A stretch of DNA of 63,282 bases, counting the filler, from Octopus bimaculoides (lineage: Eukaryota): assembly GCF_001194135.2 (NCBI RefSeq). It is 5 parts of 5 records of this genome, joined end to end, with 100 filler letters (N's around TTAATTAATTAA, not from the genome) between each part and the next. Parts side by side here need not be neighbours in the genome. Positions count along the whole stretch, not along the records: positions 38,195 to 51,178 come from NC_069000.1; 4 more parts are not named here. The stretch is one strand, 5' to 3'. This document shows, piece after piece, positions 1-63,282 of this stretch. A program made the position numbers and the translations under genes. A model generated the notes under the pieces. The model was not told where the DNA came from, did not search any database, and was given only the letters and a program-made list of their open reading frames with translations. The stretch's first letter is position 1. The number at the start of each line of letters is the position of its first letter.

Positions 1-551
1 TATATATATATATATATATATATTAGATACGTATGCGTATATATATATATACACACATATATGTACATATGTATATATATATGTACACATATCATATACA
101 TACATACATATATATACAGATTCATACATATATATATATGAGTGTGTTTGTGTTTTTGAGTGTGTGTCTGTATGCAGCGCATTCATAAATCTTACATGAA
201 GCAAGTAAATACAACTCACACTAAGGGAAGAAGTATATATTTCATAAAAGAACTCAATGAATAATTATAAGTAACTATTATCAATTACATGTCACGACAC
301 CAGTTTTTGGGGGATAAATAATGTGGAAAGATTACTTCCATACACCACCTTACAAAAGTATTGACCTATATAACTTCATACGTTTAAGTCCCATAACGTC
401 ATTTTTTTCCTCCGTACAATTCCGGTTTTTTTTTTCTCAAGTCAACGGAGAAACTGCGTTTGTTTTTCGCTCTGAGTACAAAGCATTCTGCCATGTGGGA
501 CCATACACGCGCATAGATATCTTACATATGGAACCCTCACATACACACACG

Positions 552-588
<37 letters not shown>

Positions 589-714
589 TTAAACACACAC
601 ATAAACACACAGGCACACACGCTCAGACGCTATGGGACAATGTCTAATGCAGTGTTATAACTGTTACATATATCAGTATAATGTAATTTGAAGACATAGG
701 AGTGAAAAAATAGA

Positions 715-880
715 AGGTGGGCACGGCTGTTTGGTTAAGAACCTCGCTTAGTAAACACGAGATATCGGGTTCAGTCCCCCTGTGAAGTATTTGGTCAAGT
801 ATATTTTAGTATAGCCCTGGACCGACCAATGTCTTGTGATTGGATTTTATAGACGGAAACTGAGTTGGAATCCCGTCGAA
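715..880 (+). mobile_element. tRNA-derived SINE family B, 5' half
   Basis: ggctgtttggttaag...gggttcagtcccc head (A/B-box-like) and ggattttatagacggaaactg central domain. Confidence 0.7.
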
Positions 881-1025
881 TATATATATACATACACACA
901 CAAACATATATATAAACATACATACACACATTATATATATATAAGAAAATAGAGATAAATCAATGAATAATTAATCCGTACACTTAACACATAAAAATAC
1001 AAAAATGTAATGGTATATATATTTT

Positions 1026-1108
1026 CTACTTCCGACGAGATTCATCTTTATAATGTTTTAATTATTTTAATTAATTTCTAAAGTTTGAATCGAAACAGCT
1101 GTCAGAGA
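1026..1108 (+). ncRNA. Degenerate hammerhead-like relic (CCGACGA core)
   Basis: CCGACGA 1032-1038, stem II gattc/gaatc around an AT-rich loop, GAAA 1092-1095, CAGCUG, GUC. Confidence 0.4.
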
Positions 1109-1511
1109 TTATGTCACTTTTTGTATGATTATCTCATTTTTGAGTATTAAATATAATATTCAATATTGATAATAAGCAATAAAACAGTATATTCATTGGA
1201 TTTAATTATCCCTTAATGAGATATTTAACTTTTAATCGAACTTATATATGTACGTNNNNNNNNNNNNNNNNNNNNNNNNNNNNNNNNNNNNNNNNNNNNN
1301 NNNNNNNNNNNNNNNNNNNNNNNNNNNNNNNNNNNNNNNNNNNNNNNNNNNNNNNNNNNNNNNNNNNNNNNNNNNNNNNNNNNNNNNNNNNNNNNNNNNN
1401 NNNNNNNNNNNNNNNNNNNNNNNNNNNNNNNNNNNNNNNNNNNNNNNNNNNNNNNNNNNNTATATATATGTATATATATATATATAAGTATATATATATG
1501 TATATATATTA

Positions 1512-2451
1512 TAGTGAGGTAGGACGGTTAATGGGGTTACCTTAGCCTTACGGCGTATCTTCATACCTCAAACCTTGCTGGCCTAACACCTCTTAAAAAT
1601 ATAGAGGTGGAAAAAGCCTTGTTATAAAGGTAAAACCCTAAGTGATTATCTCCCTTTGCCATTAGTCATCGATCTTCGGTTGTATCAGCACCAGCACCAA
1701 CACCAAAACCACCAACAATAGCAGCAGCCCCAACTCTAGCAGTGAAAACACCACCGGCAGCATCAGCGGCAAAGGTAGCTGCAACAGCAGCAACAAGAGC
1801 ACCAACAACAGCGGCATCTACAACAGCAACAGGCGCAACGACATCACGCGTCCACGGAAGTACAGGGAATTCATGGAGAATTCACTCGAACAGCGTATTT
1901 CCAATCATCTGTTCTACTTCAAAGTCCCGGAAAAGGGATATGTGACATCGCTGGTCAGCCATATCTGAAAGCTAAGAGACGAAGAGATTCCATGCTCGAT
2001 CACACCGAAAATACTCGAGAACCCGGGACCCTAGATCAACGGGACGAAACGGTGCAAGTTATGCATTACCGAACGCACGAGGATTCTTAAAGACTCGCTC
2101 GTGCGAGGGGGCATACTGAACTTCAGGACGGATATTTTCAGTTCATGCCTGCATTTTAGAAACTTCCTACTCGTTCTTTGGAATCTGCAGAGTAGAGCTA
2201 CAGCCGGAAACCAATAGCCGAGACCGAAGGGAAGCGATCGTTTGCCTTTATGATGCTTTGGTGACCGCAAGATGGCGGCGCGGCCGAAAATCGATGGCCA
2301 ATGGCAAAGGGAGTTAATCACTTAGTATTTTACATTTACAACGAGGCTTCCCCCCCTCTATCAGGGTTTGGGGTCTGAAGACACGGCGTGAGGACAAACC
2401 CCTTATGCGCGTGAAATCCAGGGTAACACCATAAACCGGCCTACCCCACTA
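1512..2451 (+). mobile_element. Penelope-like element 3' remnant (GIY-YIG C-terminus) flanked by about 170-bp inverted terminal repeats
   Basis: Frame 1850-2185 reads, through two stops, ...SLVSHI*KLRDEEIPCSITPKILENPGP*INGTKRCKLCITERTRILK...ILNFRTDIFSSCLHFRNF, resembling PLE GIY-YIG ends (CxLC...LNxRxEI.SxCxH). 1512-1680 is an imperfect inverted copy of 2282-2451 (first 30 bp 26/30 identical). Confidence 0.75.
2369..2431 (+). ncRNA. Minimal type-I hammerhead ribozyme motif, intact core
   Basis: Stem I tggggt/acacca (one mismatch), CUGAAGA 2375-2381, long stem II, GAAA 2413-2416, near-palindromic stem III A-UCCAGGG-U, GUA triplet with cleavage predicted after 2425. Confidence 0.7.
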
Positions 2452-2516
2452 TAATATTAACTATTCTTCTACACGTTAGAATGTGCTTCTCAACCGGACG
2501 TATGCATTTCTACAAA

Positions 2517-2563
<47 letters not shown>

Positions 2564-2844
2564 NNNNNNNNNNNNNNNNNNNNNNNNNNNNNNNNNNNNN
2601 NNNNNNNNNNNNNNNNNNNNNNNNNNNNNNNNNNNNNNNNNNNNNNNNNNNNNNNNNNNNNNNNNNNNNNNNNNNNNNNNNNNNNNNNNNNNNNNNNNNN
2701 NNNNNNNNNNNNNNNNNNNNNNNNNNNNNNNNNNNNNNNNNNNNNNNNNNNNNNNNNNNNNNNNNNNNNNNNNNNNNNNNNNNNNNNNNNNNNNNNNNNN
2801 NNNNNNNNNNNNNNNNNNNNNNNNNNNNNNNNNNNNNNNTTTAA

Positions 2845-2884
<40 letters not shown>

Positions 2885-4319
2885 GAAGAAACGCAAGAAC
2901 AGGTAATTTAATCTATAAACATAACTCCGATTTCAGATGAATTTAAAGTACATGATACATTAAAAATATATAAATATATAAAAATCTATAAAGAAATGTA
3001 TTAAAAATATATATGTAAGATCATAGATTTAAAAGAAAATCTTTAGATGTAGACATAAATATGTTAAAACACATGTATAGGTAAATATATTGAAGAAGTG
3101 AGGTAGTGATGAAAGCGATATAAAAGATACAAAGAAGAAAGAAATTAAAAGTGAGGGTAGTTTAGAACGGCCCTTTCTAGAGGTTAATTGCCAGCAAAAA
3201 TAAGGGGATATAGTACCCATTATTTAGCAAATCCTCCTTCTTCTGAGTAACAGATTTCACATTTGAAAGTTGACAATGCGAAATACTAGAAGTTAGGCTT
3301 CTTTATAGATAAGACGCTTGGGTGGCGGAAGAAAGAAAATTAATTATATATCAATGAAATAATCATGACAACGAATAAAAGACTGTTTTTAAATTTATCT
3401 ACGTTCAAATCAAATGAGAGTGACTAAAGTGTAAAAATGTGTAAATTTTATGTTTGCATGAGAAAACCACGCCTGACAATTTTTTTTTATGTAGCGATAG
3501 ATTGTGCGTTCGAAGAATGATGAGCGTTACCTAAGTTAATTTTATATAAGGGTGCTTCCGATCAATGGATCGTTTTAGTGTATACTTTCTGTTTTCATAT
3601 ATATATACATATATATATATATGCATATATATATATATNNNNNNNNNNGAGTTCCAGATTATCTTTGCAATTTCGGCTGGTTATACTTGAGATTGCTCGA
3701 ATTTGGCCAGGAAAAACTAAGCTACAGCATTAGATTCATTGGAAGAAAGCAGCGAATGTATACGAAAACAAGGACGGAAAAAAAAACGGAGAATGTTACA
3801 CAAATAAAAATAACAGGACATAACAACAGGTGTCTTTCGACTAAGGACGAATTAAATTAAGCTGGCGCGTGTAGGAAGAACAGCTCCGAATGACCCGTCC
3901 TTGTTTTCTTTATATCGTCTATCTGGATGCTTTTTTGTCCTTTTTTTTATATCACCTAGCTGCATATATGAATATATGGGTACAGGACAGCATTGAGCTG
4001 TACCGGTATACTGTAGGAAAAAAAGGCAATGATAATAACAACAATCCTCAGATGGAATTTATAAAGAGTTAATGCATAACTACGCGTGTTTCCACAAATC
4101 ATATGTCTCATAAGATCACAGTCCATATTCCTGAGATGGCTGTGTACATCGTATTGACAAGAGTAAAAAAAATTCGAAACATCGATGTCTGAGATTCCTA
4201 ACAGACGGCGATACTGAACGTATTGGGTGTTTTCACACCTTATTACAAGTGTGTCTGTTTGAATCTCTGTGCTCCACAACCTGTTGACGGTCTTCTTTGT
4301 TTTCATCTCAGTAAATTGG

Positions 4320-4465
4320 CGGTTCGGCAAAAGAGACCGACAGTTTAAGTAACGGGTAGGCTTAGAACTAAAAGTACAAGGGTCGCTTCATTGAACTAAA
4401 AATTCTTGAAGGCGGTGCTCCAGCATGGTCCCAGACAAATGGCTGAAACGAATAAAAGATAAAAG
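4320..4465 (+). mobile_element. SINE family B, 3' end
   Basis: gcggttcggcaaaagagaccga...aggcggtgctccagcatgg...ctgaaac..taaaaga. Confidence 0.75.
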
Positions 4466-4942
4466 TTGAAAATTAAATTATTAAAATAGCCATCAAGTTT
4501 AAATATGATACTCAGACATACAATGCATATCTAGTTTACGTATTGGCAACATTAAATAGTAAAGTGCGATTCCATTCTAGGTAAAAAAATAGCATCTGTT
4601 TAAAAATCGCTCAAAATTAAAAAAAAAAAGCATAACAGGCTCTAATTTATCAAAGATTAAGCATTTTATCCTGTCTATATAAGTTAAGTTATTATGGAAA
4701 AAAAACAAACAAAGAACAGGTAAGAAGACGCATACGCGTATACACATAGCCGCGCACGCACGCACAGAAACGTAGACACATATGTGAATAGGTACAGGCA
4801 CATAAATATATACGCAGATAGGCAGGTAAGTGGGTTGGTTGGTAGGCATGCAGGTAGGCAGGCAAACAGAACTTTAAATTTGATCAAATGAAATTTCAAA
4901 GATTGTAAGTACTAAGTACCAATTCTAAGTACCAATACTTAT

Positions 4943-5028
<86 letters not shown>

Positions 5029-5388
5029 GGTATATTTGATTACTTATAAGTTATTCTAAGATTGATGTGAGGAATAATAATACCGAGTCATCATTTATGT
5101 GAAGTATTTCAAAAACATTCTAATCATCTTCATATACACAGATACACGCATATAAATATGACAATATATACACACACACGCGCGCGCACACGCACACACT
5201 TATAAGTGGGTGAGTATGTGCAGGCGATGGCGTGAGATCGATGGGGGGTGGAATAGAGAGCTGAAACGTAGATTACAAGCACCAGTTTTAGAGTTCCGAT
5301 TATCTTTTAAGTTTGAATCACGTGAAGATCAGTAACGTCAAATCAGTACATCTAATTTGTGAAGTTTTATCTGCTTGAAATATAGATT

Positions 5389-5391
<3 letters not shown>

Positions 5392-5452
<61 letters not shown>

Positions 5453-5630
5453 TTATCTATCTATCTATGTATTTATGCATGTATGTATGTATGTATGTAT
5501 GTATGTCTCTATGTATGTATGTATGTATGTATGTATGTATCTATCTATCTATCTATCCGACTCTCTCTCAATCTCTCTCTTTTTCTCTATCAGTCAATCA
5601 ATCAATCTATCTATCTATCTATCTATCTAT
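5392..5630. repeat. Compound (TCTA)n/(TATG)n microsatellite
   Basis: Direct inspection; one of very many microsatellites in the window. Confidence 0.95.
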
Positions 5631-5942
5631 GAATAAGTATGCCTACTTGTCCCTCCGCCTCTCTGTCGGTTTATTTAACTAACAACTTACTAATACAAGT
5701 GTTTGTCCGTGCGTTTTTTTTTCTGTGTGTGTATACGCACACACACACTGGAAAACACTTGGTTGTTCACTTTATTGTTACTCAGACTTTCGTTCATGTC
5801 TCACACATTCATTGGTAAAACTTAGAACATATGCCATTCTTTTCTTTTTGAAAGGCAGCTGCCAATATTTACCATTGAAATTACACACACACACACATTT
5901 AAATAAAACATAAGTACTTGTTGACGAGTGCTGTCTATATGT

Positions 5943-6110
5943 ATTTCTTTATTGCCCACAGGGGTCTAAACATAAAGAATACAAACATGGACAGACAAAG
6001 GGATTAAGTCGGTTACATCGACCCCAGTGCGTAACTGGTACTTAATTTATCGATTCCGAAAGCAAAGCCGACCTCGGCGGAATTTGAACTCAGAACGTAA
6101 AGACAAACCA
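5943..6110 (-). mobile_element. tRNA-derived SINE family A, variant tail
   Basis: Core GAGTTCAAATTCCGCCGAGGTCG (B-box-like) and tail ...cccctgtgggcaataaagaaat on the minus strand. Confidence 0.8.
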
Positions 6111-6289
6111 AGTGCTGTCTATATTATAATATGAATATTTGGACACGCACACAAAACTACACATGTCAGTGTCTTTATATATGTGGTTTTATTTGCTTAT
6201 ACATACATACATACATACAAACATTGCTCATACATACATACATACATACATATATACATACATATTCATTCCCGCCTCTTCTGTTTTTC

Positions 6290-6620
6290 TTATACCTCGT
6301 GTGTCGTGTCTGATTTTATCTTTTACCTGCTCTTCACCTTTATTTCTTACCTGTGGATTTTACCAGATTCACTATAACAATTACTCTTTCTTTGTTGATT
6401 TTACCAGTTTCCTCCGATCCTCTGAGCACTGTACCAAATTTCTGAGCCTTTTACCAATACTGTGTAGATTTTTACTAAAGTCATTGAATTTTCTTCTCTT
6501 CACAGAATCCATACATTTTCTCTCGCTTTTTCATATTTTATTCCAAAACTGCCATCATTGTTGCAAACATTTCGTTTCATATTCATACGTTCTTCATTCA
6601 TAGAATTTCACACATATCAG
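6290..6620 (-). mobile_element. Decayed LINE ORF2 fragment
   Basis: KIYTVLVKGSEIW resembles the post-RT LYxxLVRPxLxYGSExW motif; purine-rich strand. Confidence 0.3.
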
Positions 6621-7396
6621 TAACATCCTTCTTTGTTACTCTTTGTCGTCCCAAGTATCTCAGAAACATATTTATTTTCTCACATTCGCGTTCACTTTCA
6701 CCTCCTAACACATTCACTTTCACATCCGCCTACCTATAAATCGCACACACATATACACGCACACACAAGAGCAACAACGCCCCACCTACACTCCCATTAA
6801 CTAATATCACTATAATTCCACACCTACGCACATCAATACACATATATATCTCGCACTAACATACACTCACCGCCAAACCGTAATAAACACTTCAAGACAC
6901 AGATCAGCTCCAAGCTCTCCTCCACATCTCCACAAGTCCCTCTCAATCTCTTCATTTTCCATCTAAAACTTTCATTTGTTCTTACCAATATTTATCTGTG
7001 TCTCTCCATTTATCCATCTTTCAAATTTTCCTCTGGTGAATGACCAAAGTCCGCAACGCTAGAATACTTTTCCGTTATGTATTAATTGTTAAGTATTCCA
7101 TTATTTGTCAGTCTAGAATTGCCTTCCGCCAAAAACACATTTTTTCCGAAATCTTTGATTACTTTATTTCTTCTATTTCAAAAGGTAGAATCTTTCCGGA
7201 ATACCATTATTAAAGAACGTGTGTAAGGTAATACCATATCTTTTTCTTTGTCTATTATAGAATTAAGCTTGTCTAATTCTACACCTGCATTTCCGATAGT
7301 ATTTTTTCCAGACAATATTACTATTTACACACTTGCAATGCTTCAAGCAAATGATAATATTCTTAACGCACACACACATACACATACACACACACA

Positions 7397-7434
<38 letters not shown>

Positions 7435-7482
7435 CACACACATATATATGAACACCACGCGTACACGCACACATACACACAC

Positions 7483-7528
<46 letters not shown>

Positions 7529-7594
7529 AACTAATACATCATTTTCCATTGCTAATGTCTTCTAATTTTGTCGTACTGCCTAAAGTGCTTTAAC

Positions 7595-7698
<104 letters not shown>

Positions 7699-8451
7699 TG
7701 GGGTACGTATTTAAGGTAGAAGTAAAGAATGACCAGGAAAAACAATTGGTATCAGATTAGCGCATGGAATATATTGTATTTAGATGTAATTGCGGAGTCT
7801 TTATAATAGAGTGCAACAAGTAAGAAGGTGTGGAGACAGTCTTTTACAGCTGTTTCCATAATAGTTGTACATATGGTGCATTTCTCAGCGAACAAAGATA
7901 AGTTTTCCGTTTAATAGTACACTATTCTCTCTTCACGGAGAAAAATCCTCTACTAAGAATTTTCCTCAATTCTTTATCTTAGTACATTTCTGTTGAAAGG
8001 TAATCATAACCAAATGGTGATGTTAAGACGTGGAGAAGGATAAAGTCTTCCAAGTAAAATTCTGGCAAGCTTTTTACGCAGTTTACGTCCAGCACACTTT
8101 CCACACTCAAGGTTTTGATCGCCTCAAGACCATTGCAGAAAGAAGTTACCAAATCGCGAGTAACAAGATTGAATCTGAAAGAACGTTGTCGTGAAGTGAT
8201 GTCCTTAACCACACAGCGATGGCTGTGCTCCTATCTGTATTATGGTAGCCAGACTTATTGTAATATCTCCGTGTGACTGCTTACTGGTTGCATATGTTTT
8301 TTTGCATATTCCTTTTGCAAATTATGAATATTACGATCATTATGTAATTCCAAGCTTCCAGCAAAAGCTGTTGTGTCAAGAAATTATGTAGTCTCAGCAT
8401 TCTGTATTTTTATGCTCTATGTAAATATATCTCTTTATATATGATTATATG

Positions 8452-8512
<61 letters not shown>

Positions 8513-8560
8513 ATCTATACATACATACATGCAAATATATACATACATATATATACATAC

Positions 8561-8597
<37 letters not shown>

Positions 8598-9014
8598 NNN
8601 NNNNNNNNNNNNNNNNNNNNNNNNNNNNNNNNNNNNNNNNNNNNNNNNNNNNNNNNNNNNNNNNNNNNNNNNNNNNNNNNNNNNNNNNNNNNNNNNNNNN
8701 NNNNNNNNNNNNNNNNNNNNNNNNNNNNNNNNNNNNATATATATACAGAGAGAGACAGAGACAGGGAGTTAATGGTGAGGGATTATCAATCCGTGCAAAA
8801 GTTCTCTGTTGGAATACCAGACGAACAATATTGTCTAGATTAGTAAAGAACTCCAAGTATTCCTCTGGCATGGTCCATGGTTATGGTTTGCTACCATTCT
8901 ATATTGTAAATCCCTGGTCGGGCTCTAGTCGAACTGTTTTTTACACAGAGTGATAAATAAGATGCAAGTCAAAAATAATGGTCAGTACATATTTACCTTT
9001 TATTGGACGAAAAT

Positions 9015-9139
9015 TGATTTACAGCTGTTTCCAGTAGTCATTATAGGTGCATTACTAGTAGGTTTACTCCATTGGTCTATTTATCAACTGAGGTAAACTG
9101 AAGGATCTAAGAAAATTAATGCTCCTCTCATCAGAGCCA
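9015..9139 (-). ncRNA. Hammerhead ribozyme motif, intact core, weakened stem I
   Basis: tggct-CUGAUGA (9134-9128), about 95-nt stem II region, GAAA (9031-9028), palindromic CAGCUG, GUA, then aatca. Confidence 0.5.
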
Positions 9140-9159
9140 TTTCTGGTTATAATTAGAAC

Positions 9160-9284
9160 TGGCTTTGATGAAAGTAGCATTAATTTTCTTAGTTTGTTCA
9201 ATTTTTCTCAAGTAACCAATAGACCAGTTGAGTAAACCTATCAGTAATGTACCTATAATGATTACTGGAAACAGCTGTAAGCCA
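9160..9284 (+). ncRNA. Hammerhead ribozyme motif with C3-to-U core change, perfect stem I
   Basis: tggct-UUGAUGA (9165-9171)...GAAA (9268-9271)-CAGCUG-UA-agcca; inverted copy of 9015-9139. Confidence 0.5.
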
Positions 9285-9526
9285 AATTTGGTCCAATAAA
9301 GGTAAAATATGTACTGACCATTATTTTCAACTTGCTTCGTATATATATTGTTGTGACGAAGCCCTCAAGGGAAGAAGTAGGCTCGACCAAGACATATAAA
9401 TAGAGGTAGTTTGATCGTGGTAGCAGAGTTGACTGACGGTAGATTGACTGTTCAGTAGCAGTTGAGTAGCAGACGTGTAGAGGTTGAGCAGAGAAGGTGC
9501 TAGATAGCAGTAGCTTGAGACATAAC

Positions 9527-9594
<68 letters not shown>

Positions 9595-9640
9595 GTTATG
9601 TCTCAAGCTATATATATATATATATATATCTATATATATA

Positions 9641-9703
<63 letters not shown>

Positions 9704-9902
9704 CAATGAGAGAGAGAAGGAGAGAGTAGATACGTATGTATGTATATATTTGTCAATCGTGTTTATCTGAATCACCATCTCACGCCAGCTCGTTCTGGAT
9801 TTCTCCTAGAGCAACTCAACGCTGTGGACCTAGTTTAAATTCATGTGAGCAATACTGTATTTACTATACTGAGCATATCTAGCTCTCACCTACTGTCTGT
9901 AT

Positions 9903-9951
<49 letters not shown>

Positions 9952-10454
9952 GCGCGCGCGCATACACATATATCAAGCTCGTAAAATTGCCTTTTAACCG
10001 TCAGTTTTAAAAATATTACTTCATTCAGAATACATTTTAAGACTTAGAAAAATAACCAGGGGCATCGACATATTTATGCATCTCAAACGATTATGTTTAT
10101 CTCACTAGAATAGGTTTCTGGACCCTGTGGAACTTATGAATTGTTTAAAGACGTTTCAAGCTGCAGGCTTGGTTACTGAATACCCTTATTTTAAAAAAAT
10201 TATAAAATTTTTTGCAAAGTAGTTGTCAGTGAGAACGGGGCCTGAAGTGTAAATTGTGAGAGGTCGAGATTCGTAGTCAACTTGAATTTTATTTCTGCTG
10301 TATTTGCGTAAATTGTGGTTGGGTGTTGTCATAAAGATTTTGACCTCTTTTTACTGAACAATGGTGGAGAGAAATGTCGTACTCGTGGAATTTTGACAAT
10401 TTCCAGGCAATACATTTCTGCTACGATAATTTCACCAGAATTCAAATAATAATC

Positions 10455-10650
10455 CTTTCTACTATAGGCACAAGGCCCAAAATTATTTGGCGGGAAGGGC
10501 TGTCGATTGGATCCACCGCAGTACGGAGCAGGTACTTAATTTATCGACCCCGAAAGGATGAAAAGCAAAGTCGACCTCGGCGGAATTTGAACTCAGAACG
10601 TAAAGATGGACGAAATACCGCTAAGCATTTTGCCCGGTGTGCTACAGAAT
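10455..10650 (-). mobile_element. SINE family A
   Basis: gaccccgaaaggatgaaaagcaaagtcgacctcggcggaatttgaactcagaacg shared with other copies. Confidence 0.85.
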
Positions 10651-11617
10651 TCTAGTAATAATAGTGGATGATTGCCCACGCCAATCACCAAACATTAACC
10701 ATATATACTTCATCTGATGCAACTTCACTTTGGGATAATATATTGCTGCTTCACTTAGTTCTCTTCCGTCAGTGAATGCCGTCCGCTATCGTGAAGATCC
10801 CATCTTCCTTCACGCCACAATTCAATGAAATAATACATTCTTTTTTTTTTCTTTTGGCGTAAAAGAAGCGCTGAGTATTCTTGATCATGCAATATTTCTT
10901 CAGTTGATGCAAACTATTCAATGATTAGCGTTTAATTTTTCTATTAAGACTTAGTCTTTTTTGTGGCCTGTCTCTGTTTAAATATCGGTCTTCATTCACT
11001 CGTTGTTAATAGGAAAATCTATCAACTTCACATACGTTGACGCTCCCTCGTTCAAACTCGTTCAAAAGATTCGTTGAAACAGCGAGCAATTTCCGCTGCG
11101 CTTGGTTCTGTTTCGAGTTTGGAACTAATAAATCAAAATCGCTCGAATTTGCTTCTTTTTGTTATTCTCGCTTTAATTTGATATCTTAAAACATAGCAGA
11201 CTAAACAAGAAACGATTACATTATCCGTCATACAAAATTCAAAATGATGATATACCAGTTCATAAAATAAATTACTTGTAGTAAAATGAATATGAGTCAA
11301 GAGTTGTATTGCTCGTATTCTCCTCCTCGCTGTCTCGCCTTGAACGTTGTGATTGGTCTCTGGAGTGGTGAAGATGGAGCCTCTCTCTGTTCGTGACTGC
11401 ATAGTATGTGAATACATAGAGCCGTTAATGAAAATAAGAGGTCATCATAGAAATACATCCCTTGGAAAACACAAAAATAATCAAATATGTATTAGGAAAA
11501 GCATTTTTAAGAACTGAAAGGCAATATAAAAAAGAATTATTGTGTATCGGAATATCAATAATTGATATTATATAAGAGAGGTATAGAGAAGATTGATCAT
11601 ATACATACATATACATA

Positions 11618-12018
11618 TTACTCTTTTACTCTTTTATTTGTTTCAGTCATTTGACTGCGGCCATGCTGGAGCACCGCCTTAAGTCGAGCAAATCGACCCC
11701 AAGGCTTATTCTATGTAAGCCTAGAAACTATTCTATCAGTTGATTTTTGGCCGAACCGCTAAGTTACAGGGATGCAAACACACAAACATCGGTTGTCAAG
11801 TGATGTTGAGGGGGGGGGACAGACACAGACACACAAATATATACATATATATATATATGACGGGCTTCTTTCAGTTTCCGTCTACCAAATCCATTCACAA
11901 GTCTTTCGTCGGCCCGAGTCTATAGTACAAGACACTCACCCAAGGTGCTACGCAATGGAACTGAACTCGAAACCATGTGGTTGGTAAGCAAGCTACTTAT
12001 CACAAAGCCACTCCTGGT
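11618..12018 (-). mobile_element. SINE family B, full length
   Basis: Co-linear with 13160-13562 and the reverse of 40037-40420. Confidence 0.85.
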
Positions 12019-12544
12019 ACGTATGTATGTGTGTATGTATGTATGTATATATATATTTGCATATATATATATATATATATATATATGGATAGATAGATAG
12101 ATAGATAGATACGTATGTATTTATATATACGTAGACAGACACATGTATACATATGTGTGTGCCCGTGTGTGTATACAGGTATATGTGAATGAATATATAG
12201 CTAATTTATATATAATTATATTTCGAAACTGGAGCTGGGAATTCATCTCCCGACTCGCAAGCTTCATTTGCAATAATAAAACTCTCTCCTCTATGTGTAT
12301 TGAGCACTCCTTTCTCATTCGTTCAACATAAAGCAACGCACATGTCTGTGTACACACACATATATTTCTGGTAAATGCGTGACTGGCAAGTCAAGTCACA
12401 CGTTTTATTTTCATTAATGCCAGAATCATATAGTGAATAGCAACTAAGAAATTTTCAATTATGCAAGAACTGATAAAAGGAAACGAACAAGCTTCGTAGC
12501 AATACTGAATATATGGTTATCTTCTTTTCTTTTTCGGCCCTTTT

Positions 12545-12840
12545 AACACCTAGCCACGCTCATGGGCCCGGTTTCCCGGTTTTTATGGCGTATGTGTCCC
12601 CCCTCCTAGATGGACGTGATTCCAGTCCATCGCAGCGTTACTTAAAAAAACAGGAAGAAAGAGTGAGAGAAAGCTGAGGCGAAAGAGTACAACAGGGGTC
12701 ATCACCACTCCCTACCGGAGCCTCGTGGAGCTTTAGGTGTTTTTGCTCAATAAATACACACAACGCCTGGTCTGGGAATCGAAACCGCGATCCTCTGACC
12801 GCGAGTCCGCTGCTCTAACCACTGGGCCATTGCGCCTCCG
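12545..12840 (-). mobile_element. tRNA-headed SINE family C
   Basis: Reverse tRNA-like head ggaggcgcaatggcccagtggttagagc...ggtttcgattccc; tail related to 22340-22645. Confidence 0.75.
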
Positions 12841-13159
12841 TATGGTTATCTATTCTCTTGATAAGGAATTTCAATGAAAAAATTAGGAATTATAAATATT
12901 TTACGTACAATATCTCATGTGTATATTTGTATATTATAAATCAAAGCTGGTATATATTTCGAATTCGATAATTCACGAATAAAAGAGTGTTTAAAATATT
13001 CATTGGAACGGATAAAAATATTATCCATTATATCATCCATTATTAATATCTGGAAAGATTTTTGTGATATATACATGCGTACATACATTTACATATTTAG
13101 ATATACAAATGTATATGCATGGATATACGTATATGAATATATTTAGGTACATATACTCT

Positions 13160-13562
13160 TTTACTCTCTTTTACTCTTTTACTTGTTTCAGTCATTTGAC
13201 TACGGCCATGCTAGAGCAAATCGACCCCAAGACTTATTCTTTGTAAGCCTAGTACTTATTCTATCGGTCACTTTTGCCGAACCGCTAACTTACGGGGACG
13301 TAAACACACCAGCATCGGTTGTCAAGCGATGCTGCGGGGACAAACACACAAACATATACAAACACATACACACACATATATATATATATATATATACATA
13401 TATACGACGGACTTCTTTCAATTTCCGTCTACCAAATCCACTCACAAGGTTTGGTCGGCCCAAGACTATAGTAGAAAACCCTTGCCCAAGGTGCCATGCA
13501 GCGGGACTGAACCCAGATCCATGTGGTTGGTAAACAAGCTACTTACACACATCCACTCCTGC
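13160..13562 (-). mobile_element. SINE family B, full length
   Basis: Co-linear with 11618-12018. Confidence 0.85.
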
Positions 13563-13732
13563 GCCGATATATATGTGTACATATATATATATTTATATAT
13601 TCATGTGTGCATATAGGTGTGTGTGTGTGTGTTGTACGTATGTGCTGTGTGTATGTGTTTAGTGGTTTAGGTTCACAAAGAAGACAATAAAATACTTATT
13701 ACATTTCGTAAATAACATACATATATACAGAG

Positions 13733-13970
13733 GGGGAGCGTGGTTTAGTGGTTAGGGTGTTCCACTCACGATCGTAAGAATGTGGTTTCGGTTTCTGCAC
13801 CGGGGGACACGTTGTGTCCTTGAGCAAAGCACTTCATTTTGCGTTGCTGCAGTACACTCAGCCGGCAAAAACGGAATAATCTTGTCACGGTCCAGGTGGG
13901 GAATATATAGGCCATGGAAACCGGCGAAGCGGCCCTCATGATCCTAACATGGCTCGAGGAGGAAACATTT
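13733..13970 (+). mobile_element. tRNA-headed SINE
   Basis: ggagcgtggtttagtggttaggg head, gtgtccttgagcaaagcacttc domain, tail atggctcgaggaggaaac. Confidence 0.7.
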
Positions 13971-14173
13971 ATTTATGCACATACGAACGTATGCGCCCCA
14001 TACACACACAAATACATATACACATATACATGTGTAAATGTACAGAGCCTTATACTTATATATGCTTAAATACATACACACATAACGAAAATATACTTAT
14101 CTACATGATGATGAAAATGTCCTTTTCCATCTATCTGTGTGTGTGTGTGTGTGTGTGTGTCTGTCTGTCTATT

Positions 14174-14225
<52 letters not shown>

Positions 14226-14991
14226 GCAATATACATACATCCATATACACACACATCTCTCTATATATATATGTATATATATATATAAACTTCTTCCCCA
14301 ACACCTCAAAAACAAAGATTAGTAACATCCTCACTGGCGGTGTCTCATCATGGTCGCAGCCTCAAGGCTGAAACATATAAAAGAATAAAAGAACAAAATG
14401 ATTTCATAAAATTATAAAAAAATTACATTTTGTTACAAATCACCTTTACACTCCAAAAACTTTAACTAATNNNNNNNNNNNNNNNNNNNNNNNNNNNNNN
14501 NNNNNNNNNNNNNNNNNNNNNNNNNNNNNNNNNNNNNNNNNNNNNNNNNNNNNNNNNNNNNNNNNNNNNNNNNNNNNNNNNNNNNNNNNNNNNNNNNNNN
14601 NNNNNNNNNNNNNNNNNNNNNNNNNNNNNNNNNNNNNNNNNNNNNNNNNNNNNNNNNNNNNNNNNNNNNNNNNNNNNNNNNNNNNNNNNNNNNNNNNNNN
14701 NNNNNNNNNNNNTATATATATATATATATATATATATATTATGCGCTTTGTGCCCAGTGGCAGTGGCCATGCTGGGGACTGCCAGTATCATCATCTTTCA
14801 ATGACCATTTTCTTGCGATTGGCATTTGGTGAATAAGAGAATTTGATATTGCTGTCTTCTATTCAGTTTCTTGCCGTGTTGGTTCATCTCATAGCATTGG
14901 TAGCAGAAGTCCAAGTTGCTTCTTGAAAACGTCTATCACCATTTCATATGAATCTTTCAGGCTTTTCAGCAAGATATTAAATAGATGTAGG

Positions 14992-15110
14992 TCCCAAGCG
15001 TATTGCTGTACCTGGTCCTCATCATAGACGCGATGTGTGGGTTCCAAAGGTTCCACAGGTTCCACGCCTCGCGTCTAGAATGCGAGCCAGGTACTGCAAT
15101 ACGCTTGGGA
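14992..15110. repeat. About 120-nt hairpin with a 48-bp imperfect stem
   Basis: cccaagcgtattgctgtacctgg pairs with ccaggtactgcaatacgcttggg (22/23), extending inward through tagacgcga/tcgcgtcta; loop holds three ggttcca repeats. Confidence 0.8.
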
Positions 15111-15566
15111 TTCAAGCGTAATCTGTTTCGTGTCTAGTGTAAGTTTAGTTGTCTGCTAGGTGTCTAATATAACTCACGATGGCAACGTTGGGTGCTAACA
15201 CATCTAAGACCTCACAAACGTATATAACCGCACATCTAACCCATATTAAGTAGAATCGAGATTCTTTCAGTCTCCACCTAACTGTTCCAATAATGCATTA
15301 TTGCTGGTATAGTACAACTGTACTGTCTCAAGTTCCACTATTAATTTGACAGTGTGGGGTGACAATACTTGAGAGTATTAGTCCAAAGGGCTGAGGAATA
15401 ATATCCTCCGTAAAACGAATGTAGGCTCCTAGTCTTTTGTTCTGATAGTTTTCTAACTGCATCCAACTATTCACCAGCAAATCGCCACCATCACAAGGAT
15501 ATGTACATGAAATGAGGCGTCGCTGCTTATATCAAACACCAGATCACGCAATATACTTTAATTTGA

Positions 15567-16014
15567 AAGCCGGTGAGCTGGCAGAAACGTTAGCAAGCCG
15601 GGCGAAATGTTTAGTGGTATTTCGTCTGTCTTTACGTTCTGAGTTCAAATTCCGCTGAGGTCGACTTTGCCTTTCATCTTTTCGGGGTCGGTAAATTAAG
15701 TACCAGTTGCGTACTGGGGTTGATATAATCGACTGGACCCCTCTCCACAAATTTCGGGCCTTGTGCCTAAAGTAGACAAGAATATGTTTTACTTTGAAAG
15801 GAGGCGAGCGGGCAGAAACGTTAGCATGCCGGTTGAAATGCTTAGTGGTATTTCGTCTGTCTTTACGTTCTGAGATCAAATTCCGCTGAGGTCGACTTTG
15901 CCTTTCATCCTATCGGGGTCCATAGATTAAATACTTGTTGCGCACTGGGGTCGATCTAATCGACTGGCCAGGGGAAGCGGGCCAAAATTTCGTGCCATGT
16001 GCCTAGAGTAAAAC
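15567..16014 (+). mobile_element. Two tandem SINE family A copies (about 15567-15783 and 15798-16014)
   Basis: Each starts aaggcggcgagctggcagaaacgttagc-like and contains the B-box-like gagttcaaattcc. Confidence 0.85.
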
Positions 16015-16439
16015 TTCTTTTGGTTCAAAGAATCCTAAATATCGGGTGTAAAAATACATAGTCGCTAAGTTTCATGGACAGTTGTCCCTTTCGTGACTTC
16101 AGTCAGGCATTTACTGTTACGTTGCTCTGTCTTACTCATCTAAAGCAAATACCAACTGCAGCCTGTTCTCCTTCCAACATTCATGACCTCGATACACGTA
16201 TGGGAAAGTGAAGAGAGTGTGAGAGCTTAGCTATGCTTTTAGGCGACTACATACGACTTGATACAAATTACAAAACCATGCCACACACCACCACACCATT
16301 CGTGATTCCAGTTGACTACTGTACAGTTAACACACACACATAAATGTGTATACACACATGCATACACACATTCATATACACACATGTACACACACATGCA
16401 TACGCACACACACATATATATATATATTTATGTATGTAT

Positions 16440-16610
16440 GTACGCTTTTTTTCTCTGCTTGTTTCTCTCCTTGTTTCTTTCTGTGTTCCTTTCTTTAGAA
16501 GAGCGTAGGCTCGAAACGTTAAAGACTTTTTCAATTCCCGAGTGTTATACTAATACATCTATCTGTCTTCTACACCACCTGTCTTCGTCTTTTATTTCTT
16601 TGTGAATTCT

Positions 16611-16615
<5 letters not shown>
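16440..16615 (+). mobile_element. Solo 3' terminal fragment of the same PLE family as 32880-33060
   Basis: tttctctccttgtttctttctgtgttcctt...gaagagcgtaggctcgaaacgttaaagac...ctaatacatc...cacctgtcttcgtc...gtgaattctccc is co-linear with the reverse complement of 32880-33060. Confidence 0.8.
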
Positions 16616-16644
<29 letters not shown>

Positions 16645-17389
16645 NNNNNNNNNNNNNNNNNNNNNNNNNNNNNNNNNNNNNNNNNNNNNNNNNNNNNNNN
16701 NNNNNNNNNNNNNNNNNNNNNNNNNNNNNNNNNNNNNNNNNNNNNNNNNNNNNNNNNNNNNNNNNNNNNNNNNNNNNNNNNNNNNNNNNNNNNNNNNNNN
16801 NNNNNNNNNNNNNNNNNNNNNNNNNNNNNNNNNNNNNNNNNNNNNNNNNNNNNNNNNNNNNNNNNNNNNNNNNNNNNNNNNNNNNNNNNNNNNNNNNNNN
16901 NNNNNNNNNNNNNNNNNNNNNNNNNNNNNNNNNNNNNNNNNNNNNNNNNNNNNNNNNNNNNNNNNNNNNNNNNNNNNNNNNNNNNNNNNNNNNNNNNNNN
17001 NNNNNNNNNNNNNNNNNNNNNNNNNNNNNNNNNNNNNNNNNNNNNNNNNNNNNNNNNNNNNNNNNNNNNNNNNNNNNNNNNNNNNNNNNNNNNNNNNNNN
17101 NNNNNNNNNNNNNNNNNNNNNNNNNNNNNNNNNNNNNNNNNNNNNNNNNNNNNNNNNNNNNNNNNNNNNNNNNNNNNNNNNNNNNNNNNNNNNNNNNNNN
17201 NNNNNNNNNNNNNNNNNNNNNNNNNNNNNNNNNNNNNNNNNNNNNNNNNNNNNNNNNNNNNNNNNNNNNNNNNNNNNNNNNNNNNNNNNNNNNNNNNNNN
17301 NNNNNNNNNNNNNNNNNNNNNNNNNNNNNNNNNNNNNNNNNNNNNNNNNNNNNNNNNNNNNNNNNNNNNNNNNNNNNNNNNNNNNNNNN

Positions 17390-17437
<48 letters not shown>

Positions 17438-17799
17438 TGAAGTGAACAGAAAATAGATTAGAATCGAATAAGATTAGAATAGAACAAGAAATAGGTTAGA
17501 AATAAATATTTAAAATTATAACAAAAAAACAAAAAACAAAAAAAAAGAGAATGTCAACAAAAGCATTTGATTTCCATTTTGAATCGTACATACGTAGATA
17601 TTTTTTAATGCAATCAGAAGTCGGTGAGCTTAAGTTGTTTCATCCCGTTTTATATCGATGAACTAAACCGATTCTCTCGCACATATTTCTGTTCAGAGAG
17701 GAGGTATACTTCGCTTTTGAGCTGCCGGCTTATTCGAGTTTACCAAAGATATATTTCTCTATGTTGGTGGATTGTTGTCATTGTTGTTGTTGTTGATGC

Positions 17800-17947
17800 T
17801 AAGTTCTGAGTTGAAGTTCCGCCAAGGTCGTCTTTGCCTTTCGTCCTTCCGGGGTCGATAAATTAAGTACCAGTTGAGTACTTGGGTCGATGTAATAGAC
17901 TGTACTCCTCCCCACAAATTTTGGGCCTTGTGCCTAGAGTAGAAAGG

Positions 17948-17950
<3 letters not shown>
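17800..17950 (+). mobile_element. SINE family A, 5'-truncated, (TTA)n tail
   Basis: Core and tail similarity to the other copies. Confidence 0.8.
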
Positions 17951-17979
<29 letters not shown>

Positions 17980-18009
17980 ATAGTCTTACTTTTATCGCTT
18001 GAAAACCCG

Positions 18010-18941
18010 TGCTAAAATTGCTGCCTTAGCTATTATGACTGAAAAATGGCATGGAAAACCTCTCAATGGCAAATACCCAAAAGAGAGCGAATAATGCAGA
18101 TATTGACAAAGCCCTTACCCACCAATGGTTAATGGCCTCTGGCTTGAAATCAGAAACAGAGGGGTTTATCATAGCAGCCCAAGATCAATGCCTACCTACA
18201 AAGAACTACCAGGCCAACATATTAAAGAACGGCAGCTCCCCATTATGTCGTATATGCCAACAACAAAATGAGACCATCGATCATGTTGTCTCCATGTGCA
18301 GTCTGCTTGCGCCTACAGAGTATCTCAACAGGCATGATAGAGCTGCACAATATATTCNNNNNNNNNNNNNNNNNNNNNNNNNNNNNNNNNNNNNNNNNNN
18401 NNNNNNNNNNNNNNNNNNNNNNNNNNNNNNNNNNNNNNNNNNNNNNNNNNNNNNNNNNNNNNNNNNNNNNNNNNNNNNNNNNNNNNNNNNNNNNNNNNNN
18501 NNNNNNNNNNNNNNNNNNNNNNNNNNNNNNNNNNNNNNNNNNNNNNNNNNNNNNNNNNNNNNNNNNNNNNNNNNNNNNNNNNNNNNNNNNNNNNNNNNNN
18601 NNNNNNNNNNNNNNNNNNNNNNNNNNNNNNNNNNNNNNNNNNNNNNNNNNNNNNNNNNNNNNNNNNNNNNNNNNNNNNNNNNNNNNNNNNNNNNNNNNNN
18701 NNNNNNNNNNNNNNNNNNNNNNNNNNNNNNNNNNNNNNNNNNNNNNNNNNNNNNNNNNNNNNNNNNNNNNNNNNNNNNNNNNNNNNNNNNNNNNNNNNNN
18801 NNNNNNNNNNNNNNNNNNNNNNNNNNNNNNNNNNNNNNNNNNNNNNNNNNNNNNNNNNNNNNNNNNNNNNNNNNNNNNNNNNNNNNNNNNNNNNNNNNNN
18901 NNNNNNAACTTGTACAAATGCAAAACAAAAGTCAAACATAA

Positions 18942-18945
<4 letters not shown>
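18010..18945 (+). mobile_element. R4/Dong-like RLE non-LTR retrotransposon, 5'-truncated, gap inside
   Basis: WLMASGLKSETEGFIIAAQDQCL...CRICQQQNETIDHVVSMCSLLAPTEYLNRHD (CCHC knuckle before the RLE domain); flanked by (TTA)n and (TAA)n. Confidence 0.85.
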
Positions 18946-19037
<92 letters not shown>

Positions 19038-19055
19038 CATCATCATCATCATCAT
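18943..19055. repeat. (TAA)n/(CAT)n microsatellite
   Basis: Direct inspection. Confidence 0.95.
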
Positions 19056-19099
19056 GGATATTATTATTACTATTTTTTATTTTAGTATTATTATTATTG

Positions 19100-19570
19100 T
19101 GTGAGAGAGCAGCGCACGACATCAAAGTGACACTAGGTTTCAAATAAACGAAGTCGAGTATATCCATCATGACGACCCGTCTGATAAGAGTACATCAGGC
19201 ACGTACATCACAACTATATGGGCGAGACGTGGTCACGCATATATAATGAGATAAGCGTTATCATAATGAGATAAGCAACGCATGACATTGAATGTGAGGG
19301 CTAGTTAGAATTTCCTTCGGGTCAAGTAGCCTATCCCGCTTAACCCCACCCCAAATCCTTCTCAACACATGGCTATGATGCGTCCCCAATAATCCCGTTC
19401 GTGATCAGAGATGCACATAACGTCAGCCTCTAATGGACATGTTCAACTGGTGAACATCAAATAACTAACGAGCAGATGTGTGTCATTGAGCAAAATATTT
19501 GCTGTAGCCCATCTTTTATGCCAACACAAAATATACCAGGTACATGATAACATTTCGAATCAGTTACATC
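19100..19570 (+). mobile_element. Dispersed repeat associated with the R4/Dong fragments (probable non-coding 5' region)
   Basis: Same sequence recurs at 21370-21480 and 21790-22170 (gagcagaatatttgctgtagcccatcttttatacc...gtacatgataacatttc). Confidence 0.55.
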
Positions 19571-19584
19571 AAGGTATTTGTTAT

Positions 19585-19896
19585 TCTTCTTCTTATTATT
19601 ATTATTGTTCAGTAGTTTTATTTTTATAACGTGCTTTCACTTCACTACCGAGCGCAGCTCTGTGTGCCTTGGGTATGTGCTGTGGTTTTCTGTGATGCTC
19701 TTATGGTTACTGTATTGAAAGTGTTTTGCATAGGCTGTGTGCAGTGCCCAGTAGTGCAATTTTCTGTATGTTATATATATTTGTAAGTCCTGGTGTTTTT
19801 GTTATGTATTTGTCTGAATATTTTTTTTATTATACCTAAGGCACCTACTATGATAGGAATTGTTTCTGTTTTTAGATTCCACATTCGAGTTATCTC

Positions 19897-19905
<9 letters not shown>
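19585..19905 (-). mobile_element. R4/Dong-like LINE 3' end (duplicated at 20330-20650)
   Basis: IEITRMWNLKTETIPIIVGALGII...QKIALLGTAH, the typical RLE C-terminus. Confidence 0.8.
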
Positions 19906-19941
<36 letters not shown>

Positions 19942-20641
19942 CATTTTGTTTGANNNNNNNNNNNNNNNNNNNNNNNNNNNNNNNNNNNNNNNNNNNNNNN
20001 NNNNNNNNNNNNNNNNNNNNNNNNNNNNNNNNNNNNNNNNNNNNNNNNNNNNNNNNNNNNNNNNNNNNNNNNNNNNNNNNNNNNNNNNNNNNNNNNNNNN
20101 NNNNNNNNNNNNNNNNNNNNNNNNNNNNNNNNNNNNNNNNNNNNNNNNNNNNNNNNNNNNNNNNNNNNNNNNNNNNNNNNNNNNNNNNNNNNNNNNNNNN
20201 NNNNNNNNNNNNNNNNNNNNNNNNNNNNNNNNNNNNNNNNNNNNNNNNNNNNNNNNNNNNNNNNNNNNNNNNNNNNNNNNNNNNGTACATGATAACATTT
20301 CGAATCAGTTACATCAAGGTATTTGTTATTCTTCTTCTTATTATTATTATTGTTCAGTAGTTTTATTTTTATAACGTGCTTTCACTTCACTACCGAGCGC
20401 AGCTCTGTGTGCCTTGGGTATGTGCTGTGGTTTTCTGTGATGCTCTTATGGTTACTGTATTGAAAGTGTTTTGCATAGGCTGTGTGCAGTGCCCAGTAGT
20501 GCAATTTTCTGTATGTTATATATATTTGTAAGTCCTGGTGTTTTTGTTATGTATTTGTCTGAATATTTTTTTTATTATACCTAAGGCACCTACTATGATA
20601 GGAATTGTTTCTGTTTTTAGATTCCACATTCGAGTTATCTC

Positions 20642-20686
<45 letters not shown>

Positions 20687-20689
20687 CAT

Positions 20690-21370
20690 TTTGTTTGACT
20701 TTTGGTTTGTATTTGTACTAGTTGGCTCCAAGTTTCTCCCAGAGACCTGAAGAGACAACAAGTTAGAAGTTCATGCTGGTGTTATGCCTAGGGTTTCACA
20801 TATTTGGTCTTTGCACATATTGTTGTTCTAGAGAATGTTTAAAGAAAACAAGAAAATTATGAATTTGTTTTAAAATTTGAGATTACATAGACTGTATTTT
20901 ACGTAGGATATGGGCAGTTCCCATGAGCACTATCTTTTGATTTTCTGCCATTTTGGGGTTTCCTGGTATCTGAACTAGGTAGCAATCAGCCCCGTTTTGC
21001 TATCATTCTTAGGGCACCTATGACAATAGGTATTGTTTTAGTCTCCAGGTGCCACATTTTGCCAATTTCTATTTCAAGATCTTTATACTAGGCCTTGTCA
21101 GATACGTTTATATCGATTGGGACAGTCATATCAATGAGGAGGCATGTCTGAAGTCGTCCAATATAACGTCTAGCCTATTCGCATCTATCTTTCTGTCAGT
21201 TTGAATGGTGAAGTTCCAGAGGAGTGAGATGTGATTTTTTTCAAGCACTAGAGGTGGTTTGTGTTCCCACCAGTTTTTATCATGGGGCAAGTCCAAGTTT
21301 TTGCAAGTTACCTAGTGAATATATTGTGCTGCTCTATCATGTCTGTTAAGATACTCAGTATGTGGTATTG
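20690..21370 (-). mobile_element. R4/Dong-like LINE RLE domain and 3' end
   Basis: TEYLNRHDRAAQYIH...WWEHKPPLVLEK...LLWNFTIQTDRKIDANRLDV...GALRMIAK...QKIVLMGTAHILRK; 3' end matches 18907-18945. Confidence 0.85.
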
Positions 21371-21482
21371 AGTAGAGTATTTGCTGTAGCCCATCTTTAA
21401 TACTAAGACAAAACAATGTACATGATAACACTTCCAATCAGTTAAGATTAGTAGCCACGAGAACCACTGTTTGGTATTGCAT

Positions 21483-21567
<85 letters not shown>

Positions 21568-21568
<1 letters not shown>

Positions 21569-21770
21569 AGGCGGTGAGTTGGTAGAATCTTTAACACGGC
21601 GGGTGAAATGCTTAGCAGTATTTCATCTGACGTTACATTCTGAGTTCAAATTCCGTCGACATCCTTTTGAGGTCGATACAGTGAGTAGCAGTTGTGCTCT
21701 GGGGTCGATGTAATCGACTCATCATCTCCCCTAAAATTTCCGGCCTATTGCCAAAATGTGAAATCGGTAT
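21568..21770 (+). mobile_element. SINE family A
   Basis: aaggcggtgagttggtagaatc...gagttcaaattccgtcgac. Confidence 0.8.
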
Positions 21771-21789
21771 TATTTTTAATATTATTGAG

Positions 21790-22170
21790 TGAGAGAGCAG
21801 ATAGAATTGAATTTTCTTCAGGTTGAGTAGTCCATCCCGCTCATAAGGTCCTTGAATACAGCTTGTTTAAGTATGATGAACGAAACACCCATGTTTCTAA
21901 ATGTGAACTATCCAAATCCCAAGGAATTCCTTTCAACACATATCTATGATGTTCCTCCACTACATCTGCTCGTAATCAGAGATGCGCATATCGTCAGCGG
22001 CCAAAGGACATGCTCAACTGGTTAAGGTCAAACAACTGACAAGCAAATCTGTGGTATTGAGCAGAATATTTGCTGTAGCCCATCTTTTATACCAAAACAA
22101 AACAATGTACATGATAACATTTCCAATCAGTTAAGATCAGAAGCCATGAAAGCCACTGCCTGGTATTGCA
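21790..22170 (+). mobile_element. Dispersed repeat, same family as 19100-19570
   Basis: Co-linear similarity over about 350 bp. Confidence 0.55.
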
Positions 22171-22174
22171 TCTT

Positions 22175-22206
<32 letters not shown>

Positions 22207-22339
22207 ATTTTCTAATTGCTCTCTTTCATCATCGTAGTTGGAATTCATATTTTCCATTTTTATTTGCATACCAAGCACTCTGTCAAGTTTAAATGAATAA
22301 ATCGGATATATTTCAATGGTAGCATGCATAGAAACAAGT

Positions 22340-22645
22340 GGAGCCACATGGGCTAGTGGTTAGAGGAAGGAGATTTCAGTCGAGGGATCGCGGGTTCGAA
22401 TATCTTACCGGGCGATGTGTATGTTTATGAGCAGAGCACCTCGGCTCCATGCGGCTCCGGCAGAAGGTAATGGTGACACTCAGCTACCTCTTTCGCCACA
22501 ACTTTCTCTCACTCTTTGCTCTTGCATCTAGTAGTTCACCTGCGACTTACCGGCGGCCCTCACAGATGGGGTGCCTGTACGTCAATGAAACCGGGAATCC
22601 GACCCTTATGAGCCAGGTATGGCTCGAGAAGGAAGAAGAATTTTG
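22340..22645 (+). mobile_element. SINE family C
   Basis: ggagccacatgggctagtggttag...gggttcgaat head; co-linear with 39680-39975. Confidence 0.8.
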
Positions 22646-22845
22646 AAAGAGTTTGGAAATGTTAACCACTACGTTTAATAAAACAGTCTCAAAGAACCTT
22701 ATGGAAATAAAAACTGAAATAAATAGGAAAAAAAGAAATGGCTTTGATTCAAAGATGAAACCTCTTCCTGTCTATTTTGTGTGTTTGTTTTCCAGTGATT
22801 CAGAAAAATATTGCAGTCGATTAAACCAATTACATTGTATTGATT

Positions 22846-23010
22846 TCAAATTTTGGGACAAGGCGAACAATTATGGGGAAGGCTGCAAGTCGATTACATC
22901 GTCCCCACTGCGCAGTTGGAATATATTTTATCAACCCCTGGAAGGTAGAACAATGAAGTCGAAGTCTGCGGAATTTGAACTCGGCTTACAAACGATTCTG
23001 CCAGCTCAAC
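22846..23010 (-). mobile_element. SINE family A, degenerate
   Basis: Reverse-complement core gcggaatttgaactc. Confidence 0.65.
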
Positions 23011-23149
23011 GCCTTCGAACATTTGGGTGATATTAATCATGATTTCATATCCTGAATAGGGTCACTAGTTAATTTTCAGCACAACTCCGAGTATCAATGA
23101 ATCTTAATACTTCCGTTCACAGGACCCTTGTACAACACAAGCAATTTCC

Positions 23150-23830
23150 TTAGAATGTCAACTTGCTCTTTATTTTCACTTCATCACTATTTGTCTCGTC
23201 TGGAAATAAGAGAACTTTCCATTCTAATAATCTCAATCCTTCTTTTGTGTTCTGATTCATATTTCCTGTTTTCTTGCTATATATATCCCACGTGCATTAA
23301 TCGCACATTTCTAATATTAATTGTTGCTAACTGCTGGTTTTTACTGATTACAATTAATTTTATTTTTCTATTCATTAATTTCTAATCCATGCGATATTTC
23401 TTTGTCATTTTCTGAATGTACAAAGTTCTGTAGGTCATCTATGTTGACATTTAATAATACAGTATCGTCTTACGTCTAACGTTGTTCACACTTCCTATTG
23501 ATACGCCTAATATCACTTCTACTTCTCTAAAGGTCTTCTAATTGCTAAATAGCTTTCAGTATCATAATTAGCGTTGTCAAATTCCTTTTTTAATTTCAAA
23601 TTCTTGGTTTGTCTCTCTTCCATCCTTAGCACTGTTATCATTTGCAAATCTTTGCCTCGTATCCCAAGCTTTGATAAACAACCAATCATTTTACCACATT
23701 TTACTCATCATGAATCTTCGTAGAGTCGAAGTAGTTTATACAAACATTTTGATTTTTATCTCCAAATCTTTTCACAAGTGTCTCTTTTAGTTAAATACTT
23801 CTTCACGTTCCCGTTCCTTGTCTGAAACTA
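23150..23830 (-). mobile_element. Highly decayed LINE RT fragment
   Basis: Broken frames give LGIRGKDL..., EFEIKKGI..., GVSIGSVNNVR followed by a DDTVLL-like segment (YADD region). Confidence 0.5.
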
Positions 23831-23856
23831 TTTAGTAGTTCACTTACTTCCTTGTA

Positions 23857-24412
23857 CGAGGGTGAGTCAAAAAGTAATGCCATTTTGTTTAGGACAGATA
23901 TAATTACCAACACAGGAACATGTATCATACATCAAAATGAAGCTGGTCCTCTGTGGATCACATCTCTACTTCTCAACATAGTCACCGTTTCTCTCAATAG
24001 CAATGTTCCACCTTTGAATGAGAGCATGTATCCCTGCCCCGTAAAATTCTGTTGACTGTTCTTTGAGCCACTTCTTCACTACCTCCACACTCACCAGAAT
24101 TAGCGCCTTCAGACTATCATCTCTTTGGTGCCATGAAAGAGGGTTTGAGAGGCAAGCCTTATTCCAGTGACGAGGGAGTTAAAACTGTATTGAAGAAGTG
24201 GCTCAAAGAACAGTCAACAGAATTTTACGGGGCAGGGATACATGCTCTCATTCGGTGGTGGAACATTGCTATTGAGAGAAACGGTGACTATGTTGAGAAG
24301 TAGGAATGTGATCCACGGAGGACCAGCTTCATTTTGATGTATGATACATGTTCCTGTGTTGGTAATTATGCCTGTCCTAAACAAAATGGCATTAAGTTTT
24401 GACTCACCCTCG
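23857..24412. mobile_element. Palindromic non-autonomous mariner derivative made of two inverted 3' ends
   Basis: TA|CGAGGGTGAGTCAAAA...TTTTGACTCACCCTCG|TA; arms of about 220 bp; plus strand 24095-24303 encodes PELAPSDYHLFGAMKEGLRGK...ERNGDYVEK*. Confidence 0.9.
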
Positions 24413-24639
24413 TATATTTTTGCTGCATTTCTTTGTTAGAGGAATTTTAGTAATAAATTGGTCACCTGATCCATTATGTTTATACATTTACACTAAATGT
24501 AGACTTGAGATGTTAGTTCAAAGGTCCTTCCCGAAACGTAAGCTCATAAGGTCAGTTTTCAGGATTCTATGGAGTACATACATATATACATACATACTTT
24601 CCTACATACATACATACATACATACATACATGCGTACAT

Positions 24640-24810
24640 CGCACCCCGGAAGAGACACCATTCCGTCGCAGGATAACTCATTTTTATCATCTAAGTGAAC
24701 TGGAGCAAGGTAAATAGAAGCACTTTGCTCAAGAACAAAGCCCATCGCCCGATCCATGAACGGAAACGACAATCTTACGATCCGTGAGGGCAACACTGTA
24801 AACACGCGCC
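24640..24810 (-). mobile_element. CORE-like SINE (related copy at 44530-44660)
   Basis: gtgaactggagcaaggtaaatagaagcactttgctcaag resembles gtggattgaagcaaagtgaaataaagtgtcttgttcaa at 44541-44579. Confidence 0.55.
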
Positions 24811-25665
24811 TGCCTCCAGCTCTTCGTAATGAAACAAAGACTATTTAATCTCTGTTAGTATGTGTCAACTCACATACACTACATAAATCTATTATTAATA
24901 CTAGGTTATTCTTATCTGATATTTTAATGCTTCACTTCGTATTTTATCTGCTGCATTTGCCTTCTTGTCTTTCATTTTTCGACTTTTTTTAAGAATTTGC
25001 TTACATTAGTAACATCGATATTGGACATTTGCTGTTTGTTCTCATAAACAAACAGTTATGCAAGCGAATCCCTATGAAACACTGGAACGTCATTTTAGTC
25101 CTTAATACTACAACATTGTTTACTCATGCATGTCCGGTTTGCGATCGTATTTCGTCAAGCATTTCTTTGGATTTATGATTCTATATGACATAAATCAACC
25201 GAACTTATGGTTCCTGTATTTCAGTGTTCACATGAACCATTTATTAGGAGTCCTATAACTATCTTGATATTCCTATTTGTATTTCTCGGGTTCTTCCATT
25301 ACATTTTACAGTAGAATTTGATTTATCATTCATGTTTCATTTTCGCAAATATCTTCTTAATTCCTATATTCTTGACTTGCGTTTCGGTAAACTTCTATTA
25401 TTTATCTCCCTTGGCGAATTGCTCGAGTTTCGTTTCAGTGGTTTTGTAGGTATCATTCGGTTTTGTAATAATAATTCTCATAGATATTTGTGTTGTACGA
25501 TGGACACAAAAAGACTTTAAAGATGCAGTTTTAACTAAATGATTAATAACTTTATATTTCAAGCAAATTCATATTTAAATTTATAATAGATTATATGTTT
25601 GTAACACATGCGAATTTCCTCAATCCATCACACACACGAACACACACACACGGATTTCCTCAATC

Positions 25666-25994
25666 CATCAGTTTGATATTAAACAGTTTTTCTATATGAC
25701 TGATATAGGTAAACATTTATTTCTTTATTGCCCATAGAGGGCTAAACATAGAGGGGACAAACAAGGACAGACTTAGACGGAGTTCAAATTCCGTCGAGGT
25801 CGACTTTGCCTCTCATCTTTTCGGGGCCGATTAAATAAGTACCAGTTAATCACTGGGGTCTATGTAATCGACTTATTTATCTTGACTGTCCTTGTTTGTC
25901 CCCTCTATGTTTAGCCCTCTGTGAGCAATAAAGAAATAAATGTTTACGTATATCAGTCATATAGAAAAAAAAACTGTTTAATATCAAACTGATG
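25666..25994. repeat. Fold-back: SINE A core and tail plus flank (+), preceded by an inverted copy of tail plus flank
   Basis: Arms 25666-25770 and 25886-25994 are near-perfect reverse complements; the loop holds the SINE core. Confidence 0.9.
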
Positions 25995-26134
25995 TATTAG
26001 TCAGTATTTTATAGTAGGGTACAGTCTGACGAAGTAAAATAAACCAAATCTTTCAAGTTGCTGTCAACCTTTTGTTTGCAAATCTCTGTTTACCTCTGTC
26101 TGTCTGTCTGCCTGTCTCTTTGTCTGTCTACCTG

Positions 26135-26173
<39 letters not shown>

Positions 26174-26252
26174 ATAAATGATTTCAAATGAATGAAACAA
26201 ATAAAGGAATAAAAGAATATATATATATATATACATACACACACACAAATGT

Positions 26253-26360
26253 TTATAATTCATCTTCAAGCCGTAAAAACGGTAATGTGTCTCCTAATGA
26301 TCCGCCAGGAAAATCTGTACCCAATTCACTTTTGAACAACTTCTGTTTCATGTTGTGTGT
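26253..26360 (-). CDS. Possible terminal exon ending in an EDEL ER-retrieval-like motif
   Basis: CTAAC branch motif about 30 nt upstream, acceptor tttatgctcttggctaag|, 108 nt THNMKQKLFKSELGTDFPGGSLGDTLPFLRLEDEL*; unique island between microsatellites. Confidence 0.25.
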   Translation of the reverse strand, partial: THNMKQKLFKSELGTDFPGGSLGDTLPFLRLEDEL

Positions 26361-27329
26361 CTTAGCCAAGAGCATAAACGTAATTTAAAGTTAGTTTTCG
26401 TGTATTGGAGTTCAAAAGTCTACAAAATAAGCATTCGATATGCTCTGTCATGTTTGTGTGCTGTTGGTGTATGAGGTGGGTGGGTTGGTGGGTGGGTGGT
26501 TGTGTTGTTAAATGCATGTGACAGAGTAAGTGATCGATTTGTTGATCAGACGTCTTTGTCAAGCAGTCAATCAGATACCTGGTTGTCATTCAATAGTTAA
26601 CAAATAATAATACTTTGATAATAATAATGCTGCTGCTGCTGCTGCTGATGATGATGATGATGATAATGATAATGATGATAATAATAATGAGTGCAAGATA
26701 CAATGTATACACATACATATACATGCATATATGTATACATACATACATATATATATATTTATGCACCCACATATATATATCTATATATACATATATATAT
26801 ATTTATATAAGATGTGTGTTTGTGTATATGTGTGCGTGTCTGTGTGTAAATATATATGTGTATATACACACATACATATGTTTTATATACTTTTATATTA
26901 CACTACGGAAGACGGTAGGGATTATAATTATGCATGATCTAATAGTGCTGTCGCTGTTTCGGAGTATTTAGGAGTGACTGTAATTTACGTATGGAATTTA
27001 TTTATCGATACGGTTGTACATAGGGTAAATGTGTTGGAAATTTGTGGTCTCTTTGGTTTGTTTGTTTCCAAACACACTTACTTTAGTGCTGTTGACACCG
27101 CCGGGTTGAATTGTACTACTCAGGTGTCGAAACCATAATGATATCTGTGGGGCAGCTGATGATGGAGGTATGCTCGAATATTGGTATGGCTGTTTTTGTA
27201 TATGTGGATTAGTACTATTGGATTCTTGGTGGAATAGTATTATAACATAGTATTATAACACATCTTTTGATATATAAGGTTCAAAAATCGATTAAGGTTG
27301 TTCATCGTATTTTCAGTCTGCGGGGAAAT

Positions 27330-27880
27330 GGCTAAGATTTACCCAGTTTATAATTATACTATCGTCGGCTCCAGCTCGTATCCGAGCATTGCGTTCGTGA
27401 ATTTCCATCCAGTCTCCTCGGCTGATAGTTGTGCCGAAAGTGACTTTGGAGTCCAAGTCGGCGGTGAAAGAGTCGTGGGCAGAACTCATACGGGATAGTC
27501 ACTGCAGGTCGAGCATGCTGAAGTCGCTCTTGCATTTTGCCTCCTCACTCTGTTGTCTGTTCTGCTCGAAGGAACTGGCTTCATTGCGGATAGTATTCCT
27601 CCATGGTGTCCTACCCATGTAAATCTGTTCTCATGAAGATGGCTGGATGTCAGCTTGAGCCAAGGTCCGTTTGAGCTGGTCTTTAAAACAGAATTTCGGA
27701 CCTCCTCTGTTTTGTTCCGATTGCAAGTTCCCCGTAGAAGAACTATCTTGTTCAAATTGCAAGTTCCCTGTTGAGCATAATCCTTGGGAGATGAGCGGAC
27801 TCCATACGCTGGACATGACCTGTCTAGCGGAGACGATGGCGAAGAATGGTGGCCTTGACACAGCAGTGTAATGTAAAACT
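27330..27880 (-). mobile_element. RTE-clade LINE 3' end with terminal zinc-finger-like motif
   Basis: NRGGPKFCFKDQLKRTLAQADIQPSS...WRNTIR, then EFCPRLFHRRLGLQSHFRH; internal 37-bp tandem duplication at about 27721-27769. Confidence 0.8.
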
Positions 27881-27907
27881 GGTTTTATTATAATTTGATA
27901 TATACAA

Positions 27908-27949
<42 letters not shown>

Positions 27950-28143
27950 TTGTATATATATGCATATATACGCATATACATATATATATATGTATAGGTA
28001 TAATATATATATATATATATANNNNNNNNNNNNNNNNNNNNNNNNNNNNNNNNNNNNNNNNNNNNTTAATTAATTAANNNNNNNNNNNNNNNNNNNNNNN
28101 NNNNNNNNNNNNNNNNNNNNNATATATATATATATATATATAT

Positions 28144-28744
28144 ATATCCATAAGGATCCCCCCTTCTCTCATGAATGACCATGACATTGCACCTACAAAG
28201 TTACCCTCCGAGGCACAAGTCCGGGCAACGTTGTTTGTTGAAGGCCAGCAGTTGCCCATGCATACCAGTTTCCGCTCTCCTGGGGAGAAAGTAAAAACCG
28301 CTCATAGAATTCAAGTATGCGCGCAAGTCCATACATGAAGCATTGTTTGATTTTTGATATATTTCGATCTAGTTGATCCGTGTCTCGCAAAACCATGTAA
28401 GAATGGAGGAGCGTGTAACAGAAATGGTTTAAAATTATTTTTAATGCAAAAATTCACGTGTTAGGAAGCAACGNNNNNNNNNNACAGACAAAGATACAGA
28501 CACACACGCGCACACACACATATATATACGAGAATGTACTGAAAAGTTCCTGGCATAAAGGAGCATACATGAGCATACATGCATTCATTTACGTATGAAT
28601 ATATGTATATATATGTATATATGTATGCATACATATATGTATAATCTATCTACATACATATATATATATATATACACATACACACATATACATACATACA
28701 GACATACATACAGACATGCATATATACATACATACGTATATACA

Positions 28745-28790
<46 letters not shown>

Positions 28791-28796
28791 CATATG

Positions 28797-28833
<37 letters not shown>

Positions 28834-29915
28834 ATAAGGATCCCCCCTTCTCTCATGAATGACCATGACATTGCACCTACAAAGTTACCCTCCGAGGCAC
28901 AAGTCCGGGCAACGTTGTTTGTNNNNNNNNNNNNNNNNNNNNNNNNNNNNNNNNNNNNNNNNNNNNNNNNNNNNNNNNNNNNNNNNNNNNNNNNNNNNNN
29001 NNNNNNNNNNNNNNNNNNNNNNNNNNNNNNNNNNNNNNNNNNNNNNNNNNNNNNNNNNNNNNNNNNNNNNNNNNNNNNNNNNNNNNNNNNNNNNNNNNNN
29101 NNNNNNNNNNNNNNNNNNNNNNNNNNNNNNNNNNNNNNNNNNNNNNNNNNNNNNNNNNNNNNNNNNNNNNNNNNNNNNNNNNNNNNNNNNNNNNNNNNNN
29201 NNNNNNNNNNNNNNNNNNNNNNNNNNNNNNNNNNNNNNNNNNNNNNNNNNNNNNNNNNNNNNNNNNNNNNNNNNNNNNNNNNNNNNNNNNNNNNNNNNNN
29301 NNNNNNNNNNNNNNNNNNNNNNNNNNNNNNNNNNNNNNNNNNNNNNNNNNNNNNNNNNNNNNNNNNNNNNNNNNNNNNNNNNNNNNNNNNNNNNNNNNNN
29401 NNNNNNNNNNNNNNNNNNNNNNNNNNNNNNNNNNNNNNNNNNNNNNNNNNNNNNNNNNNNNNNNNNNNNNNNNNNNTATATAAACATAATTAGAATTATG
29501 GTTCTGCAAGATCTGCTTTACCACAAACCGAAAATTAATTAGAAATAGCAGTGAAAATTACTATTTCTCTACCAAAATATAAGTTATCTTTCCCATCTTG
29601 ATCTGCGATACGTACGGACTCGAGTTTCTGGGTATTTTCCCGTCCTCAGCGTACGACAATCGCCGATCTTCGATGCGAAAGGTATTTCTTTGCAAATATA
29701 CATAGCTTTTTCCAGTGAAATTATTCCCTGATCTCGAAAAAGTTAAAAAAGGCAATGTTAAATTTCTGAACGAGGTATTAACAGTAACTGCACGAGAAAA
29801 TGAAGCATATTTGCAACTTACACGTGTATATGAACGTAATTTTGCTCGCATGCACACCCACGTACATGTGCATATATGCATATGCTCACACACACAAGCG
29901 GGAAACACATACATG

Positions 29916-29946
<31 letters not shown>

Positions 29947-30150
29947 ATATGTATACATATATATGTAACCATACACATGTACACATATACATATCCGAGC
30001 ATACGCACACATACCCACGTATATATACCCATAGGCGCAAAATTACGTTCATATACACGTGTATATGCGCACATGCAGGAAAAATGCAGAGCGAAAGGTA
30101 ATATGATGCTGCTGCTACTGTTGTTGCTGCTGCTTCCACTACTACAACTT

Positions 30151-30220
<70 letters not shown>

Positions 30221-31656
30221 CACTACTACGCTACATATATTTCCAGAAAGCTTTGTCGATAAGACATTACTTTCTATTTTAACGTATTCGGCGACTTCCG
30301 TGACTCTAGAATTGTAGACATTTTCACTTTTGATCAGTCATACTTGTAACATTGTTTGATTTTTGATATATTGATCCGTGATATTTCGATCTAGTTGATC
30401 CGTGTCTCGCGAAACCATGCATGAATGGAGGAGCGTGTAACAGTGTTGGTTATTTGTACAAGTGTACATGCAAGGCTGGATATTCCGGGACAAATTGTGA
30501 TATAGGTAAGAAATTATTACAAACTTCTGGATTAATATATATTTCATTTATCTCTGAAATGGCAGATATTTCTGAAACGTGATATTTGTTTCTCCACCAA
30601 CAGAATGTCTTGCAATGACTCGTGTGTGTGTGTGTCTGTGTGCGTGTGTGTGTATGCATATACATGTTTGTATATATATATATATATATATATNNNNNNN
30701 NNNNNNNNNNNNNNNNNNNNNNNNNNNNNNNNNNNNNNNNNNNNNNNNNNNNNNNNNNNNNNNNNNNNNNNNNNNNNNNNNNNNNNNNNNNNNNNNNNNN
30801 NNNNNNNNNNNNNNNNNNNNNNNNNNNNNNNNNNNNNNNNNNNNNNNNNNNNNNNNNNNNNNNNNNNNNNNNNNNNNNNNNNNNNNNNNNNNNNNNNNNN
30901 NNNNNNNNNNNNNNNNNNNNNNNNNNNNNNNNNNNNNNNNNNNNNNNNNNNNNNNNNNNNNNNNNNNNNNNNNNNNNNNNNNNNNNNNNNNNNNNNNNNN
31001 NNNNNNNNNNNNNNNNNNNNNNNNNNNNNNNNNNNNNNNNNNNNNNNNNNNNNNNNNNNNNNNNNNNNNNNNNNNNNNNNNNNNNNNNNNNNNNNNNNNN
31101 NNNNNNNNNNNNNNNNNNNNNNNNNNNNNNNNNNNNNNNNNNNNNNNNNNNNNNNNNNNNNNNNNNNNNNNNNNNNNNNNNNNNNNNNNNNNNNNNNNNN
31201 NNNNNNNNNNNNNNNNNNNNNNNNNNNNNNNNNNNNNNNNNNNNNNNNNNNNNNNNNNNNNNNNNNNNNNNNNNNNNNNNNNNNNNNNNNNNNNNNNNNN
31301 NNNNNNNNNNNNNNNNNNNNNNNNNNNNNNNNNNNNNNNNNNNNNNNNNNNNNNNNNNNNNNNNNNNNNNNNNNNNNNNNNNNNNNNNNNNNNNNNNNNN
31401 NNNNNNNNNNNNNNNNNNNNNNNNNNNNNNNNNNNNNNNNNNNNNNNNNNNNNNNNNNNNNNNNNNNNNNNNNNNNNNNNNNNNNNNNNNNNNNNNNNNN
31501 NNNNNNNNNNNNNNNNNNNNNNNNNNNNNNNNNNNNNNNNNNNNNNNNNNNNNNNNNNNNNNNNNNNNNNNNNNNNNNNNNNNNNNNNNNNNNNNNNNNN
31601 NNNNNNNNNNNNNNNNNNNNNNNNNNNNNNNNNNNNNNNNNNNNNNNNNNNNNNNN

Positions 31657-31690
<34 letters not shown>

Positions 31691-32580
31691 TGAGGAGACC
31701 TTCTTCTGTCATGAATGACCATGGGATTGCACCTAGAAGTCCGGGCAACTTTGTTTGTGAAAGGCCAGCAGTTGCCCATGCATACCAGCCTCCCCTCTCC
31801 TGGCGAGAAAGTAAAAACCGCGTATAGAATTCACGTATGCTCGCATGTATATACATACACATGCGCACATGCACACCCGCGTACATGTGCATATATGTAT
31901 ATTCTCATTCACACTTCCGTGAAACACACACATGCACACCCACACACACCCCTATATGTATACATATATATATAACCATACGTATGTACACATATACGTA
32001 TCCGAGCACACGCACACACACACACACACACGCGTATATATTCCCTTAGGCGCACAATTATGTTCATATACACGTGTATATGCGCACATGCAGGAAAAAT
32101 GTAGAGCGAAAGTTAATATACACAAAAAAATTGTAAACATATATTAATAAAAATACATAAACCATATATAAAAAATGTGTGCATGGGTATGCATGTGTGT
32201 ACATGTGTTTGGTTATATATATATATGTATATATAGGTGCGTGCGGCGATGTATGTTCGTGTTTCACGCGAGTGTGAGTAAGCATATGCATATATAACAT
32301 ATGTGTATTTAGACGTGTATATGAATATAATTGTGCGCGTATGGGTATATATACGTGTGTGTGCGTGTACGGGTGTGTGCGGATATGTATGTGTACATGT
32401 GTATGGTGGCAAATATATGTGTACATATAAGTGTGTGTGTGGGTGTGCTTGTATGTGTTTCACGCGAGTGTGAGTGAGCATATGCATATCTGCACATGCA
32501 CGTGGGTGTGCGTGCGCGCATGTGTACGGATGTACTTGCGCGTATACTTGAATTCTATAAGCGGCTTTTACTTTCTTCCC
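28144..32580. repeat. Complex local repeat array: direct and inverted copies of a unique module and a degenerate CA/TA-rich module
   Basis: Module at 28144-28430, 28828-28922, 30340-30450, 31686-31845 and inverted at 32538-32580; CA-rich module at 29820-30100, 31850-32110 and inverted at 32225-32537. Confidence 0.85.
30100..30230. repeat. (CTG)/(CTA)n trinucleotide repeat
   Basis: Direct inspection. Confidence 0.9.
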
Positions 32581-32879
32581 TTTCGGGTTTTTTTCCCTTC
32601 ATTTAACAGTAATTCTAATAGCTCTTTTGTTTGTCTTAATAACGGTCATCTTCATAGAAATTTTCCTTTGTTAACGGTAATTTTCTTAGCATTTTTGTTT
32701 GTCTTAATGACAAGATGCCGAAGCAGATTTCCGCCCCGGTATCGGAGACGGAATACCTGTCACATATTAATCTACAGATAAGTACTTCTATTTACATAAT
32801 ATGGAGGTGTGATACATTGTCTTGTTCTCATACTATTACTATTAATATATAAATAAATATATATATATATATATATATA

Positions 32880-35080
32880 TATGGGAGAATTCACGAAAAA
32901 AATAAACAACAGACGAAGACAGGTGATGTAAACAACAAATGGATGTATTAGTTTAACGCTCGGGAATAGAGAATGTCTCTGACCTTTCGAGCTACGCTCT
33001 TCAACTGGAAGGAACACAGAAAGAAATAAGGAGAGAAACAAGGAGAAAAAAATATAAATGTAGTGATCAGCGATCTATCATGGCGAATGCCGCACAGAAG
33101 GTTCACACAGGAGAGCTAAGAAAAAGGGGAGATAACAAAGGGGAAAAAGTGGTGAACCCAAAGACGAGAAGCTGTGTGTGTGTGAGAAAATGCTGGTGAT
33201 CTTAATGTATGTATGTGTGTATGTAGGTGTGAAAAAGTGGGGAAGGGAGAAGGGAGTTGGTCAGTGCTAGTGTGTGCGTGGTGGTGTGTTGTGAAGTGAT
33301 GTGTTGTGTGATATGGTGTAGCGTGGTNNNNNNNNNNNNNNNNNNNNNNNNNNNNNNNNNNNNNNNNNNNNNNNNNNNNNNNNNNNNNNNNNNNNNNNNN
33401 NNNNNNNNNNNNNNNNNNNNNNNNNNNNNNNNNNNNNNNNNNNNNNNNNNNNNNNNNNNNNNNNNNNNNNNNNNNNNNNNNNNNNNNNNNNNNNNNNNNN
33501 NNNNNNNNNNNNNNNNNNNNNNNNNNNNNNNNNNNNNNNNNNNNNNNNNNNNNNNNNNNNNNNNNNNNNNNNNNNNNNNNNNNNNNNNNNNNNNNNNNNN
33601 NNNNNNNNNNNNNNNNNNNNNNNNNNNNNNNNNNNNNNNNNNNNNNNNNNNNNNNNNNNNNNNNNNNNNNNNNNNNNNNNNNNNNNNNNNNNNNNNNNNN
33701 NNNNNNNNNNNNNNNNNNNNNNNNNNNNNNNNNNNNNNNNNNNNNNNNNNNNNNNNNNNNNNNNNNNNNNNNNNNNNNNNNNNNNNNNNNNNNNNNNNNN
33801 NNNNNNNNNNNNNNNNNNNNNNNNNNNNNNNNNNNNNNNNNNNNNNNNNNNNNNNNNNNNNNNNNNNNNNNNNNNNNNNNNNNNNNNNNNNNNNNNNNNN
33901 NNNNNNNNNNNNNNNNNNNNNNNNNNNNNNNNNNNNNNNNNNNNNNNNNNNNNNNNNNNNNNNNNNNNNNNNNNNNNNNNNNNNNNNNNNNNNNNNNNNN
34001 NNNNNNNNNNNNNNNNNNNNNNNNNNNNNNNNNNNNNNNNNNNNNNNNNNNNNNNNNNNNNNNNNNNNNNNNNNNNNNNNNNNNNNNNNNNNNNNNNNNN
34101 NNNNNNNNNNNNNNNNNNNNNNNNNNNNNNNNNNNNNNNNNNNNNNNNNNNNNNNNNNNNNNNNNNNNNNNNNNNNNNNNNNNNNNNNNNNNNNNNNNNN
34201 NNNNNNNNNNNNNNNNNNNNNNNNNNNNNNNNNNNNNNNNNNNNNNNNNNNNNNNNNNNNNNNNNNNNNNNNNNNNNTGGGAGGTTGGGTTGGGAGGTTG
34301 GGTTGGGAGGTTGGGTTGGGGAAGAAGCTGTGGACCAAGAGGTCTCGTAGGTTATGGGCTCGTTTGAAGAAGGAGAGGGGTCGATTAGGGAAGATGTAGG
34401 ATGTGGAGGAGTCGGACTGAAGGCGCCGGAAAGCTCGGAGAATGGTGCGTTGGAGGGGTAGGGTGCTGGGATGGTAGATGAGGGGAAAAGGGAGGCGTTA
34501 GACGGCAGGGCGGGTTCGGGGGTAGAGAGCAGATGCATGGTCCACGGAACGTGCTCTGGCAAGGGAGGTCTTGATGGTGGTGAGGAGATATCCCCGTAGG
34601 CTGAAGTGGTGAGCCATGAGTTGAGACTGAGTCTCAAAGTCATGGCTGTTACTACATAGCCTGCGTAGACGGAGGAATTGGGAATAGGGGATGGAAAGCT
34701 TGGTGTGTTTAAGGTGGTAGGAGGAGAAGTTAAGATGAAAGTGTGAGTCTGTGTGTTTGTAGTGGATGGAGGTGCTAAGTGTGGAGTGATGAATGCTGAC
34801 CGAAATGTCAAGAAAGGGGACAGAGGTGTCAGAGATAGCGCAGGAGAAGTGGAGGGCAGGATGGAAGGATTGGACAAAAGAGAGGAACGAGTCAAGATGT
34901 TCACGGGAGAGTGAGTTGGCACCGATACAGTCGTTAATATAACGACCGTATAGTTCGGGAGTAGGACCAGTGAAACATGAAAATATTTGGGCCTCAACAT
35001 AGCCAACAAACAGTTTCGCATAGTTGGGGCCCATTCTCGTTCCCATGGCCACTCCCGAGTAATGCTGGTAGAAACACATG
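32880..35080 (-). mobile_element. 5'-truncated Penelope-like retroelement (RT plus linker; gap 33328-34277) with terminal hammerhead-like relic
   Basis: RT motifs GVAMGTRMGPNYA, YINDC (YIDD-like), VPFLDISV, HYKHTDSH, SIPYSQFLRLRRLCS typical of PLE RTs; frameshifts and stops; 3' end GAAGAGCGTAGCTCGAAAGGTC at about 32981-33007. Confidence 0.9.
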
Positions 35081-35588
35081 TACACACAAACGTACACATC
35101 TATATATCTATATATATGGTATTCGAATTCACTAACTCATGATTGTGAGCCCGACGCTCTAACCACTGAGCCATGCGTTTTCCCAACGTTGGAATATCAA
35201 TGCATATCCTCTACAGCTTCCTATTCATTCTCTCTCGCCTCCTCTCTTTCGATCTTTAACTCGATGTGTTATGCTTTCGTAAGAACACACGACTTCCAGA
35301 ATTTCTATTTAACGCCCCAAATATGTGTAAACTCGTTTCTGTTATTTGAAACTTTGAGATGGCCCTGTCTATGATTCAATTCCTTGAAATATTTATAGAT
35401 ATGAAGATTTCTTTATGTTCGCTAAACCTTTGAGATGTTCATAGATTTCTCTATCTTAGCTAGCTGAGATATTTACTGAGAATTTCTATTGTTTTGCTAA
35501 ACATTACATTAGTTATTCACTGTACAACCTATCCCCGCAGTACTACTATCTCTGCTTATTTTAGTGTTCTCGTAATAATATTTCAATG

Positions 35589-35650
<62 letters not shown>

Positions 35651-35835
35651 TTATGCAAACACTCTATATACACAGTGAGTTCAAGTAGCCATTTTCAAAC
35701 TCATATCAGAGTAACTCACTGTAAACACTATTATTAAGATTAAAATAAAAATCATCCCCTGAAAAAAAGCCACCTCTACTCATTCTTTCAAATATATATA
35801 ATACTGCCCCAAGAACTTTCTCTTTATTATTCTAC

Positions 35836-35872
<37 letters not shown>

Positions 35873-36123
35873 ATATAGAATATGAGTGGTTTAGTTCACT
35901 GGTGATCTAAACGAATATGTACGGTGAGTAAGTGCTGTAATTGGTCATCCGTTAGGTTCCAAGTTCACAACTGAGGCTTGAACTAGGGATCCGTATTAGG
36001 CTTCCGTAACTCTACATCAATTTCAGTAAATTGTCCAATGAAAATTTCTTATTTTTTGTTATCTGTTTCTGATATATGAATTATTTGGGACTAATTTACA
36101 TTTACTTTCATTTTCCACTTCAG

Positions 36124-36150
36124 CACCAACGACACCACCAGTAATGTCAG
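36124..36150 (+). CDS. Candidate 27-nt microexon of an unidentified plus-strand gene (xPTTPPVMS, phase 1-1)
   Basis: GACTAAT branch-like motif, pyrimidine tract tttactttcattttccacttcag|, 27 nt, then CAG|GTAAGT consensus donor; frame-preserving; lies in unique sequence. Confidence 0.5.
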
Positions 36151-36169
36151 GTAAGTAGCGTTTTACTAT

Positions 36170-36600
36170 TCAAACTGATAAGAAATTAGAAAATAATAGA
36201 CCAGATATGACAATTATAGATAAGGAAAAGCGAAGCTGTTTACTTATCGATCCATCATGTCCGTTTGATTCCAGGATCATAATGAAAGAGGAAGAAAACA
36301 AAGAAAATACAATCCCTTAAAATTTGAAATCGGCAGAATTTTGAGCATGTGGAAAGTAAAGGTCGTTCCTATGATAATTAGTGTGTTGGCAACAGTAAGT
36401 CAAGATACAGACAGATGTTTGAAGGAGATTGAAATAGAATGACCGGTAGAGCTTCTACAGAAAGTTTGTCTGTTAGGAACGGCAAGAATTACCTGGAGTA
36501 TTCTAAGCGCTTGGAAGACAGCTGAAAACTTGTGGATACCTAATGTTATAGGTAGTAAACTGCTACCCACATAAATCCTACCAAGAATAAGACCGAACCT
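36170..36600 (+). mobile_element. Degenerate RLE-domain LINE 3' fragment
   Basis: PDMTIIDKEKRSCLLIDPSCPFDSRIIMKEEE...KVKVVPMII...LQKVCLLGTARI with frameshifts. Confidence 0.7.
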
Positions 36601-36624
36601 GAGCCTAACGAAAATAATAATAAC

Positions 36625-37060
36625 TCACATAGTAAGTGAATGTAGCGTGCTGGCTCAGAAACAATACAAAAGACATGATAATCTAGGGAGAGTAATCCAT
36701 GGAGAGTTATGTAGAATGCTAGGATTTGAACATACTAATAAATGATATGAACATGAATCTAGTAAAGTACTAGAAAGTAAGAAATACAAGATGTTGTTGG
36801 ACTTTAGCATTCAAGCTGACAGAGTAATAGAGGCTAGAAGGCCTGATTTCGCAGTAGTAGATAAAGAGAATAGAAAGTGCCAGATAATTGACTTTACAGT
36901 CCCAAACGATGAAAAAATTAATATGAGAGGTATTGGAAAATAGCAAGATACTAGGACCTAACCATTGAATTACGGAGACTATGGAAAGTGCGGGTAAAAT
37001 GTAACCCAGTAGGTATAGGTGCATTGGGAATTATCCCAAAAGATGGCATTAAATCATCTA
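36625..37060 (+). mobile_element. Second degenerate RLE-domain LINE fragment
   Basis: HIVSECSVLAQKQYKRHDNLGRVIH...LLDFSIQADRVIEARRPDFAVVDKENRKCQIIDFTVPND. Confidence 0.8.
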
Positions 37061-37072
37061 AAGATAACATCA

Positions 37073-37270
37073 TCAGATCGATGTGGAGATGATTGGAAGT
37101 AATCCTTTCTGCAAAGTAGACACATATTTATCTGAGCTTATGTTTCCCTCACACTCCACTAGCTCTGTTCGACCATTGCTCCTAATTTCCCCCCAGACCA
37201 TCACAGAATGATAACCGCCGTGTTTCATTGTTGGCTGCAATCTTTTCACGTCAAATTCTTGATTACAGAG
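37073..37270 (-). mobile_element. Tc1-like transposase fragment
   Basis: QPTMKHGGYHSVMVWGEIRSNGRTELVECEGNISSDKYVSTLQKGLLP, the Tc1 KHGGGSVMVWG motif region. Confidence 0.85.
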
Positions 37271-37649
37271 AACAAAAATGAGAAAAACTCGCACAATAAT
37301 CGACGTAGCATATCCCAGTGACATAGTAAGACCAAAGAAAAACAAAAGGAGAAAAGGGACCAACTATGACGATTTGAAGTGAGAAATATGCAGGTTATGT
37401 GAAATGAAGAGTGGTCGTGATACGAATAGTGATTGGCGCGTTTGGAAGTATCAGTGCCCAACTACCAGCATGTCTTAAAAAGTTTGGTATAAATGTAATG
37501 GTAGAACACCTACAAAAATCACCATTACATGTAACTGTAAGAGTCCTCGCATGATTCTTGAAGCATGATTAGTAAGCAAGTGTCATCTGACTATTTCCTT
37601 CATAGTCAACAAAATGAACTGAGAGTTTTAATTAAATGATAACAAACAT

Positions 37650-37835
37650 TTCTACCATAGGCACAAGGCTCGAAATTTGTTGGTGGGGCAGTCGATTAGA
37701 TCGTCCCCGGTACGAAACTGGTAGTTAATTTGTTGACCCCAAAAGGATGGAATTTGAACGTCGGTGAAAATTCAAATACCGTTAAGCATTTTGACTAGCG
37801 TGCTAACAATTCCGTCAGCACACCGCCTTAGATAA

Positions 37836-37892
<57 letters not shown>

Positions 37893-38050
37893 GGTTTCAA
37901 ATTTTGGCACAACGCCAACTGTTTTTGGGAAGGGGTCAAGTCGATTAAATCAACCCCAGTGCTCAACTGGTACTTATTTTATCGACTCGAAATGATGAAA
38001 GTCAAAGTCATTTTAACGGAATTTGAACTCGGAATGTAAAGACAGTCGAA
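37650..38050 (-). mobile_element. Two SINE family A copies separated by (TAC)n
   Basis: Core similarity at 37650-37830 and 37890-38050. Confidence 0.75.
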
Positions 38051-38194
38051 TAAAAGAATTGCTTCTAACAAAGGCACAATGCCTGAAATATGTTNNNNNN
38101 NNNNNNNNNNNNNNNNNNNNNNNNNNNNNNNNNNNNNNTTAATTAATTAANNNNNNNNNNNNNNNNNNNNNNNNNNNNNNNNNNNNNNNNNNNN

Positions 38195-38284
<90 letters not shown>

Positions 38285-38429
38285 GCTGCTTGACAGCCCT
38301 TCACGTCCGTATTATTGGGTGTATTTTATTGTTGAAGTAACCATGAGTTGGGAGGAGAGGGTCATTCTTTGCGGGGCTCGTTAAAGGACCTGAGCCCATT
38401 TAATTTGGAAAAAATATAATTTTTTAAAT

Positions 38430-39480
38430 TTGATAAAATTTTCTGACAGAGTTTGTGACAAAGAAAAAGAAAAAAGAGATAAGGAAGAAGAAGGAGGAGG
38501 AGCCTTTCCTTTGTTTCGTTTTTACAAACATAGGGTTTGTCGCTTTAATTCAAATTCTGGGAAGGGCGAGGGTGAAAACAGCAGCAAAACAAACAGCGCC
38601 ACCATCGTCGCACTACGGCGGCGGCAGCAGCAACAGCAACAACAACAACAACAGCAGCAGCAGTAGCAACAATGCGTCCAGCTGCAATAGTAACATCTTC
38701 GCTACGCCGCAATCACCATTAGTAACTCTTAAGATGCATGCTAATGTAACGGTTTAAACGACTGCCAGACCCATCCCTTAACAGCAAAAGCAGCGCCCCC
38801 ATCATCACGTCCCACCCCCACCCTCCATCAAAAGCAGTTTTTTGCTACATCAGTGTGCACGACCGTGACCACCACCATCAACAAGGCAACGTCAGTCGCC
38901 AAACTCTCGCACAGGGGCGGGTGGGGCATTCGTTTTCAAATCATGAACCTCTCAGCTAAAAGCGCAACAGTTACATATTACGACCTGACTTGTTCGCTCT
39001 GTTAACGAGGGGAAAAAAGGGAATAAAGAATGAAGATTTATCATTGCCATGTGCATGAACAGAGAAAATAGAGGAGAAAAGTGGCGGGTTACCCTGGGCC
39101 CTCAACTCCTGGTGGCGTTGCAAAGAGCAATGTTATGACATATGGAGTGCCTCGGGCATTTATAAACTTGGCGGAGCCCGTTTCTTTCCAAATGCGACCA
39201 CAATTGACTTCTTCCAGAAACTTCTAGTTTGGGCCACGTCTTCCGGTAAAGACAGGCAGAAAAAATGAGAGAGAGAAAAAATCGACCACACCACAGGACT
39301 ACGCGAAGAACTCAGTATTCTGTGAATACCGATGCGCAGATATTGACAGAAGTTGCAAAATCTGCCGAGACAACTGGACATTGAGCAGGAGCTGCCGATG
39401 ATTGTCAATCACGTTTTCCTCACAACTCATTTCTTTGGCAGAGGCTTGTAATCCTGGCTAAAACAAAGACCAATATTGAG
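38430..39480. promoter_or_regulatory. Unique, relatively CpG-rich island, possible promoter or first/last exon region
   Basis: Higher GC/CpG than the flanks by eye, GC box GGGGCGG at 38914-38920, CTCF-like CTCCTGGTGGCG at about 39106-39117, (CAG/CAA)n tract. Confidence 0.3.
38534..38757 (+). CDS. Possible terminal exon, low-complexity G/S/N-rich peptide
   Basis: Pyrimidine tract tttcctttgtttcgtttttacaaacatag| then open phase-1 frame FVALIQILGRARVKTAAKQTAPPSSHYGGGSSNSNNN...HANVTV*; phase compatible with the 36124 microexon. No recognisable domain. Confidence 0.2.
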
Positions 39481-39679
39481 ACCTCGACATCGGAATACTG
39501 TTAGACCCTTCTCCAGGCTGATTTCAATCATCTTCCCTTGTCCCAACCACCAAATATGTATGGTATTCTATCAATGTTATACATCGTTGTCTCACTGTGA
39601 TATAGTAGACTGTAAGACAGAGGGAGGAGGGGTGGCATACATGTGTAAGTATATATATATATACACACACGTGTGTGGA

Positions 39680-39975
39680 GGCACATGACCTAGATGTTAG
39701 AGCAATAGACTCGCAGTCGAAGGATCGTGGGTTCGAATCTCAGACCGGGCGATGTGTGTGTTTATGAGCTAAACACCTACGCTCCACGAGGCTCCGACAG
39801 AAGTTAATGGCGAACTTCTGCTGACTCTTTCGCCACAACTTTCTCTCACAATTTCCTCCGGCATCTAGCAGCTCACCTGAGACGGACCGGCATCCCATCC
39901 AGGTGGGGAACCTATACGCCAATGAAACCGGGAAACTGGCCCTTATGAGCCAGACATGACTCGAGAAGGAACAAA
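39680..39975 (+). mobile_element. SINE family C
   Basis: Co-linear with 22340-22645. Confidence 0.8.
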
Positions 39976-40036
39976 CACACAACATATATATATATCTACA
40001 TATATGTGTGCGTCATATATATATATATATATATAT

Positions 40037-40420
40037 AATGGCTGTGTGGTAAGTAGCTTGCTTACCAACCACATGGTCCTGGGTTCAGTCCCGCTGCATG
40101 GCACCTTGGGCGAGTGTCTTCTACTATAGCCTTGGTAGACGGAAACTGGAAGAAGCCCGTCGTATATGTATATATATATATGTATGTGTGTGTATATGTT
40201 TGTGTGTCTGTGATTGTTCCCCCCCCCCCCCNNNNNNNNNNNNNNNNNNNNNNNNNNNNNNNNNNCCATCGCTTGACAACTGATGCTGGTGTGTTTTCGG
40301 CAAAAGAGACCGATAGAATAATAGGCTTACACAGAATAAGCTCTGGTGTCGATTTGCTCGACTAAAGGCGGTGCTCCAGCATGGCAGCAGTCAAATGACT
40401 GACACAAGTAAAAGAATAAG
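40037..40420 (+). mobile_element. SINE family B (gap inside)
   Basis: tggctgtgtggtaagtagcttgc...gggttcagtccc...ggtagacggaaactg...atgactgacacaagtaaaaga. Confidence 0.85.
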
Positions 40421-40612
40421 AGAACATAAAACACAGATACGTAAATACATATACCATCATCGCTGCTGCCACCTCCAGCTCTGATTACCTGCCATCACAG
40501 TTACTATCACCATCCCATCACTCTAACCACCACCACCACCACCACCACCACACCTCCCTATGTTCCTACCAGTTCTCAATTCTGAGACCAATTCTCCACT
40601 CTAAATAGCTTC

Positions 40613-40649
<37 letters not shown>

Positions 40650-41773
40650 GCAGAATTTATCAAAAGGGCGTGCATGATAGTTCCTACATGAGCATCTACC
40701 TTCAGTTTTGCTGGTGTATGTAATTTATACATACACATGTGTGTGCTTATTTACACATGTATGTAGACAAATAAACAGAAACACAGAAACAGACGCACAC
40801 ACACACAGAGACAGACAAACAGACAGATATACACCCATGTGATATTATGTTGCTCCTGTCTGAACATAAACCCGTTAAATCAATGTTTAAGGTTGTGTCT
40901 TTTTTTTAAAGTCACAACCTTAACATAAGGGTACACCTACCCGACCAACATGAAACAGTATAGCAGGGAACCCTAATACATAAACACAAAGGTATATGGT
41001 ACAAACATACTGACGATAATAGGAATAAATAGGGACTTTTAGGGGTCTTCAATAAATGTGAATATCTACATTTGCTAAAATAAGGGTTGTATTTTGTGAT
41101 TCAAGATGGTTCCATGTCTGTACAAGAGATTGGGAAAATGGTGGAGGAGAGAGAGAGGGAGAGAGAGAGATTCAACATCAACAATGAGCATGAGGTGTGA
41201 TTTTTATATTTTTTATTTATTAAATAAATGAAAGACAATAGTCGATAATAACGATCATGATGATGATGATATTGATATACGTTTTCCGAATGTAAAAAAA
41301 AAATAGTGAAAAGAAAGTGTATTTAATGTTTACAAAAGTGCATAGATAAAATGTGCATACGTGAGAGAGATAGTCCGGTTATATATATAGTTTACATGAA
41401 GCATTGTCTGATATATATATAAATGTTCTTAATTTTTTTTATAAAGCCAAAATAATACAAGTTACAAGAAATAATATCAGTCTTTTAAATGCACTTTTAT
41501 CTTGGATGTCAATATTCCAGAATTAGGACCCCCTCTTTGGAGAAGTCAGCTCCAACACCATTTCTCCAAAGATTTCTTGAAGAAGGGCTCTTAACCTCAA
41601 AATATTGAAATACAAAATAAAAGGACAAAACATCAAATTGTATTATTTCTTATAACTTATGTTGTTTTAGTTTTATGAAAAATGATTAAACACACACACA
41701 CACAAGTAAGCACATAAATGCAAAAGTAGGTGGGAAAAAAAGTACTTGAATACCAAAGGTAGAGTAATATCCT

Positions 41774-41779
41774 TTTATT
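41774..41779 (-). promoter_or_regulatory. Candidate poly(A) signal for MBD4
   Basis: AATAAA on the minus strand about 570 nt after the stop codon, inside a PLE-derived repeat. Position only. Confidence 0.25.
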
Positions 41780-41801
41780 AAAGCTGCAAAATTTTCACAA
41801 A

Positions 41802-41842
41802 ACTGTTACTCAGAGTTTCACGTTCCCATTTCATCAGAATAC
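41802..41842 (-). ncRNA. Hammerhead ribozyme motif, intact core, in the probable MBD4 3' UTR
   Basis: CUGAUGA (41837-41831), A-AUG-ggaa-CGU stem II, GAAA (41819-41816), near-palindromic ACUCUGAGU stem III, GUA, then acagt. Stem I 5' arm (agtatt) pairs poorly. Confidence 0.55.
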
Positions 41843-41880
41843 TAAATTACAAGCATGATTTTAATTGAGTATCCATCACA

Positions 41881-41920
41881 ACTGCCTGACAAATGGGAAC
41901 ACAAAACTCTGAGTAACAGT
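41881..41920 (+). ncRNA. Degenerate hammerhead motif, inverted partner of 41802-41842
   Basis: actgc-CUGACAA-atgggaacac-AAAA-ctctgag-UA-acagt; two core substitutions, stem I retained. Confidence 0.45.
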
Positions 41921-42088
41921 TGCATGAAAATTTTGCAGCTCTAATAAAAGTACACACACACACACACACTCACGCACATATACAAACACATCACACAACC
42001 AGTGCACAAGTCCCCACCATATTACACACTTCTGGTAGACACACCATGCCAACACCACTCCAAAACTTAAAACTCAACAGCCTTCCAG

Positions 42089-42171
42089 TTAGCTACACAT
42101 GACCTAACTTGTAGCATTAGCATGGAGGTTTTAGCTACACATGACCTAACATGTAGCATTAGCATGGAGGT
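42089..42171. repeat. 42-bp tandem duplication in the probable MBD4 3' UTR
   Basis: ttagctacacatgacctaac(t/a)tgtagcattagcatggaggt twice. Confidence 0.9.
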
Positions 42172-42343
42172 AGAATCAAAATCATTATCATCATTATCCT
42201 TATTATTATTATATCACAAAATTCCTAGAAAGCCAAGCTGAAAGTCGACATGGAGGACACAGAGGGGTGGGTTGTATTACTCCTGCCAAGTGAAAATTCA
42301 AATTCCGATATTCTGGAGACATGGAGGTATTTTGGATGTACGT

Positions 42344-42418
42344 TTAGATTCCAAGTCGTTCATGATTGTCCCATAACCATTTATAGTAGTTGTTGAGTTT
42401 ATGGTCAGTAGGTATCAC
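42344..42418 (-). CDS. MBD4: MBD4 last coding exon with catalytic Asp and stop codon
   Basis: Acceptor ctctctccacag|; [24 protein letters not shown], matching the MBD4 C-terminus [22 protein letters not shown]. Too short to appear in the ORF track. Confidence 0.95.
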
Positions 42419-43032
42419 CTGTGGAGAGAGAGAGAGAGAAACAAAGTGGTTATTATATTTTTATATATATATATATGTCAATATCTATCTATTTATATAT
42501 GTTGTATGTATGTATATATATATATATATATATATATNNNNNNNNNNNNNNNNNNNNNNNNNNNNNNNNNNNNNNNNNNNNNNNNNNNNNNNNNNNNNNN
42601 NNNNNNNNNNNNNNNNNNNNNNNNNNNNNNNNNNNNNNNNNNNNNNNNNNNNNNNNNNNNNNNNNNNNNNNNNNNNNNNNNNNNNNNNNNNNNNNNNNNN
42701 NNNNNNNNNNNNNNNNNNNNNNNNNNNNNNNNNNNNNNNNNNNNNNNNNNNNNNNNNNNNNNNNNNNNNNNNNNNNNNNNNNNNNNNNNNNNNNNNNNNN
42801 NNNNNNNNNNNNNNNNNNNNNNNNNNNNNNNNNNNNNNNNNNNNNNNNNNNNNNNNNNNNNNNNNNNNNNNNNNNNNNNNNNNNNNNNNNNNNNNNNNNN
42901 NNNNNNNNNNNNNNNNNNNNNNNNNNNNNNNNNNNNNNNNNNNNNNNNNNNNNNNNNNNNNNNNNNNNNNNNNNNNNNNNNNNNNNNNNNNNNNNNNNNN
43001 NNNNNNNNNNNNNNNNNNNNNNNNNNNNNNNN

Positions 43033-43150
43033 GTGGAGAGAAAGAGAGAGGGAGTGGAGAGAAAGAGAGAGGGAGTGGAGAGAAAGAGAGAGGGAGTGGA
43101 GAGAAAGAGAGAGGGAGTGGAGAGAAAGAGAGAGGGAGTGGAGAGAAAGA
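43033..43150. repeat. 21-bp purine minisatellite (GGAGTGGAGAGAAAGAGAGAG)n in the last MBD4 intron
   Basis: Visible tandem units next to a gap. Confidence 0.9.
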
Positions 43151-43494
43151 GTTTTACGTACCATTGTCTGATAAGAGCAACAGATTAAGGTAATTCAGTG
43201 TAAATGGAATTCATTCATTGCTGAATTGTAAACACAGGAAGATTTGAGTTCAGCACTGCAAGCTAATGAAACGCTGATCAGTTTTACACTGCTTCCACTG
43301 CTTACAGCAATGAACTCTTCTCGCCTGTGGTACCTGTTATTGGCAAGGTACACGATGCAGGAACATATAACGCAGTTATACCTAGATACACACACACACA
43401 GACATCCTTTACCTGCTTCCTCACTCTTATCAGTCAGGTGTCCGAAGCAGAGATACAACCCACACTAATAACATCTGGATGCATTCTAACATAC

Positions 43495-43525
<31 letters not shown>

Positions 43526-43534
43526 AATATTTAC

Positions 43535-43638
43535 CTGTTTCCATTCATTGATACAAAATATTCTGTAAGAATCTTTGCCATATTTTCCGATACCATACAA
43601 CTCATCAGGATATTTCCAGTTCTTCAGCAGATATTCCT
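43535..43638 (-). CDS. MBD4: MBD4 coding exon, helix-hairpin-helix motif
   Basis: Acceptor ttttgctcacag|, donor CAG|GTAAAT; 104 nt, [34 protein letters not shown]. Confidence 0.95.
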
Positions 43639-44148
43639 CTGTGAGCAAAAAGCATATACACACATACATTTATTAATATACATACATTTACATACACACT
43701 CACAACGACAGTGGCGTCACTTAATTAAAAATTGAGAATATACTGATAATTAAACATTCATTATTAGTTTCTTTAATTAGTTAATCACTAAGAAATCAAA
43801 TTAAATATGTGTGTGTGTGTGTGTGTGTGTGGTGAGGGGTGGATGTGAGTGGCCTAGTGGATGGTGTGTTGCACTCACAATTTAAAGATCATGGGTTTGA
43901 GTCCTGGACAAGTGGAAAAATGGAAGCAATCTTTGATGTTTTGAGCCTATGCTCTTCTTCAGAAAGAGATGAGGAGAGAAAACAGATGGCGAAAGAAAAA
44001 AACAAAAAATGGAGAGAAAAGAATGTGTCTGGATTAATGGTTGCAGTATGTGTGTTAAATGCTACAAAGCTGCAGGATTTCATCTTAGGGAGATCCCTTT
44101 AAGAACATTTGGTGCCGAAAATATATTTTCATTCTTTGGCATTTTTAC

Positions 44149-44298
44149 CTGAAAATCGGATGATTATCTTGGAGCGTTTTTCATTAAGACCAAGTGGAGT
44201 TATCAAACGTGCTATTTCTTGCCAATCAGCTTTTCTTGCGCTATCAGCATCAGGGTAGAGATCAAAGAATTTCCACAACAAAGGAATCGCAGCTTTGC
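44149..44298 (-). CDS. MBD4: MBD4 coding exon, glycosylase domain
   Basis: Acceptor ttttctgtctag|, donor G|GTAAAA; 150 nt, KAAIPLLWKFFDLYPDADSARKADWQEIARLITPLGLNEKRSKIIIRFS, phase 1 at both ends. Confidence 0.95.
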
Positions 44299-44995
44299 CT
44301 AGACAGAAAATATTAAAATAACAGCTTAATATATCAAATATCACACATAATATGTGTAATATGCATAGCATATTGTATATCACATTATCACATGACCAAC
44401 CAGACCATTGGACATTGTTATACACCACTGGTCACAATGCACTTGGTATCATTTTAGTGTTTGAATGATGACACCCTGCTGGCAAGGCAAGCAATGATTG
44501 AGTCCCCACCACCACCACCCCCAATCATTTTTGCCAACCGAGTGGATTGAAGCAAAGTGAAATAAAGTGTCTTGTTCAATGGCAAAAACCAACACCAGGA
44601 ATCGAACTCACGGCTTCACAACCACAAGAACCCTAACCACTTAAGCCGTGCACCTTCACAATAGAACATTGGCTACAGAATAAAACCATTACCACTTGTC
44701 TCGCTTCACTAGCGCCACACCAATGGCATTTTCAAATATGCAAGGATTTTCTGCCACAGACTGGATGTTCCTGAAGGGACAAAGCCTTGTTCTTTTTTTA
44801 CTACAAAACTGTGATACCAGTCACTTGAGCCCAATCAGTTTTGAAAGGTTAATTTGATTTCAGTCAAAACCAACAGAAAAGGGGAGGGGTAAAACAAGGA
44901 ATATGAAGTAGTAAAAGACATGCAAGTGTGAGGTGACAACAGGTTCCACTGTCAATCTGCAAGTTTTAATAAGAAATAAAGTTTAGACATCATAC

Positions 44996-45208
44996 CTGTA
45001 GTTTTATTAAGAAATATCGTAGCAATCAATAATTTCCATGGGTCATGGAAGAGACTTTCTTGGACAAGGCAGAATGGCGATTTTGGGGGTGTCCATTTTG
45101 TTTGACTGAGAATTCGAGGCTGGGCCAATGCTGTCATTTTGTCATCTTTCTTCTGGAAATATTTACTTTTCTGCAGTGATTTTAGACTTTTGGACTTTGA
45201 TTTAGTTT
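44996..45208 (-). CDS. MBD4: MBD4 coding exon, start of glycosylase domain
   Basis: Acceptor tctccttattgcag|, donor G|GTATGA; 213 nt encoding [17 protein letters not shown]...[35 protein letters not shown], matching the MBD4 motif [34 protein letters not shown]. Confidence 0.95.
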
Positions 45209-45839
45209 CTGCAATAAGGAGATAAAAATATATTTCATTTCTTTTTGTTTGATCAATAAGGGAGCATGCCCCTAGCTTTTACTAAACTAGCCATATACCT
45301 ATAACTTTCATTAAAGTACCCTGGAACCTTCCCTAAAATACTTGGTATATTTATAAGCTTCACTTAACTACCCAGGGTACAGCATAACCTTCATCAAGTC
45401 ACCCCTGTATGCCAGTCTTCGCTGAACTTCCCAAAGTACTGATAACCACACACACACATGAGTGTATATATTTATATGCATGTATGTGTGTGTGTGTCCT
45501 TGTGTCACCTTGTCTTGATACCATGTCACAGTTGTAAATGAGTGTCACTGTCATACAAGCAGTGACCTTCATTTCCAATAGTCTTCTGTGAGAACATGTC
45601 CAGCCATGGGGTATTATTACCTTACTTGGAAACAGGTGAGGATTGATGACTGGGAGGGAATCTGTCTCAATAAACTTTGTCCAACCCTTGCAAGCATGGA
45701 ACAGTGAACGTTAAAATTCTTTTGGGCACTTGCCCAGAAAAGGTTTTTGTTTCAGGGTCTTTATTTTCACAACCTTGCTCACCAAAACTGTATTCTTACC
45801 TGCATTAGTAAAGAGATTATGTGCCTCTAGCCAGCAGAT

Positions 45840-46000
45840 CTCATCATCGTTTAACGTCCGCTTTCCATGCTAGCATGGGTTGGACGATTTGACTGAGGAC
45901 TGGTGAACCAGATGGCTACACCAGGCTCCAGTCTGATTTGGCAGAGTTTCTACAGCTGGATGCCCTTCCTAACGCCAACCACTCTGAGAGTGTAGTGGGT
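45840..46000 (-). mobile_element. Dispersed repeat 3' end (copies at 47418-47600 and 49655-49690)
   Basis: tttaacgtccgctttccatgctagcatgggttggac...gctggatgcccttcctaacgccaacc recurs. Confidence 0.75.
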
Positions 46001-46895
46001 GTGAAACCAATGGTCACTTTCTGACCAGCCATAACCAATGACTACATCAAATATTACTGCTCAAAAAACAAAATGACTGGGTTTTTTAGATTCTGCTTGT
46101 TTTTTTTTGGTCTTCTGAATAACTGACCAATACACAGTACTCTGGTCAATGTAGTCAACTAGCTCTACCCACTCAAATTTCTGGTATTGTGCCAAGATTT
46201 GAACCCATTAATATCATGATTATTATCATTATTATTTTTAGTAGTAGTAGTAGCAGTAGTGTTGTATTACTGAAGACTACATCTTTGGACTCATTTGTAC
46301 CAGTAGCATCTTTTCATTCCCCTCCAGGGCCGTATTAAGCAGGGCTTTGTAGAGGCAAACATTTTTTTTTCTTTTTGTTCCAGGACAGGATACAAAGAGG
46401 CCAGAACGAACGAGAAGTGTCGACTGAGATGATACACAAGATGAGAAACCTAAAATGGCTAATTGATCTGCTAGACAGAACAGTCAAATTTCCTTTCAAT
46501 CACACCCAACTCACTTACGGAAGCATAAATAAACCTTGGATAATGTAGTCCTGGATGCATTATCTTTGAAAATAAAGAGCATTATCACGGTTGGTACATA
46601 TATCAGACCCGACCTAAAGTTCGACATCAGACAGAAAAAAAAAAGATATAAAATACAAAATTATCAAGACTTATTATGGGAAGTAACTCCGATAGATAAT
46701 ATTTTTCATTACTTCCCTTAATTTTTATTTTTTATATTTCTCAAGAATTTGTAAAAAAAAAAAAAATTATGAATTTGATTCCAGGAATATTTTTTTCACA
46801 AGTTATTCATGGAAGACAGGAACGTAATAAGGAAGTTCATGAAATAATTCTTTTTTGGAATAGCTGATCTCGAAGCACACACGAAGCTATAAATA

Positions 46896-47145
46896 ATGGC
46901 ATCTAACTATTGGATTGAAAACCCCTTTTGCAAAGAAGATGTCAAAGGCAGCCCCATGGGACACAATTCTACATCTCCAAGCATGCATGCATGTCCGTCC
47001 AGGCATGCAGTTGCACCTTGGTGTCGTTCTGTCATTAAAAACTCAGAACATTTCTGTTTCTCTTCTTTCAAAATGGTTCGTGATATTTCTTTGAGAGTTC
47101 TAGCCCTACCAGTGACAACTTAAGACTTTCATTCCTCCACAGCTG
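46896..47145 (+). mobile_element. hAT C-terminal dimerisation-domain relic inside the MBD4 intron
   Basis: FSSFKMVRDISLRVLALPVTT* followed by an ERSFS-like sequence (aagactttca). Confidence 0.4.
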
Positions 47146-48316
47146 ATAAAATATAGTACCAGTCATATACTAAGGTAGACGACATTCACTAATTCCCTTC
47201 CCCTCAAAACTGCTAGTTAACTAGGTACTTAACTAACCAGCTAACTAATTAATAGTACAATTAATTAGATCAATCCACACATATCAAGAAAATTACTTCT
47301 CTCATTCTATCTTCGTTTAATTATATTTAGTCGTAAATGATTTCTCTAATATGTGAATAACATAGCCACAGGTTGGCTACACCAAACAGGAGAAATAGAA
47401 CTAAATACATGAAAATCCTTATCTAACGTCTGTTTTCCATGCTGGCATGGGTTGGACAGCTTGACTAAAGCTGGCAAACCAGAGAACTGCCCCAAGCTTC
47501 AATTGCCCATTTTGGTGGGGTTACTATGGCAGGATGCCCTTCCTAACACCAGCCACTTTACAGAATGTACCGAGTGCTTTTTACATAAACTATCTGCGGA
47601 ACCAACAACTGATGAAGGATTGTTTTGTTTGTCTTGTTTTCCATTTGTGTCTTTCATTATTCGGAAAAATAATTCATATTCCATGTACTCGTACTTCATT
47701 GTTGTACACATTTCATGACGTCCTGTGCCCACATATGCATATATATATATATCATTTATATTATTATATATTTATACATACACACACACAAGTATATATG
47801 TGTGTGTGTGTGTGTGTGTCTGTNNNNNNNNNNNNNNNNNNNNNNNNNNNNNNNNNNNNNNNNNNNNNNNNNNNNNNNNNNNNNNNNNNNNNNNNNNNNN
47901 NNNNNNNNNNNNNNNNNNNNNNNNNNNNNNNNNNNNNNNNNNNNNNNNNNNNNNNNNNNNNNNNNNNNNNNNNNNNNNNNNNNNNNNNNNNNNNNNNNNN
48001 NNNNNNNNNNNNNNNNNNNNNNNNNNNNNNNNNNNNNNNNNNNNNNNNNNNNNNNNNNNNNNNNNNNNNNNNNNNNNNNNNNNNNNNNNNNNNNNNNNNN
48101 NNNNNNNNNNNNNNNNNNNNNNNNNNNNNNNNNNNNNNNNNNNNNNNNNNNNNNNNNNNNNNNNNNNNNNNNNNNNNNNNNNNNNNNNNNNNNNNNNNNN
48201 NNNNNNNNNNNNNNNNNNNNNNNNNNNNNNNNNNNNNNNNNNNNNNNNNNNNNNNNNNNNNNNNNNNNNNNNNNNNNNNNNNNNNNNNNNNNNNNNNNNN
48301 NNNNNNNNNNNNNNNN

Positions 48317-48350
<34 letters not shown>

Positions 48351-48959
48351 TATATATATGAAGTTTTTACCCACCAATTTTCATTCACAAGAATTAGCCT
48401 GAAGTTAAAATAAAAAACTTCTCCCCACCGTGTCATGCAATGGAAATGAACTCACAACCACGCATTTGGGAGTTAAACTCCTGGACCGTGCATCACAGAT
48501 TATAAAGATAGAAATGTAAATAAATAAACAAAAATAACCAAAAAAAAAAATAAAGGATAATAATTTTATTAAATAAACAAATAATATATAAATATGAAAA
48601 ATAAATTTAAAATATAATAAAATTATCAACAAAAATAATTATTTTTATTATTAAATATGATAGATAATTTGTTCAGGCACACAAGCTCCGATTTATAGAA
48701 GAGGAAGAATGGGAAGTGGTTATATGCATGCCTTTCTCAAGAGTGTAGAGTATATATATATATATATGTGTGTGTGTGAAACAATGGCACCGGTGAATTA
48801 TACAAAAAAATTAAGATATAAAATGCTTTATGAAAACATAAATACCAATAATATAATGGGGGTAGGCTTAATAATTAAGATGTCCTAGGGGCTCCCTTAC
48901 AGGATCATATAAATAACAGTTAAGTAGTGAGGCAGATAAAGCAACCCAGAATTATAATC

Positions 48960-49175
48960 TTTTCTCCTACAGGCAAACAACCTGGAATTTGAGAGTGGTG
49001 GGGTTAATTGATTATATCGACCCCAGGACTTGACTCATACTTATTCTATCAACCCCCAAAAGGATCAAAGGCAAAGTTGACCTCGGTGGAATTTGAACCC
49101 TGAATGTAAAGACTGACAAAATACTGCTAAGCATAAAGTCAGGCATGGAACCGATTCTGCCAGCATGCCACCTTA
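48960..49175 (-). mobile_element. SINE family A in MBD4 intron, possible gaattataa target duplication
   Basis: Full-length core; gaattataa at 48949-48957 and 49184-49192. Confidence 0.8.
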
Positions 49176-50760
49176 TGTGAATGGAATTATAAAAGACGGC
49201 CAAGACGACCTAGAGGCTCCCTCACCGGTTTGTATGAATAACAGTTAAGTATTGAGGTTGATTAAATATTCCAATCAATCGTTTTAAATTGAAAAGCAAT
49301 TATAAGAGAAATCTAAGACAATTCAGAGACTCCCTCACTGGGTCCAATAAATCACAGTTAAGTACCAAGGTAGATCCACACTACCTACAAATCATCCTGG
49401 ATTTGAATACAAAACACATTAGAATTATATCCAACACGGCCCACAACGCATATCAAAACACTACCACACCTCCACTAAACACGAGTGGCACTCAACTGGA
49501 GATCTCACAGTCACTCCAAATACGAGGCAACACTATAACCAAGGATCTCACCAGGCAAAAACTCAACCCCATCATAGCTAGAATCTCATCTCAAAGACTG
49601 GGTCCTTCTTTTTAGGGCCAGAAAATATATCAGCCCCACCCCACCCCACAATAGTTTCTACAGCTGCATGTTCTTCCTAATGCCAACTTTAATAGAAGTC
49701 TTCAGATCCATACAAGAATCTAAACTTGGAACATTAATATAAGAAAAAAATATATATAATAATTCTAGAGCCCCTTTTACATACAGCAGTGGACTCCACT
49801 TATTGACAGCCAGGTAGACCGGGCCATGGAGTGTCATGTTTCCTGCCAGGTGCATATTAACATAGGTAGATGGCTATAAGCTAAACACTCGGTAGTTCTA
49901 TCTCACAAAATACTCAGGCTTTTCTTCAGTATTGAGTCCTTCTTTGTTTTCATTGAAAGTTACCTGTCGTTTTTAATTTCATTTAAAAAAAAAAAAAATT
50001 TCAAATCGATATAAATAATATATACATATATTATATATATATAGATATTATATATATATATATATATATATATGTCATATATGTCCACTGGACAAAATTG
50101 AGCAATTGAGGTGAAAGGATAGTATAATCATTTGAATTTTTTTTTAGTTTTGTGTGTGTGTGTGTGTGTGCATGCGTGTGTGCATGTATCTATATATGCA
50201 TATGTTATTAGAGTTTGGCTCAGTTTCATGGGCATGAACAACACGTCCATCTCCTCAGATATTCAGAGACAAGAAACGTTATGTCATGCTGTCTCTGTTA
50301 ATGGAACTTTAAACAAAGCCAAACTTATTAAATACATATAACCCCAACTGAATGAGTTGAGTGTTACTTCCTTGCAACAGTCATACACATATATATATAT
50401 ATATATATATATATGTGTATATATATATAATTTATATTTTATACTGTGAAACTTAATTTAATTTTAATTTTTGATAAATTGATTTTAATTGAGTTTTTAC
50501 CTGTAATTTTGGATTTTTATCCCTAATATTATTAATATAATATACATATATGTATCAGGGGGAAGTGCTTCTATATACACACATTTAATCTATATCTGTG
50601 TGTGTGTGTATGTATATACAATGTGTACACATCTGAATAGTCTGTATATAAATGTGTGTGTGTGTGTAAAATGCAATTGCTTGTCTCTAAACACATCCTG
50701 AAAATCTGAAGTAGAGACATGAAATTGTGTAGAGAATGCAACAATGCTACCAAATCTCAC

Positions 50761-51178
50761 CTTTAATGGAAGAATTTTGACAACTTTTGGCATCGGCCAC
50801 TTTGAAATTATCAGCGTCACCATTATCTTCATCACTGCCAGCAGCAACTTTAGCCATTTTATTGGGATGCAAGTCTTTTAACAATTCAGGGCCGCACTCC
50901 TTTTCCAACTTCCTTTTTTTGGAAAGGAAGCTGGCCAAAGATGGTGAACCATTCTCTTTGAGATGAGATTGTGATGCCAATGTTTTGGAACCTGAACACA
51001 GAGGCATGATTTTCTTATCAGAACTAACAGAGTTTGTTACTTTTGAAGAATTGGTGATAAGTTTCTTATTGGAACTATTACTAACAGAGTTAGTGTCTTT
51101 TGAAGAATTGGTGGCATTTTTCTCTTTTAATTTTGGGGAACCATTCTCTTTCAGGTGAGATTGTGATGCCAATGTTTT
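50761..51178 (-). CDS. MBD4: MBD4 coding exon, low-complexity Ser/Lys/Asn-rich linker; 5' end runs into the gap at 51179
   Basis: Open frame KTLASQSHLKENGSP...KSCQNSSIK ending at G|GTGAGA donor (phase 1), which joins in frame to the next exon (G+AA = Glu). Link to MBD4 rests on position, strand and phase. Confidence 0.7.
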
Positions 51179-51222
51179 NNNNNNNNNNNNNNNNNNNNNN
51201 NNNNNNNNNNNNNNNNNNNNNN

Positions 51223-51234
51223 TTAATTAATTAA
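51223..51234. other. Artificial scaffold linker TTAATTAATTAA inside an N gap (also 28066-28077, 38139-38150, 62080-62091)
   Basis: Identical 12-mer centred in N runs four times; gives stops in all six frames; marks gaps of unknown size. Confidence 0.9.
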
Positions 51235-51279
51235 NNNNNNNNNNNNNNNNNNNNNNNNNNNNNNNNNNNNNNNNNNNNA

Positions 51280-51313
<34 letters not shown>

Positions 51314-51316
51314 AGA

Positions 51317-51441
51317 AATTAATTGGATGGCTCATTAGCAATTTGAACCTGAAGGCAAAATTAATAGCGGTTACAAAAGAGACGGAGGGTAGTGATTTTT
51401 GCCTTCCGGTTCAAATTGCTAATTAGCCTCCCATTTAATTT
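51317..51441. repeat. MITE-like hairpin with 45-bp arms
   Basis: aaattaattggatggctcattagcaatttgaacctgaaggcaaaa versus the reverse complement of 51397-51441. Confidence 0.8.
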
Positions 51442-52032
51442 GTTGTTTACACTTTGCTTTCAAAATCAGCAGAGGTTTTCAACAGTTTTTCTCATATGAT
51501 TGACAGAGGTAGCTGCGTTTAATCCTAGGTGTTAAGAGTCGAAGACGAGCATTAAGAAGCTATGCATCAAAATGCGAAATCATTCGATCCGGCTATAAAC
51601 GTTCCTTTCTCAGTCATTATGTACGGTGCTTTGAGGCTTTTGAGTTATTTTAACTCCTGTTTCTAGCAATAGATGGTGCTGGTCAGTACTCTCCGTCACT
51701 GTTGTAACTGCTATTAATATATATATACACACACACACACACACGCACGCGCGCGTGTGTGTGTACATGTACATGAATGTATGCATGTATATATATGTAT
51801 ATGAATGTATGTACTTTCCTTTCAGCGCTTGACAACCACTGCTGTGTGTTTACGTCCTTGCAACTTAACAGTTCGCCATAAGTAGCCGATATAATTCAAC
51901 ACTTAAATTAGAGAGTGGTTTGTCCAACTAAACCGTCAAGGACGCAGTCCAATGACTGACACAAGTAAAGAAAGGAGAAGTACAATCACACCTAGACTCA
52001 CATTTGGAGCTGAGGAGAGGAACATTCACTTG

Positions 52033-52100
<68 letters not shown>

Positions 52101-52101
52101 C

Positions 52102-52148
<47 letters not shown>

Positions 52149-53145
52149 GCCCTCATAAAAGATATGTATAAAATCAGTCTTCGATACGTGTGTATTAGAA
52201 TGCAAAAATGAAGCGTATAAATTTCCAGCAAATTAGAATTGATAATTGTCTTTTCGCATAGCCAGAAAACAAACAAAAAGTAAATCAACTTGAATAATAA
52301 TTAAACAACAATCGTTATAATCCCCTTTCATCGCTACCCCCACCAACACCGCTAGCACCACTACCGTAACTAATATCATCTTTGCGATCATCACCATCAC
52401 CGTCTCTACTTCTCGTATCAACACCGTCGTCTGCTTTAATCTGCTCCACAATGCATATGACTACAAAAGTGTAACAAAACAGACAAATTTAACAAATGCA
52501 GATGTGAAAAAATGGAAGAAGTAATGTAGAAAACGCAGGTTCGTACAAGCATTTAATATATGTCCTTAAGTATATGCAGTTATGTTTATAACCTTGAGCG
52601 TATCGTCTGCTCTATTACATGCAAAATTATTCAGTCACATTTTTCTGATAACAAAACAATGGCTCCTTTTCTGCTCGAAGGAAAAAATGTTGAATGATAA
52701 ATGAATAAATAAATAAATGATGTATTAAAATGAAGTGATTAATTAATTAAGTAACTAATTACCCATGCAATGATAGTAATAGTTATATTAATTTGGATTA
52801 GATTTCTTCGAATTGTGTTTGATCTCACGTAAGTAGAACATGCTAGCCAAGTCTAAAAGTTAATTAAAGAATGTCTTTTAAGAAAAGACAAAGAAGAAAC
52901 CATTTTTTAATTTTAATGGAAGCTGAAGACGGTATGGACATAGCCAGATAAATTGCCAGAATTAATGTTTGTGTTGTTTTCATTGCCATTTGTTATGTCG
53001 AGGATTCAAATTCGGAATTTCTGCTTCATCGTTATTAGTGCGTTTGTTAACAAATATATACCAGTTTTGTATTGGTGTCAATAAACCTTAAATAAAATCA
53101 TTTATTTTGTGTTTTTGTTAGAAATCTTGTCATCAGGGCGCTAAT

Positions 53146-53372
53146 GAAGGCGGCGAGCTGGCAGAACCGTTAGCACGCCGGACGAAAAGCTTAGAAGCAT
53201 TTCGTCGGTCTTTACGTTCTGAGTTCAAATTACGCCGAGGTCGACTGTGACTTTCATCCCCTTCAGGGTCGATTAAAAAAAGTACCACATGAGAACTGGG
53301 GTCGATCTGATTAACTCGACAGACCCCCTTCCCACAAAACTTTCAGGCCTTGTGCCTAATGTAGAAAGGATT
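53146..53372 (+). mobile_element. SINE family A, full length
   Basis: aaggcggcgagctggcagaaccgttagcacgcc...gagttcaaattacgccgaggtcgac...gtagaaaggatt. Confidence 0.85.
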
Positions 53373-53593
53373 ACTGAACAGTGAATTGACAGAATAGTTA
53401 CAGACTTGTATTTTTTCCGTCGCTTTACAAATGTCTTTGATCGTTCCGGAGTAGATAAAATAAAAAGTCGAGCATTGAGGTCCGATGTCAGCGACTAACC
53501 TCCTCCTAATCTAATTTGTGGTCGTATGGTTAAGTTAAATAAAGCAACGGATTAGTAAAGCCGTCAGAGCGAAGAAGGTATCTACACACACAT

Positions 53594-53628
<35 letters not shown>

Positions 53629-53965
53629 NNNNNNNNNNNNNNNNNNNNNNNNNNNNNNNNNNNNNNNNNNNNNNNNNNNNNNNNNNNNNNNNNNNNNNNN
53701 NNNNNNNNNNNNNNNNNNNNNNNNNNNNNNNNNNNNNNNNNNNNNNNNNNNNNNNNNNNNNNNNNNNNNNNNNNNNNNNNNNNNNNNNNNNNNNNNNNNN
53801 NNNNNNNNNNNNNNNNNNNNNNNNNNNNNNNNNNNNNNNNNNNNNNNNNNNNNNNNNNNNNNNNNNNNNNNNNNNNNNNNNNNNNNNNNNNNNNNNNNNN
53901 NNNNNNNNNNNNNNNNNNNNNNNNNNNNNNNNNACACACACACACACACACATATATATATATTG

Positions 53966-54180
53966 CTGGCACTCCGTCGGTTACGACGACGAGGTTTCCA
54001 GTTGATCCGATCATCGGAACAGCCTACTCGAGAAATTAACATGCAAGTGGCTGAGCACTCCACAGACGCGTGTACCCTTAACGGGGTTCTTGGGAGAGAT
54101 TCAGCGTCACACAGAAACAGGAGGAAAGAGTGAGAGAAAGTTGTGGTGAAAGAGTACAGCAGGCTTCGCCCCGACCTCAC
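53966..54180 (-). mobile_element. SINE C-related copy with alternative 3' domain
   Basis: Reverse complement of 60160-60385 (gtggagtgctcagccacttgca...ggatcaactggaacc). Confidence 0.75.
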
Positions 54181-55993
54181 TTCCGACGCCTTGAGTTCCG
54201 TTAAACGAACGCACGCGTTAAGAAAGAATTATCCAAAATTCTGACTGCCTCCTTTTTCTTAATACACACGCATGCACGCACACACACATATATACATAAA
54301 TACAACGAGCTTCCACGCAGTTTCCGTCTACCAAATTCAATCACAAGGCATTGGCTGGCCTAGTGATATAGTAGAAGGCACCAAAGGTGCTACGCAATGA
54401 TACTGAAACCGAAACAATGGGGCTGCAAATCGAATTTCTTAACCACACAACCGTGCATGGGCACATAGTAAGTTATACTTATTCCCAGATAGATGGTATG
54501 AACTGAAGCTCGAGTAGTCAAAATACCATGGAAAACGCTTAGTTACTCTTCTGTGTTTGAGAATACAATAGAGAAAACGAAACATATGGCACGGAAATGG
54601 TGCTTCCTTTATTTCTCATTCAGCTCTTGTGTGTAGAACAACTGTGGAGTTATGTAGAAGTCTGTCACCGGGAAAACGGATGGGAGGGCCATATTTTCAT
54701 TGTCGGTATTTTAACAACAAACTCAGCTTTCAGTTACAAGACATTGGCAGGGAGAACCGCTCCGCGGGAGATTGTTGTTCTCAGTTCCTCTGTTCTTCTT
54801 TAGTGTCAGCTTACCAATGTTTTTAATATTATTATTTTTTTTTATCTCCTTATCTTTTTGATCGTTCAGAATAGCTGTTCTGCAAATTTACTTNNNNNNN
54901 NNNNNNNNNNNNNNNNNNNNNNNNNNNNNNNNNNNNNNNNNNNNNNNNNNNNNNNNNNNNNNNNNNNNNNNNNNNNNNNNNNNNNNNNNNNNNNNNNNNN
55001 NNNNNNNNNNNNNNNNNNNNNNNNNNNNNNNNNNNNNNNNNNNNNNNNNNNNNNNNNNNNNNNNNNNNNNNNNNNNNNNNNNNNNNNNNNNNNNNNNNNN
55101 NNNNNNNNNNNNNNNNNNNNNNNNNNNNNNNNNNNNNNNNNNNNNNNNNNNNNNNNNNNNNNNNNNNNNNNNNNNNNNNNNNNNNNNNNNNNNNNNNNNN
55201 NNNNNNNNNNNNNNNNNNNNNNNNNNNNNNNNNNNNNNNNNNNNNNNNNNNNNNNNNNNNNNNNNNNNNNNNNNNNNNNNNNNNNNNNNNNNNNNNNNNN
55301 NNNNNNNNNNNNNNNNNNNNNNNNNNNNNNNNNNNNNNNNNNNNNNNNNNNNNNNNNNNNNNNNNNNNNNNNNNNNNNNNNNNNNNNNNNNNNNNNNNNN
55401 NNNNNNNNNNNNNNNNNNNNNNNNNNNNNNNNNNNNNNNNNNNNNNNNNNNNNNNNNNNNNNNNNNNNNNNNNNNNNNNNNNNNNNNNNNNNNNNNNNNN
55501 NNNNNNNNNNNNNNNNNNNNNNNNNNNNNNNNNNNNNNNNNNNNNNNNNNTATATATATATATATATGTACATATATATATGTATGTGTATATATATATA
55601 TATATATATGTTTGTGTGTATGTATGCATAGACGCGCGGCGTACATACACACATTTATATACTCTTATCTGTTTGCCTGCTTCTGTGTATATTTATGTAT
55701 GTATAGCTTGCTCTCTGGGTATGAATATAACTTCCTCTTGCACTCTTTGCTTCCTTGTAGATACCCCACACGCACGTGCACCCGCACACACGCACACACA
55801 TGCACACAACACAACACACAGACACACACGTAAATATACTTCCGTACACATATAAGTATACATGTATATATGTTATTTTGTGTATGTGTTTATATGCAAT
55901 CATGGATATATATACATACATGTGCATACATACATATACATATAGATGTATATATTAATATAACTAATGCATATATATGCATATATATGTATA

Positions 55994-56053
<60 letters not shown>

Positions 56054-56289
56054 GATATTTGTATATGTATGTATATATATTGATGTGTGTAAGGGGAGCA
56101 TGTATGTGTGTGTGTGGGGAGGGGCATGCGTTTGTGTGTGTGTAAGGCAAAAATAGTCGTAGTAAAATAACTCAGAGTTGTCAATGGCATACATTTGAAC
56201 AATGACGTATAATGTTGTAGTAAATAACATAGAAAATAAATTCTTGCTTGACTGAAATTCTCTCGGTTTCTAGAGATATTAGAGTGCTT

Positions 56290-56548
56290 ACTAGACTGCA
56301 GCTTTATATAATAAAGGGAGAGAATTAGGGTAAATCAGGTGATCTTGGTGGCCAAAGTCCCTTCGAAATAATCCTTTCACCGAAAGACTCTTGAAGTAGC
56401 GCTGTGGTGATGTGCGAAGTATGTGTTGTAGCTCCATCTTGCTGAAAGTATGCATTATTAATTTTACTTTCAGCTGACACCCGGCCGCCCACACATTGAT
56501 AGCCAAGTTGCGCATGCACAGGATGAAAAAAAAATCACTGTAGAGAGA
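56290..56548 (-). mobile_element. Tc1/mariner-superfamily relic with terminus TACAGGGTGTTCAAAAAGT
   Basis: YFQQDGATTHTS...[16 protein letters not shown]; TIR-like end at 56530-56548, with similar ends at about 57866-57882 and 61637-61655. Confidence 0.8.
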
Positions 56549-58991
56549 CTTTTTGAACACCCTGTACTTAAAAAGAACGAAGTCTGTATAGTCACTATAA
56601 GATTACTTTCGATTACATGTCTACTAAATCAAAGCTTACTTCTTCTAAACAAGAACGTCATCATCATCATCAACAGCAAGAACAACAACAATGATTGTTA
56701 CATTTTGCCGATTTCATTTTTTAATAAATGGGTGGGGAATGACTAGCAGAATTTAGAATTTTTAATTTGGTATTCTAGATCGAAATCGGCAACTGTTTTC
56801 TATACGTTTGGTTATAAGTTAAAATTCTAACAAGATTTGCAACCAAGCAGACTGAGCTGTGATTTTATTTTGAATTCAGATTTTATATCGTTTTGTTATT
56901 CTTGTTCGGCCCAAGATTAACTCTGGTTGAATAGACTATGATAAAAGGAATTTGAGACCAAACAGATTTCAGTTGTGACCATCCAATGTTTGTTTTATAC
57001 ACTGAGATTTCAAAACCACATCCACCAAAATGATATTATTTTAAGTGATAGCACATGACATGAGAGAGATTTGACTTCTATTTCTAGGTTACTGAACGAC
57101 CACGTTGAGGCTTCCCTCATTGACTCGAAATTTAAAGTTGAAAAATCGGAGAGAAATATAGCGTGAGTATATCTGAATTCTTTACACTAGTTCATATTTT
57201 CATTGTGAGGAATATGAAAAAAAAAAAATAATAACCGTAAGCGCATTTATGTTACAGTGTCAGATTAACTGATAATACCGTCTTGTGGGCTGACAATTAG
57301 TGATTAATTAATAACGTTGCTGACGAATGCTAGACAGGAAAATTTGTCTGGTTATTTTGGGTGTGTGCTAGTTAATGATTAATTAAATAGCTATTTAGCT
57401 ATTGCAATTGCAGCGTGGATGATATTAATTAGCCATTCAAAAACACACAAAGACCGTAAACAACACTTTGCTATGCAACTACGTATCCATATTAAGTTTT
57501 AGTTTTATTTGTAGTAACTGAGGGTTGGTACCCTTTAACATATGAACAACAAGTCGTGAAACAGCTGTAAAGTTTTTCCGTTTATTTTTCTGAATATCAA
57601 CAATACTAATTCGAGGTAATTACATTACTTAAAAACTATAGTTATATGGCAAGATTAATTTTGTCTCTCTAACTTACTCTCTCACACACGTATACTTACA
57701 TATATATATATATATAAGAAACATTAAATATAAGAAATAGTAACTTCTCAAAGTATGTGTTAATACCCATGTGAGTACATGCAATAAATAAAATCACAAC
57801 ATAAACAATTAACTATAAGAAATGATAATTTCTTAAAGTATGTGTTAATCCCCATGTACCCAGACTTTGTGGACACCCTGTATATATATATATATATATA
57901 GCAATATTTTACACTCATATATTTCAAAGAAGAGCCACTATATGCGATGGTAATCTTACCAGGATAGCCCCTTTCCTGAACTCTCATAGCAAAGAAACTA
58001 CACACACAAGAAATACACCCCAATGACGAACTACCTCGGCACACAAGTATAAGAACACCATGTCCACAACGAAAACAAAATAATGCAAACAAATTGACCA
58101 CACAGCAATTTGCCCAAAACACAGATCCAAGGGAGACCAGCATTGAAAAGATGCCACCCAAGAATAACGTCCATTGATTCATTGATTCATTGTTTTATTC
58201 ACGTGAATTCACGAGAATATCCGCGAATTAAACGAGGTTGTTTTCCAAAATGGAAACGAACACCTTTCCCGATGTGATTGACTTGAGAAATAGTTAAGAC
58301 ACTACTTTTTTTAACATGAAACCAATAGTAGCCTTAATTCAGAAGTAAAGAAAATATATCCACCAATGCGGTGTTGAGCACTTATTTTCATCGTTCGACA
58401 TATATTTTGTTTTTGAATAGGCTGTTATGTAGACGTATATAAATGTATGTGCATAAGTGTGTATGTATATATNNNNNNNNNNNNNNNNNNNNNNNNNNNN
58501 NNTATATATATATATATATGTATATGTATGAATGTATATATATATGAATATATATGTGTATATATATATATATGTGTGTGTATATATACGTGTGTGTGTA
58601 GGTTAATGGATGTGTAAATAAATAGATAGATAAACAGATTCCAAGCTATTGCTCTATATGGTCATCACGCTAGCTGGGACAGCTAGAACCTTTGCAACAG
58701 CGCAGTGACGTCCAGTTCGGCGTCTGGTATTTCTTTAAAACTACATTTACATATCAAAATGATTTTTGTTTCTTCAACTTACTCTCCCACACGTGTATTT
58801 TAAATTTTTCATTTTAGTTTCAGTTTTTCATGTACGAGAAATATATGAGCTTAAGTTTATATACAGAAGAATGTATCTATCAGTGCTTATACGCAGATGC
58901 GCGCGCACACACACATACACACAGACACATATACGCCCGCTCTCACACATGTGTTTATGTGTATGTATATAAATGCATATATGCATGGGCG

Positions 58992-59035
<44 letters not shown>

Positions 59036-60098
59036 GTGCATGTGCGTATGTTTGTGAATATGTTCGTGTATGTCTATATATGTGTGCGCGTGTGTGTACG
59101 TGTGTATGTGTGTGTGGGTGTGTATAGTATATACACACGAGCATATACAACCATACGTAAATTTACACATGCAAACACATAACCTTCACACATACACATA
59201 CTTTTTCTACGCACGCAGACTAACACAGACTCACACACACATACAAGCAGCAGCATCCATGCCATCTATCTTCAAAGAACTACCGCTGAGCTTTCGGCGT
59301 GAGCTTAACTAAATGTTTATTTCTTGAAATATTCCGTGTTTGTTTATGCCTCGTCTTCTGTATATTGTATCTCTGGGTTGTACTACTTCCACTTGGAGGC
59401 CGTGTATTTTGTTTAGTGTCATAGTTTGTGTATCGTTAAAGGTTTGAAATCCTAAGTGTTTATTTGTCTACATGACTTCGCGTCATGCTTCACATGAATC
59501 TATTGCGAATCAGTTCTCGCTTTCGTTTTTATATCGTGCAGTTTTATTAAGAAAAACGGAATGAATACATTTCAAATAAGATGTAGATAATATTATGAAG
59601 AAATTATATATATATATATNNNNNNNNNNNNNNNNNNNNNNNNNNNNNNNNNNNNNNNNNNNNNNNNNNNNNNNNNNNNNNNNNNNNNNNNNNNNNNNNN
59701 NNNNNNNNNNNNNNNNNNNNNNNNNNNNNNNNNNNNNNNNNNNNNNNNNNNNNNNNNNNNNNNNNNNNNNNNNNNNNNNNNNNNNNNNNNNNNNNNNNNN
59801 NNNNNNNNNNNNNNNNNNNNNNNNNNNNNNNNNNNNNNNNNNNNNNNNNNNNNNNNNNNNNNNNNNNNNNNNNNNNNNNNNNNNNNNNNNNNNNNNNNNN
59901 NNNNNNNNNNNNNNNNNNNNNNNNNNNNNNNNNNNNNNNNNNNNNNNNNNNNNNNNNNNNNNNNNNNNNNNNNNNNNNNNNNNNNNNNNNNNNNNNNNNN
60001 NNNNNNNNNNNNNNNNNNNNNNNNNNNNNNNNNNNNNNNNNNNNNNNNNNNNNNNNNNNNNNNNNNNNNNNNNNNNNNNNNNNNNNNNNNNNNNNNNN

Positions 60099-60385
60099 AA
60101 AACACCTAAAGCTCCACGAGGCTCCGGCAGGGGATGGTGGTGAACCCTGCTGTACTCTTTCACCACAACTTTCTCTCACTCTTACTTCCTGTTTCTGTTG
60201 TGCCTGTAATTCAAAGGGTCAGCCTTGTCACACTGTGTCATGCTGAATATCCCCGAGAACTACGTTAAGGGTACGTGTGTCTGTGGAGTGCTCAGCCACT
60301 TGCAAGTTAATTTCGCGAGCAGGCTGTTCCGTTGATCGGATCAACTAGAACCCTCAACGTCGTAAGCGACAGAGTGTCAACAACA
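60099..60385 (+). mobile_element. SINE C-related copy with alternative 3' domain
   Basis: Shares cacctaaagctccacgaggctccggcag...cacaactttctctcac with family C; tail shared with 53966-54180. Confidence 0.75.
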
Positions 60386-61040
60386 AAATTGGATGAATAC
60401 ACACACATGTATGAGTGGTACAGATTAGCAAGTAGAAAAAGTTGGTAACTGCATAAACAAGGAGTGATTACATATAACCATATAGAAACAAATGAGCAAT
60501 TGAGAAACTGAGCAAACTGGCAAAACACTAAATGGGTGTGCAGGTACTAGTTCGTTATGGCCGTTTCTGCCGAGAGGCAACAAAGTCTTCCAGGTTATCT
60601 CTATCTCTTCAGTGTTTTGCAGAGATAAGCAGACAAGGCTTGGATAGTGAATGTGCCCCTAGGTTTTTTCAGAGGGCTCAATAGTTGCGCGGGGGGAGGG
60701 GGCTAACACGTCTAAAAGTCAGTTAAGAATAGCTAAGGTGTGTTTATCCTTTTAAATAGAGTAGAATAAGAATAAGAGCAAACGTGAGAATACAAGTGGA
60801 GTACAGCATAATACAATGATGCGGGCATAGCAAGGGGAAATAAGGTACAGACTTCCCGTAATGTAGTACAAGATCCATGTTATTTCATCCAGTGGTGGGT
60901 AGGGGAATATAGCCGCACAGGAGGAATATTTTCAGGCGGGATAATTTTCGACAGTAGTTCACATTGTGTTTCCATAGATGAGTTCATAGCCCTAACCACT
61001 AAGCAACGCGCCTCTACTACGTCATTATTATATTACTATT

Positions 61041-61340
61041 AAGGGCGGCGAAGGCAGCGAGCTGGCAGAAACGTTAGAACGTCGGGCCTTATGCCTAGAG
61101 TAGAGTAAAGAAGAGTATTAAGGGCGGTGAGCTGGCAGAGTCGTTAGCACGCTGGACGAAATGCTTAGCGGTATTTCACTCGTCGTTATGTTCTGAGTTC
61201 AAATTCAGCCGAGGTCGAATTCGCTTTTTATCCTTTTGGGATCGATAAATTAAAGTACCAGTGAAACGCTTGAGTCGCTGTAATCGACTAGTCCTCTTCC
61301 CTCAAATTTCAGGCCTTGTACCTTTAGTAAAATGGATTAT
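61041..61340 (+). mobile_element. SINE family A: internally deleted copy followed by a full copy
   Basis: Head-plus-tail fragment 61041-61110, then full copy 61119-61340. Confidence 0.8.
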
Positions 61341-61714
61341 TAGCTGTAACTCTAAAACCTATTTCACTAATTAATTTTATTGTAATTTAAATAATTGTTA
61401 CTTTTTTTGTAAGTGTAAGGTGTTCAAACAGTCTCTCCGCAGTGAATTTTTTTTCCCTGCCCAAATATTGTCTTTTCATTTGTAGGTCAACTCACCGAAA
61501 ATGAAATTAATAATGCATATTCTTTCAACACCTCTTATAAAGTATTTTAAAGTCTTGTAAAGTTTAATATATCCTTTTGTAGCCTTATACCATCTTATAA
61601 ATATCTATTTTACAATAAAATATTTACTGCAGAGAAACTTTTTGAACACCCTATATAACTCAAATCGGAATGTTGAAGTAATGATCTGTGGACATTTCAG
61701 CTTCTAATATGCTA

Positions 61715-61890
61715 ATATGGTATTCGTCCGTCTTTACGTCCTGGGTTCAAATTCCTTGGAAGTTGACTTTGCATTTTATCCTTTCGGCTTCGATAAAATC
61801 ATAGACCCCAGTACCAGTCGAGCACTGGGGTCTATGTATTCGACTTACACCCTCCTTCAAAACTGCCGGCCTTGTGCCAAAATTTGAAAA
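61715..61890 (+). mobile_element. SINE family A, 5'-truncated
   Basis: Core and tail similarity to the other copies. Confidence 0.75.
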
Positions 61891-61994
61891 CCCCGTATGC
61901 TAATATGGTACAATACATAACTTCAGTATAGTATACAATACTCACATTTCTCTGTCTCTTCTGCTTGCACTTTAGTCTTTGTAGATATAAAGGC

Positions 61995-62035
<41 letters not shown>

Positions 62036-62134
62036 NNNNNNNNNNNNNNNNNNNNNNNNNNNNNNNNNNNNNNNNNNNNTTAATTAATTAANNNNNNNNN
62101 NNNNNNNNNNNNNNNNNNNNNNNNNNNNNNNNNN

Positions 62135-62960
62135 NGTGTGTGTGTGTGTGTGTGTCTTTGTGTCTGTCCCTACGACTGCTTGACACGACTGTAACGTAGT
62201 GGTCCGGCAAAACAGACCGATGAAAAATAAATATTGGAGTCGATATGTTCGACTTAACCATTGGAGGAGGTGCTCCAGCATGGCTGCAGTCCAATGACTG
62301 AAACCAGTAAAAAAATAAAAGATATGTATACATGCACACACATGGGCAAGTGTCTGATACTATAACCACAGGCCAACCAAAACCTTGTGAAGAGATTTGG
62401 TAGACAGAAACTGGAGTACTACGGATATGGTAATTTCAGTTAGACAGTTACAAGAGAAATGCATCGAACAGGATATGGACTTTGCCGACCATATAGTTGG
62501 GAAACAAGCTTCTTACCACACAGCCATGCCTGTGCATACCGTACATGTTTCTGTCAATGAACTGCGGCCATGCTGGGGCACCGCATCGAATGGTTTACTC
62601 AAACAAATGGAGCCCTGTAGTTATTTTCTTTTAAGCCTGATGCTTATTATATCGTTCTTTTTTCCTCGAACTGCCAAGTTACGGGGACGGTAAACGACCC
62701 AACACCGGATGTCAATTCGTAGTGGGGAGAACTAAAACGCACAAACACACGCATATACATGCACGCACGTACACGAACACATACACACATGTATATATAC
62801 TCAGGATTCCATACAGTTTCTGTCGATCAAATTCACTGAAGAGGCATTGACTTGCTTGGGGCTATATTAAAAGATATGTGTACAAAACGCCGAGCAGTGG
62901 AGCTGAATCTGAAATTACGTGGTTGCAAAGCAAGCTTCTTAGCCACACAACCATGACAGG
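62135..62960. mobile_element. Cluster of SINE family B fragments in both orientations
   Basis: 3' part on + at 62135-62320; minus-strand parts at about 62500-62960. Confidence 0.65.
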
Positions 62961-63106
62961 TGCTCCAGCATGACCTTAACTGTGATAGCTAAAGTAAACT
63001 AAAGCACAACAAAACTTGCACACACACGCACACACACACACATATATATATATATATACATACATATTTATATGCATACATATATGTATATATATATGTA
63101 TATATG

Positions 63107-63155
<49 letters not shown>

Positions 63156-63247
63156 TACATATACATACATATTGATATACATTTATACACATATACCTAC
63201 ACGCACGCATCTAAAAATATATTTAAATATAGCTATATATGTATACA

Positions 63248-63282
<35 letters not shown>

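What the first reader, a model, noticed from the sequence alone, without database searches (positions are those of the whole stretch)
41772..41950. Hammerhead fold-back in the probable MBD4 3' UTR, with the intact core on the sense strand just before an AATAAA
On the MBD4 (minus) transcript the order is stop codon (42344), antisense arm, 40-nt spacer, a hammerhead with all core nucleotides intact (CUGAUGA, GAAA, GUA; cut after 41807), then AATAAA (41774-41779). The two 70-bp arms would pair and mask the ribozyme, and offer a dsRNA editing substrate. If the UTR reaches here, a TE-derived switch (fold-back versus ribozyme fold, editing, polyadenylation) could affect a DNA-repair mRNA. The weak stem I argues that it may be inactive.
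Basis: partly seen in the sequence, partly recalled or inferred. Interest (0 to 1): 0.7.

Follow-up and report, generated by a model that had tools for sequence, protein, structure and literature searches.

The report
Dead hammerhead relic in fold-back repeat
About 400-570 bases past the stop codon of an MBD4-like DNA-repair gene lies a 179-base inverted repeat made of two decayed, mirror-image copies of a transposon end that once carried a hammerhead ribozyme; neither copy can now form the ribozyme, so it is an ordinary repeat relic that at most gives the transcript a long hairpin and a poly(A) signal.

Summary
These are the MBD4 stop codon (42346-42344, minus strand), a 179-nt near-palindrome (41772-41950), CUGAUGA/GAAA/GUA on the MBD4 strand, and AATAAA at 41779-41774.

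It is not a working hammerhead.
- **Minus-strand copy:** the core is intact, but a 12-nt gap relative to its sister arm removes the 5' strand of helix I. Helices II and III together score +0.8 kcal/mol, against about -90 kcal/mol for the fold-back.
- **Plus-strand copy:** it keeps a perfect 6-bp helix I in the correct register (chance about 9e-4), but G8 and G12 are lost.
- **Rfam:** no hammerhead model matches, even at E<=10.

Read together, the two arms reconstruct one complete type-I hammerhead with a palindromic helix III and an extra base after A9. This layout resembles the ribozymes of Penelope-like elements and animal retrozymes.

Best reading: two 5'-truncated, head-to-head copies of a ribozyme-bearing retroelement end, both now inactive.

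Two minor points remain open. The first canonical poly(A) hexamers downstream of the MBD4 stop both lie inside the element. All seven transition differences between the arms give G·U pairs on the MBD4 strand. No other family copy, orthologous locus or transcript could be retrieved.

The parts
41772..41950 (.). Whole 179-nt near-palindromic element: two head-to-head half-copies with their 3' ends (…TAATAAAAG) facing outward.
   Evidence: Inverted repeat found. RNA folds at -92.9 kcal/mol (minus) and -77.9 kcal/mol (plus), z about -14.5 to -14.8. Self-alignment.
41800..41838 (-). Minus-strand ('M') hammerhead-like copy, on the MBD4 sense strand. Layout: U2.1 at 41838; CUGAUGA 41837-41831; extra A 41830; helix II AUG/CGU 41829-41827 and 41822-41820 with a GGAA loop; GAAA 41819-41816; palindromic ACUCUGAGU 41816-41808; A17 at 41807; A1.1 at 41806; CAGUUU 41805-41800. 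The core is intact but helix I has no 5' strand.
   Evidence: Sequence. It is the only descriptor hit in the piece, with helix I = 1 bp. Helices II+III score +0.8 kcal/mol. No Rfam hammerhead hit.
41879..41922 (+). Plus-strand ('P') copy, antisense to MBD4. Helix I CAACUG 41879-41884 pairs with CAGUUG 41917-41922 (6 Watson-Crick bp). The core is mutated: CUGAC-A at 41886-41891 (U7 changed to C, G8 lost) and AAAA at 41903-41906 (G12 changed to A). The palindromic helix III and GUA (41913-41915) are kept.
   Evidence: Sequence, alignment, fold. Chance of a 6-bp Watson-Crick helix I in register is 9e-4.
41873..41884 (+). 12-nt segment CCATCACAACTG, present only in the P copy and missing from the M copy between 41839 and 41838. 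It contains the entire 5' strand of helix I.
   Evidence: Self-alignment of the element against its reverse complement.
41774..41779 (-). AATAAA at the 3' end of the M copy. It is the first AATAAA downstream of the MBD4 stop codon, and it is fully base-paired with 41943-41948 in the fold-back.
   Evidence: Hexamer scan; minimum-free-energy structure.
41943..41948 (+). Mirror-image AATAAA at the 3' end of the P copy. It shows that the hexamer belongs to the repeat unit and not to the gene.
   Evidence: Sequence.
41860..41865 (-). ATTAAA at the centre of the palindrome. It is the first canonical poly(A) hexamer after the MBD4 stop codon, 481 nt downstream.
42344..42418 (-). Last coding exon of the MBD4-like gene ([24 protein letters not shown], then TAA at 42346-42344), preceded by an AG acceptor at 42420-42419.
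   Evidence: Homology to MBD4 proteins.
41687..41716 (+). (CA)n-containing 30-mer, 83% identical to 41951-41980. Possibly a split microsatellite target or a long target-site duplication. Weak evidence, because (CA)n is common in this piece.
   Evidence: Direct repeat D1; tandem repeat finder.
41951..41980 (+). Second copy of the (CA)n-containing 30-mer, directly abutting the 3' end of the P copy.
41717..41771 (+). 55-nt unique segment between the left (CA)n block and the palindrome. It could be a retroelement 'tail', filler DNA or plain flank; undetermined.
   Evidence: Sequence. No other copy in the piece.

Best explanation
The 179-nt element is a decayed, head-to-head pair of 5'-truncated copies of the last ~90 nt of a retroelement that carried a type-I hammerhead about 35 nt before its AATAAA-bearing 3' end. 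That element was probably of the Penelope-like or animal-retrozyme kind.

**Origin (inferred).** Both strands of the target, possibly a (CA)n microsatellite, primed reverse transcription from the element's 3' end. This left two outward-facing 3' ends and an inner junction at about 41851-41862.

**Decay (shown).** Since insertion the two copies have diverged by about 12%. The copy on the MBD4 sense strand keeps every core nucleotide but lacks the 12 nt that hold the 5' strand of helix I. The antisense copy keeps a 6-bp helix I but has lost G8 and G12.

**Consequence (inferred).** Neither copy can fold into or act as a hammerhead. If MBD4 transcripts reach it, the element behaves as a roughly -90 kcal/mol hairpin. 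Its distal arm carries the first AAUAAA after the stop codon, buried in the stem.

**Strand asymmetry.** All seven transition differences give G·U pairs on the MBD4 strand. I read this as the signature of transcription-associated A>G and C>T mutation bias on the non-template strand (inferred). That would itself suggest the region is transcribed in the MBD4 direction.
For: - **One complete hammerhead from two arms.** M supplies CUGAUGA, GAAA and U2.1. P supplies CAACUG/CAGUUG. Both share the helix II hairpin AUG-GGAA-C.., the palindromic ACUCUGAGU, and GUA.
- **Chance is low.** The relaxed descriptor is expected 0.036 times per 12 kb, which is about 5e-4 for a 179-nt element. A 6-bp Watson-Crick helix I in register has probability 9e-4, and the two further palindromic helix III pairs 0.067.
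- **The reconstructed ancestor folds correctly.** It adopts the hammerhead topology at -5.5 kcal/mol, and its minimum-free-energy fold keeps helices I and II.
- **Features match the literature on Penelope-like elements.** These include an unpaired base between positions 9 and 10.1, a palindromic 15.2-16.2/loop 3, and paired motifs on opposite strands 100-700 bp apart from truncated copies (PMC4209133). Also reported are inverted 5'-truncated copies, optional tails and microsatellite targets (PMC8557442), and a PLE protein that cleaves and extends both target strands in vitro (PMC11167929).
- **The hexamer belongs to the repeat.** Each arm ends in AATAAAAG.
- **Inactivity.** Helix I is 1 bp in M. 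Helices II+III score +0.8 kcal/mol against -90.3 kcal/mol for the fold-back. No Rfam hammerhead hit appears even at E<=10.
- **Strand asymmetry.** The arms hold 7 G·U pairs on the minus strand and none on the plus strand, two-sided p = 0.016.
Against: - **No second family member was found.** Searches of the 13-kb piece, JGI metagenomes, IMG/VR, the paper library and the protein library all came up empty. The ancestral state is therefore inferred from two arms only, and the direction of each change is unknown.
- **The intact GAAA could have arisen by mutation.** The differences GUG versus ACA are all transitions, so GAAA in M could derive from AAAA rather than the reverse.
- **Two PLE hallmarks are missing.** There is no G10.1-C11.1 pair and no long (6-8 bp) helix II. 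Here helix II is 3 bp: A-U, U·G, G-C.
- **No reverse transcriptase or GIY-YIG reading frame nearby**.
- **Weak target-site duplication.** The only candidate is a microsatellite-rich 30-mer.
- **The seven G·U differences sit in four clusters,** so they are not independent events.
Confidence: 0.6

Rival explanations
1. The element is a fold-back or MITE-type DNA transposon, or a local inverted duplication, with no ribozyme ancestry. The hammerhead-like letters are coincidence.
For: - It has a compact, MITE-like architecture: roughly 85-nt arms, a short loop and 179 bp overall.
- No Rfam hammerhead hit.
- The core-only motif is not rare genome-wide, at about 3 per Mb by my descriptor.
- Helix II is poor and the usual G10.1-C11.1 pair is absent.
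- The intact core could have been created by the same transitions that separate the arms.
Against: - The sister arm carries a perfect 6-bp helix I exactly flanking the core and the cleavage triplet (p about 9e-4).
- Helix III is palindromic (p about 0.07), and the extra base after A9 matches the published motif (PMC4209133).
- No target-site duplication of TA, TWA or 8 bp abuts the inverted-repeat ends.
- The outer ends carry AATAAA, which is typical of a retroelement 3' end rather than of terminal inverted repeats.
Confidence: 0.15
2. One reading: a live hammerhead in the MBD4 3' UTR is masked by the upstream antisense arm. The balance between hairpin and ribozyme folds (modulated by editing or helicases) controls cleavage, polyadenylation and MBD4 mRNA level.
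For: - The core nucleotides are intact on the sense strand.
- The element is probably inside the transcript, because no canonical poly(A) hexamer precedes it.
- From my own knowledge, a hammerhead embedded in rodent CLEC2 3' UTRs is a precedent (Martick et al. 2008).
Against: - Helix I is missing because of the 12-nt gap relative to the sister arm.
- Helices II+III score +0.8 kcal/mol against about -90 kcal/mol for the hairpin.
- The competing arm is transcribed first, so kinetics also favour the hairpin.
- Hammerheads with short palindromic helix III are described as needing a same-orientation dimer and as cleaving poorly even then (PMC4209133). The only partner here is inverted and catalytically dead.
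- No Rfam hit.
Confidence: 0.03
3. The ribozyme relic has been co-opted as a structured double-stranded RNA element of the MBD4 3' UTR. It could act as an ADAR editing, Staufen or Dicer substrate, or as a hairpin that hides the AAUAAA and so tunes alternative polyadenylation. Selection would then have kept the sense-strand hairpin intact.
For: - All seven transition differences between the arms are G·U on the sense strand and A·C on the antisense strand.
- This makes the sense hairpin about 13-15 kcal/mol more stable; p = 0.016.
- AAUAAA is fully paired in the stem.
- It is the first AAUAAA after the stop codon.
Against: - Transcription-coupled mutation bias (A>G and C>T on the non-template strand) gives the same asymmetry without any selection.
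- The differences fall in four clusters, so the effective sample is small.
- No orthologous locus, transcript or editing data could be obtained.
- The 3' UTR of the one related transcript found shows no similarity.
Confidence: 0.12

Closest known systems
Minimal hammerheads of Penelope-like elements (Cervera & De la Peña 2014, PMC4209133; Craig et al. 2021, PMC8557442)
   Same: - Type-I topology.
- An unpaired base between A9 and helix II.
- A short helix III with a palindromic 15.2-16.2/loop 3, implying dimer-type activity.
- Frequent occurrence as isolated or paired motifs on opposite strands from truncated copies.
- Inverted 5'-truncated insertions and microsatellite targets.
   Different: - Helix II here is 3 bp closed by A-U, not 6-8 bp closed by G10.1-C11.1.
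- Helix III is longer than in the 'minimal' motif.
- No pLTR or reverse transcriptase/GIY-YIG reading frame is in reach.
- Both copies are mutationally dead.
Animal non-LTR retrozymes with canonical type-I hammerheads (Cervera & De la Peña 2020, PMC7229834; bioRxiv 10.64898/2026.07.22.740005)
   Same: - A 6-7-bp helix I, a short helix II and a 2-3-bp helix III with a palindromic loop.
- AT-rich non-coding repeat.
- Known in molluscs (about 5000 copies in the mussel).
   Different: - Retrozymes are direct tandem arrays of 150-450-bp monomers. This is a single inverted pair of about 90-nt fragments.
- No evidence of circular RNA.
- The bioRxiv preprint reports that vertebrate retrozymes are excluded from exons and introns, whereas this element lies next to or inside a UTR.
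Discontinuous hammerhead in rodent CLEC2 3' UTRs (Martick et al. 2008; cited from my own knowledge)
   Same: A hammerhead-derived sequence lies between a stop codon and a poly(A) signal, where cleavage would lower mRNA levels.
   Different: The CLEC2 ribozyme has all three helices and cleaves efficiently. Here helix I cannot form, and no long-range partner is topologically possible because position 2.1 must be contiguous with C3.
Inverted repeat pairs of retroelements in 3' UTRs (for example inverted Alu pairs) acting as double-stranded RNA and ADAR substrates (cited from my own knowledge)
   Same: Two inverted copies of a retroelement fragment form a long intramolecular duplex in a probable 3' UTR.
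   Different: - The arms are much shorter (about 85 nt) and directly adjacent.
- The likely origin is a single insertion event rather than two independent insertions.
- No editing data are available.

Membership tests
Hammerhead ribozyme (catalytically competent, type I) | Conserved core: C3 U4 G5 A6 N7 G8 A9, G12 A13 A14, the A15.1-U16.1 pair, and H17 | tested here: met
   The minus-strand copy has CUGAUGA 41837-41831, GAAA 41819-41816, U16.1 at 41808 and A17 at 41807. The plus-strand copy fails this test: G8 is lost and G12 is changed to A.
Hammerhead ribozyme (catalytically competent, type I) | Helix I formed by the bases directly 5' of C3 and directly 3' of the cleavage site | tested here: not met
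   The minus-strand copy has 1 bp only, because it lacks the 12 nt holding the 5' strand. The plus-strand copy has 6 Watson-Crick bp but a dead core.
Hammerhead ribozyme (catalytically competent, type I) | Stable helices II and III around the core | tested here: inconclusive
   Helix II is 3 bp (A-U, U·G, G-C) with a GGAA loop and a bulged A. Helix III is 2-3 bp. Together they score +0.8 kcal/mol. This weakness is tolerable only in dimer-type hammerheads.
Hammerhead ribozyme (catalytically competent, type I) | Match to a curated covariance model (the Rfam hammerhead families) | tested here: not met
   No hammerhead family is listed at E<=1 over 13 kb or at E<=10 over 241 nt.
Hammerhead ribozyme (catalytically competent, type I) | Self-cleavage at the predicted site | not testable with these tools
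   Needs in vitro transcription assays or mapping of RNA ends.
Penelope-like element hammerhead (min-HHR) | [quoted passage not shown] | tested here: met
   An extra A at 41830 precedes the AUG/CGU stem. The feature is defined in PMC4209133.
Penelope-like element hammerhead (min-HHR) | Conserved G10.1-C11.1 pair and a long (6-8 bp) helix II | tested here: not met
   The closing pair is A-U and the stem is 3 bp.
Penelope-like element hammerhead (min-HHR) | Palindromic 15.2-16.2 / loop 3, allowing a dimeric helix III | tested here: met
   ACUCUGAGU (41816-41808) reads as a 4+1+4 palindrome and is identical in both arms.
Penelope-like element hammerhead (min-HHR) | Location in the pLTR of an element encoding a reverse transcriptase and a GIY-YIG endonuclease | tested here: inconclusive
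   The ten longest reading frames of the piece gave no credible Pfam match and no reverse transcriptase or GIY-YIG hit; the only match listed was a sub-threshold one to an unrelated family. Most genomic motifs are reported as isolated truncated copies (PMC4209133), so absence nearby does not exclude membership.
Animal non-LTR retrozyme | Direct tandem repeats of 150-450 bp, each with a type-I hammerhead | tested here: not met
   The two copies are inverted, not tandem, and there are no further copies in the piece.
MITE / fold-back DNA transposon | Terminal inverted repeats flanked by a short target-site duplication | tested here: not met
   Inverted repeats are present. The flanks are …GTAATATC on one side and TACACACA… on the other, and they share no duplication.
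MITE / fold-back DNA transposon | Many dispersed copies in the genome | not testable with these tools
   No eukaryotic genome collection is available. Metagenome and IMG/VR scans gave only chance matches or nothing.
microRNA precursor | Match to a curated family at its gathering score | tested here: not met
   The best match is the plant family MIR6140 at 65.6 bits against a gathering score of 140. This is a generic long-hairpin match.

The most novel reading that the evidence does not exclude
The hammerhead relic has been kept in the MBD4 3' UTR as a functional sense-strand hairpin. The exclusively G·U-preserving divergence of its arms would then reflect either selection for the RNA duplex or fixation in the genome of A-to-I edited positions. 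By burying the first AAUAAA after the stop codon, the hairpin would set the length or abundance of the mRNA of a DNA-repair glycosylase.
Probability: 0.07. Interest if true: 0.55.

Novelty: new member of a known kind. Interest (0 to 1): 0.22.

Why it matters
The result is mainly a caution. An intact CUGAUGA…GAAA…GUH core is not a hammerhead. Here the sister arm shows precisely which part has been lost.

It also illustrates a head-to-head product of the kind expected if both target strands prime reverse transcription.

Two modest points could matter if followed up. First, the element supplies the first canonical poly(A) hexamers downstream of MBD4, which may be a case of a transposon-donated 3' end. 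Second, the strand-asymmetric G·U pattern is a cheap sequence-only indicator that the region is transcribed in the MBD4 direction, or that the hairpin is under selection.

Tried and rejected
- **Rfam scans.** I scanned the whole piece and then a 241-nt sub-window at E<=10. No hammerhead appeared, only sub-threshold plant-miRNA hairpin models and microsatellite artefacts.
- **Other copies of the repeat.**
  - An 18-mer with 3 mismatches in the window found only the two arms.
  - blastn-short within the piece found nothing else.
  - An exact 18-mer scan of JGI metagenomes gave 8 hits with unrelated flanks, so all are chance matches.
  - A 21-base pattern in IMG/VR gave 0 hits.
  - Sequence strings searched in the paper library gave 0 hits.
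- **Orthologues and transcripts.**
  - Two window reading frames were not on record.
  - Two protein searches found no near-identical MBD4.
  - The best relative is an unnamed Logan transcript at 51% identity. It has at least 394 nt of 3' UTR, no similarity to this UTR and no visible poly(A) tail.
- **Protein-library search for family copies.** I searched the 1.84-billion-protein library with the 34-aa antisense reading frame of the arm. The single hit, P0230, looked promising because its VPISS would back-translate to TGATGAAATGGGAAC. It turned out to be a 174-bp satellite in an ENA metagenome contig. It shares only a 15-nt, 93% match per unit, has no CUGAUGA/GAAAC arrangement and gives no Rfam hit, so I rejected it as chance.
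- **Alternative cleavage register.** A register of GUU with a 3-bp helix III and a 9-nt loop has no helix I at all.
- **Bacterial promoter/terminator scan.** Irrelevant for this eukaryotic locus.
Full report
**What is in the sequence.**
The piece carries the 3' part of an MBD4-like gene on the minus strand. Its glycosylase-domain exons translate to a protein about 70% identical to annotated MBD4 proteins. The last coding exon is 42418-42344, encodes [24 protein letters not shown] and ends in TAA at 42346-42344.

The repeat finder gives inverted arms at 41772-41831 and 41891-41950, 60 nt and 88% complementary. This puts the element 394-572 nt downstream of the stop codon. Pairing continues into the 'spacer', so 41772-41950 is one near-palindrome with a loop of about 12 nt.

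As RNA, the minus strand folds at -92.9 kcal/mol (z = -14.8) and the plus strand at -77.9 kcal/mol. On the MBD4 strand I confirm CUGAUGA at 41837-41831, GAAA at 41819-41816, GUA at 41809-41807 and AATAAA at 41779-41774.

**Is the sense-strand motif a hammerhead?**
It is not a complete one.
- Rfam lists no hammerhead family at E<=1 over the 13-kb piece. It also lists none at E<=10 over a 241-nt sub-window, where the filters are most permissive. The hits there are plant-miRNA hairpin models far below their gathering scores, which are generic matches to any long hairpin.
- I wrote a relaxed descriptor: CUGANGA, an optional unpaired base, helix II of at least 3 bp, GAAA, helix III of at least 2 bp, and H17. 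It finds only this site in the piece, and helix I there is 1 bp.
- Without a helix I requirement, such a motif is expected 0.036 times per 12 kb, or about 3 per Mb. The core by itself is therefore weak evidence.
- Helices II (A-U, U·G, G-C with a GGAA loop, after a bulged A) and III (2-3 bp) together score +0.8 kcal/mol. The fold-back scores -90.3 kcal/mol.
- The competing arm is transcribed first, which also favours the hairpin kinetically.

**What the sister arm shows.**
I aligned the element with its own reverse complement. The plus-strand half-copy (P) carries 12 extra nucleotides, CCATCACAACTG (41873-41884), just before its CUGA. The minus-strand half-copy (M) has nothing there.

These nucleotides contain CAACUG (41879-41884). 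It pairs perfectly with CAGUUG (41917-41922), which lies one base after the GUA triplet. That is a 6-bp helix I in exactly the hammerhead register, or 7 bp if position 2.1 was the U still present in M. The chance of such a helix in register is 9e-4.

P has lost the catalytic bases. It reads CUGAC-A instead of CUGAUGA, so G8 is gone, and AAAA instead of GAAA, so G12 is changed to A.

Both arms share ACUCUGAGU, a 4+1+4 palindrome spanning positions 15.1 to 16.1. The chance of the two extra palindromic pairs is 0.067.

Combining the arms gives a complete type-I hammerhead: CAACUGU-CUGAUGA-A-AUG GGAA CGU-GAAA-CUCUGAG-UA-ACAGUUG. It folds in the hammerhead topology at -5.5 kcal/mol, and its minimum-free-energy structure keeps helices I and II.

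The joint chance probability for one 179-nt element is of order 1e-8 to 1e-7. I therefore regard hammerhead ancestry as well supported, even though each present-day copy is defective.

**Comparison with known families.**
Cervera & De la Peña (PMC4209133) describe metazoan type-I hammerheads as having a 6-bp helix I, a 4-bp helix II and a 1-2-bp helix III capped by a small palindromic loop. These act as dimers.
- They occur mostly as isolated motifs from truncated elements, sometimes as two motifs 100-700 bp apart on opposite strands.
- They show little or no activity as monomers.

Craig et al. (PMC8557442) describe inverted 5'-truncated copies, 30-40-bp 'tails' and insertion into microsatellites, including (CA)n. 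A 2024 study found that a purified PLE protein cleaves and extends both target strands (PMC11167929).

The present element matches on several points:
- the extra base after A9;
- the palindromic helix III;
- the opposite-strand pairing of the two copies;
- outward-facing 3' ends, each ending in AATAAAAG (41779-41772 on the minus strand, 41943-41950 on the plus strand);
- (CA)n-rich flanks, with 41687-41716 and 41951-41980 being 83% identical.

It fails on three points:
- there is no G10.1-C11.1 pair;
- helix II is short;
- no reverse transcriptase or endonuclease reading frame is nearby.

It is also not a retrozyme array, because there are no direct tandem copies. I therefore file it as 'works like, and probably derives from' this group, without claiming strict membership.

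**Relation to MBD4.**
On the minus strand there is no AATAAA or ATTAAA in the 480 nt between the stop codon and the element. The first two canonical hexamers are ATTAAA at 41865-41860, at the palindrome centre, and AATAAA at 41779-41774, at the end of the element. The next ones are at 41327 and 41221.

By inference the transcript probably runs into the element, which may donate the poly(A) signal. However, that AAUAAA is fully paired in the terminal stem. From general knowledge, such pairing tends to impair recognition of the signal.

I could not obtain any transcript or orthologous locus to test this. The closest protein in the collection is an unnamed Logan transcript at 51% identity. Its 3' UTR is at least 394 nt and is unrelated in sequence.

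**Strand asymmetry.**
Within the arms there are seven G·U pairs and one C·U mismatch in the minus-strand RNA. In the plus-strand RNA the same seven positions are A·C mismatches and there are no G·U pairs. Two-sided p = 0.016.

Whichever arm changed, every change was A>G or C>U on the MBD4 sense strand. This fits the known excess of those changes on the non-template strand of transcribed DNA. It also fits selection for the sense hairpin, or fixation of edited sites. The changes fall in four clusters and cannot be given a direction without an outgroup, so I treat this as a lead only.

**Verdict.**
The fold-back and the core letters are real, and the transposon origin and hammerhead ancestry are supported. 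A ribozyme/fold-back switch acting on MBD4 is not supported.

The element is best explained as a dead, head-to-head relic of a ribozyme-bearing retroelement end in or just beyond the MBD4 3' UTR. Interest is low to moderate. The testable residue is whether the element provides the MBD4 poly(A) site and whether the sense-strand hairpin is maintained.

**Limits.**
- No eukaryotic genome resource was available.
- All attempts to find further copies failed.
- The organism could not be named. The best named invertebrate match to the glycosylase domain is the mollusc Lottia gigantea at 72%.

Noticed in passing
window 42089-42171: A 42-bp unit (TTAGCTACACATGACCTAACWTGTAGCATTAGCATGGAGGT) is present as two tandem copies, 97-98% identical. 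It lies between the MBD4 stop codon and the palindrome, so probably also in the 3' UTR.
   Followed up: no
window 40232-40265, 42538-43032, 47824-48316: Three runs of N, which are assembly gaps. The second lies about 120 bp into the intron just upstream of the last MBD4 coding exon, next to a long (TA)n tract, so that intron's sequence is incomplete.
   Followed up: no
window 38430-38757 (+) and 38595-40600: A GC-richer block (43-51% GC against about 30-39% around the element). It contains a reading frame ending in a poly-glutamine/CAG-CAA repeat and a Ser/Asn-rich frame. It could be an exon or a CpG-island-like region of a neighbouring gene downstream of MBD4. The 100-aa frame at 38455-38754 gave no Pfam match.
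   Followed up: partly
window 39973-40047 and 47770-47819: Sub-threshold Rfam 'miRNA' hits (mir-1277 at 44 bits against a gathering score of 81; mir-3149 at 37.5 against 100). They fall on (TA)n/(CA)n microsatellite hairpins and are composition artefacts, not miRNA genes.
   Followed up: partly
L011 9678-11244 (ENA metagenome contig ERZ25084454 ctg5195): A 174-bp satellite in 9 tandem copies at 98% identity, read by a gene caller as a 421-aa repeat protein (P0230). It shares only a 15-nt chance match (TGATGAAATAGGAAC) with the element and gives no Rfam hit.
   Followed up: yes
window 50750-51178 (-): A large, low-complexity Ser/Asn/Lys-rich MBD4 exon with an internal duplication (KTLASQSHLKENGSP occurs twice). 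The exon is cut by the edge of the piece. This middle region is alignable with an unnamed Logan transcript (P0107), which suggests a related taxon is present in public RNA-seq data.
   Followed up: partly
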